DNA from: Gammaproteobacteria bacterium | GTDB taxonomy: Bacteria > Pseudomonadota > Gammaproteobacteria > GCA-001735895 | DNA length: 64,000 bases | Reading direction: 5' to 3' | NCBI GenBank assembly: GCA_050298595.1 | Contig: JBNKUM010000085.1 | Span: 64,001-128,000, forward strand | Shown: positions 1-64,000 of the stretch, one piece after another | Numbering within the stretch: the first letter of the stretch is position 1 | Layout: every line of letters begins with the position of its first letter | Notes under the pieces: generated by a model | Databases searched by the model: none | The model's input: the letters and a program-made list of their open reading frames with translations, nothing else | Told to the model about the DNA's origin: nothing | Translations under genes and position numbers: made by a program

Positions 1-1
1 T

Positions 2-346
2 TATGTCACTCGCAAGGGTGCCATCAGCGCAGGTCTGGATGAGCTCGGTATTATCCCTGGCAGCATGGGTGCCAAATCCTACATTGTGCGCGGCAAAGGT
101 AATCCGCAATCATTCTGTTCCTGTGCGCATGGAGCAGGTAGAAAAATGAGCCGCAGTGCGGCCAAACGTCAGTTCAGCGAACAGGATGTAGAGAAACAGA
201 CTGCAGGGATTGAGTGCCGTAAGGATAAGGGTGTGATAGATGAAATTCCATCCGCTTATAAGGATATTGATCAGGTGATGCAGAATCAATCTGATCTTAT
301 TGAAGTAGTACATACCCTGAAACAGGTAATCTGCGTTAAGGGTTAG
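2..346 (+). CDS. rtcB: RNA ligase RtcB, C-terminal part (5' end outside window)
   Basis: Open frame from base 2: YVTRKGAISA..GIIPGSMGAKSYIVRGKGN..SCAHGAGRKMSR..DEIPSAYKDID..KQVICVKG, the RtcB C-terminal motifs. Confidence 0.93.
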   Translation, partial: YVTRKGAISAGLDELGIIPGSMGAKSYIVRGKGNPQSFCSCAHGAGRKMSRSAAKRQFSEQDVEKQTAGIECRKDKGVIDEIPSAYKDIDQVMQNQSDLIEVVHTLKQVICVKG

Positions 347-508
347 GGAACCTCTGATTAATTCTGGTTCGATGGTGTGGTGAGATGAAATAGTTCGGAT
401 CAAGGCGAAAAGTGCACGTAATAGCAAGCTATTGCGAAACTTTTCAACGCTGAGCCGGATTATTTCAGCCACGACACACCGATCCACGAATTGATCAGAG
501 GTTACTTA
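344..508. mobile_element. ~165-bp MITE-like palindromic element
   Basis: Terminal inverted repeats TAGGGAACCTCTGATTAATTC / GAATTGATCAGAGGTTACTTA; whole element folds as an imperfect hairpin with central AATAGCAAGCTATT. Confidence 0.75.
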
Positions 509-601
509 GTTAATTACAACTGGAGAAAAGCATGTTCAATAAACAGCCAAATGAAAAGAGATATCGATTAATGAAGCACCGATTTATCAAGAGAAAAGAT
601 T

Positions 602-1540
602 ATGAAGAAAGAGATTTTAGATGAGGTAATTGCCTGCTTACCAGAAGAGCGAACCTTGTTTCACTACTTTAAAGGGCAATATGCCTATCAACTGCTGTCT
701 TATGCCAGTAGAAAACAATCCAGTGTAAAAGCAATGAAGCAATCCGTTTATCAAAGGCTACTGAACCAGCAGGACATAAAGCTGTTATTAGCACAGTTGG
801 GTAATGGAACACTTAATCCTGAATTATTTCAACATGTGTGGAATGATAACAGCCAGCCATTTGTACTGACTGTAGATCGCTGGGGTAACAACAACCAGTG
901 GAATTGCCAGACTACTCGTAAAGGCTGCAATCTGGTACTGCAATTGAATTTTTCAGAAATGCATAACCGTACTTATCAGCGCCTGGTTAAACCAGAAGAT
1001 GATTATATTTTTAACTATTCAGGTCATCCCGTGATGGATCGTAATAAGAGTGAGCGCTATCGAGATACGCTAGCCTGGTCACGTATAGACCTTGATCTGG
1101 ATAGCGGTGAAGCATTGATAGAAGAAATTCAAAGCGACTGGGTTCGGCGTGTAAAGCGCTGTTTACAGGCAATAAAAAAGGGTTCTACTCCCTGGTTTCT
1201 GGACTGGTGCAAATGCAGTAGCGATGATTTTATTATGTATGCTGAAAATGTGCTGGCTCCTTTTTATACCCTATGGGCTGAAGCTATGCTGTCATCCAGT
1301 ATCCATTTTATATTCAGAGAGCTGGGTATAGATAAAATTTATTATCACACCCACGAAACCGGACAAAAGATAAAGCAGGTCTATGGAGGTGCCCCACCAC
1401 GCTCTCTGTATTCCGATTTACCCAGAAAATTCTGTTTTCAAATTACTGATGAAGAGCCTGAGTTTATGAAAAATGACCGGAGCTTCAAACGTAAAAAGCG
1501 CAGCCTTAAACAGCTTGCATGGTACAAACTGGAACTTTAG
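602..1540 (+). CDS. Hypothetical protein, 312 aa (EEIQSDW motif; possibly GNAT-like C-terminal fold)
   Basis: Long ORF co-oriented with rtcB; no family recognised with certainty. Confidence 0.75.
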   Translation: MKKEILDEVIACLPEERTLFHYFKGQYAYQLLSYASRKQSSVKAMKQSVYQRLLNQQDIKLLLAQLGNGTLNPELFQHVWNDNSQPFVLTVDRWGNNNQWNCQTTRKGCNLVLQLNFSEMHNRTYQRLVKPEDDYIFNYSGHPVMDRNKSERYRDTLAWSRIDLDLDSGEALIEEIQSDWVRRVKRCLQAIKKGSTPWFLDWCKCSSDDFIMYAENVLAPFYTLWAEAMLSSSIHFIFRELGIDKIYYHTHETGQKIKQVYGGAPPRSLYSDLPRKFCFQITDEEPEFMKNDRSFKRKKRSLKQLAWYKLEL

Positions 1541-1549
1541 GAGAAAAAT

Positions 1550-1768
1550 ATGCCAAGACGAAATCGAGCTATTAGAAACCCTGTTGCTCGCTCCCCACTA
1601 CTCAGAAAAGGTGGAGTTCATAGCCAGACAACAACTGGACAACGGGTTCGCAACCGACTTCAAACTCAATCAGCTATCAATGAATGGCTGGAGGAGATTG
1701 AAGACGAAGCAATAACTCAAACTAAGGTTAAGGGGAGCAATAGCTCCCCTTATTGCTTTCAGCTGTAA
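1550..1768 (+). CDS. Small basic protein, 72 aa (NPVARSPLLRKGGVH motif)
   Basis: RBS AGGAGA just upstream; Arg-rich N-terminus. Confidence 0.7.
   Translation: MPRRNRAIRNPVARSPLLRKGGVHSQTTTGQRVRNRLQTQSAINEWLEEIEDEAITQTKVKGSNSSPYCFQL
1729..1759 (+). terminator. Terminator-like hairpin inside the 3' end of the 72-aa ORF
   Basis: TAAGGGGAGC-AATA-GCTCCCCTTA perfect 10-bp stem followed by TTGCTTT. Confidence 0.55.
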
Positions 1769-1789
1769 AAAGGAGGAACCTAAGCGTAA

Positions 1790-2353
1790 ATGAAGATTCT
1801 AAAGATCATGAACCTACTTAAACTCATATTAATATCAGCAATGATAACAACCACAGTATCGTCCTGCAGCTCAAATATTCCTCTGGATATTTCTCAGGAA
1901 GTACAGGGAGCCCCCAGTTTTACACAGATTCAGAAACAACCTGAGGCCTACCAGGACCAACCACTACGCTGGGGTGGCACGATCCTGAAAACTGACAATA
2001 AACAAGGCTCCAGCTGGATAACCATTGTCGCCTTTCCATTAAACAATAATGGACGACCTATGGAGTCAGATCAGAGCCCAGGACGCTTTATCGCTGTCAT
2101 CGATGAATTTCTCGAGCCCTTAGTCTTCACTCGAGATCGTGAAATTACCGTTCGCGGTAGACTGATCAAAACTGAAACTATCAAGGTTGGCGATTTTCCA
2201 TATCAATACCCTTTACTACAGGTAGACAGTTATCACCTGTGGGCTCCGAAGCCCGAAATAAACGAAATGAATTCGCCCCATTTCTGGCCATATTCCTGGC
2301 CTTATTATCCCTACTACCCCGACCCTTACTTTAATCGTCGACTCTATTACTAA
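1790..2353 (+). CDS. Slp-family outer-membrane lipoprotein
   Basis: Lipobox-like VSSC; RWGGTI..PL..GRP..GRF..FLEP..ITVRG..GDFPYQYP; Pro/Tyr-rich tail. Confidence 0.85.
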   Translation: MKILKIMNLLKLILISAMITTTVSSCSSNIPLDISQEVQGAPSFTQIQKQPEAYQDQPLRWGGTILKTDNKQGSSWITIVAFPLNNNGRPMESDQSPGRFIAVIDEFLEPLVFTRDREITVRGRLIKTETIKVGDFPYQYPLLQVDSYHLWAPKPEINEMNSPHFWPYSWPYYPYYPDPYFNRRLYY

Positions 2354-2853
2354 TGAACGAAATGAAAAAACCGATACGCAAAAGTATTTTTCTTCTGCCC
2401 CTGATCAGCCTGCTTGCGGGCTGTGCCAGTACACCTACATTTGATGTCACTCAGGTAGACAATACACTTATACCGCAGAATGTTGCCGCCGAACCCTCTG
2501 CCTATCTGGGTAAAACGGTTCTATGGGGCGGCATTATCCTGGACACCAGGAATTTATCCGGTTCTACACAGATAGAATTACTAGCCTATCCGCTAAGCAA
2601 GGATCAGAGGCCCCTGTCGGACAATAGACCATTAGGGCGCTTCCTGATTAATAAAGATGGGTTTCTGGACCCTGCGATTTATTCCCAGGGCCAGAAAGTC
2701 ACCGTACTCGGCAGCGTCGATAAAAACCAACAGGGAAAGGTTGGCGAAAGTAATTACAGCTATCCAGTCATTAATGCCGAGCAACTCCAGCTCTGGTCAC
2801 CACAGAGCGAAAGCCAAACTCGATTTAGTTTTGGGCTCGGGGTTGTCTTTTAA
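2353..2853 (+). CDS. Slp-family outer-membrane lipoprotein (second paralog)
   Basis: Lipobox LAGC; VLWGGII..YPL..RP..GRF..GFLDPAIY..VTVLG..GESNYSYPV. Confidence 0.85.
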   Translation: MNEMKKPIRKSIFLLPLISLLAGCASTPTFDVTQVDNTLIPQNVAAEPSAYLGKTVLWGGIILDTRNLSGSTQIELLAYPLSKDQRPLSDNRPLGRFLINKDGFLDPAIYSQGQKVTVLGSVDKNQQGKVGESNYSYPVINAEQLQLWSPQSESQTRFSFGLGVVF

Positions 2854-3151
2854 GGCAGCTCTGAAACCAGCCTCTGGTTGAAAAATTTAACCGGCAAAAT
2901 AGTGAAGTGAAAATCCCCGCCTAACCTATGTAGTTACACCGCCATTTGCGGATTGCCATTTTTTACAATCTGTAATTTTTTTGAATAATATTTTAATGTG
3001 CCATAGTAAAAAAGACCCGGCAAGGTTCACTGTTTTTTTACTTACAGTTCCGGCCAGGTCCTTTAGAGAGGAACCCCTCTCTTCACTTATTATATAGCTC
3101 AGATTTTTTTAATCTGCAAACTTAATTCACAATTATTGTAAAAGTAATAAT

Positions 3152-4576
3152 TTAGTCTGCAGTATTACTTTCATCGCTTAGCAACCAAGTCAAAATCATC
3201 TCCTTTATTTTAAGGTACTCGTCATCATCAGGGGTAACATTTTGCCATTGAGGATTCTGCCGCAGGGTCTTTAAAACATCACTCCATTTTTTTGGAAGCG
3301 TACGACCAGTTTCATTGAAAAGCTTTAGCCTGCTTTGCGCCGCATGTCCTCGATGTGTCAGGGTTGTTAATAACCTGCGCTGTCTGAGATAAAGCAGACT
3401 GACTGTTTCATCATCAACACATAGCCATTGGTGACCACGCCAGGCTGCCATCAATTCCTTTTGATATCGTTGAACTGACGCCCATCCTCCACCTATTGCT
3501 GCACCTAGCAGGCTCGCTGCCCCCAGGCTTAAGCCTCCTACCATTAAATCAATGCCTGCACCGACAGCAGCACCGGATAGTGCAGAGGCTCCTACATCCA
3601 GTCCAAATTCTTTTAACATATGCGGTGAAAATATATCCAGCTCCCAACGACCATTGCTCACTGGCAACTGCTGCAGATCGAGGTCCAGTTGAGTAAAAGC
3701 AAAGATTGCCAATAGATCCTTCAAAGCCCTTTGTTCGGCATTACGCACGAAATCCTGCATTGAATTCACGTCGCTATCAGAAATACTTTTACTGGTTTTC
3801 GTTTTATCAGATTTACTACCAGTGACCTCAAGCCGATAACAGGCTACTTCGCAGAGAAGTTGAAAGATACGACGTGCGGCAGCCTGCTTCAGGTTTTGCC
3901 ATACCTGTTGGCGGTAGTCGATTAAATGCTGCAGGGAATCGTAGTAACGCTCCAGCAGGCTTTGCAGTTTTTGGTACAGCCGTTTTTCAGCCTCAAAATC
4001 AAAAGCAACCGTATCAAACTCAAGTGCCGCATGCAGATTAAACAAAGCCATCTGTTCACGCCAGCGCTTCAGCGCTTCATCATTTCCTTCGATAAAATTA
4101 AACACCGGAAGAATCGGTTTACCTGCCTTACTGAGGACTTCTACTTCATCGCGATACTTACCCAGCAACGGTTCGCGTACATCAATAATATATAGCAACA
4201 CATCACTACTTAGTGACTGTCGCAGCACCTTGATCTCCTGATCAAAATCAGCATAACGGTCTTGCCGAGAGATGAAAGCCTTCAGGAGTTCAGCGGGTGA
4301 AGCAGTTTCTATTGATGCTGATAACGCTTCCACTTCCTCCAGTAGTGCGCTGGAATCTTCAAAGCCCGGTGTATCGAACAGGCTTAATACAATCTCATCA
4401 TCTGCATAAATAGACGACTGTTCTACAGAGCGCGTGGTACCCGCAGCATCATCGACATTGCCGAAATGATCGTCGCGTAACAAGGTTCGGATCAATGATG
4501 TTTTACCGGCATTGGTATGACCGACAATGCCAACTTTGATTGCTACTGAAGGATTAGCCTGCATGGAATTGGTCAT
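3152..4576 (-). CDS. GTPase / DUF3482-domain protein
   Basis: G1 GHTNAGKT, G2 GTTR, G3 DTPG, variant G4 FNF; Gly-rich hydrophobic hairpin GAAVGAGIDLMVGGLSLG; LTHRGHAA. Confidence 0.85.
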   Translation of the reverse strand: MTNSMQANPSVAIKVGIVGHTNAGKTSLIRTLLRDDHFGNVDDAAGTTRSVEQSSIYADDEIVLSLFDTPGFEDSSALLEEVEALSASIETASPAELLKAFISRQDRYADFDQEIKVLRQSLSSDVLLYIIDVREPLLGKYRDEVEVLSKAGKPILPVFNFIEGNDEALKRWREQMALFNLHAALEFDTVAFDFEAEKRLYQKLQSLLERYYDSLQHLIDYRQQVWQNLKQAAARRIFQLLCEVACYRLEVTGSKSDKTKTSKSISDSDVNSMQDFVRNAEQRALKDLLAIFAFTQLDLDLQQLPVSNGRWELDIFSPHMLKEFGLDVGASALSGAAVGAGIDLMVGGLSLGAASLLGAAIGGGWASVQRYQKELMAAWRGHQWLCVDDETVSLLYLRQRRLLTTLTHRGHAAQSRLKLFNETGRTLPKKWSDVLKTLRQNPQWQNVTPDDDEYLKIKEMILTWLLSDESNTAD

Positions 4577-5988
4577 TTTGAATCTACGGTCATGCTGATG
4601 ACATGATCAGCCGGAATATCGCAGGCTTCTGCCAGGCGATACCAGGCGGCTAGCCGTTTAGTAGAAGCTTTTTCTTCATTGGGTAACTGTAGAAGCACCA
4701 GCCAGCGCTGCAAGCAATTATTCATCAGGCTAGCAATGGTTCGTTGTACACCACGATCTGGTGAACGCTCAGCATCTGCAGCCACCGCAAGATCTGTAGT
4801 CCCAGCAACCTGTAAAAGCCGCAAGGTTGTTGCCAGTGACTCACGATCAATGACCTGCCCAACACTATCTTCTAACTTGATAGATGATATTGGCCAAATG
4901 AAATTATCGCCGAGCTCCACTGCGACCCATTTTGTATTTGCTGGAAGTGAATGGGATACTGGTGCATGAGGGTTTGTCTGTATAGACTCAGGAGGCGAAG
5001 TATCTGCATCAACGATTTGACCGTGAGTTGCCATCGGCATCAATCTCTGACGCAGGCTAATGTAATAAGGCAGGTATAAATCAAGTGCAAACAGGCGACG
5101 CGCTCGCATACTCATCAACGAACTCCAGAGTAGTAACACAAAACGCGGTACGATTCCGAAGCACAGCAAAGATCCCAGTAAAAACTGCGCCCAACTGGAA
5201 CGGTGTTCAGCACTCAACACATGCTCTACGCCTAATCGAGACTCCCTTACCTGATCCACGGTTGGCATCACAAAACCAATAAATTCCAGTGGCCGACTCA
5301 ACATATCCGTTAGTTTGATGAAAATAGAGTCAGATAACAAAGTCGTACCCCAGACAAAATCATACTGCCTGACCATTAATAGCAATACCAGAAACGTCAG
5401 CCCGGACAACAGGTAAACCAGCCACAACTGATGCGTTATCTTGCTAAACTGCCACTTACCAACCGCAGCGGTAAACAAACACTTCAACCAGGCCTTGTCA
5501 GCCAACTTACCAGGCGTCGCAGTGTCTTGTTTACCCGTATTAGTTTTGTTGTCGAACATACCAGGTAACCAGCCAGTTAAACGAGCTAACAGGCCGGAGG
5601 CCAGGCCCTCCATATTCAGGCTAATGCCAATCAACCAGAGCAACATTGAGATAAAATTAAAACCCAGCAACACCAATAACAACCAGTAGATGTTGATGGT
5701 ATTACTATTAGTGATTGCGTATACGGAACCCAGAGCACCCAATAATGCAACCAGAATTAGAGTAAAGATTTTTATATATCGAGATATTTTAGCGGCATGT
5801 GAAAGCGCATCTGACAAATCATACTGCCTGACCAGGCATTGCGCGCGCCGCCAGAGACGTTCGTGGAAATCCTGATGTGCCGATATGTCGGCAAGTTCCT
5901 CCTCATGATCAGAGACAAGCGGGTGCGAGGTTTCAATATATCGTATCTGTTCGATCAGCAAAGACTTGTCGAAATTAGAAATTGTCAC
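4573..5988 (-). CDS. DUF2868-domain membrane protein
   Basis: TM helices; RQYDFVWGTTLL, W..FLLGSLLCFGIVPR and PDRG motifs; overlaps the GTPase start. Confidence 0.8.
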   Translation of the reverse strand: MTISNFDKSLLIEQIRYIETSHPLVSDHEEELADISAHQDFHERLWRRAQCLVRQYDLSDALSHAAKISRYIKIFTLILVALLGALGSVYAITNSNTINIYWLLLVLLGFNFISMLLWLIGISLNMEGLASGLLARLTGWLPGMFDNKTNTGKQDTATPGKLADKAWLKCLFTAAVGKWQFSKITHQLWLVYLLSGLTFLVLLLMVRQYDFVWGTTLLSDSIFIKLTDMLSRPLEFIGFVMPTVDQVRESRLGVEHVLSAEHRSSWAQFLLGSLLCFGIVPRFVLLLWSSLMSMRARRLFALDLYLPYYISLRQRLMPMATHGQIVDADTSPPESIQTNPHAPVSHSLPANTKWVAVELGDNFIWPISSIKLEDSVGQVIDRESLATTLRLLQVAGTTDLAVAADAERSPDRGVQRTIASLMNNCLQRWLVLLQLPNEEKASTKRLAAWYRLAEACDIPADHVISMTVDSK

Positions 5989-6028
5989 AATAGAATAAAG
6001 AACCCGAAAATATTGAATCCGGTTATTT

Positions 6029-6363
6029 TAAACTAGAATCCGCAGCTGGACGAGTTGTAGTGCATTTGAGGTGGCGTAGATCAAGGCGTGACGACACGAA
6101 ATAGCAAGCTATTCCAGGGGAGTTACAAGGCTTCCGCGTCCTGCTCTCGCCCCTTACCTATGTCCCTATAGGCAAGGCTTCCGCGTCCTGCTCTCGCCCC
6201 TTACCTATGTCCCTATAGGCAACGCAGTGATACACGCCTCAAACGTGCAATTCAGTTCGTAGCGGGATTTACCGATTGGGTGAAAAGATACATCAACTGT
6301 AATGGTTTATAAAACAGCAGGTTACCCTCTTATGCGAGCGGTCAACTGCGGAATCCAGGTTTA
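6029..6363. mobile_element. MITE-like element with nested tandem insertion
   Basis: Imperfect TIRs TAAACTAGAATCCGCAGCTGG / GTCAACTGCGGAATCCAGGTTTA; core TCAAGGCG..AATAGCAAGCTATT..CAACGC shared with the element at 344-508. Confidence 0.65.
6126..6222. repeat. Perfect 47-bp tandem duplication (2 copies plus closing CAA)
   Basis: CAAGGCTTCCGCGTCCTGCTCTCGCCCCTTACCTATGTCCCTATAGG at 6126 and 6173, CAA at 6220. Confidence 0.95.
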
Positions 6364-6412
6364 ACTGGCCCTGGCAGATTTGTAACCCATAACTCCGTTT
6401 AGCTTTATTCCC

Positions 6413-7267
6413 TTACTCGCTGGATCTGTGGTAGTGGTACTTTCTTCCAAAAAACATGTCTTTCAATACCGACAGCGGTCCAGCTTCTGGCAGGTATAGT
6501 TTTTCGCTCAAAGGTAGATGTTTTAGATGTTCATCCAGCCCCTTAGTCCTGGTTTTTAACTGTTCTGCCTGAGATACTAGAACCTTCGTGTTTTCATGTA
6601 CTTCATCCCAACTCCTGGAATGCTGACTGGGAGTTGAAGCATCAGATTCAAGATTGTTTTGTGTATCTTTTGATAAGGCTTCAGCCGTTGAATTTATCTC
6701 CGCCGCCACTGCATTTAACTCATCACTGAACTTCCACATTTCAGCCCTCAGCTCTGTTGAACTAACCAGCATACGTCTGATGGACTCATCTTTTGCATCC
6801 AGATAACAGTTAATGACGAGATCCATATCCAGATAGATAATTTTGCTGATAGCCTGAATGATAGAAACTGCCTCATCAGTTTTATCCGCGTAATGCTTGT
6901 ATATAAGACCAATAAATTCACACAGCATCCTGTTGTAACCCCCTATATACCAGTTAGGGGTCAGACCGATGCGGGCATGAGCACGACCTATTCTGGAGGT
7001 CTTCTCGTAAAACGCATTGTCATACTTACCGATAAAAAGTGACTCTATCCAGTGTTGCTTTTGCGCCGCACGCGCTTTGTCAATTTCTGACTTATCTGCA
7101 AACAGAGGTTGCAGCTCCGGCTCATCCAGGATGTGGGAGTAAAGGTTATTAAGAACCTCATCCATGGCTGGCTCTAAAATATCTTTTGCCTGGCGAATCT
7201 GCTGTATCGTTTTATCATCGATACTCAGAAACCTGAGACGCTCTTCCATTAATTCTTTGTATGACAT
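6413..7267 (-). CDS. Globin-coupled-sensor (protoglobin-domain) protein
   Basis: RLRFLSID..QKQHW..RIGRAHARIGLTPNWYIGGY..LDMDL sensor-globin pattern followed by a coiled coil. Confidence 0.85.
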   Translation of the reverse strand: MSYKELMEERLRFLSIDDKTIQQIRQAKDILEPAMDEVLNNLYSHILDEPELQPLFADKSEIDKARAAQKQHWIESLFIGKYDNAFYEKTSRIGRAHARIGLTPNWYIGGYNRMLCEFIGLIYKHYADKTDEAVSIIQAISKIIYLDMDLVINCYLDAKDESIRRMLVSSTELRAEMWKFSDELNAVAAEINSTAEALSKDTQNNLESDASTPSQHSRSWDEVHENTKVLVSQAEQLKTRTKGLDEHLKHLPLSEKLYLPEAGPLSVLKDMFFGRKYHYHRSSE

Positions 7268-7662
7268 ATGCCCCTCTCTTTATTATTCAATAAATAGAAT
7301 AAGTACAAATCAAATACACTATTACGATTTTCACCCTATCATCTCTATTGAATGACAGCTACACTGTTGCTTGATGAGATCTGAAAGCGCTTGATTTTTT
7401 ATTATTATGTTTCGGTTTTAGCTGCTAATTTTCAAACAAATCATAGATTACCACAATGGAAACAATATATTCATGGACTTAGATTTAAATTTTACATATA
7501 TTTTCACTTTGTACCTTAAAATCATAAATCATATTGAAAATCTTAAGAATTACTTAGCTAGATTATTATAAGTTACCATCTGCTATAGCCTAAAATACTA
7601 TTTTTTCTATGATTTCCACCGCTACATTTGCATCTGCCAATCGAAGTTAAAAGAAGTTTTAA

Positions 7663-8052
7663 ATGAAAACTGTCAGTGACATTATGTCGACCTCAGTCAG
7701 AACGATTCATCGTGACATCTCGGTTTGCGATTTAGAGGAAATCTTTGTTACCTACAAGATCAGCGGAGGCCCTGTTATTGATAACTCAGGGAGTCTGCTG
7801 GGCTTCGTATCAAAGTCAGATGTTACACGTTTTGACTCCACAGGCGAGGACCCGAATTATACAAGTGTGTTTGAAATTGCAAGCCCAATAGTGATCATCA
7901 TTTCACCTGAAGCCACTATTGAAGAGGCGGCTCAAAAGATGCTCGAACAGCAGGTGCATCACCTGATTGTAACAAAGGGCGAGGAACTGGTAGGAATTTT
8001 GTCTTCGCTGGACTTTGTCAAATTTGTTGCATCAAATTTCTGCCATAATTAA
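7663..8052 (+). CDS. CBS-pair protein
   Basis: VSDIMST..ISGGPVID..GFVSKSD; second repeat VHHLIV..LVGILSSLD. Confidence 0.85.
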   Translation: MKTVSDIMSTSVRTIHRDISVCDLEEIFVTYKISGGPVIDNSGSLLGFVSKSDVTRFDSTGEDPNYTSVFEIASPIVIIISPEATIEEAAQKMLEQQVHHLIVTKGEELVGILSSLDFVKFVASNFCHN

Positions 8053-8090
8053 TCCTTCCTGATTGCCCCTAAGTTTCAGGCCTTAATTAA

Positions 8091-8564
8091 TTACTTTCTA
8101 TCAGCAGGACTACGCTGCTCTGGAAGGACCTTATTGGCGAAATAACGATCGGCATCTTCAATATCAACGGGTTGTTCTTCGATATCTACCAAAGGCAGTT
8201 CATAGTCGCTCCATCCGCGTAGACCTGTCTTCAAGGATATGACATTTTCATAGCCCATCAACTGCATGGTATATGCTGCAAGCGTGGTACGGTTACCAGA
8301 GCGACACACCAGCACGACTGGCCTGTCTCTGGCTTCTACTAACTCAGGTTCGGTTTCTTCGAAATTCCATTCACAGGCATTTTCCAGGATACCGCGTGGC
8401 ACATTCACTGAATCCTCTATATGCATGGTGTCGTATTCGTGGGTCTCACGGATATCGACGATTAGCGTTTCTGGGTGAGCTTCAAGGTATTCTTCCACAT
8501 CCCAGGGCATCATTTCCGTTATCTGAGGTGCAATTTCGGCTGCGATCTGAGCAAAGGTTTTCAT
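8091..8564 (-). CDS. Rhodanese-domain sulfurtransferase
   Basis: IVDIRE..E..HI..S.NVPRG; active loop CRSGNRT; GLRGW. Confidence 0.88.
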   Translation of the reverse strand: MKTFAQIAAEIAPQITEMMPWDVEEYLEAHPETLIVDIRETHEYDTMHIEDSVNVPRGILENACEWNFEETEPELVEARDRPVVLVCRSGNRTTLAAYTMQLMGYENVISLKTGLRGWSDYELPLVDIEEQPVDIEDADRYFANKVLPEQRSPADRK

Positions 8565-8703
8565 AGGTAATCTGCTAGCTTGGTAACGCGAATCAGCTTA
8601 GCTTAAAAGAAACTCAAACTCTATCTCACCCATGAGATATGAAAGATAAGAACATTACCTTCTCTCAACAAAGTCATCGAAGAACATATACCTGCCAGAA
8701 TAT

Positions 8704-9186
8704 CTACAAACTATCCAGTATGGTTTGAGCATCACTAACCTTAAACTCGCCCGCAGCTTCCACATTGAGCAATTCAACAATGCCATTATTCACGATCATC
8801 GCGTAGCGCTGAGACCTTATGCCCATGCCACGAGCTACAGCATCCAGTTCCAGTCCAACCGCCTGGGTAAAAAGTGCACTGCCATCAGCCAACATTAAAA
8901 TTTTATCTTCGACATTCTGGTCAACAGCCCAGGCACCCATAACAAATGCATCATTGACCGAAAGGCATACAATCTGATCCACACCCTTTGCGAACAGTTC
9001 ATCAGATTTCATCAGATATCCCGGTACATGAGCTTGAGAGCAGGTTGGGGTAAAGGCCCCAGGTAAGGCAAAAAGAACCACTTTCTTATTGTTAAAAATC
9101 TCGTCAGTAGTTATTTCAGCCGGACCCTTATCAGTCATATGATACAAAGTCACTGAAGGAATTTTATCGCCAACCTGGATAGTCAT
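8704..9186 (-). CDS. Peroxiredoxin (Prx5/type II)
   Basis: PGAFTPTCS..H, SVNDAFVM, RSQRYAM. Confidence 0.93.
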   Translation of the reverse strand: MTIQVGDKIPSVTLYHMTDKGPAEITTDEIFNNKKVVLFALPGAFTPTCSQAHVPGYLMKSDELFAKGVDQIVCLSVNDAFVMGAWAVDQNVEDKILMLADGSALFTQAVGLELDAVARGMGIRSQRYAMIVNNGIVELLNVEAAGEFKVSDAQTILDSL

Positions 9187-9460
9187 AACAATTTTCTCTT
9201 TCGTTAGTTTTATTAAAGACTATTATAAATTTGATAGCGATTCTAAAAAACCATAATTTTTTATGTACAGCAGAAAACAGATACAACTTTAATATTGGGT
9301 TGCGCAAACAGGTAATACTCAAAATGCGAGAGCTGAAGCCTGCTCGAACTATGACCTAAGAGGTAATAAGCGTATGCTGTTCTAAGAAATAAAATATCTG
9401 AAGCGGAAAAGCATGAGCTATGGTTGAAATTAATCATTCAAACCCAACCTGCGAAACAAT

Positions 9461-10519
9461 ATGACCTTATTATTAATCTACCTGACCATCGCTATCGGGG
9501 TCTCATTTCTTTGCTCTATTCTCGAGGCTGTGCTGTTATCAATCACGCCAAGCTATGTAGAGAAATTGAGCAATGAGCATCCCAGAACAGGTGCAAGGCT
9601 TACCAAAGTGCGTGACCGGCTGGACGAGTCTCTTTCCAGCATCCTGATCCTTAACACCTTTGCTCACACTATGGGTGCGGCCGGAGTGGGTTCTCAGGCG
9701 CTACAAATATTCGGGGCACGTTGGGAAACACCTATCGCCATAGTTCTCACACTCATTATTCTGTATTTCTCTGAGATCATCCCCAAAACACTGGGGGCCA
9801 ATTTCTGGCGTCAACTGGCGATACCGGCATCATGGATTATTGGCTGGCTGGTTAAACTGGTTTACCCGCTGGTGTGGACAGCCACACGTCTTACTCGTCT
9901 GTTTAATAGCAAACAGAACGATGGTGTAACAAAAGAAGAAATCATTGCCATGGCATCTCTGGGCCATAAAGGGGGGACTCTCGATTCTCAGGAAAATGAA
10001 TATCTCTCGAATGTACTTAGCCTGCGTGAAAAAACTACCGAAGATGTGCTAACTCCTCGCACAGTAGTTCACATGCTGCAACGCAATACGACTGTTAGTA
10101 CAGCGTTGGAAATTTCTGAAACCAAAAAGTTTTCACGCATGCCTGTGTATGGCATAGATATTGATGATATTCGAGGCAAGGTACTGCGTACAGATCTGTA
10201 TGAGGCGGAACGATCAGGCCACGGTTCAGATCCTGTCAGCAACTACACCCGACCAATTTTCCGAATTTCGGAAAAACTCCCTGTGTACCAGTTACTCGAC
10301 CTGTTTATCAAGAAACATGCTCATTTATTCCTCGTAGATGATGAGTTTGGACAAACCTCAGGAGTAGTCACTCTGGAAGATGCCATCGAAACCTTACTGG
10401 GTCGTGAGATTCTTGATGAAAGCGATACAGTGACTGACATGCAGGAACTGGCTCGCGATAAATATCGCGAAAGGCTACGCGAAATCAAGCGGCAAACTGA
10501 GGCCGAAAACGACAGCTAA
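9461..10519 (+). CDS. CNNM/DUF21 + CBS protein (hemolysin/CorB-like)
   Basis: SFLCSILEA, LNTFAHTMGA, SEIIPKT, TPRTVV, FSRMPVY, DEFG..GVVTLEDAIE. Confidence 0.88.
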   Translation: MTLLLIYLTIAIGVSFLCSILEAVLLSITPSYVEKLSNEHPRTGARLTKVRDRLDESLSSILILNTFAHTMGAAGVGSQALQIFGARWETPIAIVLTLIILYFSEIIPKTLGANFWRQLAIPASWIIGWLVKLVYPLVWTATRLTRLFNSKQNDGVTKEEIIAMASLGHKGGTLDSQENEYLSNVLSLREKTTEDVLTPRTVVHMLQRNTTVSTALEISETKKFSRMPVYGIDIDDIRGKVLRTDLYEAERSGHGSDPVSNYTRPIFRISEKLPVYQLLDLFIKKHAHLFLVDDEFGQTSGVVTLEDAIETLLGREILDESDTVTDMQELARDKYRERLREIKRQTEAENDS

Positions 10520-10758
10520 ATATTGGAAAAACATACCCGGTCTATACATTCGATCTTCAGGACGAAACGGGCCTGAGTGACTTAGATCGACCCGAATGAG
10601 CTGAAACCCTAATTAACCACGAAGGGCTCGAAGAGTATTACTCGTTCACATACTCCGCGTGGGAATGCATAAGAAGGGGTTTGACCTCAGCTCCTCTGGA
10701 AACATGAAAGTGAACTGTAATACTACAGTTTAAGTCATAATCACGAGCTAAACCCGGA

Positions 10759-11130
10759 TCAAAAAAATCCAACAGATGCTGAGGTAAAACTCAATGGCAC
10801 CAGTGCCTGAGCTTCAAATTCAATGCCGCTCCATCCCGATTGCATAAACTGGCGAATATTGGCGTGATCATCAGCATCCGGGGTTTCCAGTACAGCTCGA
10901 TATATCTCGCCAAAACAATTTAACGTCTGTAACTCATCCAGCTGATGGATCTGAGCAAAACTGAATATCTTGCAGGATCCGTTATTTTGATCAGCACTGT
11001 TTTGCTGTTCTCCATTACGAAAAGCCGTCGGAGTAAATTTGTATAGAGAATCGATTAACTCTATGCTGTCAGCAAACTGAATCGATTCGGGAATTTGCTG
11101 TAATCGGGTAATAAAGGTTTTTAGATCCAT
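10759..11130 (-). CDS. HopJ-family protein
   Basis: Y.FTPTAF.NG..N..QNNGSCKIFSFA..CFG..Y..DHANIRQFM..GW; start taken at ATG 11130. Confidence 0.82.
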   Translation of the reverse strand: MDLKTFITRLQQIPESIQFADSIELIDSLYKFTPTAFRNGEQQNSADQNNGSCKIFSFAQIHQLDELQTLNCFGEIYRAVLETPDADDHANIRQFMQSGWSGIEFEAQALVPLSFTSASVGFF

Positions 11131-11243
11131 AGTTAATGCTCTGTTTATATACAAACGGGTGTCAATCCATTCTACCCCCTCTCAAGCAATCACAACAGCA
11201 TCGTTAAAACCATGAATAACTGACTATTGACCCGGATGAAAGG

Positions 11244-11693
11244 CTAAGGTTGTTTTTCCCCCAGCTTCTCAATCAGTTTATCCATCTTTTCTAATACTGA
11301 TTGATAATGAGTCTGCAGAGCATCGCCATCTGGTAAACTACCGAGATCTACGCTCTCAATCTCCTTAAGTTGTTGCAGCAATTCAGAGATCATTGCACGG
11401 TCCTGCGGATCTACCTCGGCAACAGACTTCATAGCCTCTATCGCGGTTTCAATTTCACGATGTGCCCGCCGTCGCTCCTGAACATAGGCTTTTTCCAGCG
11501 CCAGGGTTTGCTCCAGTTTTACTTTCGCATTCACCAGAGGGGTCCTTCCCGGGGCATAGTAATTGGGCTCATGTTTGCGCATCCACAGTCCTGCCCCAAT
11601 AATACCTGCCAGCACTAATACCAGAGCCAGGATCAAGCCATGTTTTTTTACTGACTGACTTGCGGTACTGGATGTTGTGTTTCCTTTGCTCAT
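11244..11693 (-). CDS. Hypothetical single-TM coiled-coil protein
   Basis: One N-terminal TM segment then helical region; RBS GGAAGG. Confidence 0.6.
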   Translation of the reverse strand: MSKGNTTSSTASQSVKKHGLILALVLVLAGIIGAGLWMRKHEPNYYAPGRTPLVNAKVKLEQTLALEKAYVQERRRAHREIETAIEAMKSVAEVDPQDRAMISELLQQLKEIESVDLGSLPDGDALQTHYQSVLEKMDKLIEKLGEKQP

Positions 11694-11972
11694 ACGCCTT
11701 CCATGATTTGTCTGCGATAGATCATTAATTCTCTCGAGTGCCGGGTTATATGTTTTTAGATTAACTGCTCAATCAGTAATGTTTGACCAACCCATTTCTG
11801 CATAGTAGCGGGGCGGTAAACGTCTGATTAATGTTAGCATTAAAGGCTTTGATGCGAAAACTATCTAAAGATTCACTGCCATCTTCATCCGAAGCTCAAA
11901 CAGTTTTTTCATCTCAGCACCGGTAATGAGAAGTCCGCCTTGCGATAATCGCTTACTCTATTTATAGTTAAC

Positions 11973-12066
11973 CTTCCTCAACGGGGTGCTCGACAGAGCT
12001 GAGAGGTGGTTACACCAACCCGATGAACCTGATCCAGTTAGCACTGGCGTAGGGATGTGAGTGAAT
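11973..12066 (+). ncRNA. TPP riboswitch
   Basis: GGGGTGC..GCTGAGA..ACCCG..GAACCTGATCCAGTTAGCACTGGCGTAGGGA upstream of thiB. Confidence 0.93.
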
Positions 12067-12125
12067 CCTGTTACGATCTCCCCATCTCTCCGATTATTCT
12101 ACATTCATACAATTGGAGTCCATTT

Positions 12126-13145
12126 ATGTTCTCAAGTTTTTCCCGGCCATTGCAGTTATGTCTTGCGGCCATCCTCAGTATTACACTGTCAGGCCAGGCG
12201 CTTGCCGCAAAACCAGCACTTACCGTCTATACCTATGACTCTTTCACCAGCGAATGGGGGCCGGGCCCAAAGGTTAAGCAGGCCTTTGAACAGCAATGCA
12301 ATTGCGAGCTTAAATTCGTCGGTCTGGAAGATGGTGTATCTCTACTGAGTCGATTAAAACTCGAAGGCAGCAATACCAGTGCCGATATTGTATTGGGTCT
12401 GGACACCAACCTGACAGCAGATGCTCGCGCCACCGGCCTGTTTGAAACGCATGGTATGAGCATGACCAACTCAACCTTACCAACCTCATGGAATGATAAA
12501 ACTTTTCTGCCTTATGACTATGGCTATTTCGCCTTTGTTTATAACAAGGAGAAATTAAAGTCTCCACCTACCAGCCTTAAACAGCTGGTAGAAGATCCAC
12601 AGGCACCCAATATTCTGATTCAGGATCCTCGCACCAGTACTCCTGGCCTGGGGCTATTGTTATGGGTGAAAAAGGTATATGGCGATAAAGCTGGCGAAGC
12701 CTGGGCCAAACTGTCTAAAAGGATAGTCACCGTGAGCAAAGGCTGGAGCGAGGCCTATGGCCTGTTTCTGAAGGATGAAGCCCCTATGGTCCTCAGCTAT
12801 ACTACGTCACCCGCTTACCACATCATCGCCGAGAAGGATCAACGCTTCGCTGCTGCACGTTTTTCCGAAGGCCATTACCAGCAAATTGAAGTTGCCGGAC
12901 TGATAAAGTCCAGCACGAACAAAGCCCTGGCACGGGAATTCCTCTCTTTCATGTTGAGTGAAAAATTTCAGGCTATCATTCCCACCACTAACTGGATGTA
13001 TCCTGCACAACTCGACCCCGCCAAATTACCCGAGGCGTTCGGAAGCCTGATCGATCCATCTCCGGCCCTGCTGTTTAACGACGATGAAATCGCTACACAG
13101 CGTAAGCAATGGGTTAACGAGTGGCTTGAGGCCCTGGCTAAATAG
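12126..13145 (+). CDS. thiB: Thiamine ABC transporter substrate-binding protein
   Basis: LTVYTYDSFTSEWGPGP, DPRTSTPG, GWSEAYGLF, SYTTSPAYH; ATG 12126 with RBS GGAG. Confidence 0.95.
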   Translation: MFSSFSRPLQLCLAAILSITLSGQALAAKPALTVYTYDSFTSEWGPGPKVKQAFEQQCNCELKFVGLEDGVSLLSRLKLEGSNTSADIVLGLDTNLTADARATGLFETHGMSMTNSTLPTSWNDKTFLPYDYGYFAFVYNKEKLKSPPTSLKQLVEDPQAPNILIQDPRTSTPGLGLLLWVKKVYGDKAGEAWAKLSKRIVTVSKGWSEAYGLFLKDEAPMVLSYTTSPAYHIIAEKDQRFAAARFSEGHYQQIEVAGLIKSSTNKALAREFLSFMLSEKFQAIIPTTNWMYPAQLDPAKLPEAFGSLIDPSPALLFNDDEIATQRKQWVNEWLEALAK

Positions 13146-13161
13146 TTAAGGCTCAATAAAA

Positions 13162-14718
13162 ATGTCGCCTTCGCGCAGCGCCTATCCAGTACTCGGCATT
13201 CTGGCACTCATAGTGCTAGCACCTATGTCGAGTCTGTTGCTGTTAGGTGGCGAGGGTTTTTCGCTCAGCGAAATTATTCACAGCCAGTATATGCGTCGTG
13301 TATTAGGTTTCAGTCTGTGGCAGGCATTCCTCTCCAGTCTGATCAGTGTCAGCCTTGCTATCCTGGTAACACGAGCTCTGGCCCATTTTGGCGAATTCCC
13401 GTTACGCAATGTGTTACTCAAACTGTTTGCACTACCTTTGGTCGTGCCTTCAGTAGTTGTCGTCATGGGTATAGTTTCGGTTTATGGAAGCCATGGCTGG
13501 ATTCCACTGGGACGCGAACTGTATGGCTTGAATGGCATACTGCTTGCGCACGTGTTTTTTAATCTACCACTGGCCGTTCGATTATTACTACCCGCCTGGC
13601 AATCCATTCCCTCCCCACACTGGCGACTGAGTGAACAAATTGGCTTTACTCAATGGCAACAATGGAAATATCTCGAATGGCCTGCCCTGCGTGAAAATCT
13701 GCCTGGCGTGGCACTTCTCGTCTTTATGCTTTGCCTGACCAGTTTTGCTGTGGTACTGACTCTGGGTGGAGGGCCCCGAAGCACTACACTGGAGGTTGCC
13801 ATCTATCAGTCATTACGTTTCGATTTTGATCCGCCCCGGGCAGTATTTCTGGCACTTCTACAACTGGGCCTTTGCTCTGTAGTGGCCTGGCTCAGCTCTC
13901 GTTTCCATAAACTGCCAGACGTAGAAATCACCATAGCTAATACCAGAATGGATACTCGACTGAACCGCAGCTGGATCAACACAGTGACCATAGCACTGGC
14001 CGTATTTTTCATCACGATGCCATTATTGGCAATGGCAATAGATGCCCTTAAAGGTTCTTTGTTTGAAGTATTATCCAGCCAGAGCCTGTGGCAGGCAGCA
14101 ATATTTACTCTTTTTATAGGGCTGAGTGCATCGTTTCTATCAGTGAGTGCTGCAGGATTATTGCTTGCGACCAGCACCGATCTGGCATTGATGGGTAACA
14201 AGCGCAAAGCTTCGTTGATCGAATTTGCCGGATCAATTGTTTATCTGGTGCCGCCTCTGGTGATAGGCACGGGACTTTTTGTATTAATGGCACCTCATTT
14301 GAATGTTTTCGACTGGGCCATCCCAGTAGTGATTCTGATCAACGCCATGATGGGGCTGCCATTTGTAATCCGTACCCTGGGACCCGCCATGCGCCAGAGT
14401 AAAATGCGTTATCAACATCTAAGCCAGAGCCTTGCACTATCTGGCTGGAACCATTTCAAAATTGTTGACTGGCCGTTACTGCGTAAACCGATTGGTCTTT
14501 CCTGTGCGCTGGTTGCAGCCTTATCTATGGGAGACCTCGGTGTCATCGCGTTATTCGGCACACCCGACACCACTACCCTACCTTTATTACTATACCATCA
14601 ACTGGCCGCTTACCTGATTCCACAGGCTGCGGTAACTGCAGCATTTTTGCTGGCTTTCTGTTTACTGGTATTCTGGTTGCTGGAAGCCGGTCTGGGAGGT
14701 GGTAAACAGCATGCTTAG
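13162..14718 (+). CDS. thiP: Thiamine ABC transporter permease
   Basis: Duplicated permease; AHVFFNLPLA, LGGGPRSTTLEVAIYQ, SMGDLGVIALFG. Confidence 0.92.
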   Translation: MSPSRSAYPVLGILALIVLAPMSSLLLLGGEGFSLSEIIHSQYMRRVLGFSLWQAFLSSLISVSLAILVTRALAHFGEFPLRNVLLKLFALPLVVPSVVVVMGIVSVYGSHGWIPLGRELYGLNGILLAHVFFNLPLAVRLLLPAWQSIPSPHWRLSEQIGFTQWQQWKYLEWPALRENLPGVALLVFMLCLTSFAVVLTLGGGPRSTTLEVAIYQSLRFDFDPPRAVFLALLQLGLCSVVAWLSSRFHKLPDVEITIANTRMDTRLNRSWINTVTIALAVFFITMPLLAMAIDALKGSLFEVLSSQSLWQAAIFTLFIGLSASFLSVSAAGLLLATSTDLALMGNKRKASLIEFAGSIVYLVPPLVIGTGLFVLMAPHLNVFDWAIPVVILINAMMGLPFVIRTLGPAMRQSKMRYQHLSQSLALSGWNHFKIVDWPLLRKPIGLSCALVAALSMGDLGVIALFGTPDTTTLPLLLYHQLAAYLIPQAAVTAAFLLAFCLLVFWLLEAGLGGGKQHA

Positions 14719-15424
14719 CATTAAACAGTTGAAATTTAGCTATGACACGCCTCAACAGGACAACAGCATGTGTTTTGACCTGGAGGTCAATACTGGTGAA
14801 GTGATGAGCCTGATAGGACCGAGTGGCTCGGGTAAAAGTACATTGCTCAATCTGATTGCCGGTTTTCTGACGGCCAGTAGCGGAGTAATACAGGTAGGCG
14901 CAGACCAGATTCAGACACTTGAACCGGGCAAGCGTCCAGTTACCATCGTATTCCAGGAACACAATCTGTTTCCTCATCTTGATGTTTGTACCAATGTTGC
15001 TATCGGTATACAACCGTCATTAAAGCTCACCGCACAACAACAGGATGAAGTCATGCAGGCTTTACAAAAGCTGAGCCTTGAGGGACTGTATAAACGCAAA
15101 CCGGGGCAGCTTTCCGGAGGGCAGAGGCAACGCGTAGCACTCGCGCGCGCATTGGTACGCAAGCACGAAATCCTGTTGCTCGACGAGCCCTTCGCCGCAT
15201 TGGGTCCATCATTACGTGAAGAGATGATAGAACAGGTAAAACAGCTGGTACAGAACCAGAATATGACCGCCCTGCTAGTCAGTCATCAACCGGCAGACGC
15301 TTTACTTGCTTCACAACGCATAGCTTTTATCAACAAGGGTCAGGTAATCGAAGTGGAAGCCACTCAACATCTGCTAAACCATTCCGAGAACGCCGACATC
15401 CGGCAATATCTGGGGACAAAGTGA
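14711..15424 (+). CDS. thiQ: Thiamine ABC transporter ATPase
   Basis: GPSGSGKST, FQEHNLFPHL, LSGGQRQR, LLLDEPF. Confidence 0.9.
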   Translation: MLSIKQLKFSYDTPQQDNSMCFDLEVNTGEVMSLIGPSGSGKSTLLNLIAGFLTASSGVIQVGADQIQTLEPGKRPVTIVFQEHNLFPHLDVCTNVAIGIQPSLKLTAQQQDEVMQALQKLSLEGLYKRKPGQLSGGQRQRVALARALVRKHEILLLDEPFAALGPSLREEMIEQVKQLVQNQNMTALLVSHQPADALLASQRIAFINKGQVIEVEATQHLLNHSENADIRQYLGTK

Positions 15425-16227
15425 AAGAGCTTAAACACGCTTTTGAACGCATCCCCTTACTGAAAGACTACCAGCCAGCCGATTTTAAAATCCAGCGCCT
15501 GCCTGGATTAACCAACCATAGTTTTCATTTAAAAAACCTCGAAAACGACTGGGTGTTGCGTATCCCCAAAATGGATACCAATTGCTACATAGACCGCAAG
15601 GCCGAAGCCATCAACAACAATATTGCGATACAGCTAAAACTCGCACCAAGCTGCCTTTGGCGTGATGACAGCGGACTAAGCCTGACAACGACATTATGTC
15701 ATACACAATCACCCACAGCACAGGATTTAAGCAACCCGGAAATACTCAGCTCGGTACTGAAGAAACTGAAAATTTTGCACACTAGCAAACAGAATTTTCA
15801 CGGTCGCGTCAATATCAGGGCATTAATTAAACGTTACTTTTCCTTAATTCCTTCTCAGCAACAACCATTAATATCTCACGATTTCTCAAACGCTCTGGAA
15901 CGTCTGATCAGCATCGAAAAAAAGGATCTCACTCTGACCCCTTCACATAATGATCTCATACTCCAGAATCTGCTAATCAATGCGAACAGTCAGATCTGGT
16001 TTATAGACTGGGAATATTCATCAATGGCATCACCCTACTGGGATCTTGCCACCCTGTGCAATGCCGCAGATTTCGATCTTGAGCAATCATTCAATTTACT
16101 GAATATTTACCACAACCAGCAGAACATTTCGGATATTGATCTACTCATGGATTACCGTTATGTACTACAGGTTTTGAGCCAGTGCTGGATGATGGCTTTT
16201 AACAAGAATGCAGCTGTCCAAACTTAA
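15421..16227 (+). CDS. Choline/thiamine kinase-like phosphotransferase (APH fold)
   Basis: GLTN, VLRIP, HNDL..N, IDWEYS, WDLA; overlaps thiQ stop (GTGA). Confidence 0.8.
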   Translation: MKELKHAFERIPLLKDYQPADFKIQRLPGLTNHSFHLKNLENDWVLRIPKMDTNCYIDRKAEAINNNIAIQLKLAPSCLWRDDSGLSLTTTLCHTQSPTAQDLSNPEILSSVLKKLKILHTSKQNFHGRVNIRALIKRYFSLIPSQQQPLISHDFSNALERLISIEKKDLTLTPSHNDLILQNLLINANSQIWFIDWEYSSMASPYWDLATLCNAADFDLEQSFNLLNIYHNQQNISDIDLLMDYRYVLQVLSQCWMMAFNKNAAVQT

Positions 16228-16419
16228 CAGCCTTACCCCTGTACCCCATGCAACTGGAGCTATTGCTCAGCTCGTATCAAATATCCAGGCCAACCCAACT
16301 CAGGATAGCGCTGTACTTTGCCAATTTCCTGAGCTTGAATCTCAAGTTTTTTTTCGTATCTCCGAGAGCGAGCAGGATACTTCAGCGGTAGAGATAGCTG
16401 ATTGACTGGAGGTTACAGA

Positions 16420-16689
16420 TCACTCCTGGGCCTTGCTATTGAAGCTCCCCAGCAGTCGGTCAATTGTTGCCAGTTGCTGTATTTTGGCATTGGGGTTTTC
16501 CAGCAACTCGGCTAGCATATAGGCGAGCAAAGAAAAGGCTGTAAATATGATTAGCGCAGACGTGGTCAGCTCGAATATCCTGTAGCCTGCCAAATTGTGT
16601 AACAGCAGAGTTAGACCCCTTATAACGAAAGGTTTGATAATATTATTCACCTGATACCCCCTTTTTTGTTTTTTTGAATGAGCATTCAT
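16420..16689 (-). CDS. Hypothetical small membrane protein
   Basis: 89 aa with hydrophobic segments; purine-rich RBS-like GGAAAGAG. Confidence 0.45.
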   Translation of the reverse strand: MNAHSKKQKRGYQVNNIIKPFVIRGLTLLLHNLAGYRIFELTTSALIIFTAFSLLAYMLAELLENPNAKIQQLATIDRLLGSFNSKAQE

Positions 16690-16860
16690 TCTCTTTCCAG
16701 AGATACTAATTCAACCTTTTATATATCCAGGGTCGTTAGAACATTTTATATGAGACACAATGATTCTGCCGTTTATCCCAACTTCTCATGATGTCCGGGT
16801 ATCGTATTTATGGCCTGTAGTGTTAAACTTTCTAAATCATTTAACACATAGAGAATAATA

Positions 16861-17727
16861 ATGAGCAAAGCTAAAGCTTCCTTTATCGGTCTTGGTGTTA
16901 TGGGTTACCCCATGGCTGGACATCTGGCCAATGCCGGCTATCCAACCTGCGTTTATAACCGTACTACCTCGAAAGCTGAGCAATGGTGTCAGGATTACAG
17001 CGGCAGCTTTGCGGTTACACCGCGCGAAGCTGTAAAAGATGCCGATTTTGTTTTTGTCTGTGTCGGTAACGATGACGATCTGCGATCGGTTGTTTATGGT
17101 GACGATGGGGTTCTTGCCGGTGTGAAAGATACTGCGATTCTGGTAGATCATACAACCGCTTCGGCCAATGTCGCGCGTGAAATTGCACAAAAAGCATCGG
17201 TGGCATTTCTTGATGCACCAGTATCCGGTGGACAGGCCGGTGCCGAAAATGGTGTACTAACGGTCATGATCGGTGGGGATCCGGCAGCGTACGATGCAGC
17301 AAAACCAGTGATCTTGAGTTATGCACGCGCTGCTGAACTGATGGGTCCGGTTGGTTCGGGTCAGCTTACCAAAATGGTGAACCAGATATGCATCGCCAGT
17401 CTGGTTCAGGGTCTGTCCGAAGGTTTGAATTTTGCTCAGAAAGCCGGGCTCGATGGTGCAAAAGTCGTCGAGGTTATTTCAAAAGGTGCCGCAGGCTCCT
17501 GGCAGATGGAAAACCGCGGCTTAACCATGTTAAAAGACGAATTCGATTTTGGCTTTGCAGTCGACTGGATGCGTAAGGATCTGGATATCTGTCTGGCAGA
17601 AAGCAAAAAGAATGGCGCTCAGTTACCGGTCACAAAAATCGTCAATGATTATTATGCCGAAATTCAGGCCATGGGCGGTGGTCGCTGGGACACTTCCAGT
17701 CTGATTCGCCGTTTGACATCCTCATGA
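16861..17727 (+). CDS. NAD(P)-dependent beta-hydroxyacid dehydrogenase (3-hydroxyisobutyrate DH family)
   Basis: FIGLGVMGYPMA, FLDAPVSGG, GSGQLTKMVNQ. Confidence 0.92.
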   Translation: MSKAKASFIGLGVMGYPMAGHLANAGYPTCVYNRTTSKAEQWCQDYSGSFAVTPREAVKDADFVFVCVGNDDDLRSVVYGDDGVLAGVKDTAILVDHTTASANVAREIAQKASVAFLDAPVSGGQAGAENGVLTVMIGGDPAAYDAAKPVILSYARAAELMGPVGSGQLTKMVNQICIASLVQGLSEGLNFAQKAGLDGAKVVEVISKGAAGSWQMENRGLTMLKDEFDFGFAVDWMRKDLDICLAESKKNGAQLPVTKIVNDYYAEIQAMGGGRWDTSSLIRRLTSS

Positions 17728-17730
17728 GTC

Positions 17731-19326
17731 TTAGTTGTCGCGTAACAGCCGCCGAAGCATCTTGCCCACCGCAGATTTAGGGACTTCATCAATAAAGACT
17801 ACTGACTTCGGCACCTTATAAGCTGTAAGGTACTCCTTGCAGTGCGAAATGACATCGGCTTCTGTGATTGTACTCTCTGCAGCCTTGACGACAAATAACT
17901 TCACCGCTTCACCTGTTCTTTCATCTGGCACACCCAGGCAGGCGCATTCAGCAACACCTTCGCATTTGCAGGCAACCTGCTCCACATCGTTGGGATAAAC
18001 GTTAAACCCGGATACGATCACCATATCCTTCTTACGATCAACAATCTGATAGTTGCCCTCGGTATCTACAATCGCAATATCACCTGTCCGAAAGTATCCA
18101 TCCAAGGTGAAAGCCTCAGCAGTTACTTCTGGCTTTTGATAATAGCCTTGCGTAACCTGAGGCCCCCTGGCAACCAGCTCACCGCGCTCGCCGACAGCAA
18201 CCTCATTATCTTCACTATCAACAAGCTTAATATGGGTTTGTGGTAGCGCCTTACCGATTTTGCCGGTAAATATACGCTCACTGGGTGATGCTAAGGTTAA
18301 CACCGGAGAGGTTTCGGATAACCCGTAACCCTGAATTAAAGGCAGGCCTGTGAAGCTTTGCCATTTATCGGAGGTACTCTCCATGGCTGCGGTGCCACCG
18401 TTAATGCAGGCCTTGAGTCTGGAAAAATCTACCTGAGCGAACTCGGGATGCATCATCAACCCTGCAAAAAGTGAGTTCACGCCATTGATGACGGTAAAGC
18501 CGCTTTGCTTGATAGCGTTTATGAAACTATCCATGTCGCGAGGATTAGTGATCAACACATTGTGAGAGCCACAGCCCGCATAGCTTAAGAAATTCATCAT
18601 TAGCGCGAAGATGTGGTAAAGGGGTAAAGCCGTGACGATGACCTCTTCATTTTCACGCGTTATCTCTGGACACATTTCGTATAACTGGGCAATGTTGGAC
18701 AATAGATTGCCGTGGGAAAGCATCGCGCCTTTGGATGGCCCCGTGGTGCCGCCGGTATATTGCAGAAAAGCAAGGTCATCGCGGGTAATGGCTACGGACT
18801 GAAATTCAAGTCCAGCACCCATGCTTATGGCATCAGAAAAATACACAAAATCCGTGATTGAAGTATCTACGGCGGGTGATGCCACTTCCATCCCGCTGCC
18901 ATCCCCTATATTGACGACGATCACATGCTTTATCGGGCAGATGTCCTTGATTGCCGCAAAAGATGCACTGCTTCCACTAAAGATCACTATGGTTTCAGCA
19001 CCTGAGTCATTCAGCTGATACTCTAATTCTGATGCGGTATATAGCGGGTTAATATTAACCTGTATAGCACCTGCTTTGAGAATACCCAGGGTGGCAATGG
19101 TAAACGCGGGCAAATTGGGGGTCATGATAGCCACCCGGTCTCCTTTGCTTACCCCTACGCTCTGCAAATAGGCTGCAAAAGCTTTTCCTTGCCGGGCAAG
19201 CTCAGAATATGAAAGCCTCATCTGGCCACAGGAAAAAGCATCTTTACCGGCATAAAGCGCTGTCGCCTCATCCAGAAACTGCCCTAAAGATTCACTTTGA
19301 CGACTACGCTCCAACGGTGTTGACAT
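17731..19326 (-). CDS. Long-chain fatty acid-CoA ligase (FadD-like)
   Basis: YTGGTTGPSKG, QGYGLSETSP, RTGD, DRKKDMVIVSGFNVYP, VGK. Confidence 0.9.
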   Translation of the reverse strand: MSTPLERSRQSESLGQFLDEATALYAGKDAFSCGQMRLSYSELARQGKAFAAYLQSVGVSKGDRVAIMTPNLPAFTIATLGILKAGAIQVNINPLYTASELEYQLNDSGAETIVIFSGSSASFAAIKDICPIKHVIVVNIGDGSGMEVASPAVDTSITDFVYFSDAISMGAGLEFQSVAITRDDLAFLQYTGGTTGPSKGAMLSHGNLLSNIAQLYEMCPEITRENEEVIVTALPLYHIFALMMNFLSYAGCGSHNVLITNPRDMDSFINAIKQSGFTVINGVNSLFAGLMMHPEFAQVDFSRLKACINGGTAAMESTSDKWQSFTGLPLIQGYGLSETSPVLTLASPSERIFTGKIGKALPQTHIKLVDSEDNEVAVGERGELVARGPQVTQGYYQKPEVTAEAFTLDGYFRTGDIAIVDTEGNYQIVDRKKDMVIVSGFNVYPNDVEQVACKCEGVAECACLGVPDERTGEAVKLFVVKAAESTITEADVISHCKEYLTAYKVPKSVVFIDEVPKSAVGKMLRRLLRDN

Positions 19327-19518
19327 GATAATACCTTCCAGTAATTCAACTTATTTAGCCATTATTAAATGCCAAAATCAGCTTGCTGTCGATGTCTGTT
19401 ACTGAATTAACTCCCGCTAAAGGCAGAAAACACGCCTGAGTATTACAATTGCTACAGCATCAATGCAGATTGCCTTACACTATTAACCTGATACTCACAT
19501 ACTACGAAGGGCATCTAA

Positions 19519-20175
19519 ATGCAGCTAATTATCGGCAATAAAAACTATTCATCCTGGTCTCTTCGACCCTGGTTATTACTCAGCCACTTCAATCTTGAAT
19601 TTGAAGAAATTCGTATACCGCTTGATAGCCCTGAATTTACGATCACTCTCTCTCAATATAGTGCTGCAGGCAAGGTACCGGTTTTGCAGGATAAAGGCGT
19701 AGAGATTTGGGACTCACTGGCAATCTGTGAATATATTTCCGAACAATATCTGGGTGGAAAAGGCTGGCCGGTCGACCCATTAGCCAGAGCGCAGGCTCGT
19801 TCGGCAAGTGCAGAAATGCATTCCAGTTTCATGGCTATCCGCAGTAGCATGCCGATGAATTGCCGTAGTTCCCGAGTGATTACTATCAGCCCAGAGATGC
19901 ACATGGAAATAGACAGAGTTGACCAGTTATGGAGTCAGCTACGTAATAACTATGGAACAAATGGGGATTTTCTGTTTGGTGAATTTAGCATCGCAGATTG
20001 CATGTTCGCCCCAATGGCCTCTCGCTTTAATACTTACCGACCTGAACTCAGTGAGACCAGTCAAAACTACGTCAAATCCGTAATTAATAATCCCGCTATG
20101 CAACAATGGTACGCACAGGCTGCTCAGGAAACAGAGGTACTAGAGAAAGAAGAAGCCGGTCAACCTCGAATCTAA
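19519..20175 (+). CDS. Glutathione S-transferase family protein
   Basis: GNKNYSSWSLRPW, GKVPVL, WDSLAICEY, AEMHS, FSIADCMFAP. Confidence 0.92.
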   Translation: MQLIIGNKNYSSWSLRPWLLLSHFNLEFEEIRIPLDSPEFTITLSQYSAAGKVPVLQDKGVEIWDSLAICEYISEQYLGGKGWPVDPLARAQARSASAEMHSSFMAIRSSMPMNCRSSRVITISPEMHMEIDRVDQLWSQLRNNYGTNGDFLFGEFSIADCMFAPMASRFNTYRPELSETSQNYVKSVINNPAMQQWYAQAAQETEVLEKEEAGQPRI

Positions 20176-20185
20176 CCTGGCCTGT

Positions 20186-21982
20186 ATGTCAGTCAGAAAA
20201 TCTTCCAAAATCATTACCCTGACCGGGGTTCTACTGATGTTATCGGTAGCTTCCTGGGTCAGCTATGTGCTGAGCTGGCGCAGTGGAATTGATCAACTAA
20301 GCGCGCATAATCAGCAGCAACTGGAACAATTTGTAGGCCACCTTGAATCCCAACTGGCGCGCTTTCAATTTATCCCCGAGTTGATTGCCAAAAACCAGCT
20401 GCTAATTGAAGCGCTCAACGACCCTGGAAATAGCGCGCGCATGAATCTGGTGAATCACTTTCTCGAGGAAGTAAATATCATAACCGGCGCATCAGATACT
20501 TATCTTATGGATAAAGGGGGCATGACCCTGGCTGCCAGCAACTGGCAGGAAAAACCCACTTTTGTCGGACGCAATTTCAGTTTCCGTCCTTACTTCATCG
20601 AAGCTATGCAAGGTAAGCGAGGGCATTACTTCGCACTCGGCACTACCTCTGGTGAACGTGGATATTATTTTGCATACCCGCTGGTTTATGCCGCTGAAGT
20701 GATTGGCGTCATCGTGCTTAAAATGGATCTTACTCATATCGAACAACGCTGGTCAAATCGTGAAACTCAATTCATGGTAGTAGATGATGATGGCATCATA
20801 TTTATAACCACTCAGCCAGACTGGCTGTATCACAGCATTCATCCTTTATCACAGCAAAAAGTAGAACAGATCTTATCCAGTCGTCGCTATGGCGATATCC
20901 GCATCAAACCAATGAGCTATCAAACCAGCCCCTTATCTTTTGAGCAAAACATCATCACCCAGATAGTCAGCCCAGCAACTGAAAAACCACAACAGTACCT
21001 GACACACAGCTACGCTATGCCAAAAGCTGGCTGGACCGTCTACATTCTGGCACCTTTAGATAAAACCAATCAGGGCAGTGTCATTGCCATGATTATCATA
21101 CTGTTAATTGGAATACTAATGATACTGACCGCGGCACTGACCTGGCAAAGACGCCGCAGACGACAGGAGCGTGATCGTTTTCAACTTGAATCTCAGAAAA
21201 AACTGGAGCAGGAAGTCAGCATACGCACAGCCGATCTGGTGAATGAAATCGAGGAGCATAAGCATACCGAACAAATTCTACGCGACACTCAGCATGAATT
21301 AATCCAGACTGCTAAACTTGCGGTTCTAGGTCAGATGTCAGCCAGCATTAGTCATGAATTGAATAACCCCCTGGCTGCCATTCGCAGCTATGCCGATAAT
21401 GCACGACAATTCCTCAACCTGAATAAAATCACTCAGGCCGATGAAAACCTGTCACGCATTGCTGATCTCACTGAACGCATGGGAAAAATCAGTTCACAGC
21501 TAAAATTCTTTGCGCGCAAATCTAGTGGCAACCTGGAAACTGTGTTCATCGAATATGTCATTCAGAGCTCTATCGATATTACTTCGCCACAACGAAAAAA
21601 TTCCAGTATCAAATTTTTTACCGATAATATTCAAGCTGGATTGAGCGTACGAGCAGATCATATTCAACTGGAACAGGTACTGGTCAACCTGATCAATAAT
21701 GCAGTAAATGCATTAAGCAATCAGCAGCAGGGAGAAGTTCATATCTCTACCGAGAAAATGAATACTCAGGTGATGATACATGTGGCAGATAATGGTCCTG
21801 GCATCGATGAAGACAATCTTGAATGCATCTTTGACCCGTTTTTTACCACACGCAAGTCCGGCCTTGGTCTTGGCCTGTCTATTTCCTCCAGAATTATCGA
21901 CAGTATGAATGGTAAACTATCAGCAGTTAATCAAAAACAGGGCGGCGCATGTTTTAGCATTGCCTTACCCAGCGCGGAGTAA
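20186..21982 (+). CDS. dctB: C4-dicarboxylate sensor histidine kinase DctB
   Basis: Cache domain [28 protein letters not shown]; H-box SHELNNPL; G-boxes. Confidence 0.88.
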
Positions 21983-21986
21983 AAAG

Positions 21987-23336
21987 ATGTCACAGCAGGC
22001 AGAAGTATTCTTTATCGACGATGAACAGGATTTGCGCCTGGCCAATGAGCAGACCCTGCAACTGGCAGGCCTGTCGGTTGAGTTGTTTGAAAAAGCCGAA
22101 GATGCCTTACCCTTACTGGATAAAAACTGGACTGGCGTAGTCGTCTGCGATATACGCTTACCCGGCATGGATGGCCTGAGTCTGCTCAATCAAACCCAGC
22201 TGATGGACAAAGATTTACCGGTGATCTTAATCACTGGACACGGCGATATATCGATGGCAGTAGATGCCATGCAAAAGGGTGCCTACGACTTTATCGAAAA
22301 GCCATTTTCTGCTGAACGCTTACTGGATACGGTTCGCCGCGCACTGGAAAAGCGCCGTCTGACTCTGGAGAACCGAAAACTCAAAAGCGAATTACAGGTT
22401 CAGGATGTACTCGGCCCCAGGATTATTGGTAAAACTCCTGTGATTCAGGCACTTCGGGACACCATCAATCAACTTGCGGATACCCGTGCAGATATTCTGT
22501 TATTGGGCGAAACCGGTACTGGCAAGGAATTAGTAGCGCGCTCCTTACACGAACAAAGCAGTCGGCGTGATAAAAACTTCGTTGCGGTCAATTGTGGCGC
22601 GATCCCCGAAAACCTGATCGAAAGCGAATTATTCGGCCACCAGAAAGGTGCCTTTACCGGCGCGGAAACCGAGCGTATTGGCAAGTTTGAATACGCCGAA
22701 GGCGGCACAGTTTTTCTGGATGAAATTGAATCCATGCCCTTACCCGCTCAGGTACGCCTGTTAAGGGTATTACAGGAACGAGCGCTAGAAAGGCTAGGCT
22801 CTAATGAATCCATTCAGCTGGATATTCGAATCATTGCAGCCAGTAAGGTCGATCTTCGCCAGGCTTCAGATGCAGGAACCTTTCGTGAAGATCTGTATTA
22901 CCGTTTGAATGTAGTCACCCTCGAACTACCCCCATTACGCGAGCGGCGCGAAGATATTCCCCGATTATTCCAGCACTTCCTGTTAGTTGCCTCTGCCCGT
23001 TACGGTAAAGAAGCACCTGCCATGCCACCCCAGATTAGCCAGAAACTAATGGCATTCAACTGGCCTGGCAATGTGCGTGAACTGCGTAATACCGCCGAGC
23101 GCTATGTATTACTTGGGGACGGATGTGGCTTAAAACTGGATGACTCGTCGCAGGCACCCTTTTCCGCTATGACCCTGCCCGAACATGTTGAGGCCTTTGA
23201 ACGAGCGCTGATAGAACAGGCTCTGTCTGAAAGTGGAGGCATTATCAAAAACACCATGGAATTACTCGGACTGGCACGCAAGACCCTGTACGACAAAATG
23301 CAGAAATATGGGCTGGATAAAACCGCGTATAAATGA
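21987..23336 (+). CDS. dctD: Sigma54-dependent response regulator DctD
   Basis: REC domain, GETGTGKE, GAFTGA, WPGNVREL, Fis-type HTH; start taken at ATG 21987. Confidence 0.88.
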   Translation: MSQQAEVFFIDDEQDLRLANEQTLQLAGLSVELFEKAEDALPLLDKNWTGVVVCDIRLPGMDGLSLLNQTQLMDKDLPVILITGHGDISMAVDAMQKGAYDFIEKPFSAERLLDTVRRALEKRRLTLENRKLKSELQVQDVLGPRIIGKTPVIQALRDTINQLADTRADILLLGETGTGKELVARSLHEQSSRRDKNFVAVNCGAIPENLIESELFGHQKGAFTGAETERIGKFEYAEGGTVFLDEIESMPLPAQVRLLRVLQERALERLGSNESIQLDIRIIAASKVDLRQASDAGTFREDLYYRLNVVTLELPPLRERREDIPRLFQHFLLVASARYGKEAPAMPPQISQKLMAFNWPGNVRELRNTAERYVLLGDGCGLKLDDSSQAPFSAMTLPEHVEAFERALIEQALSESGGIIKNTMELLGLARKTLYDKMQKYGLDKTAYK

Positions 23337-23340
23337 GCCG

Positions 23341-23976
23341 TCAGCTAGCTGTGTGTGCGGCAACCCATAGTTGAATCAGACGCATGCCAGAGTGCTGTAT
23401 ACTATCACCAAACAGGATTACCCCGTCCTCATGGCCGCCCATTATTAGCGTGTCACATTCAATGAGTTTGCTGTGCTGATACAGACGCTGCACTTCCTGA
23501 GCCATTTTTACTGTACCATATTCCACATCGGCTGCAGTTGTCGGATAGCCATGTTGTAACCCGAATTGCCACAACAACGGATCATGAATATGGAACACGC
23601 TCTGGATAGCAGGGTTTAGTTGATAAATCATTGCGTGACTTAACGCCTCAGAAGAAGGTGGTAAACAACCCAACGCCTGTATTCGATTGCTAGCAATATC
23701 AAAAGCTTCAACCAGAGTGTAATGCGAGGCATCCAGCTTTGGCACAGACCCGGTCTGCGATGCCGAAATGATAAATTGTTCTGTTTTCTCAACACATCTC
23801 TGGCTGAGATTTCCGAATCCATAGCCCAGATAACGGTCTTCCTGCTGTCCAATCAAACCCAGACCATACATTATTGAGCGCCAGTAATTTAGCTCACTAA
23901 GGTCCTGCTGTACAGGCTCTGATGCCTTAAAATCAAGCCGATACTTAATGACGCCTTCTGATTCCTGCACAGACAA
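23341..23976 (-). CDS. Class II aldolase/adducin family protein
   Basis: EGVIKY, GFGNLS, PSSEALSH..Y, FHIH, YGT, GHEDG. Confidence 0.8.
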   Translation of the reverse strand: MSVQESEGVIKYRLDFKASEPVQQDLSELNYWRSIMYGLGLIGQQEDRYLGYGFGNLSQRCVEKTEQFIISASQTGSVPKLDASHYTLVEAFDIASNRIQALGCLPPSSEALSHAMIYQLNPAIQSVFHIHDPLLWQFGLQHGYPTTAADVEYGTVKMAQEVQRLYQHSKLIECDTLIMGGHEDGVILFGDSIQHSGMRLIQLWVAAHTAS

Positions 23977-24054
23977 ACACCTCGGATATTAGTAAACTAT
24001 TTCAAAAAAACCACATTATTTGTCTGAGAACTGACATAGGTCAATTAAATTATT

Positions 24055-24075
24055 TTAAGGGGTCGGAACCCTTAA
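24055..24075. repeat. REP-like palindrome upstream of the RAYT homolog
   Basis: TTAAGGGGTCGGAACCCTTAA imperfect inverted repeat. Confidence 0.5.
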
Positions 24076-24140
24076 TTGCCGAGTGTGACCACTTGATATA
24101 CACTATAGCATCATTTACATATCAGCAAGAGGATTACGCG

Positions 24141-24833
24141 ATGCCGAGAAAACCGAGATTTTATCTTCCGAATTACCCAGTGCATATCGTTCAACGTGGA
24201 CATAACAAGAACAATGTATTTTTTGAACCTGATGATTACAAAGTATACCTTGACTGGTTACAGGAAGGTTCAGAATGGTACGAAGTTCCAATTCATGCCT
24301 ATGCTTTACTTCCCAATGAGATTCATATTCTGGCCTCTCCAGGCGATAAAGAATCTGCCAGCCGCATGATGCAATACCAGGGGCGTAGATACGTTCCATA
24401 CATCAATAGCACCTATGACAAGACAGGCACTATCTGGCAAGGCCGCTACAAGGCCAGCCTGATCGACCCTGATACTTATCTGGTTAACTGCATGCTACAT
24501 ATTGAAAGCCTGCCAGTTAAAGAAGGGTTAGCTAAATCACCTGCGCCTTACAAATGGTCTAGTCACAAAGCTAATGCTCAGGGTAAAAAGAATGCATTGA
24601 TCACCCCTCATGCTGCTTTTAAGGCTCTAGCCAAAGGTGATGCCAAGCGCATGGAAAAATATACGGCCATGGCCAAGACCGGATTGTCAGATGAAATCAA
24701 TACCAATATTCAGGATGCCTGGCAAACTGGCACGCCATTGGGTTCTGATAAATTCAAAGCCATGGTAGAGCAAAAGCTGAATATCAAAGTGGGCCACTCT
24801 AAACGCGGTCGCCCACGTAAAAGCGCAGCCTGA
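24141..24833 (+). CDS. REP-associated tyrosine transposase (RAYT / Y1-HUH) homolog with catalytic residues substituted
   Basis: MPRKPRFYLP..HIVQRG.N, HAY.L.PNEIHIL (normally NHxH), WQGRYK, HIESLPV (normally YIELNPV), YKWSS, C-terminal RGRPRK; RBS AGAGGA. Confidence 0.85.
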   Translation: MPRKPRFYLPNYPVHIVQRGHNKNNVFFEPDDYKVYLDWLQEGSEWYEVPIHAYALLPNEIHILASPGDKESASRMMQYQGRRYVPYINSTYDKTGTIWQGRYKASLIDPDTYLVNCMLHIESLPVKEGLAKSPAPYKWSSHKANAQGKKNALITPHAAFKALAKGDAKRMEKYTAMAKTGLSDEINTNIQDAWQTGTPLGSDKFKAMVEQKLNIKVGHSKRGRPRKSAA

Positions 24834-24853
24834 TATTGTACTATCAGCACCAC

Positions 24854-24887
24854 AAAAAAGGCGCCGCTCGATTGACCGGCGCCTTTT
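24854..24887. terminator. Bidirectional intrinsic terminator
   Basis: AAAAAAGGCGCCG..CGGCGCCTTTT between convergent genes. Confidence 0.75.
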
Positions 24888-24910
24888 AATGTCAGTTATA
24901 AGAAGTGTCG

Positions 24911-25963
24911 TTAGAGCATAGGGGGCTCTTCATTAATATCATCATCATACTGGGGGTTATGCTCTTCCTGAAACACCTCGACCATTTCTGCAGCACTATC
25001 CGGCTCACTAAAAATGGCTATATGAAATAGAGCCTCTCCTTCGTTCACCAATGGCAGGTTAGTTCGACCAATCACTATACCGGATGCAGTCGCCAGCACT
25101 GCTTGCTCATGTTTTCCCAATGGGTCAGATACCCAGCCGATAACTGCTTTCTTCCTTACCTGGGTACCAAGTGCAACTATAGATCGTAAGATACCGCTTT
25201 GAGGCGCTCGTACCCATAAAGTATTGTTCGCAATCAGCGGCTCTGACATAGCCGTTCGTTTTTTCCTGGATGCTGGCAGCATGCCTAAATATCGCATCAC
25301 ACGGGTAATACCTGTAACTCCGGCACGAATGGATAGCTCATTGAATCTCAGCGCTTCACCTGCTTCATAAAGTAAAACAGGGATACCATCCTCAGCCACA
25401 GCTTCACGTAATGAACCATCGCGTAACTCAGCATTAATGATCACTGGCGCACCGAATGCCCGGGCCATTTCTTCAGTTTGTATAGAGTTATGTACCTTAG
25501 CCCTTACTTGCGGCAGATTTTCGCGCCCCTGAGCACCGGTATGGAGGTCAATCCCGTGGGTACATTGCCTGACTACTTCATGCATAAAGGTATACGCCAG
25601 GCGGGCAGCCATCGACCCCTTTTCTGAGCCTGGAAATGAACGGTTTAGATCACGACGATCTGGAAGATATCTCGATCGCGTAATGAACCCATACACATTC
25701 ACCACCGGCACCACAATGAGTGCGCCCTTAATCTTATAGATATTTTTTTTCAGCAGTAACCTGCGAATAATTTCAACACCATTAATTTCATCACCGTGAA
25801 TGGCGGCACTTACAAAAAGTACTGATCCATTACGCTTTCCGTTGATGACATACACCGGCATAGAAACGGGTGAATGCGAATACAGCTCAGGTAAGGGAAT
25901 TTCGATAGATTGATGCTGCCCGGGTTCAACCTTTATACCACCCAGAATGATGGTGCCTGGCAT
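24911..25963 (-). CDS. Succinylglutamate desuccinylase/aspartoacylase (M14-like) family protein
   Basis: AAIHGDEING, DRRDLNRSFPG, IDLHTG, YEAGE. Confidence 0.9.
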   Translation of the reverse strand: MPGTIILGGIKVEPGQHQSIEIPLPELYSHSPVSMPVYVINGKRNGSVLFVSAAIHGDEINGVEIIRRLLLKKNIYKIKGALIVVPVVNVYGFITRSRYLPDRRDLNRSFPGSEKGSMAARLAYTFMHEVVRQCTHGIDLHTGAQGRENLPQVRAKVHNSIQTEEMARAFGAPVIINAELRDGSLREAVAEDGIPVLLYEAGEALRFNELSIRAGVTGITRVMRYLGMLPASRKKRTAMSEPLIANNTLWVRAPQSGILRSIVALGTQVRKKAVIGWVSDPLGKHEQAVLATASGIVIGRTNLPLVNEGEALFHIAIFSEPDSAAEMVEVFQEEHNPQYDDDINEEPPML

Positions 25964-25966
25964 GGC

Positions 25967-26872
25967 TCACCCCTTACCCTTGGTTGCAGTTCGTCCCTGT
26001 TTGCTGTTAGTTTCGAGAAATCCAATAATCATCCCGGCAACATCCTTGCCAGTAGCTTCTTCAATGCCCTGTAGTCCAGGAGATGAATTTACTTCCATCA
26101 CCACTGGACCGTGATTCGAGCGTAATAAGTCAACACCGGCGACATTCAATCCCATGATTTTGGCTGCGCGTACTGCTGTTGAGCGCTCTTCGGGTGTAAT
26201 GCGAATCAGTGTCGCAGAACCACCTCTATGCAGGTTAGAGCGGAATTCACCCGCCACCGCCTGTCGTTTCATTGCAGCGACTACCTTTCCGCCAATGATA
26301 AAACAACGAATATCTGCACCGCCGGCTTCCTTGATATATTCCTGCACCAGAATATCCGCCTTCACGCCCATAAAACCTTCGATCACACTTTCGGCTGCTT
26401 TCTGGGTTTCTGCCAGCACCACACCTATACCTTGAGTACCCTGCAATAATTTAATCACCAGCGGTGCACCACCAACCATTTTAATAAGATCTTTAATATC
26501 GTCTGGCTTGTTTGCAAAACCGGTAACTGGCATGCCGATACCGCGTCTCGACAGTAACTGCATGGAACGTAATTTATCTCTGGAACGGGTAATCGCAACT
26601 GATTCATTCAAAGGATATACCCCTCCCATTTCAAACTGCCGTACTACTGAAGTACCATAGAAAGTCACTGATGCACCAATACGTGGAATTACTGCATCAA
26701 ACCCTGTTAATTCTTCGCTTCGATAATGAATGGTGGGCTTATGCGAGGCGATATTCATATAGCATCGTAATACATCGATGGTTTGAATTTCATGACCTCG
26801 TGCCTTTGCCGCCTCTACCAGACGACGGGTCGAGTAGAGATTCTTATTTCTCGATAATAGTGCAATTTTCAT
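25967..26872 (-). CDS. rimK: Ribosomal protein S6-glutamate ligase RimK
   Basis: [45 protein letters not shown]; start at 26872. Confidence 0.95.
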
Positions 26873-26909
26873 AGTACTTATTCCGCAATATGCGTTGAAT
26901 TTTGAATTT

Positions 26910-27365
26910 CTAGATGCTGTACAAAGCAACTGCGTCCACTCTGCCACATAAGAAAGAGGCCGCTGGATCTACCACAATATTTTTCTCCATCGCCTCGCGC
27001 CCCAAAAGCATACGAAAGCGCATACTGTCACGGTTGGTGAGTGTTAGCTGTATAGGTATTTTTAGTTCAGCAAGTTGCATATGTGTTTCTATCACATAGC
27101 GCATTTCCCTATGTCCACCCGAATCGGTAACCTGACGCTGATCCAGTAACGGGGCTTCACACTCTACGACTAATGAATTGTTTTTCTGCAAAGGATGCAT
27201 CTTAAAACGCACATAATCCTTACCTGATCTCTGGAAAGGATCAACCTGAAACGCATGCAAAGCTGAAGTTTTTGCGCCAGTATCCACCTTGGCCTTTATC
27301 GCGGGCAAGCCCAAATCAGGTAATGCCAGCCATTCGCGCCAGCCCACAGTAAGTAGACTATTCAT
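26910..27365 (-). CDS. RimK-associated retropepsin-like protease
   Basis: [39 protein letters not shown]. Confidence 0.88.
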
Positions 27366-27405
27366 CAATATTTACCAGGTTTAAATGCGTTTTTTAGCGC
27401 TCAGG

Positions 27406-28326
27406 TTATTCCCATTCCAGTTCAGTATACACCTTCAAGGCGTTACGACCGGCTAAGGTATCGAAGTTTGATAAATAGCTGAATTCACTGAAATCCAGCT
27501 GTGCAATATCGCTAGCATCACCACCCTCCTGCATAAAAGCAGAGACTTTATCTCGTAGTGCTAACAGATAAAGATAGGTGTCTTTTTTGGCTACCGCGAG
27601 AGCAACAGGGTGTCCATGGCCGGGTACTACATGCTCGGGTTTATAGGCTGCCATCGATTCAAATACCTGCACCCAGCTCTTGCTATTAGACTGCTCGCCT
27701 ACACCCAGCATGCGTTCGACATAAACAATATCACCACTAAACATGACCGATCGATCAGCTAGCCAGATATAAGCATCGCCCGGGGTATGTGCCTGTCCTA
27801 CATGATGAATCTCGAACTTAACTCCACCCAGAATCAGTTCATAATCTTTTTCAAACAGGATATCGGCAAACTTTTCCTCAGTGCCTATGAATTTCTCATC
27901 GCCAATAAGAGAGGTCAGGTAACTTATCTGGTTACTCACTCGCTGCTGGTGATCAGCTCGCGCATCTTTACTGGAAATAATTTTGGCACCCTGAGCGCTG
28001 AAATAACTATTACCGAACCAGCGATGATCCTGACCGCCGCTATTGATGACATAGCGCACAGGTTTATCGGTGACTTTTTTTATCGCCTGATGGATTCTTT
28101 GAGCGCCCAGAAAGCTACCGCCAGAATCGATTAATACTACACCCTCGCTAGTGACAACAAAACCAAAGGTGGCATTATTACCCAGATTCTGTGGTGTTCG
28201 ATTAGTAATCGGACCCACCAGGGCATACACATTTTTTGCGACCTTAACCAGTTCCAGGTCATCGGCCTGAGCGACTGAAACAGTCATCAGCGCCAGGAAC
28301 AAAATACATTGAATGAAAAACCTCAT
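27406..28326 (-). CDS. Periplasmic MBL-fold metallohydrolase (SoxH-like)
   Basis: Signal peptide; LIDSG, GGQDHRWFGN, AHTPGD, FSGD, VPGHG. Confidence 0.8.
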   Translation of the reverse strand: MRFFIQCILFLALMTVSVAQADDLELVKVAKNVYALVGPITNRTPQNLGNNATFGFVVTSEGVVLIDSGGSFLGAQRIHQAIKKVTDKPVRYVINSGGQDHRWFGNSYFSAQGAKIISSKDARADHQQRVSNQISYLTSLIGDEKFIGTEEKFADILFEKDYELILGGVKFEIHHVGQAHTPGDAYIWLADRSVMFSGDIVYVERMLGVGEQSNSKSWVQVFESMAAYKPEHVVPGHGHPVALAVAKKDTYLYLLALRDKVSAFMQEGGDASDIAQLDFSEFSYLSNFDTLAGRNALKVYTELEWE

Positions 28327-28432
28327 CTTTAAATACCTTTATTTTTCTAGTTAAAAGATTGTAAGCTATTTTTCAATTGCTGGCAGAATCACTCTACCTG
28401 CTTTTATGGGTGTGACAATATTTTTTCTGAGC

Positions 28433-28463
28433 AAAAAAAAACCGGGCTTCAAGCCCGGCTTCT
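28433..28463 (-). terminator. rpsT intrinsic terminator
   Basis: CCGGGCTT/AAGCCCGG stem followed by a T-run on the minus strand. Confidence 0.8.
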
Positions 28464-28483
28464 TCGAGATTAAATCTGTTAGC

Positions 28484-28744
28484 TTACATTGCCTTGATCT
28501 GAGCATTTAGACGGCTCTTATGACGAGCTGCCTTGTTCTTATCGATCAAACCATGTTGCGCTGAGCGATCCAGTACAGGAACCGCTTTCTTATAAGCAGA
28601 TTCAGCGGCAGTTTTGTCGCTGCTGGCAATCGCGTTAACTACAGCCTTAAGATAGGTACGCATCATTGAACGACGACTAGCGTTGTTTTTACGACGGACT
28701 TCTGCCTGACGGGCGCGTTTTTTAGCTGATTGGATGTTGGCCAA
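28484..28744 (-). CDS. rpsT: 30S ribosomal protein S20
   Basis: (M)[33 protein letters not shown]; TTG start with RBS AGGAG. Confidence 0.96.
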
Positions 28745-28895
28745 GAGTATCTCCTGAATTCTGCTGTGCAAAAATAAGGCGCGCATTATCTTTACCTGCG
28801 AGCCTGTTGTCAACCGTAAAAAACTAATACGGCGTTAAATTCGGTGATAAAATGCCGCGTTTTTATCTATTCCATGCAATTTACCGAGTAAAAGA

Positions 28896-30446
28896 TTGAG
28901 CGGGCTAATCAAATCTACCTTTTCTGTGGGCTCCATGACCCTGTTATCCAGAGTACTGGGGCTGGCCAGGGATATTATCATTGCGCGCTTTTATTCGGCT
29001 GGGCTGGAGGCTGACGCCTTCTTTGTCGCGTTTAAAATCCCTAACTTCATGCGTCGCCTGTTCGCTGAAGGGGCTTTCTCGCTGGCCTTCGTGCCGGTAC
29101 TCACCGAGTATAAAAACACCCGTACATTAGATGAATGTCGAAACCTGATAAATCAGATCAGCGGCACCCTGGGTTTATTACTGATTGCGATTATGACCAT
29201 AGGGGTTGTGGCTTCTCCCGCTCTGGTTTACGTGGTTGCCGCTGGTTTTGTCAAACAGCCAGAGAAGTTCCAGCTTACCGCTGATCTGCTGCGCATGACC
29301 TTTCCTTATATATTTCTGATCTCCATGACTGCAATGGCCGGTGGCATTTTGAATACCTGGAAAAAGTTTGCTGCACCCGCGTTTACTCCGGTATTACTCA
29401 ATCTAAGCCTGATTGGCTGTACGCTATGGCTGGCACCTGTTATGGATATTCCGGTACACGCCTTGGGCTGGGGAGTGTTAATCGCCGGTGTTGTTCAGCT
29501 CAGCTTCCAGTTGCCTTTCTTATATAAGCTCGAACTACTACCCAGGCCCGTATGGGCATGGCATCAGCCCGGCGTTCAAAAGGTCATCAAACTGATGATT
29601 CCCGCACTATTCGGCTCATCGGTAGCGCAGATAAATTTATTGTTCGATACCTTTATTGCTTCCTTTCTGGTCACCGGCTCAGTGTCCTGGCTGTATTACT
29701 CGGACCGCCTACTGGAATTCCCATTGGGTGTGTTTGGTATCGCTCTGGCAACCGTGGTGTTACCCAATCTGTCTGAATCGCACTTTAGTCAGGGCAAGGA
29801 TCATTTCAACGGCATTCTGAACTGGGCGGCTCAGCTTTCGCTGATGATCTCCTTGCCCGCCGCAATCGGACTGATGTTACTCGCGCAACCTATCCTTGCC
29901 ACACTATTCCAGTATGGAGCATTCGATGAATCAGATACCTTAATGTCGAGCATGAGTCTGATGGCCTACAGCCTTGGCCTGCCGGCATTTATTCTGATCA
30001 AGATTCTGGCGAATGCCTTTTACTCACGGCAGGATAGCAAAACACCGGTTCGCATAGGTATTTTTGCCATGCTGGTGAATATGGTGCTGAACGTCATCTT
30101 CGTGCTGTTACTGATGAACTACAGCGAGATACCTGCACATGTCGGGCTGGCACTTGCCACCACCGGTTCAGCCTACTGTAATGCCGGGCTACTAGCCTAT
30201 AGCCTGAGGAAACAGCAATATCTAACCTTAAGTCGAAGCTTTTTGATCACCGTACTGAAGGTTCTGCTTGCTACTGCAGGCATGGCACTGCTACTGTTTT
30301 ACATCGCTGCCGATAGCGCGCAGTGGTCACAGTGGCTGTGGGCTCAAAGGTTGCTACATTTATGCCTGTTGATTATCCCCGCCATCTTGTGCTACACCCT
30401 GCTACTCTGGATAATGGGAATTCGTCGTTCCCATCTAGTACATTAA
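28896..30446 (+). CDS. murJ: Lipid II flippase MurJ
   Basis: TLLSRVLGLARD, AFKIPNFMRRLFAEGAF, DRLLEFPLG; divergent from rpsT. Confidence 0.95.
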   Translation: MSGLIKSTFSVGSMTLLSRVLGLARDIIIARFYSAGLEADAFFVAFKIPNFMRRLFAEGAFSLAFVPVLTEYKNTRTLDECRNLINQISGTLGLLLIAIMTIGVVASPALVYVVAAGFVKQPEKFQLTADLLRMTFPYIFLISMTAMAGGILNTWKKFAAPAFTPVLLNLSLIGCTLWLAPVMDIPVHALGWGVLIAGVVQLSFQLPFLYKLELLPRPVWAWHQPGVQKVIKLMIPALFGSSVAQINLLFDTFIASFLVTGSVSWLYYSDRLLEFPLGVFGIALATVVLPNLSESHFSQGKDHFNGILNWAAQLSLMISLPAAIGLMLLAQPILATLFQYGAFDESDTLMSSMSLMAYSLGLPAFILIKILANAFYSRQDSKTPVRIGIFAMLVNMVLNVIFVLLLMNYSEIPAHVGLALATTGSAYCNAGLLAYSLRKQQYLTLSRSFLITVLKVLLATAGMALLLFYIAADSAQWSQWLWAQRLLHLCLLIIPAILCYTLLLWIMGIRRSHLVH

Positions 30447-30465
30447 TTATTAAGCCTTCCAACGC

Positions 30466-31413
30466 ATGAAATTAATTCGAGGATTACATAACCTGACCAA
30501 CCCATTACCGAGCTGCGTAGCCACTATTGGCAATTTTGACGGGCTGCATCTGGGGCATCAGCATGTCATAAACCAGCTTAAAACAGTCGCTGAAATCAAG
30601 AACCTGCCGACCGTAGTGGTGGTGTTTGAACCACAACCGGTTGAGTTTTTTGCCCCTGAGCAGGCACCCTTGCGCCTGGCGCGTTTCCGCGACAAAATCA
30701 TCCGCATGGGAGACATGGGTATAGACTACATGATCTGCCTGCATTTCAATCAGCAACTGGCTAATCTGAGCGCTGAACAATTCGTCAGCGATATTCTGGT
30801 AAAGCGGATGAATATCCGACACCTGGTGATTGGCGATGATTTTCGTTTCGGCAAGGATCGTAGCGGTGACTTTAATTATCTGCGTGAACGCGGTCATCAG
30901 CATCACTATGAAGTAGAAAATACACACACGCTTCTTATGGATGGTGAGCGTGTCAGCAGCACCCGCATTCGAGAATGCCTTGCAAAAGACGATATGTTAT
31001 GTGCTCGCCAGTTACTGGGGCGTCCCTACACCTTATCGGGCAAGGTCGCGCATGGGAAACAGCTCGGACGGCAACTGGGATTTCCAACCATTAATATAAA
31101 AACCGGCAATCGCCCTATCGCCGTGCATGGAATATTTGCGGTCTTGGTCAAAGGGTTGGATAATCGCATACTGCGTGGCGTGGCCAGCATAGGCACACGC
31201 CCCACAGTAAATGGTGTAGGAACCATTCTGGAAGTTCACATCCTGAATTTTTCCGAACAGATATACGGTCGTAGTGTGGATATTGAAATACTGCATAAAC
31301 TACGCAACGAACAGAAATTCGATTCATTAAATGCCCTGACGGTTCAAATCAATCAGGACATCAATGAAGCAAAAACCTTTTTTGAAGATAACGAGATACT
31401 GGAAACAAAGTGA
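30466..31413 (+). CDS. ribF: Riboflavin kinase / FAD synthetase
   Basis: [40 protein letters not shown]. Confidence 0.96.
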
Positions 31414-34250
31414 CTGATTACAAATCGACCCTGAATCTGCCCGATACCGGCTTCCCCATGCGTGGGAACTTGGCCAAGAATGAACCCGCGCGGTTGAAAA
31501 ACTGGCAGGATAAAGGCCTGTATCAGCGAATTAGGGAATCTCGTAAAGGGCAAACGCCCTTTATACTGCACGATGGCCCCCCTTACGCGAATGGTGATAT
31601 CCATATCGGGCATGCAGTCAACAAGATCCTAAAGGATATGATCGTTAAGGCGCGCACGCTAAATGGTAACGATGCACCCTATGTACCCGGTTGGGATTGC
31701 CACGGTCTGCCCATCGAACACGCAGTAGAAAAAGAAATCGGTAAGGCTGGTATTGCAGTCGAGCCCGATCAATTCCGTCAGGCCTGCCGTGACTTTGCTA
31801 AAAAGCAGATTGAAAAGCAGAAAACCGATTTCATCCGCCTGGGCATTCTGGGCGACTGGGATAACCCCTACCTGACCATGAACTTCGCCACCGAAGCCAA
31901 CATTATCCGTTCGTTGGGCAAAATCATCGAAAACGGACATCTGCACAAGGGTGAAAAACCCGTGCACTGGTGTACCGATTGTGGATCTGCACTGGCTGAG
32001 GCCGAAGTAGACTATAAGGATAAAACCTCATGCGCCATCGACGTTAAGTTTCTGGTAGAAGATGAGAAAGCTTTTATTGAATGTTTTCATAACGTGCCCG
32101 ACTATCATGGTGAAGGCCCACTATCTGTAGTCATCTGGACCACTACACCCTGGACCCTGCCTGCTAATCTTGCGGTTTCCTTACACCCTGATTTTGAATA
32201 CGTAATTGTCGAAGTCACTACGGAAGAAGGCAAACAGCGACTGGTACTGGCTGAAGATCTGCTTAAAGACTGTATGGCTCGATATGCCATTGAAGACTAT
32301 AAAGTCATCGCTTACGGCACCGGTAGTGCGCTGGAAAACCAGACCCTGAAACACCCATTCTATGATCGTGAATCCTTAATCATTATTGGTGATCATGTCA
32401 CGCTGGAAGCCGGTACTGGAGCCGTACACACAGCCCCTGGTCATGGTCAGGATGACTTTATCATAGGCCAGAAATATGGCCTGGAGCCCTATAACCCAGT
32501 GGGTGATAATGGCTGTTTTCTACCCAATACCGAACTCTTCGCCGGAGAGCATGTATTCAATGCCAACGATCATGTGGTTGAGGTATTGCAGGAGCATAAC
32601 GCACTGATGCATACGGAAAAACTTCTGCATAGCTACCCTCACTGCTGGCGTCATAAAACCCCTATCATCTTCCGTGCTACCCCGCAGTGGTTTATCAGTA
32701 TGGAGAAAGAAGGTCTGCGTCAGACCGCTCTTGATGAAATCAAGAATGTACAGTGGATTCCTGACTGGGGTCAGGCACGTATCACCGGTATGATCGCCAA
32801 CCGTCCTGACTGGTGTATCTCGCGTCAGCGTTTCTGGGGTGTGCCCATTCCCTTATTTATTCATAAACAGACCCAGCAGTTGCATCCAGACACTTCAGCG
32901 TTGATTGAAAAGGTCGCGTTACAGATGGAACAGAAAGGTATTGCTGCCTGGTTTGATCTAGATACTACTGAACTACTGGGCGAGGATGAAGAGAACTACA
33001 GCAAGACTACCGATACACTGGATGTATGGTTTGACTCGGGTAGCACTCATTTCAGTGTCATGCATAACGATGACCGTTTTCACTTCCCTGCTGACATGTA
33101 TCTGGAAGGTTCCGACCAGCACCGTGGCTGGTTCCATAGCTCACTGCTCACCTCCTGCGCAATGAATGGAGTCGCACCATACAAGCAGGTGCTGACACAT
33201 GGCTTTACCGTTGATGCCAAAGGCATGAAGATGTCCAAGTCGGTGGGTAACGTGGTCGCGCCACAGAAAGTCTTCAACTCGCTGGGGGCCGATATCCTGC
33301 GCCTCTGGGTTGCCTCTACCGATTATTCCGGTGAGATGAGCATCTCGGATGAAATCCTCAAACGCACCTCCGATTCCTATCGCCGTATCCGCAACACCCT
33401 GCGCTTTCTGCTGGCCAACATGAATGGTTTTGAACCCACACAGCACATGGTAGATAAGGACCAGCTATTGTCACTGGATCACTGGGTGGTGGCACAGACT
33501 CTGCAACTGCAGGATGAACTCAGGCAATTGTTTGATAGTTACCAATTTCATATAGCGATGCAGAAGATCACCTTCTTCTGCTCTGAAACTCTTAGTGGTT
33601 TCTATCTGGATGTCATCAAGGATCGGCAGTACACAACACAGGCAGACTCACTGCCGCGTCGATCCTGCCAGAGCGCCATGTACCATGTTGCGGAAGCGAT
33701 GACACGCTGGATTGCGCCCATCCTGAGTTTTACTGCCGATGAGGTCTGGGAAAACCTGCCCGGCGAGCATGCTGAACTGGGCGTGTTTACCGCCACCTGG
33801 TATGAAGGTCTATTCGACTTCCAGGATTCCGAACTGGGCGATGAAGTTTGGACTCAGCTATTGGCTATTCGCGAACAGAATACTTTAGTGCTGGAAAAGC
33901 TACGTCAGGATGGAAAGATTGGTTCGTCACTGGATGCGGAAGTGACCATTTACTGCGACGATGGCCTCTTGCGCTCGTTGGAGATGCTAAGCGAAGAGCT
34001 GCGCTTTATCCTCATTACATCAGAAGCCACCCTTGCCAAGCTTGAAGAGGCACCAAATGACGTCGTCATGGTTTCATTGCAAGGTGACAGCCATGAGTTC
34101 GCGATACAGGCTACCCCCAGTGAGCATGCCAAATGCGTGCGTTGCTGGCACCATCGCCCAGAAGTCGGCAGCATTAAAAAGCACCCAGAACTATGCGGTC
34201 GCTGTGTAGACAATGTCGACGGTGAGGGTGAAACACGCCAGTATGCTTAA
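31410..34250 (+). CDS. ileS: Isoleucine-tRNA ligase
   Basis: [27 protein letters not shown]-terminal Zn finger. Confidence 0.97.
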
Positions 34251-34731
34251 GTATCTATGGATCAGTGTGCTGGTCATTATTGCAGACCAGCTCACAAAAT
34301 GGCTGGCTAACACCCAACTTGAATACCACCAGGCCGTCACTGTGCTACCTTATTTCGAGTGGTTTCTATCCTACAACCCTGGCGCTGCTTTCAGCTTTCT
34401 GTCCGATGCGGGCGGCTGGCAGCGCTGGTTTTTTACTGTGCTAGCTATAGTCATCAGCATCGCACTGTTTGTGTGGATCAAAAAGCTAAGCAACAACGAA
34501 AAGCTTACCGCTATTGCCTTAACACTGATATTGGGTGGCGCTATAGGCAACTTAATCGATCGTGTTCTTTACGGCTATGTCATCGATTTCATTCAGGTAT
34601 GGCTAGGCAGTTATGCCTGGCCGGCTTTTAATATCGCCGACTCAGCTATCTCAGTCGGTGCAGTGGTACTGCTGACAGCAGGCATACTTAGCCCCTATCT
34701 GGATAATACCGATGAAAAAAATCACGCCTGA
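34243..34731 (+). CDS. lspA: Lipoprotein signal peptidase
   Basis: [27 protein letters not shown]; start taken at ATG 34243. Confidence 0.95.
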
Positions 34732-35164
34732 TAGTATCGTCACCCTGCACTATCAGCTTGGTTATACAGACGGTAGCCTGCTGGAAGACACCTTCGATCA
34801 GGAGCCCATGACATTTCGACTGGGCACTGGCGAATTAGCAGAAGGACTGGAACTGTCTTTAATGGACTTATGTGAAGGTGAAGAACAGACCCTGGACATC
34901 GGCCCCGATCTTGCGTTTGGATATACCGATCAGGCAATGATCCAGCAGTTGCAAAGGGATGAGTTTGCCGAAGATTTTGAGCTGGAAGCAGGCTTGATTA
35001 TAGAGTTCAGCACCCCTGGCGGCGAGACCATTCCCGGCACAATTCTTGAGTTTGATGATAAAAAGGTAAAGGTCGACTTCAATCATCCTCTGGCCGGGCA
35101 TGTGGTTAGATACCGGGTCAAGATCGTGCAGATTGAAACCCCCTCCATGGAAACCATTAACTGA
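34712..35164 (+). CDS. fkpB: FKBP-type peptidyl-prolyl isomerase (FkpB/SlpA)
   Basis: [19 protein letters not shown]; between lspA and ispH. Confidence 0.88.
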
Positions 35165-36099
35165 TGCAAATCCTGCTCGCTAATCCGCGTGGATTTTGTG
35201 CCGGAGTGGATCGAGCAATCGATATCGTCGAGCGAGCACTCGAATTATTCGGCGCACCTATCTATGTACGTCATGAAGTCGTGCATAACCGCTATGTAGT
35301 TGACGACCTGAAAAACAAAGGTGCCATATTCGTTGATGAATTGGATCAAATCCCCGATGATCAATATGTCATCTTCAGCGCGCACGGGGTTTCCCGCGCG
35401 GTACAGGATCAGGCCAGACAACGTGGCCTCAAGGTATTTGATGCCACCTGCCCACTGGTAACCAAGGTTCACCTTGAGGTATCTCGATATAGTCTGCAAG
35501 GTATAGAAACTATTCTTATAGGTCATAAAGGACATCCTGAGGTTGAAGGCACCATGGGACAATACGATCATAGTCACCGGGGAAACATCTATCTGGTAGA
35601 GTCCGTTGAGGACGTATCCCAGCTAAAGATTAACAACCCGCAACAGCTCAGGTTTGTCACTCAGACCACGCTCTCTATGGACGATACAAGCAGAGTGATA
35701 GATGCATTACACAAAAATTTTCCGTCCATTAAGGGACCGAAGAAAGACGATATCTGTTATGCCACTCAGAATCGTCAGGATGCCGTTAAAAAGCTAACCG
35801 AAGACTGTGATTTAATCCTGGTCGTTGGTTCACGCAATAGCTCTAACTCAAACCGCCTGCGTGAAATCGCGCAAAACCACCAGATTGATGGCTACCTGAT
35901 TGACGGCGCTGAAGACATAAACCCCGAGTGGCTTAGCGGTAAAAAACGCATTGGTGTAACCGCTGGCGCATCAGCGCCTGAATTACTGGTTAAAGGTGTT
36001 ATCGATTTTCTATGCGGACTGGAACAATTTGAAGTGAAGTCACTGGGGTTCACCGAGAATGTTACTTTTCAATTACCAAAAGAATTACGCAGAGACTAA
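35164..36099 (+). CDS. ispH: 4-hydroxy-3-methylbut-2-enyl diphosphate reductase
   Basis: [29 protein letters not shown]. Confidence 0.97.
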
Positions 36100-36149
36100 G
36101 CTCAACCTGCTCATTTTGACTCATCAAGAGTAATTTCAAAGCACGATAA

Positions 36150-38087
36150 TCACCCGCCCGATATCTGCCCCATAGCCTCCACGCAAGCACTCAGTACCTG
36201 AGGGAAAGGCTGATCAGACAATGCGCCGAAGTCGGGGTGTTTCAACGACCCGGCTCTCGACAGACGGGGGCTGGTGATACCACATAGAAAGCGTGCCAGT
36301 TGACGTGGTCGCTCGATCACTTCGGGACATCGCCGATAGTACCCAGCGAAGCTGCGGCTATCCACGTCCTGGTATTCCGATGTAGGCAACTGCGAGGCCG
36401 CTTTTCCACGGCAATGACTGCAATGTCCGCAAGCCTGTGGCCGTTGTTCACCGAAATACGCCATTAGCGCATTACTATAACAGCTGTCACTTTCAACCCA
36501 TCGACAGACTTCCTGCAACCGGTCGATTTCGCGTTGCTCACGTCGAGCGAAGAGTTTGAACATTTTTTCACACAAGGCATCGTTGTCAATATTGCTGTCC
36601 ATACGACGATATCCCTGGCGTACACCGCTTAGTGATAACTCGATCAATCCTTTTTCTTCCAGATAGTTTAGCGCCTTAACGATGCGCAGCCGTTCTTCTC
36701 CGAGAGCTTCGGCAACTTCCCTAGGTTTGACTGTCAGCCACTTTCTCCCTTTTTTACCAGCAGCGAACACAGTCCGTAAAAAATCACTGCGGTTCTGATC
36801 GAAATGAGAAAAGATCGTTTCGGCTGGTTCGAGAAACTGGATTTTGTAGTCAGTGTAGAACACCGCCGTAGCCTGGATAATGCCATCCAGTTCGAGATAG
36901 GTCAGCAGAGTGGTAATGACCAACGGACGCATGTCGTATTGATAAGATAGCTCGTAGGCAGCCAGATCGAAGTCACCTGCCAGAGTCATTATCCATTCAA
37001 TACACTGGCTAAGCGATTCGCGCTCGGGAGTATCGCCGTAAACGAAATTCTGCAGCACCGTCAAATCATCTCCCGAGGGGATTAGCGTACATTGCGCGGA
37101 TTGGCCGTCGCGCCCGGCACGACCGATTTCCTGCATGTAGTTTTCCAGCGATTTGGGCAGGTTGTAATGTACAATAGCGCGGATATTGGCTTTGTCGATA
37201 CCCATGCCGAAGGCGATAGTGGCAACAACAATATCAACCTCTCCACGCATGAAGGCTTCCTGGATGGCATGACGTACATCATCCTTCAGCCCGGCATGAT
37301 AAGGCTGGGCTCGCAAGCCTGTTGTGCTCAACCGCTCTGCCACCTGCTCTGCGGTCTTCTGTAATGTGACATACACGATGCTCGGTTCCGCCCCGTGTTT
37401 CTGCTGGTGTCCGTTGAGCAGATTTTCGAGGTATTCATCGCGCTGTTCGATGGATTGTGGTGCGATATCGAGGTCGAGATTGGGGCGGTAAAACCCGGTA
37501 TGCATCCTGTCCTGCGCCTGAATGTCGAACTGTCGGCAGATATCGTCTGCCACCTCCGGTGTTGCTGTAGCGGTCAGAGCCAGCACACGTCCGACCCCCA
37601 GACTGCGGGAGAGAGGGGCCAGTTTCAGGTAATCAGGGCGAAAGTTATGCCCCCACTCTGAAATGCAGTGGGCCTCGTCTATAGCCATCATGGCAATTGG
37701 CAACTGTGACAACTGGATGATAAAGCGTTCGTTCTTGAAACGCTCCGGAGAAACGTATAGCAGCTTGAGTTGCCCGTCATGCAGTTGCCGCATGATATCC
37801 TGGGTTTGCGCAGGGTTCAGTGAAGAGTCAAGGCGTGCAGCAGGCAAGTGAAGCGCCTGCAACTGATCGATCTGGTCTTTCATCAAGGCGATCAATGGAG
37901 AGACGACCAGTGTTACCCCCCCCATCAACAACGCTGGTAATTGATAACACAGACTCTTGCCGCCACCAGTCGGAAAAATTGCCAGGGCCGAACGCCCTTC
38001 CAGCAAACTCTGGATGACCTGCTTCTGGCCAGGCCGAAACTCCTTGAAGCCAAAATGCCTGTCTAAGCTTTGTTCTAGAATATCCAT
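36150..38087 (-). CDS. RecQ-family ATP-dependent DNA helicase
   Basis: PTGGGKSLCYQ, DEAHCISEWGHNFRPDY, ATIAFGMGIDK, QEIGRAGRDG, CGHCSHC; start ATG 38087 with RBS GGAGAGG. Confidence 0.92.
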   Translation of the reverse strand: MDILEQSLDRHFGFKEFRPGQKQVIQSLLEGRSALAIFPTGGGKSLCYQLPALLMGGVTLVVSPLIALMKDQIDQLQALHLPAARLDSSLNPAQTQDIMRQLHDGQLKLLYVSPERFKNERFIIQLSQLPIAMMAIDEAHCISEWGHNFRPDYLKLAPLSRSLGVGRVLALTATATPEVADDICRQFDIQAQDRMHTGFYRPNLDLDIAPQSIEQRDEYLENLLNGHQQKHGAEPSIVYVTLQKTAEQVAERLSTTGLRAQPYHAGLKDDVRHAIQEAFMRGEVDIVVATIAFGMGIDKANIRAIVHYNLPKSLENYMQEIGRAGRDGQSAQCTLIPSGDDLTVLQNFVYGDTPERESLSQCIEWIMTLAGDFDLAAYELSYQYDMRPLVITTLLTYLELDGIIQATAVFYTDYKIQFLEPAETIFSHFDQNRSDFLRTVFAAGKKGRKWLTVKPREVAEALGEERLRIVKALNYLEEKGLIELSLSGVRQGYRRMDSNIDNDALCEKMFKLFARREQREIDRLQEVCRWVESDSCYSNALMAYFGEQRPQACGHCSHCRGKAASQLPTSEYQDVDSRSFAGYYRRCPEVIERPRQLARFLCGITSPRLSRAGSLKHPDFGALSDQPFPQVLSACVEAMGQISGG

Positions 38088-38103
38088 ATTCCTCTCCTGT
38101 TCG

Positions 38104-40019
38104 TTACTGTGTATCAGATAGCGCCAGCAGGCCTGCCATGCTTTGCGCCAGCTTATCGAGTGCCTCTTTTTCCCTGAATTTGACGGTGAGCTGGTAGCCG
38201 CCCTGATCATCAGGCACGATACAGTCCTCCAGGCTTTTTCTGAGCTTTGCGGTAAGTTCGCCAGGCTCCTGCGCTGGTTGGGGCAGCAGTTCATTCATAA
38301 ACTCGAATACAGCGCTTAGCATCTGACCGCCAGCCTCCGCGACGCGCTGCTGGCGTTCGAGTTGCTGTCCAGTTTCTCGTAGAGCGGATGCATCCACCGG
38401 GGCTTCAGGCACGGCCCCGAGCAGAATTTCCAGGCGCTGATTCAATTCGTCAAGACCGGAAGACAGATCCACCTGATCGATATCGGTATCTGGGTCGAGT
38501 GACGCTAGCGCCAACTGGTGTTTGGCGGAGAGTGTGCCCAGCATGCTCTCCTCAATGGTGCCTTCGGTGACCAGTATAAAGACCTGTACCGGGCGCTTCT
38601 GACCCATGCGGTCGGCACGCGCGATACGCTGTTCCAGCACAGCAGGGTTCCATGGCAGGTCGACATTGATGATGGTATTGGCCGCTTGCAGATTAAGACC
38701 GGTAGCAACGGCATTGCTGGCCATAAAAACCTGACAGCGCGCACCGGTCTGAAACTGGTTCACAAGTTGCTGGCGTTGCTTCTGCGGCACGGAGCCATCC
38801 AGACGCACGAACCCCAGCCCTGCCTCCCTCACAAGCGGTTCAATCAGATCCAGCATGGTGGTCCATTCGGAAAACAGTACGATCTTGCGTTCGTCCTCAG
38901 CGCCCAGGGTCATCAACAGATTACGTAATTCGTCCAGCTTGCTGGAATAGCCGGGTGCCTGTTTGTCGATCTGGTAGGTGCTGTCAGCTGCCATGCGGCA
39001 CATCAGCAGCGCTTTTTGCAGACGCAGTAGATCCATTTCGCTGATATAACGTTTTTGCAGGATGGCACTGACCGTGCGTCTATGACCATCGTGCAGCTCG
39101 AGTTGCTCTTCGGTCGGTGTAATGCGAATAACTTCATTATGCCGAGGGGGTAATTGCTGCATGACTGAGGCACGGGTACGACGTAACAAAATCGGTTCGA
39201 GGCGTTTGCGTATGGCAGAGAGATTTTTGTACCCGACGACCTTGCCCTTCTCATCCAGTACACGGTGACTGTTAAAAAAGCGGTAGGCCGGCCCCAGGCG
39301 TCTGTCATCGACGAATTCGACCACCGAATACAAATCGTCGAGCCGGTTCTCCAACGGCGTACCCGATAAAACCAGGGCAAAGCGAGAATGCAATGACTTG
39401 ATCGCCTGCGAGGTTTTCGCCTCCCAGTTCTTGATGCGCTGGCCCTCGTCGAGAATGATCAAATCCCATTGCTGTGCTGAAACCGTACCGATATCGCGCA
39501 GGATTTGTACGTAGTTGCACAGCGTGAAAAAGGCACCACTCGTGTATTGCGCGGTGCGTTCCTGCGCAGAGCCAATGACAATTTGCGCATCACGCTCACA
39601 GAATTTGTAGATTTCCTCACGCCACTGAGATTTCAGCGAGGTCGGCATAATGACCAGAACCCGTTGTATCCCGGCTTCTCGTGCCAGCCATTCAGCCACG
39701 CCGATACCCTGGATGGTCTTACCCAGGCCCATATCGTCAGCAAGGATGGCTCCACCTGCACCAACCGCAAACGCGATACCGTATCGCTCAGAAACAGCGT
39801 CACCGATGCTCGAGCTCCTAGACTCAGGGACAGCTGTTTACTGCCGAAATCCACCTGCTTGTCTATATCGATTTCATAAGCGCCGCCGCTACGTAGCAAC
39901 GCCGCACCATCAGCCCTCAGTCGCTTGATCGCCTGCTGGTAGGTCAATCTGGACAGCCTGTCGCGGAGGGTTAGATCTGATGTGGCTTTAACTTGCATGG
40001 TATTTTTTAAAGCGCTCAT
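38104..40019 (-). pseudogene. SNF2-family helicase, internally deleted and frameshifted
   Basis: Helicase core (ADDMGLGKT, DEGQ, SGTPLEN, DLPWNP) in frame up to ~39780 without its own N-terminus; the family-like N-terminus (LTLRDRLSRLTY..GGAYEID) is in another frame at 39781-40019. Confidence 0.72.
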
Positions 40020-40207
40020 TACGATATTGTTGTATTTTTATTTGCAGCCCAGAATGGGCTGAAGTTTAGCGAAAATCCGGCTACAGGTATAGCAGGGGGG
40101 GTGAGGGAATGCTGTCAAAAAAGAGGTCAGAGAGTCAAATGCAGGGGCTTTGAGTATACCGGCTCGGAGCAGCATGTGTATCCAATCTCCTAGTAGGATA
40201 GCATGCT

Positions 40208-40834
40208 TCACTTTGCAGCTATCAACACCAAATTAAACGCCAGCATGATAAACACCACACTGACCAGGCGATTCATCAACCGTCTGCGTGATGGGGAATG
40301 TGTCAGCTTTTCACTATACACACCAGCCAGCATAGCAATGCAACCAAACACTAGTAAGGTCGAGACAATAAACAGAAAACCCAGAAACACGATTTGAAAA
40401 GTAACCGGCCAGCCATCCTGACTCACAAACTGAGGCAGGAAGGCAATAAAAAACAGGCCTACCTTGGGGTTGGTCAGGTTCATGATCACCCCTCTGAGAT
40501 AAAGTTTTCCGGGGCCAAGTTGAAGCTGTGGTTTCGCAGCGGAATCATCCGGTAATGCTGTCCAGCTTTGCCAGGCAAGATAGATCAGATAGGCAACCCC
40601 CAGCCATTTGATCATCTGAAAAAGTGTCGGAGAGGCTGCAAGTATCGCAGCGACTCCAAGCGCGACCATAGCGGTGTGTCCCAGTAAACCAGTGCATAAG
40701 CCCAGTGTCACCATCACACCGGATCTTTGCCCATAAGCCAGAGATTGCGAAAGTACGAATATGTTATCCGGGCCTGGCGTCAGCCCAAGCAATATTGACG
40801 CGATAAAAAATACGGAGAGTGTTTCAAATGGCAT
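40208..40834 (-). CDS. LysE/RhtB family translocator
   Basis: LTPGPDN, G..YL.YLAW, NLTNPKV..FF.AFLPQF. Confidence 0.9.
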   Translation of the reverse strand: MPFETLSVFFIASILLGLTPGPDNIFVLSQSLAYGQRSGVMVTLGLCTGLLGHTAMVALGVAAILAASPTLFQMIKWLGVAYLIYLAWQSWTALPDDSAAKPQLQLGPGKLYLRGVIMNLTNPKVGLFFIAFLPQFVSQDGWPVTFQIVFLGFLFIVSTLLVFGCIAMLAGVYSEKLTHSPSRRRLMNRLVSVVFIMLAFNLVLIAAK

Positions 40835-41138
40835 TAGAATAAACTTGAAATAAATCTCAACAACTATGGTATGTCGATTAAGAAAAAGAGCGTTAGTGTA
40901 ACCAGAAGAAATATAAATGGCAGCATATATCTGGCGTTCCTTTTTTCTGACTCAACCGATACTCAATATCATCAACCTGACGATGCATATCCCGCATCAC
41001 CTTTTTAGCGACTCGTCGGCGCACAATGTGATCAACCACTACCTAAAAACTGCTCTAAAACAAAGCTCACTCAGTTCAGTTAACGTTCATCAAGCATCGA
41101 TAGACTAGTCCCGAACCTAAACTAAACGGGAGTTCAAA

Positions 41139-41474
41139 ATGAAACTACAAACACTAAAAATAGTTAAACTTTCCGCCCTGGTACTGGTTGCCAGCCTTGC
41201 CGCCACTGTACCTGTTAAATCTATGGCACATGACAGCGGCCATATCAATGCTGAAATTCTGATAAATCTTTCACCATTACTACATACACATCAAGTTCAT
41301 CAATATGGACACAGCACTTATTACCCGCGTCAAATCGAACGTCATCATAAACACCATAAAGCCAGATACTATGATCGCAGATATCACCATGCAAGGCATC
41401 ATCAGCCAGAACGCATAGTGCGCAGCTATGACCGTTACTCGGATAATAAAATTATCCGCAAGCACTTTAAATAA
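41139..41474 (+). CDS. Hypothetical secreted His/Tyr/Arg-rich protein
   Basis: Signal peptide ending SMA; low-complexity HHKHHK..YHHARHH; RBS GGGAG. Confidence 0.6.
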   Translation: MKLQTLKIVKLSALVLVASLAATVPVKSMAHDSGHINAEILINLSPLLHTHQVHQYGHSTYYPRQIERHHKHHKARYYDRRYHHARHHQPERIVRSYDRYSDNKIIRKHFK

Positions 41475-41491
41475 ATCCTGAAGAGGCGCGA

Positions 41492-42238
41492 GTGATGAAG
41501 ACTTTAAAAATTATACTGCTGTGTCTATTACCTTCGCTGGCATTTGCTGGCACTACAGAAACTGTATCGGTACGCAGTGTAGGCAAAATGATAACTGACG
41601 ATAGTATTAATCTTACTCAACAGCTTGAATTAAGCCCAACAATCAGCCTGCAGAAACCATCTTCATCGCAAGGCACTGATTTATTATCTCTGCGTCAAAG
41701 CAACCGAATAACAATCAGTTATTCAGATCCTGTCCAGTTTGACCTGTTCGATGCCTGGGTAGACCTGAGTGGAGACCTTGATCAGGATGGTTACTATCAT
41801 AATATCAAGGTCAGCTTTGATGCCGACGTCAATACACAAACCACCGAGGCTGTGTATGCAAAAATCTATCTCAGTTATCAGGGCGGCCCCTGGTTTCAAT
41901 TGAGTACAACAGATTTATTCGAAATTTACAGTAACTCCGCTGATGACAGTTTCGAGATACTCAATGAGCTGGAACAGGGTTTTGAACCTGGTGATTACGA
42001 AGTGTTGATAGAATTGCACAGCCTCTACCATAGCGGTATTGTGAGTCAGAGAATTGTGCAACTTGACCGCTCGGGTTATCTGATCACTCTGGAAGATTTT
42101 GATCACGATCAACCTGCTTATACTGTCGAGTATGTCGATAGTTATGGATATGCGGTTTCAGGAAGTTTTTCTATTACAGGATTATTACTGATAGGTTTGT
42201 TAGGCGTGATTAAATTTCGATTTTCAAACAGGCATTAA
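41492..42238 (+). CDS. Choice-of-anchor H-like surface protein with C-terminal GlyGly-CTERM-like anchor
   Basis: Signal peptide; DLDQDGYY..FDADV..VYAKIYLS..GGPW..T..F.I..D; tail SGSFS + TM + KFR. Confidence 0.7.
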   Translation: MMKTLKIILLCLLPSLAFAGTTETVSVRSVGKMITDDSINLTQQLELSPTISLQKPSSSQGTDLLSLRQSNRITISYSDPVQFDLFDAWVDLSGDLDQDGYYHNIKVSFDADVNTQTTEAVYAKIYLSYQGGPWFQLSTTDLFEIYSNSADDSFEILNELEQGFEPGDYEVLIELHSLYHSGIVSQRIVQLDRSGYLITLEDFDHDQPAYTVEYVDSYGYAVSGSFSITGLLLIGLLGVIKFRFSNRH

Positions 42239-42460
42239 AATACCCCAGCACTGTGCATACATGAATAAGGGAGGGACATGCACAGCCTGGAGTAAAGGGT
42301 GAAATCGGTATTCTATAAAATTGATCAGCTCAACTTTTAAAAGGTATAGTGAGCTATTCAATTTAAAATAATTCTTCAACTTTAATCACTGGCATCCTTG
42401 CCAGTTCTAAAACGCCTCTCCATCGATGCTAAGAATAGGAAAAAACCAGAACCTGGAGAA

Positions 42461-42475
42461 GTGACAAATTGTCGC
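42461..42475. promoter_or_regulatory. RegA/PrrA-type binding site
   Basis: GTGACAAATTGTCGC matches the GCG(A/G)C-N5-GTCGC type consensus; lies upstream of regBA. Confidence 0.6.
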
Positions 42476-42581
42476 ACTCACCCTAAAGCAGTTGATTTGG
42501 CGAGTAAAAAACAGGCCTTCAGGGTGATTTAGATACGCGTTGCGGCTACACTACCCCTTGTATTAATTCAGAGTAGTATTT

Positions 42582-43868
42582 ATGTCGAGCAACGGCATCC
42601 AGAGTTCAGCAAGAATACTTCGCCAGCTATACCTGCTACGTAATGTCACCATTATTTTCATTTCACTGATGGTGATACTGGCGTTCTACGGCCTCAATAT
42701 AAACCTGCCTGTCATTCCATTAAGCATCATCTTACTGATTATGGCTGGAACCAATCTACTCACCCGTTTGATGATTGACCAGAATAAAGCCATCAGCCAG
42801 CGTGTGATTTTTATTCAGTTGATGATCGAGATTATTTCCTTTTCTCTAATCCTTTACTTTGCCGGTGGCGCCACCAACCCTTTAACCTTCTTTTATCTGA
42901 TCCCGTTGGCGATTGCTGCCACCGTGATCCCCGGCCGCTACACCTGGACACTCACCCTGTTTACCATCGCTCTGTATAGTCTGTTACTGGAGTTCTATAT
43001 CCCGCTTTCCTATCAGATGCATGATCACCAGCATATGCAAGCTGGTGATAGCCAGTTCAATCAGCATGTACTGGGCATGTGGTTTGGTTTTCTGGTCAGC
43101 GCCTTACTGGTGACCTGGTTTATCACCTATCTGGCTCAGGAACTTAAATCTCGAGACATCGCCATCAACGAGGCACGTCAAAGAGAGTTACGCGATCAGC
43201 AAATGGTCACTCTGGGCACACTGGCCGCTGGTACTGCACATGAGTTGAGTACCCCATTAGCCACACTGGCTATAGTCAGTGGTGAGCTGACCGATGGTTT
43301 CGACCCAGTGAAGCATGAAGAATTGTTTGAGAACCAGCAAATCCTGCGCGACCAGATAGCACGCTGTAAGGATATTCTGTCTGTATTATCTGAATCTGCC
43401 GGTGAGGTGCGAGCCGACGAGGGTTATTTGATACCTGCCGAAGACTTTATCGACCAAACCATTCATCACTGGCAAAGCCTGCGTGATGGCATGCTGTTCG
43501 AGCTTAACAAAGCAGCTATGCCACACCATGCTCGTCTATTATTCGATAAAACCATCAGCCAGTCAGTGATCAATCTGCTCAACAATGCAGCCGAAGTATC
43601 GACCGACCCGATACTGATAAACACCCAGATCCAGCAGGATATGCTCGAAATTGAGATTATCGATAATGGCCCAGGCATGAGTGACGAGCAAATAGCAATG
43701 GCCGGTGAAACCAGTTTTTCCGATAAACCCCACGGCATGGGCATAGGGTTATTCCTGGCTATCAGCACCCTGCGCCGGTGTGGTGGTAGTGTCCAGTTTG
43801 AACGCTTAACCCATCGGGGTACCTCTACCCTTATCACTATGCCCCTAATTATATCCGAGTCAACATAA
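42582..43868 (+). CDS. regB: RegB/PrrB-type redox sensor kinase
   Basis: TM region with GGATNP; H.LGMW..F; AAGTAHELSTPL; Q..RCK.IL redox Cys. Confidence 0.88.
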   Translation: MSSNGIQSSARILRQLYLLRNVTIIFISLMVILAFYGLNINLPVIPLSIILLIMAGTNLLTRLMIDQNKAISQRVIFIQLMIEIISFSLILYFAGGATNPLTFFYLIPLAIAATVIPGRYTWTLTLFTIALYSLLLEFYIPLSYQMHDHQHMQAGDSQFNQHVLGMWFGFLVSALLVTWFITYLAQELKSRDIAINEARQRELRDQQMVTLGTLAAGTAHELSTPLATLAIVSGELTDGFDPVKHEELFENQQILRDQIARCKDILSVLSESAGEVRADEGYLIPAEDFIDQTIHHWQSLRDGMLFELNKAAMPHHARLLFDKTISQSVINLLNNAAEVSTDPILINTQIQQDMLEIEIIDNGPGMSDEQIAMAGETSFSDKPHGMGIGLFLAISTLRRCGGSVQFERLTHRGTSTLITMPLIISEST

Positions 43869-44413
43869 TGGAAAATAACCCAGACCAGGCCAACCTGTTA
43901 GTGGTTGATGATGATGAAGTGCTTTGTCATGTGCTCTCCAGAGCGCTGACTAAAAGACATTTTAATGTGCAGGTTGCTCACAGCCTTGACCAGGCCCTGA
44001 TTAGCGCTCATCAAAACCCTCCCGAATTCGCCGTGGTAGATTTACGTATAGGCACTGATTCAGGCTTAAGCGTGATCAAGGAACTGGTCGCAACTGAGCC
44101 AGGCATTCGCATCGTGGTGTTAACGGGATACGCCAGTATCAGTACTGCGGTCGAGTCCATAAAACTGGGTGCCCAACATTACCTGACCAAACCCGCTGAA
44201 GTGGATGACATTATCCAGGCTTTTTATCACGAAGAAGGTCGTACCGAGATCGATATCTCTCCACAGCCCATGTCGGTTAAACGCATGGAGTGGGAGCATT
44301 TACAGAAAGTCCTGAATGATAATGATGGTAATATTTCAGCCGCTGCACGCGCCATGGGAATGCATCGCAGAACCCTGCAAAGAAAACTCGCCAAGAAGCC
44401 AGTAAAGCAATAA
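43868..44413 (+). CDS. regA: RegA/PrrA-type response regulator
   Basis: LTGYASISTAVE, EWEHLQKVL..GNISAAARAMGMHRRTLQRKL.K. Confidence 0.92.
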   Translation: MENNPDQANLLVVDDDEVLCHVLSRALTKRHFNVQVAHSLDQALISAHQNPPEFAVVDLRIGTDSGLSVIKELVATEPGIRIVVLTGYASISTAVESIKLGAQHYLTKPAEVDDIIQAFYHEEGRTEIDISPQPMSVKRMEWEHLQKVLNDNDGNISAAARAMGMHRRTLQRKLAKKPVKQ

Positions 44414-44457
44414 AAAAGCCGACTGACGGGGCACTTTCATACAGCATAAAATCACCG

Positions 44458-45822
44458 CTATTTGGTGATTATCTCCGGCCCCATCATCAGGGTTGGTAAC
44501 CAGGTAGAAATCCATGGAATATAGGTAACAAGAATCAGAAACAGGAACATCACACCTAACCAGGGCGCGGCAGCCCTGACGATATTCAGCATAGACATTC
44601 CAGCAACCCCTGCGGTTACGAACAGGTTTAGACCAACCGGTGGGGTTATCATGCCGATCTCCATATTCACTACCATGATGATCCCCAGATGTATCGGATC
44701 TATACCCAACTGGATGGCAATCGGAAATACCAGAGGCGCAACAATAATCAGCAGCCCAGAAGGCTCCATAAACTGACCACCGATCAGCAACAGGATATTG
44801 ACGACGATAAGGAACATGATGGGACCAAAACCTGCTGACAACATGGCTTCGGTAATCATCTGCGGAATACGTTCTTCGGTTAACACATGCTTAAGAATCA
44901 AAGCATTGGCTATAATGAACAGCAGCATGATGGTTAATTTACCGGCTTCAAACAGGCTCTTCTTGGTGTCGTGATGCCAGAATACCGACAACCCACGCCA
45001 CAACAGCATCACTCCGGTTGGTCCTTTTTCCTTAAAAGGCCCCATATCACGATAGATAAAATTAGCTATGAAAAATGCATAGATTGCAGCCACGGCAGCA
45101 GCCTCGGTAGGGGTGAAAATACCACCATATATACCGCCTAGAATGATCACTATCAGCATCAGGCCCCATATTGCATCGCGCGCCGCTGCAAATATCTCGC
45201 TCCATCCAGCCCAGGGTTGGGCCGGTAAATTCTTATAGCGTGCGAAGGCATAGATAGCCAGCATCAACATGCCACCAGCCACCAGACCAGGCACCACACC
45301 AGCCAGAAACATGCGCCCGACCGATACATCGGTAGCCGCCGCATAAACCACCATAACGATAGAAGGCGGGATCAGAATACCCAGCGTACCCGCGTTACAG
45401 ATAACGCCTGCAGCAAATTCTTTGGTATAACCGACCTGTACCATACCCGCTATGACTATGCTACCTATCGCCACCACCGTAGCAGGGGATGAACCCGATA
45501 ATGCGGCAAACATCATACAGGCGAATACCGAGGCCATTGCCAGCCCACCACGGAATGAGCCCACCACTGCAATGGCAAAGCGAATAATCCGATGCGCCAC
45601 ACCACCCGTAGACATAAATACAGAAGCTAGAATAAAGAAAGGAATCGCCAGCAGGGTATAATGCCCTTCAAAGGCTGAAAACAGGGTTTGAGCAACCGAA
45701 TCCAGCGAGGCATCCGAATGCATCATCAGAAAAATAATGCTCGACAGACCCAGTGATACCGCTATGGGTACCCCAATCAACATAAAGCCAACAACCATCA
45801 GGAAAAGAATTGCGATATCCAT
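44458..45822 (-). CDS. dctM: TRAP transporter large permease
   Basis: LLAIPFF, SGSSPATV, GILIPPS, FTPTEA, TPPVGLNLF. Confidence 0.93.
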   Translation of the reverse strand: MDIAILFLMVVGFMLIGVPIAVSLGLSSIIFLMMHSDASLDSVAQTLFSAFEGHYTLLAIPFFILASVFMSTGGVAHRIIRFAIAVVGSFRGGLAMASVFACMMFAALSGSSPATVVAIGSIVIAGMVQVGYTKEFAAGVICNAGTLGILIPPSIVMVVYAAATDVSVGRMFLAGVVPGLVAGGMLMLAIYAFARYKNLPAQPWAGWSEIFAAARDAIWGLMLIVIILGGIYGGIFTPTEAAAVAAIYAFFIANFIYRDMGPFKEKGPTGVMLLWRGLSVFWHHDTKKSLFEAGKLTIMLLFIIANALILKHVLTEERIPQMITEAMLSAGFGPIMFLIVVNILLLIGGQFMEPSGLLIIVAPLVFPIAIQLGIDPIHLGIIMVVNMEIGMITPPVGLNLFVTAGVAGMSMLNIVRAAAPWLGVMFLFLILVTYIPWISTWLPTLMMGPEIITK

Positions 45823-46520
45823 TATTTTTCCTCCTGATGGGCTTTTACTTCTTCCAGTTCATCCTCTACCTCATGGCTGGCGATTATCTTATCCAGCTCT
45901 CCAGTGAGCACCTTCCAGCCCAGCTCTAAAAATCTAAAGGCCAATAAAAAAATACCCAGCGGCAATGCCAGATAAGGAAGAAAACGGGGTATTTTTTCGT
46001 AAACTATCGGCTCGTATTCATAATCGTTTTCATCTTCATAAGCCTTGCGACAACTGACATCCTGCTCTGAATCACTCATCCCGCATTCGTTAACAAACCC
46101 TTCAATAAAACGTAACGAATCCGGCATAGGGATATCCTGTGTTTCCAGCCAGGCCCTTTCAGTCGCAAAGGGGTACCAGTAATTCCACGACCCGATTAAT
46201 AGCATCACAGAAAAAACAAGGCAGGCAGAAACCGCAATCATGGCCATGATCTTTCGATGCAGGGGGGACAACATATTAATCACCACATCTACGCCGATAT
46301 GGATATGCTTTTTAACCCCGTAAGATGCACCCATCAATACCAGCCAGGCAAACAGGTATACCGTCATTTCCAGTGCCCACAGGATATTGCTGTTGAATAT
46401 ATAACGTGCGATTACGTTAGCGAAGGTTAACAGGGTCATTAACCCCAGGCAGATGGCAATACTGGTTTCTTCAATATTATCTGTTATCCGCCCTAGCTTG
46501 CTCGTAGCTTGGTGATTCAT
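45822..46520 (-). CDS. dctQ: TRAP transporter small permease
   Basis: EE, NVIARY, WALE, HIGVD; start taken at ATG 46520. Confidence 0.88.
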   Translation of the reverse strand: MNHQATSKLGRITDNIEETSIAICLGLMTLLTFANVIARYIFNSNILWALEMTVYLFAWLVLMGASYGVKKHIHIGVDVVINMLSPLHRKIMAMIAVSACLVFSVMLLIGSWNYWYPFATERAWLETQDIPMPDSLRFIEGFVNECGMSDSEQDVSCRKAYEDENDYEYEPIVYEKIPRFLPYLALPLGIFLLAFRFLELGWKVLTGELDKIIASHEVEDELEEVKAHQEEK

Positions 46521-46688
46521 TGCTGGCTCCCGGAAAGTGTCGGATGACACCGAAAATATCCAGATTTCACAGTCAGAAATCGAAAGATATGACGGTCTGT
46601 TTTATAATTATGGGTGAACCCAGCGGCCACGTAATGACCACTGGGTCCACTATACTGCTAAAGGTTAATTAAATTAACCCGATATTCA

Positions 46689-47687
46689 TTACTTATTGGA
46701 TTTTAAAGCAGCTTGCATCAGATCAGAACCGATATCCTTCTCAAATTTCTTCCATACAGGTTTCATGGCATCTACCCAGGCCTGACGTTGAGCGGTAGTC
46801 AGGGTACGTACTACGCCACCAGCTTTGATAATATTTTCCTTATTCTGTAGATTCACTCTATTCGATTCAGCATTACGTGTTTCACTCACTTCTTTCAAAA
46901 TAGTACTTAACTGGGTGCGCACATCCTTAGGTAAGCCCTTCCACCATTTAGAAGAAGTTACCACCAGATAATCCAGAATACCGTGGTTGGTTTCAGTCAC
47001 CCCGTCCTGCACTTCAAAGAACTTTTTGCCATAGATGTTAGACCAGGTGTTTTCCTGACCATCAACCACTTTGGTTTGTAGGCCACCGTAAACCTCTTTA
47101 AATGACATCTTCTGTGGAGATGCACCTAACTGCTCGAACTGTGCAACCAGCACGTCTGAAGCCTGCACGCGGAACTTAAGGCCTTTGGCGTCAGAAGGCT
47201 TGATCAACGGTTTGTTGGCGGACATCTGCTTCATACCGTTATGCCAGAAAGCCAGACCTTTCAAACCACGACGAACCATCGAGTTCTTTAGCCTTTCACC
47301 ATCTCTGGAATTCTGAAAACGGTCTACCGCATTTACGTCTTCAAATACAAAAGGCAGATCGAAGATACGAAATTTCTTGGTGAATTTTTCGAATTTTGAT
47401 AATGAAGGGGCTGCCAAATGAACATCGCCATTCAGCATCGCTTCCAGTACTTTATTATCATCATACAGAGTAGAGTTAGGGAAAACCTCCATACAGGCTT
47501 TACCGTTCATTTCTTCATTGACGCGTTTTTCTAACAGCGATGCGGCAATCCCTTTTGGGTGCTTGTCGGTATTGGTCACGTGGCTGAATTTAATGACGAT
47601 TTCACCTGGGTCGCAGTTTGCCAGAGCAGCAGAACTTGAAACAGCGAGTACAGAAGATACAGCCAGACCGATGAGTGCTTTACGCAT
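46689..47687 (-). CDS. dctP: TRAP C4-dicarboxylate-binding protein
   Basis: IKFSHV..HPKG, APSLSKF, KGLKFRVQ, DGQENTWSN. Confidence 0.93.
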   Translation of the reverse strand: MRKALIGLAVSSVLAVSSSAALANCDPGEIVIKFSHVTNTDKHPKGIAASLLEKRVNEEMNGKACMEVFPNSTLYDDNKVLEAMLNGDVHLAAPSLSKFEKFTKKFRIFDLPFVFEDVNAVDRFQNSRDGERLKNSMVRRGLKGLAFWHNGMKQMSANKPLIKPSDAKGLKFRVQASDVLVAQFEQLGASPQKMSFKEVYGGLQTKVVDGQENTWSNIYGKKFFEVQDGVTETNHGILDYLVVTSSKWWKGLPKDVRTQLSTILKEVSETRNAESNRVNLQNKENIIKAGGVVRTLTTAQRQAWVDAMKPVWKKFEKDIGSDLMQAALKSNK

Positions 47688-47752
47688 TTGATAACCTCCG
47701 GGGTTTGTTTATTGTTTTGGGGAATGCCCCCCTGATCGAACAAAGCTTTATT

Positions 47753-47768
47753 AGCATAGCCTGTGCCA
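47753..47768 (-). promoter_or_regulatory. Sigma54 (-24/-12) promoter of dctPQM
   Basis: Minus strand TGGCACAGGCTATGCT, GG-N10-GC spacing. Confidence 0.75.
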
Positions 47769-47854
47769 GTTTTTAACGCATGCTGAAACGATCCTGCAAG
47801 CCACTGAAATCCAAAGTGTTTTATCGGCTAGCATAATTTTAACCCAAACCATTC

Positions 47855-47874
47855 ATGGGCGGATTTCCACCCAT
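47855..47874. promoter_or_regulatory. Putative DctD upstream activator sequence
   Basis: ATGGGCGGATTTCCACCCAT imperfect palindrome ~90-100 bp upstream of the sigma54 site; resembles the rhizobial DctD UAS. Confidence 0.5.
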
Positions 47875-48029
47875 TTGACACGATTACATGTTTCCCATCT
47901 CACCCAGAGTGATACCTTTAGGCAACTTCGATCAAGGATGAGCGTTATCAACCAGGGATATTCAAATAGCATTGGAGAGACGCGTAAAATGGGGTAATCT
48001 TGCGCCTGATTTTCAATCTGGACTGGTTC

Positions 48030-48965
48030 ATGTCTCGCTTTCTACAGGCTCTTTTTTCTATCTCATTACTGCTCTGCGTCCCTCATGCTGTCATTGCGGC
48101 ACCGCAGGTAGTGGTCACGATAAAGCCGATTCACTCTCTTGTAACCAATGTCATGCAGGGGGTATCTACCCCACAGCTATTAATAACAGGTAATCACTCG
48201 CCGCATACCTTCACCCTGAAGCCCTCGCAGATGCGCCAGCTCGAAACTGCTGACATAATTTTCTGGGTCGGTGAGTTACTGGAAACTTCACTCGAAAAGA
48301 CACTGCATCATGCAGCTAAAAACAGTCAGGTTGTAGAACTTATCGAAACCCCAGGTCTGCAGCAACTGGCAGCCAGAGCTCTGCACAACGGGGCGCAGCT
48401 GGAACACAAACCAGTCCTATCTGGACATCAGCATGATTCGTCCATCGATCCACATATCTGGCTATCGCCATTTAATGCCAGCAAGATGGTACAACATATC
48501 AGCAATACGCTGATCAAGCTTGATCCCGAAAATGCAGCGCAATATCTGGCGAATACTCAACAGACACTGCAACATATTCAACAGCTGGATCAGCAAATCA
48601 GCCATCAATTAAGCCCATTAGCAGGGCGACCCTTTGTAGTGTTTCACGATGCTTACCAGTATTTTGAACGGCATTACCAGCTAAAATCCATCGCTGCCGT
48701 TGCCCTCAGCCCCGACAGGCTACCGGGTGCCCGACACATCAGCAAAATAAAGAAGCGGATTAAAGCACTTAATGTAGCCTGCATATTTAAAGAAACTCAG
48801 TTCAGCTCTCAGCTTGTTAACACCATAAGCGAAGGTAGTAAGGTGAAAACTGGCTCGCTTGACCCACTGGGAGCCACCCTGACCGCAGGCCCAGACGCCT
48901 GGTTTGAGCTAATGCAAAACCTGAGCAACTCGATATCCGATTGTCTAACAACGAATCATGAATAA
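48030..48965 (+). CDS. znuA: Zinc ABC transporter substrate-binding protein
   Basis: TIKPIHSL, SPH...LKPSQ, DPHIWLSP, FHDAYQYFE, LDPLG. Confidence 0.9.
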   Translation: MSRFLQALFSISLLLCVPHAVIAAPQVVVTIKPIHSLVTNVMQGVSTPQLLITGNHSPHTFTLKPSQMRQLETADIIFWVGELLETSLEKTLHHAAKNSQVVELIETPGLQQLAARALHNGAQLEHKPVLSGHQHDSSIDPHIWLSPFNASKMVQHISNTLIKLDPENAAQYLANTQQTLQHIQQLDQQISHQLSPLAGRPFVVFHDAYQYFERHYQLKSIAAVALSPDRLPGARHISKIKKRIKALNVACIFKETQFSSQLVNTISEGSKVKTGSLDPLGATLTAGPDAWFELMQNLSNSISDCLTTNHE

Positions 48966-49060
48966 CCCCTCCTCTCTGCATTATGTTTAAATGCTGCTAC
49001 TTTATTATCATTAAGCGATCATGATTCCAGCGCTATTTCCAATTAACTATTGCATCCAGG

Positions 49061-49837
49061 ATGACTGCAATGAGCGATAAACCGTGGCTTATCAAGGCCA
49101 GCGGGATAGAGGTTAGTTATAACCAACGCAACATCCTGGAGGGCATAGATCTTGAGGTTGCTGAGGGCGAAATCGTTACCCTGATTGGCCCCAATGGCGC
49201 AGGTAAAACCACTCTGGTACGTGTCATGCTGGGGCTGATCAAGCCAACAGCTGGAAAGGTTCAACGTAAACCAGATCTCACCATTGGTTATATGCCTCAA
49301 CGTCTGCAATTACCCGAGACTCTGCCATTGACGGTCGCACGTTTTCTGCGTCTAAGTGGCATTCAGGATAAACAGAATTATCTGGGACTGGTACAGGAGC
49401 TGAGCATTCAACATCTGCTGGACAGCCCAATGATCAAGTTATCCGGGGGTGAAACTCAAAGAGTATTACTGGCACGCGCTTTGATAAAAAAGCCGCAACT
49501 ACTTGTTCTGGATGAGCCGGTTCAGGGCGTAGACGTTACCGGACAGTCTGAGCTCTACGCCCTCATAGCGCGCCTGAGAAAACGCTATCATTGCGGCATT
49601 TTGATGATATCTCACGATCTGCATCTGGTGATGGCAACCACCGACCGGGTGCTATGCATTAATCGGCATCTATGCTGTGTCGGTCATCCAGAAAGTGTCA
49701 GTCAGCACCCTGCCTATCTGGAGCTGTTCGGAGCGCCTGTGAGTGAGAACCTGGCCCTGTATACCCATCATCACGATCATACCCACGATATCCATGGCAA
49801 TGTGATAGAACTGGACGAGGATTCATCGCATGGATGA
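49061..49837 (+). CDS. znuC: Zinc ABC transporter ATPase
   Basis: [40 protein letters not shown]. Confidence 0.93.
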
Positions 49838-50615
49838 TTTTCTATTGCGCGCCATCCTCGCCGGTTGCGGAGTTGCCATAGTCGCCGCCCCGCTGGGCAG
49901 TTTTGTGGTATGGCGTCGCATGTCCTATTTCGGTGACACACTGGCACATTCCGCCCTGCTGGGCGTTGCACTGGGGTTTCTATTTGATATCAATCTCAAT
50001 CTTGCTATTGTTTGCGTTGCTGTCATCATAGCTATGCTAATGCTTGGCCTGCAAAATCGCCGCCTGCTAGCGAGCGATACATTACTCGGCATACTTTCGC
50101 ATGGCACCCTGTCGATAGGACTGGTCGTTATAGCGACTCAAGACGATCTGCGCGTCGACCTGATGGGGTATCTATTTGGCGATATTCTAGCGGTTACCCC
50201 GACTGATTTACTTTGGGTATGGGGAGGCGGCCTGGTGGTGCTCGGGCTTTTGCTAAAGATATGGTACCCCTTACTCTCCCTGACCGTTCACCAGGACCTG
50301 GCTCAGGTAGAAGGGGTTGCGGTTAACAAGGTACAGATGATTTTCATGCTGATGATCGCACTGGTGATTGCCATATCGATGAAGATCGTTGGGGTTTTAT
50401 TGATCACCTCAATGCTCATCATCCCGGCTGCTGCCGCGCGTCGCTTTAGTCAGACCCCCGAGCAGATGGCCCTGATTGCAGCATTGACTGGAGTAACCTC
50501 GGTAGGATTAGGATTAACCGCCTCGTGGTTTTGGGATAGCCCGGCTGGGCCATCGATTGTGGTTGCCGCCACCTTGCTATTCGTAAGTAGTCAATTATTC
50601 AACCGTGTCGATTAG
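49830..50615 (+). CDS. znuB: Zinc ABC transporter permease
   Basis: [35 protein letters not shown]. Confidence 0.94.
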
Positions 50616-50711
50616 TTCATCTTTGATTCAGCAACATGCACCTACTATCTACTCGCTGTAAGCTGCCGACTATGACAAAATCCGCCCTTTAACCCGAAAC
50701 CCAGATTACTC

Positions 50712-52877
50712 TTGCCCGTAACCATCCGATCAATCCTGACTCTATGCTGCCTGGGCCTTACGCTCAATTCGGTACAGGCCGAGGACTGGAGTCTTTGCTC
50801 TGTTCCTGTGATCACCCCTGATCCAGATCTGAACAACTCGAATTTTACCAGTGAAATAACTGCCGACCAGTTATTCAGCCAGAACAATGATTATCTGTTG
50901 TTCACTGGGCAGGTTGAATTCAAACGCAACACAGAATCGATCAATGCGGATAGACTTGAGTTTTATCGAGACCCGCAGCATTTACAGGCAAGCGGTAATA
51001 TTATTTACTCGGACAATTTACTAAAGCTCACCACCAATGCCATGTCATTCAACGATGAGCTAAAACAGGGACTGTTTGATAACAGTGATTTCCAGCTGTT
51101 TGAGAATCATATACGCGGTTCGGCTGAATACATTGAGCAATCAGATGAGCTACATAGTCAGTTTAAGAATGTGAGTTTTACTACCTGCGATCCGGGTGAC
51201 AATCATTGGTCATTAAGCGCCAGCAAACTTGAGCTGGATAAAGATACGCGTCAGGGTACCGCTCAGAATGCGCTATTAAAAATCGGCCCGCTGCCGGTAT
51301 TTTACTTCCCCTGGATGATGTTCCCCCTTGGCGACCAGCGCATGAGTGGGATACTGTCACCCACCATTTCTGATTCAGACAAAGATGGCACCACTATATC
51401 CTTACCGGTTTACTGGAATCAGGCTGAAAACTACGATATGACCATCACTCCGGTGTCATACAGCAAACGTTCTTTACAGATCAATACCGAGAACCGTTAT
51501 CTGTTTCAAAATAATCAGGGCCAGCTACAACTGTCATGGCTGGATGACGATATCACTGGAAAAGAGCGCTGGTACCGTCAGTGGCTGCATGAAATGGATG
51601 CCCCCTTGGGCATACACACCTCAATCACCTATCAAAAGGTTTCAGATGAAGCATTTCTGAAAGACTTCGAACAGCTGGAATCGGTTACCTATGTTGACTT
51701 TCTAAAAAGCTCGATTAGCTTTTCTAACACTTTCGCTGAATGGGATACAAAGCTGCTATTCGAGGAATATCAGACTATAGATCTCACACAAAGTGTCGCC
51801 TCACGCCCTTACCGGCGCCAGCCGCGTTTGACGATTGACAGGACAAAGGCGCAGGAAGCTTTCAGCCTGAATCTAAACTGGCAGAATGAACTGGTTCGCT
51901 TTGATCGTGATGACAGCATTACCGGTGACCGACTACATATAAAACCAGCCATCAGCTACCCGATGCAAGGCGATTATTATTATGTTAACCCCTCGCTACA
52001 GCTGGATTTCACCGAATACCGACTGGATAACAACAAAAATGACATCAACTCGATTCAGCGCTCCATCCCGTTACTGAGTATCGACAGTGGCCTTATCTTT
52101 GAACGTGACGCTGGTACAGATGACCTACAGACTCTGGAACCACGGCTTTATCTGCTCTATGTGCCATACGAAGAGCAGTCGGATATACCGAAATTTGACA
52201 CCTCTCTAATCGTTGAAAACTATAACAGCCTGTTCATCAACAATCGATTCTCCGGTGCAGACCGCATCGGCGATACCGAACAGGCCAGCTTTGGGGTCAC
52301 GACCAGACTACTGGACAAGGAAAAGGGCAACGAATGGTTTAGCGCCAGTATCGCCCAGGCATTTTATGCCGGAGATCGCAAAGTCAGCCTGGATTCGACT
52401 GTCGACGAGCGGCGCAAATCCAACCTGATGACAAACCTTAGCTATAAGCCCAGCCCTGAGTGGAGTCTTCAACTCAACTCAGCCTATGACCAACAGCTTA
52501 AAGAACACCCTTCGTATGATGTCTCATTACGAAGACGTTCCGGGAATCAGGTTTTTAACCTGGAATACCATTTCAGAAAAGACTCACTGGAACAATCTAC
52601 ATTATCGATGGTCTACCCTGTCACCCATCGATGGACCAGTTATATCAAACACCAGTATTCATACCTTAAGCATAGGCCGGTACACAATCTGTTTGGCCTC
52701 GAATATGACAGCTGTTGCTGGCGTGTTGACCTGCTGTACGAGGATTCATCGGACGAAGCTTTGACCGAAACGGATCACAGTGTTTATTTTCAATTTACCT
52801 TTAAAGGTCTGAGTAATGCAGGAAAAGATATCAGTGCAATCCTTGAAGATGGTATCCTTGGCTATACCCCTGATTAA
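50712..52877 (+). CDS. lptD: LPS assembly protein LptD
   Basis: FTTC.P, QTLEPRLYLLY, NRFSGADRI, YDSCCW; upstream of surA. Confidence 0.92.
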   Translation: MPVTIRSILTLCCLGLTLNSVQAEDWSLCSVPVITPDPDLNNSNFTSEITADQLFSQNNDYLLFTGQVEFKRNTESINADRLEFYRDPQHLQASGNIIYSDNLLKLTTNAMSFNDELKQGLFDNSDFQLFENHIRGSAEYIEQSDELHSQFKNVSFTTCDPGDNHWSLSASKLELDKDTRQGTAQNALLKIGPLPVFYFPWMMFPLGDQRMSGILSPTISDSDKDGTTISLPVYWNQAENYDMTITPVSYSKRSLQINTENRYLFQNNQGQLQLSWLDDDITGKERWYRQWLHEMDAPLGIHTSITYQKVSDEAFLKDFEQLESVTYVDFLKSSISFSNTFAEWDTKLLFEEYQTIDLTQSVASRPYRRQPRLTIDRTKAQEAFSLNLNWQNELVRFDRDDSITGDRLHIKPAISYPMQGDYYYVNPSLQLDFTEYRLDNNKNDINSIQRSIPLLSIDSGLIFERDAGTDDLQTLEPRLYLLYVPYEEQSDIPKFDTSLIVENYNSLFINNRFSGADRIGDTEQASFGVTTRLLDKEKGNEWFSASIAQAFYAGDRKVSLDSTVDERRKSNLMTNLSYKPSPEWSLQLNSAYDQQLKEHPSYDVSLRRRSGNQVFNLEYHFRKDSLEQSTLSMVYPVTHRWTSYIKHQYSYLKHRPVHNLFGLEYDSCCWRVDLLYEDSSDEALTETDHSVYFQFTFKGLSNAGKDISAILEDGILGYTPD

Positions 52878-52895
52878 TTTGTTTCTATAAATTCT

Positions 52896-54179
52896 ATGAA
52901 GTTAACTCCGAAAATATTACTCCTTTTACTGCTTATGCAGGCTGGTTCGAGTTTTGCAGCCGCACAGTTTATCGATGCCGCGATTGCCATCGTAGAAGAC
53001 GATGTCATTACCAATTATGAGTTGAGCAGGGAAGTTGATCGAATCCGCACGGATTTAGTCAAACAGGGTCGCAAGATTCCACCCGAGGTATCACTCAACC
53101 GTCAGGTGCTGGAATTAATGATCAACAAATCCATACTGCTGCAACAGGCGAATAGCCGAGGCGTTGTCATCACCGACACCCAACTAAATTCAACACTGCA
53201 AAATATGGCGCGTCGCAATCAAATGACCCTGACGCAATTTCGTAGCGCATTAGTTAATTCTGGGATAGATTACAATCGCTTCCGTCAGGATATCAGAGAC
53301 GAACTGGCCATAAATCACATCAAAAACCAGTATGCGCTACAGAATGTCGAGGTATCGGATCAGGAAGTCGAAGACTTTCTCGCGCGCAATAGCGAAAACA
53401 ATAACGCCGAAGAATATAAACTCAGCCATATCCTGATTGCACTACCCGATGCAGCCAGTAGTGAACAGGTCAGTAAGGCTCGCGAAAGTATAGAAAGCAT
53501 CAAGCAAAATATCGAACAGGGTGCAGATTTCGCCCAACAGGCCAGTGAATTTTCAGCTGGCGGCAATGCCCTGCAAGGCGGTGATCTAGGATGGCGCAAG
53601 CTGGCTGAAATCCCCAGCTTATTTGCCAATATCGTGCCCAAAATGAAAACCGGTGCCCTCAGTGAAGTACTACGCAGTGCCAGTGGCTTTCATATCATCA
53701 GGCTGGATGAGAAGCGCAATGGCGAACAGGTTCTGGTTCAACAAACCCATGCGCGACACATCCTGATAAAAACCGATGAAATCACTGATTTACAACAGGC
53801 AAGGCAAAAGCTGGAAGATATCCGCCTGCGCATCATCAACGGTGATGACTTTGCAGAACTGGCCAAACAGTATTCCGATGACCCTGGCTCAGGTGGACTG
53901 GGCGGCGATCTGGGATGGTTTGGAGCAGGAACGATGGTAAAAGAATTTCAGCAGGTAGTGGATGACACCGCTATTAATGAAGTCAGTGAAGTCTTCCGCT
54001 CACCCTTTGGCTGGCATCTGATACAGGTACTTGGACGAAGAACCATCGATGAAACCGATGAAAGCAAACGCAACAGTATTCGCTCACAGCTGCAGGAACA
54101 GAAAAAGAAGGAAGTGCTGGAATTATGGGAGCGTCGACTCAGAGATCAGGCTTTTGTAAAACTCGTCAATGCCAGGTAA
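52896..54179 (+). CDS. surA: Chaperone/PPIase SurA
   Basis: N-domain plus two parvulin domains (HIL..GGDLGW..GFHI/GWHL). Confidence 0.93.
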   Translation: MKLTPKILLLLLLMQAGSSFAAAQFIDAAIAIVEDDVITNYELSREVDRIRTDLVKQGRKIPPEVSLNRQVLELMINKSILLQQANSRGVVITDTQLNSTLQNMARRNQMTLTQFRSALVNSGIDYNRFRQDIRDELAINHIKNQYALQNVEVSDQEVEDFLARNSENNNAEEYKLSHILIALPDAASSEQVSKARESIESIKQNIEQGADFAQQASEFSAGGNALQGGDLGWRKLAEIPSLFANIVPKMKTGALSEVLRSASGFHIIRLDEKRNGEQVLVQQTHARHILIKTDEITDLQQARQKLEDIRLRIINGDDFAELAKQYSDDPGSGGLGGDLGWFGAGTMVKEFQQVVDDTAINEVSEVFRSPFGWHLIQVLGRRTIDETDESKRNSIRSQLQEQKKKEVLELWERRLRDQAFVKLVNAR

Positions 54180-55158
54180 ACCCATTATCGCGATTACCAG
54201 CGGTGAACCTGCTGGTATAGGCCCAGAATTAATGGCTTCTATTCATGCCAATGAATTTGATGCCCGACTAGTGGTGCTAGGTGATGAAAATCTGATCCGA
54301 TCACGCGCTGCATCGATAGACCGCAGCATTCATTTGCAATCCTTTGATCCAGACATAGTCGTTCCCAATGGTGCGCTGGAAATCAGGCATATTCCCTTAC
54401 ATAAGCCAGCTGTGGCTGGAAAGCTTGATTCAGCAAATGCTGGCTATGTACTGGAAACCCTGGACGATGCCTGCCATGGCTGCTTAAACAATACCTATCA
54501 AGCCATGGTCACAGCCCCCATCCAGAAAGACATCATTAACATAGCCGGCATCCCATTTAGTGGGCATACCGAATACCTGGCTGAATTATGCAAAGCGCCT
54601 AAACCTGTCATGATGCTGGCTACTGATACCTTACGCGTGGCTCTGGCGACCACACATTTACCGCTACGCGATGTCGCTGACGCTATCAATTCCGAAGAAC
54701 TGGAAAACATCATCAACATCATTCATCACGATCTTAAATCCCGCTTCGGCTTAACTCGACCTCATATCAAGGTATGCGGATTAAACCCTCATGCGGGCGA
54801 GAATGGTTATCTTGGTCAAGAAGAGATAGACATCATTATCCCGCTTATCAGGAAAATGCAGTCGGCAGGTATCAATGTCAGCGGTCCTTATCCTGCCGAT
54901 ACAGTCTTCACCATTGATTCATTAAAAGATGCCGATATCGTCCTTGCTATGTACCACGATCAGGGCCTACCGGTTCTTAAACATGCTGGATTCAACCATT
55001 CGATCAATACCACCCTGGGGTTGCCTATCATCCGAACCTCGGTAGATCATGGCACTGCCTTGCATCTTGCAGGAACTGGAAAAGCTAAACCAGACAGCCT
55101 GTTTGCCGCTATCCGTTCAGCCATGAGTCAATGTCAACACCTGCAGCGACTGCAATGA
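54169..55158 (+). CDS. pdxA: 4-hydroxythreonine-4-phosphate dehydrogenase
   Basis: GEPAGIGPE, GHTEY, GLNPHAGE, MYHDQG, RTSVDHGTA. Confidence 0.96.
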   Translation: MPGKPIIAITSGEPAGIGPELMASIHANEFDARLVVLGDENLIRSRAASIDRSIHLQSFDPDIVVPNGALEIRHIPLHKPAVAGKLDSANAGYVLETLDDACHGCLNNTYQAMVTAPIQKDIINIAGIPFSGHTEYLAELCKAPKPVMMLATDTLRVALATTHLPLRDVADAINSEELENIINIIHHDLKSRFGLTRPHIKVCGLNPHAGENGYLGQEEIDIIIPLIRKMQSAGINVSGPYPADTVFTIDSLKDADIVLAMYHDQGLPVLKHAGFNHSINTTLGLPIIRTSVDHGTALHLAGTGKAKPDSLFAAIRSAMSQCQHLQRLQ

Positions 55159-55931
55159 CTCATAAGGCACGTAAACGTTTCGGTCAGCATTTTCTGCACG
55201 ATCAGAATATCATCCATAAGATCATCTCTGCACTGAACCCGCAGCCGGGGCAGAATATTGTCGAGATTGGTCCTGGGCAGGGCGCGCTAACCCTGCCCCT
55301 GTTAAAGCGCTGTCAGAGGCTCACTGCGATTGAACTGGATCGAGACCTGATTCCGATACTGCAACGCAAATCTGCTGACATTGGCGAGTTGACTCTGGTG
55401 AATCAGGATGTGCTGAATTTTGATCTGGCGGCGCTTGAATTAGATCCTCCATTCAGGATGGTCGGTAATCTTCCATACAACATATCCACCCCTTTGATGT
55501 TTCATCTATTGAAATCCAGCGCGCTGATCAGCGATATGGTTTTCATGCTGCAAAAAGAGGTCGCACAGCGCATCATTGCCGACCCGCACAACAAGCTTTA
55601 CGGTAAATTAACCGTGATGATGCAATACTTCTGCGAAAGTGAGTATTTGTTCGATGTACCCCCCGGCTGTTTCTCTCCCCCACCCAGGGTGGATTCGGCG
55701 GTGATACGTCTGCGTCCACACGCCACTTTACCTGCCAATGTGGATGTCGATGAACTCGAAAAAGTGGTCTCAGCCGCTTTTAACCAACGCAGAAAAACTA
55801 TCAGTAATTCACTTAAAAACCTGATCGACAGGAGTATAATAAATAGTTTAGGAATAGACCCATCTGCTCGAGCAGAAAATTTGTCCCTGACCCATTTTGT
55901 ACAACTAACACAGGCAATGCTGAATCAATAA
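55155..55931 (+). CDS. rsmA: 16S rRNA dimethyladenosine transferase RsmA/KsgA
   Basis: RKRFGQHFL, EIGPG.G, GNLPYNIST, F.PPPRVDS. Confidence 0.96.
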   Translation: MTHKARKRFGQHFLHDQNIIHKIISALNPQPGQNIVEIGPGQGALTLPLLKRCQRLTAIELDRDLIPILQRKSADIGELTLVNQDVLNFDLAALELDPPFRMVGNLPYNISTPLMFHLLKSSALISDMVFMLQKEVAQRIIADPHNKLYGKLTVMMQYFCESEYLFDVPPGCFSPPPRVDSAVIRLRPHATLPANVDVDELEKVVSAAFNQRRKTISNSLKNLIDRSIINSLGIDPSARAENLSLTHFVQLTQAMLNQ

Positions 55932-55932
55932 C

Positions 55933-56424
55933 ATGACCACATCTCTTTCAATTATCTGTGCTATGGATCAGAACCGGCTGATTGGCAAGAATAATGCCTT
56001 ACCCTGGCACCTGCCTGCTGACCTGGCATTTTTTAAGCAAAACACCCTGGGGAAACCGATTGTGATGGGGCGCAAGACCTATGAATCGATTGGACGCCCC
56101 CTGCCCGGCAGGCAAAATATAATCATCACACGCGATGCTAATTACCGGGCCGAAGGTTGTGATTGCTGCTCAAGTATCGAAGCCGCGCTTGAGCTGGCCC
56201 GCGATCATGCTGAAGTGATGCTGATCGGTGGCGCAAGCCTCTATCAACAAACGCTGGAAAAGGCACAGCACCTCTACTTAACTCGAATTCACTCAAGCTT
56301 TGAAGGCGACGCCTGGTTTCCAGAAATTAACCCTGATGACTGGAAGGAGATCTGGCGCGAAGACCACCGCTCGGATGAAAAAAATATATGCGATTTCTCT
56401 TTTGTTAAATATTCCAGAAAATAA
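55933..56424 (+). CDS. folA: Dihydrofolate reductase
   Basis: IG..NALPWHLPADL..FK, MGRKTYESIGRPLPGR.N, IGG, GDAWFP. Confidence 0.96.
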   Translation: MTTSLSIICAMDQNRLIGKNNALPWHLPADLAFFKQNTLGKPIVMGRKTYESIGRPLPGRQNIIITRDANYRAEGCDCCSSIEAALELARDHAEVMLIGGASLYQQTLEKAQHLYLTRIHSSFEGDAWFPEINPDDWKEIWREDHRSDEKNICDFSFVKYSRK

Positions 56425-56492
56425 ACGACCAGCGCGCTTGGCTTATCAACATTGATTTACTAGAATGACCGTCCATTTAATGAGAGAGCGCT

Positions 56493-56777
56493 ATGGAGCT
56501 AGATAAAATGGAAAGCCGCACCTACATTATTGGTAGAGAAGGGCATATATATCTGAACGACAAAACTGTCAGTAAGCAGCATGCAGAGATTCAGATTATG
56601 AACGGCGAAATATACCTGAGAGATCTTGAGTCCACCAACGGTACCTATCTGGTAAAAAATAATCGTCTGGTTGCTTTTGCTGAAGGTTATGTACAGCTTA
56701 ACCAGGCAATAGTTATTGGAAATAAGCAATACACGATTAAGAAATTACTGGAAATGGCCGGGGCTATCGCTGCCTGA
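56493..56777 (+). CDS. Stand-alone FHA-domain protein
   Basis: IGR, VSKQHA, DLESTNGT. Confidence 0.85.
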   Translation: MELDKMESRTYIIGREGHIYLNDKTVSKQHAEIQIMNGEIYLRDLESTNGTYLVKNNRLVAFAEGYVQLNQAIVIGNKQYTIKKLLEMAGAIAA

Positions 56778-56815
56778 TTGAGGACATTATTCACCCTTTC
56801 GCAACACCTGTTCAG

Positions 56816-57097
56816 CTAGCTGATCGCTTTTTTCTGGCTTCTTTCATCGATAAAAACAGCAGAAGAATCAACAGTTTCAACGACTCTCATCTCCATCTCT
56901 TCTAACTCACCAGGCGCCAGATAGTAGACCATATCAATTTGATGTCGGATATATCTTGATGGTAATCGTGTTAATGAATAACAGGCGACATCGAGAAAAA
57001 ACTCTTCATCATGCTGTGGGTATTTGTCCACCAGAGTTTGACTAATATACTCAAACACCAGATTTTCGTAATAATTATACAAACTGGCAAAATTCAT
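56816..57097 (-). CDS. ComFB-family protein
   Basis: NYYENLV..DVACYSL..LPSRY ComFB pattern. Confidence 0.75.
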   Translation of the reverse strand: MNFASLYNYYENLVFEYISQTLVDKYPQHDEEFFLDVACYSLTRLPSRYIRHQIDMVYYLAPGELEEMEMRVVETVDSSAVFIDERSQKKAIS

Positions 57098-57113
57098 TCG
57101 ACTTACCTCTTTG

Positions 57114-58154
57114 TTATAGCCCTAGTCCAAATAGCGCACCACCTATTAACCAGGGCCAGAGTCCATTTTCTTCTTCTGGTGGTTTTGCATTCTGGTAAAT
57201 TTTTGATTCTGCTTCGTTCAGCAGCCCAGGAACTGGTTCTTGATTATCCATCTTCTGCACCTTGCCCCAGTCTGCCACAGCATATTGCCCCTGAGCAAGC
57301 TCTCCCTGCACACCTTCTTCATCTTTCAAAGTAATCGCCCCCTTCAGTACCGCCACATGCAAACGGCTGTCTTCAGATGCACTGTTTGCTGAGTGTTCAC
57401 AGTCATTAACTTGACATAGCATTAGCACATAATCAGTGCCGCGTACGCCAATAGTCATGACTCCTGCACTAACCCGATAAATACTTAAGGGATTAGCCGC
57501 AATAGCCCCGGTAATTTTACGCAACCCCCCCTTGATTAGATCAATGATACTGCGGCTGCCTTTTTCAAAGGCTGACTTCATCACGTACTCAGTAATACGT
57601 ACAGAACTATCCGTTTTTAAATACAACTTTGCACCATCAACCATATCTATAGCTACCGTACTATCTGTGGAAGTTTTTATCCTGTCACCTTCATATACCG
57701 GAGAGTTTTGCTGGAGTGCATTCTGCTTTCCATTTTTATCGGTAGCTATAACATAACCATTAACACCTTTGATGACGCCTACCTGGACAAATCGATTAAC
57801 CGCATTGAGTTTAGCGGGTTTACCGGGTTCACGGAGTTCACGGAGTTCATGGATTTTTTTAATGGTAACCATTTTTAACGATGACCCTACGATCAGTTGA
57901 CCAGTAAAACTGTCAAACGCTTCAGGGTTAAACTCCTGTATCTTCTGTTTTATCTGCGGCCAGAGGGGCTTATGCTCCGCATATATCTGCTCCACCAGTT
58001 TATCCAGAGTTTGATCTGGCCCAACTCGCATAATTTGGCGTGAAGATTCTACAAATTCGTAATGAATTTCCTCTGCATTTAGCGGGGTAAGTAAACAAAT
58101 AAACACCAGAAAAAATCCAAACCCCAGAACACTCCTGGGTAAATAATGAATCAT
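57114..58154 (-). CDS. Exported FecR-domain protein with LysM/FimV-like N-terminus and C-terminal membrane anchor
   Basis: Signal peptide; V..DQTL..I...NP.AF; GD.I.T..S...MVDG..L; IGVRGT; tail WPWLIGGALFGLGL. Confidence 0.75.
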   Translation of the reverse strand: MIHYLPRSVLGFGFFLVFICLLTPLNAEEIHYEFVESSRQIMRVGPDQTLDKLVEQIYAEHKPLWPQIKQKIQEFNPEAFDSFTGQLIVGSSLKMVTIKKIHELRELREPGKPAKLNAVNRFVQVGVIKGVNGYVIATDKNGKQNALQQNSPVYEGDRIKTSTDSTVAIDMVDGAKLYLKTDSSVRITEYVMKSAFEKGSRSIIDLIKGGLRKITGAIAANPLSIYRVSAGVMTIGVRGTDYVLMLCQVNDCEHSANSASEDSRLHVAVLKGAITLKDEEGVQGELAQGQYAVADWGKVQKMDNQEPVPGLLNEAESKIYQNAKPPEEENGLWPWLIGGALFGLGL

Positions 58155-58777
58155 TTTGGCTCTCCATCAATAAAGGTTAATTTTTGCACGCATTCAAGTA
58201 CCTGACTGGCCATCCTGCCTGCAACATGCAGAATATTCAAGTCATTGATATCAAATGCAGCATCCTGTTTGTGGTTGACTACTTCAATCGCGCCAACAAC
58301 CTCGTCTTCGATAGTCACGGGAGTACACATCAGTGAAGATGTTTGGAAATTAAGGCGTTCATCGATTGACGCTGACCATTGCTTAGAGGCATGAACGTCT
58401 TCAACGAGCAATGCCTCTTTAGTCTTTATCACATGCCCAACCAATCCAGTATCTAGTGAAATCCGGTGATTAAGTAAGTGATCATGCGATTCACCAACGA
58501 CCGCGACGAACTCTAATTCACTGGTTTCCTCATCGATGAGTATTAACGAACCATTTTCGGTATTACAGGCATGCATCACCATCTCCAATAATTCATTGAG
58601 CAATTCTGGAAGCTCCAGATTTATACTCATCGAGTGGGTCCTGGTATCAAGCTCTGCCAGTACTCGAAACGCCTGTTGATGCCTGGCAAGTTTTTTACTG
58701 ACCTGCTGGTTACGCACTTTCAGCAGATCATTCTCATCCCGTAGCATCTGAATAATATCGCGCCGATTAATTGCCAT
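58151..58777 (-). CDS. Stand-alone GAF-domain protein with N-terminal coiled coil
   Basis: GSLIL.D..L.F..GLVG.V..DV..SLMCTP..GAIEVVN..F...D; start ATG 58777. Confidence 0.85.
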   Translation of the reverse strand: MAINRRDIIQMLRDENDLLKVRNQQVSKKLARHQQAFRVLAELDTRTHSMSINLELPELLNELLEMVMHACNTENGSLILIDEETSELEFVAVVGESHDHLLNHRISLDTGLVGHVIKTKEALLVEDVHASKQWSASIDERLNFQTSSLMCTPVTIEDEVVGAIEVVNHKQDAAFDINDLNILHVAGRMASQVLECVQKLTFIDGEPK

Positions 58778-58929
58778 ATAGATAAATCCATTCACAAAGT
58801 GTGCATAATATGATAGAGGACGACCGCTAAAAACACCAATCGTGTTAACATACTGAATTTAAAGGCCAGACGGTTAGGTTATTCGACAAAATGCATTATT
58901 TCTTGCGTAAGAGGAATGCGTTTAATCAA

Positions 58930-59778
58930 TTAACGGGAAGATTTTCTTTCTGATGTGGCAGTTTTTTCGCAGGAAAGACTAAACCAGCGTGGTGTTTTCT
59001 TATCGATACGTAGAGCTGTGATGCGCCCGCCCCATAAGCAACCACTGTCAATAGCAAAACAACCGCCATACTGATTGGTGGGCAAGGTTGACCAGTGACC
59101 GAAAGCCAGGCGGTTATGCTTGATAGCAGATTGACTAAATTCAAACCAGGGATTGACATCGCTGGAGTTAACTTTTTGCGGCGCACCTTTGATTTCAAGA
59201 TCAAGGCTGCCATCATTTCGCAGGTAACGCATGCGGGTAAATACGTTGGTAATAAAGCGCAGCCTTTCCATTCCGTCGAGTTGATCTGACCAAATTGCGG
59301 GATGATTACCGTACATTTCCCTTAGAAAATCGACTATGCGTTCTCCACGTAACGCTTGCTCAACTTCCCGTGCGCACTCATAAGCCTGGGTAAGACTCCA
59401 TCCAGGGTAAATACCCGCATGAACCATGGCAAAATTCAACCCAATATCGTAATGCAGAAGCGGTCTGAACCTGAGCCACTCAATCAATTCCTTGCAGTCA
59501 TCAGCTTGCAGAATCTGGTTTAAGCTATTACTTGATTTAACTTTGACCTGCCCATAATAGAGTGCCAGTAAGTGCAGATCATGGTTACCCAATACGCTGA
59601 CCGCGCTATCGCCCAAAGAGCGCACAAAACGTAATGTTTTCAAGGACTGTGGCCCACGATTGACCAGATCTCCGACGAACCATAATTGATCCGTTTGCTG
59701 ATCATAATTTATCGCTTTGAGCAGCTTTTTCAGGTTGCTGTAACAACCCTGTACATCGCCAATCACATAAACAGCCAT
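58930..59778 (-). CDS. apaH: Symmetrical diadenosine tetraphosphatase ApaH
   Basis: GDVQGC, GDLVNRGP.SL, GNHDLH, HAG, TRMR, FGHW, DSGCLWG. Confidence 0.95.
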   Translation of the reverse strand: MAVYVIGDVQGCYSNLKKLLKAINYDQQTDQLWFVGDLVNRGPQSLKTLRFVRSLGDSAVSVLGNHDLHLLALYYGQVKVKSSNSLNQILQADDCKELIEWLRFRPLLHYDIGLNFAMVHAGIYPGWSLTQAYECAREVEQALRGERIVDFLREMYGNHPAIWSDQLDGMERLRFITNVFTRMRYLRNDGSLDLEIKGAPQKVNSSDVNPWFEFSQSAIKHNRLAFGHWSTLPTNQYGGCFAIDSGCLWGGRITALRIDKKTPRWFSLSCEKTATSERKSSR

Positions 59779-59785
59779 CTCAGCC

Positions 59786-60403
59786 TCATTCAGCAGACGC
59801 TGATTTTTTTAATTCAATATAACGAAACCAGCCATTTGCCAGGGCTGGCTCATCACTTACTAATGTGAGCTGATTGCATTTAGCCAGTAAATGCTCAAAT
59901 ACCACATTGGTTTTGGTGGCAAAATGTCTAATCAGAGGATTGATCAAACGACGTCCTAATGCCAGCTGTCCGGGACGTAAGAATTTATCGACAATCAGTA
60001 ATTGCCCGCCAGGCTTTAATATTCTGCTAGCTTCAGTCAGGGCCTTAAATGAGTCGGGAACGATGGCGAGTATTAAATGCATGATGACCGCATCAAAGGC
60101 ATTATCTTCAAACGGCAATTTCATTGCATCCGCCTGTTGAAGCGTGAGATCAAGATCATCACGCTGGGCAGCTCGGTTACGTGCTTTAGCTAACATCGCA
60201 GGTGTTATATCAATGCCAGTATAGCTGGCTTTTGGGTTGAGAAAAGGTATATCCAGCCCGGTACCGATACCGACAATTAACGTGTCTGGGGTACCCTGAT
60301 GATTCAGACGTAGCAGGCTCTTCTGCCTTAGCGGCCTGGTTGCACTATCTACCATGACATCGTAAATGGGTGCCAGTAACGTATAGCTGTGTTTTAGCGC
60401 CAC
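59786..60403 (-). CDS. Class I SAM methyltransferase (PmtA-like)
   Basis: [26 protein letters not shown]. Confidence 0.8.
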
Positions 60404-60771
60404 TAATGTAATACTCTGGGTGTAGATAATACAAACTCATCAATAGTCGCATCGAATAACTTGCCATCTTCAGCCCGCATTTCATAACTGCCGCGCATGG
60501 TACCTATAGAGGTTTCCAGCATGGTTCCAGAGGTATACACAAACTGTTCACCCGGTTTTAAATGTGGTTGCTCACCTACCACACCTTCTCCGCGAACCTC
60601 CTGCACCTTTTGGTTGGAGTCGGTGATTATCCAGTGCCTGTTGATTAATTTCGCCGCCTGGTCACCCTTGTTGACAATAGTGATGGTATAGGCAAATACA
60701 TAATAATCCTGCTCTGGATTGGATTGCTCTTCGATATAATGGGTTTGCACATCAACCTGTATGTTATTCAT
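60403..60771 (-). CDS. apaG: ApaG protein
   Basis: [35 protein letters not shown]. Confidence 0.95.
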
Positions 60772-60788
60772 CAATCGCTCCTTAGTCG

Positions 60789-61583
60789 TTAAACGGCTAC
60801 CGGTGCCTTGATATGCTCATGACATTGATACCCCAGTAGCTCAAAATCATCGTATTTAAAATTATATATATCCTTAACATCTGGATTGAGACGCATTTCT
60901 GGTAATGGAAATGTGTCACGCGATAACTGCAGATCAGTTTGCTGCAGATGGTTAGAATACAGGTGTGCATCACCCAGAGTATGCACAAACTCTCCCACTT
61001 TTAAATCGCATACCTGCGCAACCATCATCAGCAACAAAGCATAAGAAGCTATATTAAACGGCACACCCAGGAAAATATCCGCACTTCGCTGATATAATTG
61101 GCAGGATAGTTTACCTTCGGCGATATAAAACTGAAAAAAGGCATGGCAGGGCGGTAAAGCCATATTGTCCAGCTCACCCACGTTCCATGCACTGACAATC
61201 AAACGTCTTGAATCTGGATTCGTCTTAATCTGTTCTATCAATTGAGAGATCTGATCTATATGCCGACCATCTGCCGACGTCCATGAGCGCCACTGGGAGC
61301 CATATACAGGCCCGAGATTACCTTCTTCATCCGCCCATTCGTCCCAGATACTGACGCCATTCTGTTTCAGATAATCGATATTAGTATCACCTTTCAGGAA
61401 CCAGAGTAGCTCATGAATAATCGACCGTAAGTGCAACTTTTTAGTCGTTACTACAGGAAAACCTTCTGCCAGGTCAAAACGCATCTGGTAACCAAATACC
61501 GAACGCGTACCGGTACCTGTGCGGTCTGTTTTTTTTACACCATGATCGCGTACATGACGCATGAGTTCGAGATATTGCTGCAT
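60789..61583 (-). CDS. thyA: Thymidylate synthase
   Basis: DRTGTGT, ELLWFL, MALPPCH, YQRSAD..LGVPFN. Confidence 0.97.
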
Positions 61584-62443
61584 TAATTCGCCCTTCTTCT
61601 ATAGGCTAGCGTGATAATAATTATACCCAGCAAAAGCATAGGCAAAGATAACAGCATACCCATTGTTAACCAGCTTGTATCTATCAGATAACCTAGATTT
61701 GCGTCTGGTAGCCGAATCGTTTCAACCAATGACCTGAACAGGCCATAACCCACTAAAAACAACCCCGAAGTGGCCATTAAAGGGCGCGGTCGAGAAGTAT
61801 AGAGCCATAATATTATGAACAATACAAAACCTTCCAGAATCATTTCATAAAGCATTGAGGGATGCCGCGGTGTAGAACATAGTGCGCCTGCAAAATCAGA
61901 ATAGCGTTGAGGCGGGTATTGATCGCAGGGCAATTTCATCGCCCAGGGTAAGCTAGATGGCCCGCCCCATAACTCACCATTGATAAAATTACCCAAACGT
62001 CCGGCCGCTAGCCCCAATGGTGCCAAAGGCGCAATAAAATCTGTAATCTGAAAAAAACTACAACCGAGTTTCCTACGGTACACCTCCATCGCTACCATTA
62101 CGCCGAGAAAGCCCCCATGAAAAGACATCCCGCCCTTCCAGATTTTGAACAGATAAAGCGGGTTAGCTAGAAAGCTATCCAGATTATAGAAAAACACCGA
62201 ACCAATTCGACCGCCTAACACAACTCCAATAGCACCATAGAAGATCAGATCATCCACTTGCTGAGGAGAAATTAAGCCATCAGAGGTCACTGCCCGTTTT
62301 TTCCCCAGCCACCAGGCTGAAGCAAAAGCGCATACATACATCACGCCATACCAGTGAATTTGGAGTGGGCCAAACTCGTACGAGAATATATTGAACGGAC
62401 CAAGTTCAAGTAAAACTGGGTCTATAGAGGGGTAAGCAATCAT
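61583..62443 (-). CDS. lgt: Prolipoprotein diacylglyceryl transferase
   Basis: [35 protein letters not shown]. Confidence 0.95.
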
Positions 62444-62550
62444 ATAACGGGGAATTCTCTTGGAATACTTTAATAGCGTTGATTATGCCTTATTCAACTG
62501 CGTTTCTCATCTTCAATAGGATAAAAACTTTAGATCAATGAAGCCCAACT

Positions 62551-62913
62551 TCAGAAGAACAATACCAGCATCCAGGTGAGAACCACTATGGAAATAGCGA
62601 TAAATACCGCAGCCGAACCCATGTCCTTCGCACGGCCAGAAAGCTCATGCTGCTCTCCACCAAAACGGTCAACAACAGCTTCTATGGCAGAATTTAACAC
62701 TTCAACCAACAGTAATAGCAACACACTAACAACCAGCACTACCTTTTCAACGCCACCTTCTCCCAGATAAAGTCCGAGCGGGATCAGTACCAGAGCCAAC
62801 ATTAGCTCCTGACGAAATGCCTCTTCATTTTTATACGAAGCCTTCAACCCCTGCCAGGAGTAGACCGTTGCCTTGAGAATTCTATTGAGACCAGTATTGC
62901 CGCTGTCTGCCAT
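62551..62913 (-). CDS. dgkA: Diacylglycerol kinase
   Basis: E.AFRQE, EVLNSAIEAVVD, SGRAKDMGSAAV. Confidence 0.95.
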   Translation of the reverse strand: MADSGNTGLNRILKATVYSWQGLKASYKNEEAFRQELMLALVLIPLGLYLGEGGVEKVVLVVSVLLLLLVEVLNSAIEAVVDRFGGEQHELSGRAKDMGSAAVFIAISIVVLTWMLVLFF

Positions 62914-62920
62914 GTTTATC

Positions 62921-64000
62921 CTACTGCAGTTGTGAGTTTCGGTGCTGCAGTATAAACATTTCTATCAATCGATGCAGTTGCTCAAAATTTAGCAGATGTA
63001 AGTTTGCGAGAGTTATTTTTAAATATTGATCTAGAAGCTGGATTCCCAATCTAATCGGCAGCTCACTCAGGCTGACCAATAACTGATCAATAAACTTGCT
63101 GTTAGCCATTTCATTTTCTATCAGTATCACACAGCGCCCTGCTGCCTCGGGTACCTCTTCAGTTTTTATACCCGCCTGATTAAATTGTTGCCTCAGGTAG
63201 CTAGCCATAACCATAGATTGAACAGCCTGTTGTTGAAGCGCAGAAAAACCTTGCATACGGAAATAAATCAAACAATGTAAGGTAGCCTGAGGATCTAGCG
63301 AAGCGTCGGATAGCATGCCAACCGATAAGGGATTTTCTGCCAGCGTTTTCCATTGATAGGTTTCATCATTCTTACCCGCCATAGGAACAGGCAGATAACC
63401 TGAAAATTTAGCATTCGATAAGACTGCATTGCAGCCTTTATCCAGGCCGCATATATAAGCCACATCCAGATGCAGGATGTCGGCCCTGAGCCATTCGGAA
63501 GCTTCACTTAGTGCCAATAGATATTGTCCTGATCCATCTAAATATAAAGGGATATCGAGTTGATCCAGCTTACCCCTGATGGACTCCAGATAGTTAACAT
63601 TATCATCAATACCTGGCAGTGACACCACCAGCGCAGCACAATCATCATTGAGAAAATCTGTAATATTTTCCGGATTTAAAAACCTTACTCTCAGATTCAA
63701 CTCTTTGGCCACATCAGCAACCTCATCCAGCCCCTTCATCAATACGATCTGATTTCTCTGCCGCCTGTTTTTCTGTTGATACTTAATCACCATAGACAGA
63801 CAAGCAAAGATAGCCATGCGGCGATTTAATGCTGCCAGTGATACAGAAGGGTAACCGGTAAATACAGCTATACGTTGTTGTAAATCAAAAATTGTCGATA
63901 GCACACCCTGTTGCCTCGAATCAGGAATCTTTGAGTTATAGCCTTCCGGACATATTTTATTAGCTATGCGAGATGCCGTTAATATTGCATTACTCTCTAG
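62921..64000 (-). CDS. Degenerate glycine decarboxylase subunit 2 (GcvPB)-like protein, 5' end outside window
   Basis: Frame open to the window edge; QG.L...LQ......G...VSL, LYLDG, D.LHL, YLPVP, SVG.L and A.YL landmarks follow GcvPB, but there is no HKT PLP lysine. Confidence 0.6.
   Translation of the reverse strand, partial: LESNAILTASRIANKICPEGYNSKIPDSRQQGVLSTIFDLQQRIAVFTGYPSVSLAALNRRMAIFACLSMVIKYQQKNRRQRNQIVLMKGLDEVADVAKELNLRVRFLNPENITDFLNDDCAALVVSLPGIDDNVNYLESIRGKLDQLDIPLYLDGSGQYLLALSEASEWLRADILHLDVAYICGLDKGCNAVLSNAKFSGYLPVPMAGKNDETYQWKTLAENPLSVGMLSDASLDPQATLHCLIYFRMQGFSALQQQAVQSMVMASYLRQQFNQAGIKTEEVPEAAGRCVILIENEMANSKFIDQLLVSLSELPIRLGIQLLDQYLKITLANLHLLNFEQLHRLIEMFILQHRNSQLQ

Follow-up and report, generated by a model that had tools for sequence, protein, structure and literature searches.

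The 72-aa basic open reading frame at positions 1550–1768 of the DNA analyzed here, a stretch of 64,000 nucleotides referred to as the window, encloses a terminator-like hairpin upstream of its own stop codon and lies close to a gene for the RNA ligase RtcB. This arrangement raises the question of whether the encoded protein is made from an mRNA that has no stop codon and, if so, what such a protein would do beside an RNA ligase. Gating through a non-stop mRNA is known from only two genes, the backup rescue genes arfA and brfA. As described below, the anatomy of arfA and brfA is met again in a large family of small proteins, as yet unnamed and often wired to RtcB, in which the hairpins evolved independently. 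If the gating works, it would mark a new factor that is deployed only upon failure of trans-translation, would link rescue to RNA repair in organisms that have no PrfH, and would make a terminator within the frame of a small conserved ORF a simple signature for finding more such factors. We tentatively prefer, with slightly less than even confidence, a reading in which the small protein acts within RtcB repair modules by binding the ribosome or RNA, and in which its synthesis from non-stop mRNA places it under the control of tmRNA.

The ORF proves to be a genuine gene encoding a small protein, laid out in the window as follows.

1539..1543, forward strand: Shine-Dalgarno sequence AGGAG of the small gene, 6 nt 5′ of the ATG at 1550 and overlapping the TAG stop of the upstream 312-aa ORF (read from sequence).
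1550..1768, forward strand: gene for the small basic protein, 72 codons with the stop included (ORF list; 16 close homologs; 1013 clusters in a representative library at E ≤ 1e-3).
1574..1621, forward strand: codons 9–24, the nearly invariant motif RNPVARSPLLRKGGxH (alignments A1 and A2).
1631..1720, forward strand: codons 28–57, predicted to form one long helix that is first basic and then acidic and includes the conserved Trp46 (AF2, 61-row alignment).
1729..1752, forward strand: terminator hairpin inside the ORF, 10-bp stem with loop AATA, flagged as terminator-like and conserved in 12 aligned loci.
1753..1763, forward strand: T-rich tail upstream of the stop at 1766–1768, the presumed region of the transcript 3′ end (sequence; predicted end point).

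The frame opens with ATG and closes with the TAA at 1766–1768. The earlier note on this DNA had described a basic ORF of 72 aa with an Arg/Lys-rich N terminus and a hairpin at 1729–1752 before the TAA, and each of these elements is present as it was quoted. Residues V12, A13, L18, K20, G22, and H24 are invariant across 61 aligned family sequences, and the RKGG motif is found in the alignment of the family. In the AF2 model, computed with the 61-row alignment, helix 28–57 has pLDDT values above 90, and residues 1–27 are extended with pLDDT values of 66–74. As modeled, the small protein is composed of a basic N-terminal motif, which is probably unfolded, and a long helix.

A word-indexed search retrieved 16 homologs of 56–95 aa, in which the first ~50 residues align well and the tails differ in both length and sequence. 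All three features that had been proposed as a check on homologs were found: conservation of the N-terminal ~50 aa, tails that vary, and hairpins within the ORF. In a scan of one genome per species, 86 relatives of the small gene were located in Gammaproteobacteria and Betaproteobacteria. The gammaproteobacterial carriers belong to Arenicella, Chromatiaceae (including the cultured Thiorhodococcus, Thiocystis, and Imhoffiella), Sedimenticola, Methylococcaceae, Thiodiazotropha, and Rariloculaceae, and the betaproteobacterial carriers to Casimicrobiaceae and Nitrosomonas. Within the genus of the window, 5 of the 13 other genomes carry the small gene. A profile of 61 family members matches 1013 clusters (50% identity) of the representative library at E ≤ 1e-3 and 271 at E ≤ 1e-10; among the 150 clusters listed of the 1013, the proteins range from 44 to 165 aa and the core is N-terminal. 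A further 218 matches to the family come from metagenomes. ORF 1550–1768 has no match in Pfam or NCBIfam at E ≤ 1, a PDB sequence search with the family profile gave no significant match, and PADLOC assigned no defence family to the small protein, the 312-aa protein, or RtcB. Homologs are absent from the plasmid and phage collections searched (tblastn, E ≤ 1e-3). A description of the family was not found in literature searches, the coverage of which stopped short of the main RtcB-neighborhood census (NAR 2016). By these searches, the family is large, widespread, and without a name.

A search for longer members as possible fused forms mostly gave gene-call run-ons into an amidase, ChaC, or a solute-binding protein. 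One metagenome cluster with a single member, P0296 (312 aa), has the family core joined to an RlaP (PF10127) nucleotidyltransferase domain, which may be a real fusion or the result of a lost stop codon. The name of the RlaP family reflects its linkage to RNA ligases (PMC12776372).

The hairpin of the window has a perfect 10-bp stem and a 4-nt loop and ends 13 nt 5′ of the stop codon. Because its T-rich tail is interrupted (7 T among the 11 bases of 1753–1763), the terminator of the window is weaker than a textbook one, and the 111-nt region that contains the hairpin does not fold unusually as a whole (z −1.5). The stem sequence occurs once in the 5.49-Mb assembly, and the hairpin is therefore not a repeat element. 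The sole match of an Rfam search of positions 1–6000 was to CrcZ, falls on the hairpin, and was judged to be due to chance (E 0.83). An alternative pairing of 1707–1715 with 1750–1758 had also been put forward. The two segments are indeed a true 9-nt complement, but beyond the window the pairing is preserved only in its nearest relative, L015; L014, L016, and L017 do not have it, and it is therefore specific to this lineage.

Terminators in the other loci were scored by a strict rule that calls for a stem of at least 6 bp with at least three GC pairs, ΔG ≤ −7, and a T-rich tail. Of 82 unique genome loci, 13 pass this rule with a terminator-like hairpin in frame, as do 18 of the 74 evaluable loci of an independent metagenome set, in which contig ends truncated four further loci. 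In none of the 82 genome loci does a terminator-like site span the stop codon or fall within the next 120 nt, and none of the 74 metagenome loci has one across or after the stop. Among the 13, L029 received its score from a weaker site, and its actual hairpin was recognized on reading the DNA; L017 and L086, outside the 13, possess the hairpin but do not pass the T-tail rule. When the DNA of all loci was read, a GC-rich hairpin followed by a T-tract was seen 51–78 codons from the start of the core in the genus of the window and in about eleven further lineages.

At least seven unrelated stem sequences serve as the in-frame hairpin, in two reading frames. The commonest stem, GGGGAGC/GCTCCCC, yields G-S-x-x-S-P or G-E-x-x-L-P, depending on the lineage; since the same stem is read in two frames, it is the RNA element that is conserved and not the peptide. 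Taken together, the two peptide signatures occur in 18 of the 150 cluster representatives under a strict pattern. In an alignment of the hairpin from 12 loci, 96.3% of the cells are paired, three pairs have changed on both sides, and five of the nine pairs never vary. The covariation score of these 12 loci is 0.177 versus a shuffle mean of 0.054, and none of 500 shuffles reached it. As a background, 92.3 kb of other coding sequence from the same loci contain 16 terminator-like sites (0.17 per kb), of which two are strong (ΔG ≤ −13), one of these being the family's own hairpin in an overlapping frame. The tails of the small genes, each ~0.1–0.3 kb, bear strong hairpins in one lineage after another.

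The position of the stop codon shows no comparable constancy. Across the hairpin loci it falls 1 to 256 nt past the hairpin, and in the genus of the window 1, 10, 13, and 32 nt past the stem. The mean distance from hairpin to stop is ~64 nt for 15 genome loci and ~42 nt for 18 metagenome loci (hand sums). Judged from the sequences, these distances are close to the expectation for unconstrained sequence and the position of the stop is free. Homologs that stop before the hairpin, the pattern named in the earlier note as speaking against its own proposal, were not found among the loci that have the hairpin. A gene design like that of arfA and brfA is thus strongly supported by the anatomy of these loci. 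A strict-rule terminator is missing from 69 of the 82 genome loci and from 56 of the 74 metagenome loci, and most family members, chiefly those of high-GC lineages, have 47–70 aa, an ordinary stop codon, and no terminator. Because most members have none, non-stop gating is not a property of the whole family. The proposal of arfA-like non-stop regulation therefore holds as a gene design in the hairpin lineages but does not extend to the majority of the family, the members of which stop normally.

The region downstream of the hairpin bears on a different reading of the same anatomy.

1790..2853, forward strand: two tandem genes for Slp lipoproteins, 1790–2353 and 2353–2853 (Pfam PF03843), with a ribosome-binding site at 1771–1776.

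The first Slp gene begins 22 nt past the stop of the small gene, and no promoter-like site was found on the forward strand of positions 1–2900. The Slp genes would then be reached only by read-through of the hairpin or from a promoter that escaped the search, and in the genus of the window probably by read-through. Together with the interrupted T-tail, the Slp genes without a promoter-like site make read-through transcripts that include the stop codon likely in this genus. The hairpin could accordingly be a leaky terminator or attenuator of the operon, across which the unconstrained 3′ end of the small gene has drifted. Enough read-through or ribosome-coupled transcripts would keep the stop, tmRNA gating would have no real role, and the product would be an ordinary constitutive protein. 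Closely coupled translation can suppress intragenic terminators. The weak T-tail in the window and its genus, the Slp genes that directly follow, and the normal ends of most family members are all in line with such a leaky element, which we nevertheless regard as rather unlikely given the wider set of loci. Terminators lie in frame in 31 loci versus none after the stop, the stems are of independent origin and are read in two frames, and drift alone does not explain why a stop never occurs in the 10–25 codons between the core and the hairpin. Loci outside the genus of the window, moreover, have canonical T-tracts, at which the unit often comes to an end opposite a convergent gene (as in L027 and L033).

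In our preferred reading, in which the small protein is a tmRNA-gated factor, an intrinsic terminator lies in frame ~60 codons from the start in the clade of the window and in several others. We infer that transcription terminates there in vivo; since the terminator precedes the stop codon, the terminated transcripts would carry no stop codon. Ribosomes that reach the 3′ end of such an mRNA would be freed by tmRNA-SmpB, and degradation of the tagged product would follow. Saturation or damage of trans-translation, as might occur in mass stalling or under attack by ribotoxins, would be needed for the untagged product of ~69 aa to build up. By analogy with arfA and brfA, gating of the small protein by tmRNA is likely in the lineages that have the hairpin. 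Once it has built up, the protein would use its basic motif to bind the ribosome or rRNA and would assist, together with RtcB, in rescue or repair.

The proposed cooperation with RtcB draws on the gene neighborhood, the upstream part of which comprises two genes in the window.

2..346, forward strand: 3′ end of rtcB, encoding the C-terminal 114 aa (Pfam PF01139, E 2.3e-47 for the fragment); the full 398-aa gene lies at L102:11150-12346 (E 7.7e-133).
602..1540, forward strand: gene for a conserved 312-aa protein, family unknown, fold predicted to be GNAT-like (nothing above cut-off in Pfam or NCBIfam; AF2 model).

The score of the window RtcB lies below the NCBIfam cut-offs of both the E. coli-type and the PrfH-linked RtcB. 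Among 85 unique genome loci, 33 have an RtcB (63–97% identical to that of the window) within 4 kb of the small gene, one of them a remnant. In the metagenome set, RtcB lies upstream of the small gene in 29 of 80 loci, 19 of these with a full-length RtcB, and linkage to RtcB extends to 13 of the 18 loci that have the terminator in frame. The usual gene order is rtcB, an optional 312-aa gene, and the small gene; in Chromatiaceae, the small gene precedes rtcB. Unlinked copies have housekeeping neighborhoods, such as hemW-amidase-small gene-chaC in Casimicrobiaceae and an adjoining divergent PP-loop gene in Rariloculaceae. Of 22 unlinked carrier genomes, for which completeness values were not given, 15 have no RtcB, and the core function of the small protein therefore cannot depend on RtcB. 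The link to an RNA ligase on which the earlier note had built is real at 33 of the 85 genome loci, but the family is not tied to RtcB. Because the linkage is frequent yet dispensable, the small protein is best regarded as having an independent function, which RtcB repair modules have often recruited.

The 312-aa gene, which in many lineages separates rtcB from the small gene, was found in 23 of 89 genome loci and in 22 of 80 metagenome loci. Its product has 1631 homologs, all unnamed. The AF2 model of the protein (pLDDT 90.9) gave GNAT acyltransferases as all of the top 50 VIA-align matches (residues ~84–312), with Z scores of 9.3–7.4 that are barely above the noise level of the tool, and its Foldseek matches are weak (best E 0.067). 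Instead of binding the ribosome, the small protein could be a partner or substrate of these neighboring enzymes, serving RtcB as an adaptor or acting as a target or regulator of the putative GNAT-fold protein. Such a role would fit the tight packing of the genes, with the ribosome-binding site overlapping the upstream stop, the linkage to RtcB in both gene orders, and the retention of Trp46 of the helix mainly in RtcB-linked lineages (judged by eye). It appears quite improbable, as 15 of the 22 unlinked carrier genomes have no RtcB and the most conserved part of the protein is a basic motif that resembles an RNA-binding segment.

Several other elements were observed in this neighborhood. Positions 350–505, between rtcB and the 312-aa gene, form a near-perfect long hairpin of 156 nt within a 261-nt region of −85 kcal/mol (z −7.3). 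A Y-RNA-like or regulatory RNA was considered here and rejected; the element is a MITE-like repeat with six near-full copies in the genome at 84–100% identity, and at this site it is shared by the window and its nearest relative alone, three congeners being without it. Positions 532–624 hold an ORF of 30 codons with its own GGAG that overlaps the start of the 312-aa gene in another frame, possibly a coupled upstream ORF, and similar short ORFs lie in the same spacer of congeners. On the same contig, ~4 kb upstream of the start of the window, L102:6811-8271 encodes a 486-aa protein with a DUF6602 match and a match to a PD-DExK/NucC-like nuclease (PADLOC, E 9e-22). This nuclease-like gene is upstream of DUF6502 and DUF5666-like genes, which precede rtcB.

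The rescue inventory of the carrier genomes sets the frame for what the small protein might add. The genome of the window contains tmRNA (209 bits), and its RF-1 domains are only those of RF1, RF2, and ArfB. A canonical ArfA was not found in this genome by a six-frame search, which did not pick up ORF 1550–1768 either, and PrfH was not found in this genome. SmpB (PF01668) was not found in the assembly of the window, which is 98.6% complete, even at E ≤ 10. Because 10 of 13 congeners have SmpB, including three other carriers of the small gene, it is probably missing through an assembly gap. Mutual exclusion with ArfA was also considered and set aside: ArfA occurs in none of 50 carriers, but also in only 3 of 300 genomes across the class and in 3 of 61 in a second sample, and its absence from carriers is without weight because it is rare across the class.

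Similar to ArfA, the family combines a small protein, a hairpin inside the ORF, a dispensable variable tail, and a basic Gly-rich motif. To our knowledge, ArfA is not linked to RtcB. In contrast to ArfA, the family has no KGKGS motif and the basic part has the opposite polarity. The similarity to ArfA, described previously as weak, proved to be undetectable: the ArfA profile PF03889 matches neither the ORF at E ≤ 1 nor any of 61 family members at E ≤ 10, and hhalign of the family against three ArfA sequences gave a probability of 0.2%. Mature ArfA has 52–55 aa (ArfT preprint). The gene brfA is described (PMC6881298) as having 71 codons, a rho-independent terminator within the ORF, and a product that is held down by trans-translation. 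The likeness to BrfA is one of gene anatomy, comprising ~71–72 codons and a rho-independent terminator within the coding region a few codons before the stop. The small protein has no match at E ≤ 1 in Pfam or NCBIfam, libraries that may or may not include a model for BrfA. Unlike BrfA, which is from Bacillus subtilis, the family is proteobacterial, has its basic motif at the N terminus, includes many members without a terminator, and is RtcB-linked in many cases.

Pfam holds a KGG family, and KGG-type Pfam models matched none of the 61 members at E ≤ 10, a search in which the HMMER filters drop weak matches. What the family has in common with ArfT is limited to very small size and a motif of the Lys-Gly-Gly type (in ArfT, KKGGSTNKK). 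Unlike ArfA, ArfT is not made from non-stop mRNA in the manner of ArfA (ArfT preprint). The ArfT family is said to be broad and stress-linked in PMC6514570, which also describes PrfH-RtcB2 as a pairing of a rescue factor with RtcB. Similar to PrfH-RtcB2, the loci examined here pair rtcB with a gene for a putative ribosome-directed factor and have a sporadic phyletic pattern. They differ in the ligase, as the window RtcB scores 153.8 bits versus a cut-off of 271.8 for the PrfH-linked type, and in the partner, as the small protein has no match to the RF-1/GGQ domain PF00472 and hhalign against the genome's own ArfB gave a probability of 0.15%. The idea that GGxH is a degenerate GGQ motif is unsupported by this comparison with ArfB.

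These comparisons bear on whether the small protein is a true alternative rescue factor, which would sense an empty or damaged decoding site and recruit RF1 or RF2 for peptide release as an analogue of ArfA, BrfA, and ArfT and, with RtcB, of PrfH-RtcB2. The restriction of non-stop gating, so far as it is known, to the backup rescue factors encoded by arfA and brfA speaks for this role, as do the small basic protein, a Lys/Arg-Gly-Gly motif that recalls KGKGS of ArfA and KKGGSTNKK of ArfT, the precedent of PrfH-RtcB2 (PMC6514570), and the failure to find a canonical ArfA in the genome of the window. Homology to ArfA or to the RF-1 domain is undetectable, however, and the genome already has ArfB. 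In addition, the basic part is N-terminal, whereas ArfA, BrfA, ArfB, and SmpB use C-terminal tails. We therefore consider release-factor recruitment in the manner of these proteins to be unlikely.

The broader binding role of the preferred reading can be examined through its most conserved segment. No significant homology to any ribosome-binding factor was detected in the PDB profile search, in Pfam searches with 61 members, or in the hhalign comparisons with ArfA and ArfB. A speculative extension, to which we assign a low probability, is that the family arose independently as a set of trans-translation-gated ribosome factors that are unrelated in sequence to ArfA, BrfA, and ArfT. Such factors would recognize ribosomes whose RNA is damaged or stalled and pass them on to a release factor, to RtcB, or to both. 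The family would thereby form a minimal counterpart of PrfH-RtcB2, free of the RF domain, in at least 1000 gamma- and betaproteobacterial clusters, and its motif may mimic an rRNA-binding segment of uL4. The invariant core segment RSPLLRKGGV (1589–1618 of the window) is identical at 8 of 10 positions to RSPLWRSGGV in the genome's own uL4 (L108:1495-2100, reverse strand). In single comparisons chosen post hoc, the uL4 segment gave E 0.005 by BLASTP and E 0.0013 with a probability of 18.6% by hhalign, and in a PDB-wide search the uL4 match had E 1.3. The resemblance in sequence may thus be a lead for mimicry of rRNA binding, as distinct from homology to uL4.

Follow-up and report, generated by a model that had tools for sequence, protein, structure and literature searches.

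The 230-residue protein P0001 of a gammaproteobacterium is probably an immobilised TIRtron derivative that no longer cleaves DNA and is kept for DNA binding, including binding to its own retained transposon end, and it would be at least autoregulatory. We hold this reading, which is drawn from sequence comparisons, to be reasonably likely. It supposes an ancestral TIRtron, that is, a Y1/HUH transposase gene bracketed by terminal inverted repeats of the GGGGWSAS type, which would have become fixed next to a class II aldolase gene before two genera split from their common ancestor. The right repeat is missing, and the left repeat survives at the -35 box of the gene itself. Throughout the clade, the first histidine of the HUH motif and the asparagine of the Y---NP motif, two of the three metal ligands, are replaced, the catalytic helix has lost most of its ancestral conservation and, in the genome studied here, a tyrosine-to-histidine change is added. 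Very strong purifying selection acts on the rest of the protein, which comprises the HUH beta-sheet core, WSS motif, helical C-terminal domain and RGRP tail. The protein would thus no longer move DNA and would be kept for sequence- or structure-specific DNA binding; recognition of its own retained end would imply autoregulation of its own promoter at the least.

Gene organization and family assignment

The gene lies in a stretch of 64,000 nucleotides of assembly GCA_050298595.1 (JBNKUM010000085.1:64001-128000), hereafter the window, and coordinates are counted from its first letter. The features referred to below are the following.

23341-23976, - strand: divergent class II aldolase-family gene (Pfam Aldolase_II), a conserved neighbour
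24015-24044, - strand: promoter-like site of the divergent aldolase gene (TTGACC, 18 nt, AATAAT), by consensus match only
24059-24073, + strand: core of the retained left terminal inverted repeat, GGGGTCGGAACCCTT, of the GGGGWSAS type and largely invariant in 15 upstream regions
24076-24104, + strand: putative promoter of the P0001 gene, with -35 TTGCCG (24076-24081), a 17-nt spacer and -10 TACACT (24099-24104)
24129-24133, + strand: ribosome-binding site GAGGA, 7 nt 5' of the ATG; G.GGA is invariant or nearly so in the upstream alignment of the orthologues
24141-24833, + strand: P0001 coding sequence with its stop codon, for a TIRYT-derived protein of 230 aa
24315-24326, + strand: degenerate HUH motif N59-E60-I61-H62, first His replaced (E60 is GAG at 24318-24320)
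24498-24515, + strand: catalytic-helix motif, with H120-I-E-S-L124-P where relatives have Y-I-E-L-N-P and hence His (CAT at 24498-24500) at the Tyr position
24801-24821, + strand: basic, AT-hook-like tail K221-R-G-R-P-R-K227, at the low-confidence C-terminal end of the structural model
24860-24888, no strand assigned: GC-rich hairpin with a T run, a likely terminator between convergent genes, read directly from the sequence

The reading frame is intact in the window from the ATG at 24141 to the TGA at 24831-24833 and is preceded by GAGGA, as an earlier note on this DNA had said in describing a full-length frame with a good ribosome-binding site. That note also gave the gene a terminator of its own. 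The hairpin is indeed there, with a GGCGCCG/CGGCGCC stem followed by TTTT, and a similar one is also found at loci L012-L015, but it is not among the results of the terminator scan, an omission that we attribute to its loop of about 11 nt, which exceeds the scan's stated limit of 8 nt. In the upstream alignment of the 15 orthologues, TTG and TA.ACT of the P0001 promoter are invariant, and it is from this conservation that we infer the promoter at 24076-24104. The promoter scan did not return this + strand site because it matches the consensus at just 8 of 12 positions.

P0001 belongs to the TIRYT branch (TnpA-Y1 subclass 2.1, Bertels Group 1) and is not a REP-associated RAYT, the label under which the gene had first been described. 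It matches Pfam Y1_Tnp (PF01797) with 32.1 bits against a cut-off of 23 (E 1.4e-7), and its 46.4 bits with NCBIfam NF047646, the REP_Tyr_transpos equivalog, fall below the cut-off of 80. In its passages on classification, the survey of Quentin et al. (2018, PMC6006769) equates subclass 2.1 with the Group 1 RAYTs of Bertels et al. (2017, PMC5581495) and with the TIRYTs of Di Nocera et al. (2013, PMC3733652), and describes it by a W[EQ] motif, a proximal SS motif, a length of about 238 aa and a conserved C-terminal domain. The relevant parts of PMC3733652 and PMC6006769 present the TIRYT branch as not REP-associated and as bracketed by terminal inverted repeats that share GGGGWSAS. We place P0001 in subclass 2.1 on its length of 230 aa, its WQ (in WQGRYK) and WSS (in KWSS) motifs and its conserved C-terminal domain. 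It departs from the subclass in having N-E-I-H for the NH[V/Y/F]H motif with its two histidines, H-I-E-S-L-P for Y---NP (YIELNP) and, instead of bracketing GGGGWSAS inverted repeats, the left copy alone.

An AlphaFold2 model of P0001 built on 144 sequences (pLDDT 92.8, pTM 0.89) is disordered only in the basic tail, with pLDDT dropping over the last 20 residues. Its best PDB match in Foldseek is TnpAREP in complex with a REP hairpin (4er8_A, E 2.6e-8, TMt 0.75), followed by the ISDra2 and IS608 transposases, and the best solved-structure match by sequence profile is likewise E. coli TnpAREP (E 1.6e-6). HIVQRG, WQGRYK, YKWSS, WQTGTPLG and KRGRPRK, listed in the earlier note as a retained scaffold and an AT-hook-like tail, are all found. 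For the tail the comparison with AT-hooks has to be loosened: Pfam AT_hook (PF02178) stays below threshold (12 bits against a cut-off of 17.4, E 0.21), and the RGRP core alone resembles the motif. The stretch WQTGTPLG...RGRPRK aligns with canonical relatives and RGRP is conserved across the whole subfamily; the KRGRPRK tail is ancestral and no new feature of P0001.

The 16-mers flanking the P0001 gene occur at most twice in the genome, and its 15-nt repeat once. A REP or MITE link was considered and rejected, as the genome's commonest 16-mers come from an unrelated repeat and are absent from the flanks of the gene. The idea that P0001 reads the genome's REP/MITE hairpins is thus left without support, and the cognate DNA would instead be the single retained terminal repeat at the gene's own promoter. 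The genome carries about 45-58 copies of the unrelated dispersed repeat (core such as CACGCCCCTTACCTATGTCCC), two of them 47 nt apart in the window (6146-6166 and 6193-6213), and this type of repeat may be what had been meant by REP/MITE hairpins.

Loss of catalytic residues in P0001 and its clade

Canonical relatives read N-H-I-H and Y-I-E-L-N-P at the two motifs that are degenerate in P0001. GAG is two bases away from either His codon (CAC or CAT), and the metal-ligand Asn has become Leu (L124, codon 24510-24512). In a profile alignment to E. coli TnpAREP (4er8), E60 and H62 correspond to the two HUH histidines, H120 to the Tyr and L124 to the Asn of Y---NP. According to the passage on the active site in Quentin et al. 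(PMC6006769), this Asn, N119, makes up the metal site together with two histidines, as Q131 does in IS608 TnpA. Taken with the alignment, this leaves P0001 without the nucleophile and without two of three metal ligands, and the prediction that this His120 allele no longer cleaves DNA can be regarded as secure.

Both unusual codons, GAG and CAT, are unchanged in contigs from three additional runs (X2-X4) that belong to the likely source's own study and are not independent populations; a further run, X5, has no coverage of codon 120. The agreement of X2-X4 shows that the codons are no assembly slip. The same three runs also contain contigs with the upstream sequence of L012- and L013-type loci (at window 24111-24125), which indicates that several related species bearing the gene co-occur in the samples.

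The clade as a whole has lost the metal site and the context of the catalytic helix, as the counts at the catalytic positions show. Across 43 clade clusters, the query among them, the first HUH position is Glu in 35, Gln in 7 and Arg in 1, while the second His is kept in 43 of 43. The Tyr position holds Tyr in 40, His in 2 (P0001 and P0031) and Phe in 1 (P0014), and the Asn position, Y+4, holds Leu in 41 and Gln in 2. All of the 78 next-nearest relatives outside the clade have His, His, Tyr and Asn at these four positions. The 15 genome orthologues agree with the clusters in having Glu, Gln or Arg at the first HUH position (Arg in L024) and Leu or Gln at the Asn position. In alignment A1, of 34 sequences, the Glu of Y-I-E never varies. 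When sites that are at least 95% conserved in canonical relatives are considered, 68 of 92 are kept in the clade, and the changed ones are concentrated in the first His and helix 113-128 (11 of 14 sites changed, against 13 of 78 elsewhere; Fisher test, p = 1e-5, for a segment picked after seeing the data).

The Tyr-to-His change is private to the window genome, as Tyr is present in the 14 other genome orthologues; loss of the Tyr is thus a later, private step, and one that happened in other cluster lineages too. Several claims of the earlier note can be judged on this basis. Its reading of N-E-I-H and H-I-E-S-L-P, with the codon positions and the two-base distance of GAG from a His codon, is correct, and so is its view that the loss is focused on catalytic residues. 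Of its two substitutions, the orthologues share that of the first His, which is E, Q or R clade-wide, and not that of the Tyr. The description as catalytically dead is well founded for this allele and, with the Tyr kept in 14 orthologues, is not proven for the whole clade, in which we nevertheless consider a loss of cleavage likely.

Departures from the canonical set also occur more widely. Among the 150 representatives of 50%-identity clusters that rank nearest to the query, an automated alignment call gives 43 with a non-canonical residue in at least one of the four catalytic positions, in a ranking that may be biased by the query's own degenerate motifs. A search among protein representatives, used to count degenerate lineages, gave only relatives of 61% identity or less. 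Examples of full-length TIRYT-like proteins include L029 (G023:C123), with H-V-Q and Phe, and P0122, P0161, P0179, P0203 and P0264, which are degenerate at HUH, Tyr or Asn positions.

A single retained transposon end

The upstream alignment of the 15 orthologues contains three conserved islands in otherwise diverged DNA: the terminal repeat, the -35/-10 pair and the ribosome-binding site. The clade consensus of the left repeat is GGGGTCAG[C/T]ACCCTT. The window copy reads GGGGTCGG, with one mismatch to GGGGWSAS, the repeat consensus given for TIRYTs in the description by Di Nocera et al. (PMC3733652), and it is two bases off a 15-nt core that is common to several orthologues and to G015, a genome of a sister genus. 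The repeat directly abuts the -35 box of the P0001 gene. On its other side, the promoter-like -35 box of the aldolase gene is 14 nt away, and the block ATAGATCA at that promoter-like site is partially conserved in the same alignment.

Among 39 canonical relatives, GGGGWSAS is present within 200 nt upstream in 23 and its reverse complement just past the stop codon in 13, with both ends in 7; the pattern used was strict and the counts are hence lower bounds. No right repeat was found within 200 nt downstream of the gene in 14 of 14 orthologues, either in the strict search or in a search that allowed up to 5 substitutions. A weak gapped likeness, CTGACTCC, is seen in the downstream hairpin of some orthologues. 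A reading of the left repeat itself as a hairpin was rejected, as its fold as single-stranded DNA is weak and not distinctive (-4.9 kcal/mol, z = -1.4).

The strongest evidence comes from the distribution of the 15-mer. It is present as one copy per genome in 12 clade genomes, always at the P0001-type gene, and has zero copies in nine genomes of other families. G015, by comparison, has ten copies (AAAAGGGGTCAGTACCCTT), on contigs C11, C17, C22, C25, C42, C89, C115 and C127 (L123-L130), and two of these bracket an intact HUH+Tyr TIRYT gene (L027/L123). This distribution argues that the repeat started out as the cognate end of the ancestral element and has ceased to spread in the clade. We hypothesize that P0001 binds most likely at this retained end; the repeat may also be conserved simply as part of the promoter. 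At locus L124 of G015, an inverted pair of 15-mers about 50 bp apart looks like a miniature non-autonomous element.

The window genome (G000) holds 26 Y1_Tnp matches, and many of its TIRYT paralogues have in-frame stops or frameshifts. The matches are located on contigs C94, C76, C75, C111, C30, C21, C9, C25, C15 and others; several paralogues are still placed between inverted repeats such as TTAAAGGGGTCGGAGG...CCTCCGACCCCTTTAA, and the one at C94:875-1555 is intact, with HVH and YIELNP. The repeats of the paralogues and that of P0001 have the terminal AAAGGGG(T/A)C(G/A)G in common and differ in their inner parts.

Orthologues, synteny and selection

Orthologues with 66-96% identity are found in 15 of 41 related genomes searched, in 13 of the 14 genomes of the window's genus (g1) and in both genomes of a second genus (g2). 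They are full length in 14 genomes, with one copy cut by a contig end, and the protein is also full length in 42 other clusters of the clade. The sole genus-mate without a match, G002, has two contigs that stop about 100 nt past the upstream element, and its copy is therefore probably unassembled and not absent. The two contig ends (L121 and L122, at G002:C15 and C124) have different upstream DNA and an identical copy of the repeat and promoter, which suggests two gene copies or two strains in this assembly. A 90-row tree recovers the clade, with 14 rows, as monophyletic (SH-aLRT 99) on a long stem (0.47) and nested in a 36-row group with canonical HUH+Tyr proteins (SH-aLRT 97).

The class II aldolase-family gene adjoins the P0001-type gene divergently in all 15 orthologous loci, in fragmentary form in one (L015), and the AstE-like/RimK side is common only to the five closest genomes. 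The conserved aldolase-rimK synteny named in the earlier note as something to look for thus stands for the aldolase side, with this one interruption, and not for the rimK side. The slot between the P0001 gene and a metallo-beta-lactamase-fold gene is variable (window 24911-27368, L016 2247-3221): in the window's subgroup it contains AstE-like, RimK and zinc-protease genes and in G003 (L016), the one genome compared outside that subgroup, a 324-aa ORF whose N-terminus is hydrophobic, followed by the same metallo-beta-lactamase-fold gene. In L015 (G001:C4), the aldolase and AstE-like neighbours are fragmentary (about 700-1340 and 2570-2740 of the locus), and the transposase-derived gene is intact at 92% identity, as are its repeat and promoter. 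No clean pre-insertion site was found in genus g4, in which the aldolase homologues are 42-44% identical and lie in another context.

The P0001 gene is better conserved than its neighbour. In every locus the identity of the P0001 orthologue exceeds that of the aldolase (82% against 54% in L016), and dN/dS is 0.015-0.063 for the P0001 gene as compared with 0.10-0.17 for the aldolase gene (Nei-Gojobori, 10 close pairs). On the terminal branch to the window genome, estimated from the distances to L013 and L014, dN is about 0.013 and dS about 0.23, and constraint is therefore not relaxed there. The earlier note had described a gene that is not decaying, and the range of 15 genomes, the full length of the copies and the low dN/dS uphold this. 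It had also reasoned that closest homologues with H and Y and a dN/dS near 1 on this branch would indicate recent decay; the orthologues do keep the Tyr, but in all of them the first His is gone and dN/dS is far from 1.

Alternative explanations

Other readings of these data have to be considered. It has some plausibility, but is in our view unlikely, that the clade still consists of active single-strand nucleases or transposases with a remodelled metal site of Glu or Gln plus His, the loss of the Tyr in the window genome being recent and private. In its favour, Glu and Gln can in chemical terms coordinate a metal, all 43 clusters keep the second His, and the Tyr is kept in 40 of 43 clusters as well as in the 14 other orthologues. 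On the other hand, Arg occupies the first HUH position of L024, the Asn that serves as third ligand has given way to Leu in 41 of 43 clusters, and in the 3 of 43 in which the Tyr is replaced (His in P0001 and P0031, Phe in P0014) the ORF has been kept, in the window genome along a terminal branch with dN and dS that show no relaxation. Residual activity also sits poorly with the missing right repeat and with the lack of dispersed copies in the clade, compared with the ten of G015 and its intact relative. The very same contrast can be turned in favour of a trans-acting inhibitor that would confer transposon immunity by occupying GGGGWSAS-type ends or by poisoning the complexes of invading active TIRtrons, a role to which we assign a slightly smaller chance. 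Consistent with it are the 26 Y1_Tnp matches in P0001's own genome, many with in-frame stops, and the terminal AAAGGGG(T/A)C(G/A)G that the repeats of the paralogues share with the P0001 repeat. This support is circumstantial, however: the inner parts of the paralogue repeats differ, and decayed paralogues would be expected even in a genome without an inhibitor.

The position of the repeat between two -35 boxes raises the question of whether P0001 could be a dedicated regulator of the divergent aldolase gene. The aldolase is the neighbour in 15 of 15 loci, and the repeat lies between its promoter-like site and the conserved P0001 promoter, but in G001 (L015) only fragments of the aldolase are left beside a P0001-type gene, repeat and promoter that are all intact. 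The AstE-like gene is fragmentary there too. A dedicated regulation of the aldolase is therefore improbable, all the more as the aldolase evolves much faster than its putative regulator; the adjacency may merely record the ancestral insertion site. Least credible of all is that a transposase gene was recently inactivated and is now turning into a pseudogene. The genome does contain many pseudogene paralogues, but this gene keeps its full length across 14 genomes and another 42 clusters, has a dN/dS of 0.015-0.063 and is conserved across two genera better than its neighbour, so that the present data contradict a pseudogene. To return to the explanation that we favour, an immobilised derivative kept for DNA binding, a site at its own promoter alone would not explain such strong selection, and its host function would therefore have to involve other targets or partners.

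Relation to known systems and implications

P0001 resembles the TIRYT/TIRtron group, as characterised in the sections of PMC3733652, PMC6006769 and PMC5581495 that describe it, in its Y1_Tnp core, its length in the range of about 230-240 aa, its W[EQ] and WSS motifs, its C-terminal domain and the lack of REPs. A GGGGWSAS-type repeat likewise precedes the start codon by about 60-90 nt, and P0001 is nested among canonical members. In contrast to these, the P0001 clade lacks the first His and the Asn of Y---NP, with the Tyr replaced as well in the window genome, and P0001 has no right repeat, a fixed chromosomal position and, in most clade genomes, a single copy of the repeat. E. coli TnpAREP/RayT (4ER8; subclass 2.2, Group 2) is the best structure match and, like P0001, is single-copy and host-fixed. 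However, TnpAREP keeps HUH, Tyr and Asn in 165 aa and has flanking REP hairpins, which occur in hundreds of copies, whereas P0001 has no REP family and an extra C-terminal domain of about 80 aa. The HUH/Y1 fold is also that of the IS200/IS605 TnpA proteins (IS608 and ISDra2; 2VJV and 2XM3), but these are mobile, multicopy proteins of about 140 aa with a Y---Q motif, and P0001 is immobile with a degraded catalytic set. For the proposed course of events, the closest parallel may be TldR, a TnpB-derived, nuclease-dead repressor, described in the portions of PMC10705468 on which we draw as a transposon nuclease that has lost catalysis and is kept as a DNA-targeting regulator. For P0001 this would be a functional analogy only, as its fold is HUH and not RuvC and as TldR is RNA-guided, with no guide RNA indicated for P0001.

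In their main descriptions, the family surveys PMC3733652 and PMC6006769 report that every member conserves the HUH and Tyr motifs. Searches of the literature for a RAYT or TIRYT with a degenerate catalytic set found none described; the supplementary alignments of PMC3733652 and PMC6006769 might show such members. As a tentative idea, which we consider possible and on balance doubtful, TIRYT-type Y1 transposases could repeatedly yield an unrecognised class of host DNA-binding proteins, in which the HUH fold is silenced and one transposon end is kept as the gene's own operator. If this were true, the P0001 clade would be one instance of the class, and about a quarter of the nearest cluster representatives (43 of 150) likewise deviate at a catalytic position; the selected function could then be genome defence against incoming TIRtrons with the same GGGGWSAS ends.

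In the usual account, RAYT and TIRYT genes encode domesticated transposases that have kept their DNA-cutting activity. The P0001 clade is a clean natural case in which the catalytic set has been dismantled, with the fold, the C-terminal domain and one transposon end very strongly selected. The His allele, the Tyr-bearing orthologues and a canonical relative with the same 15-nt core as several orthologues form a natural comparison set, and such variants could help to tell DNA binding and cleavage apart in a biochemically uncharacterised branch of the family. The P0001 clade thus suggests that the HUH fold can have a non-catalytic role in bacteria.
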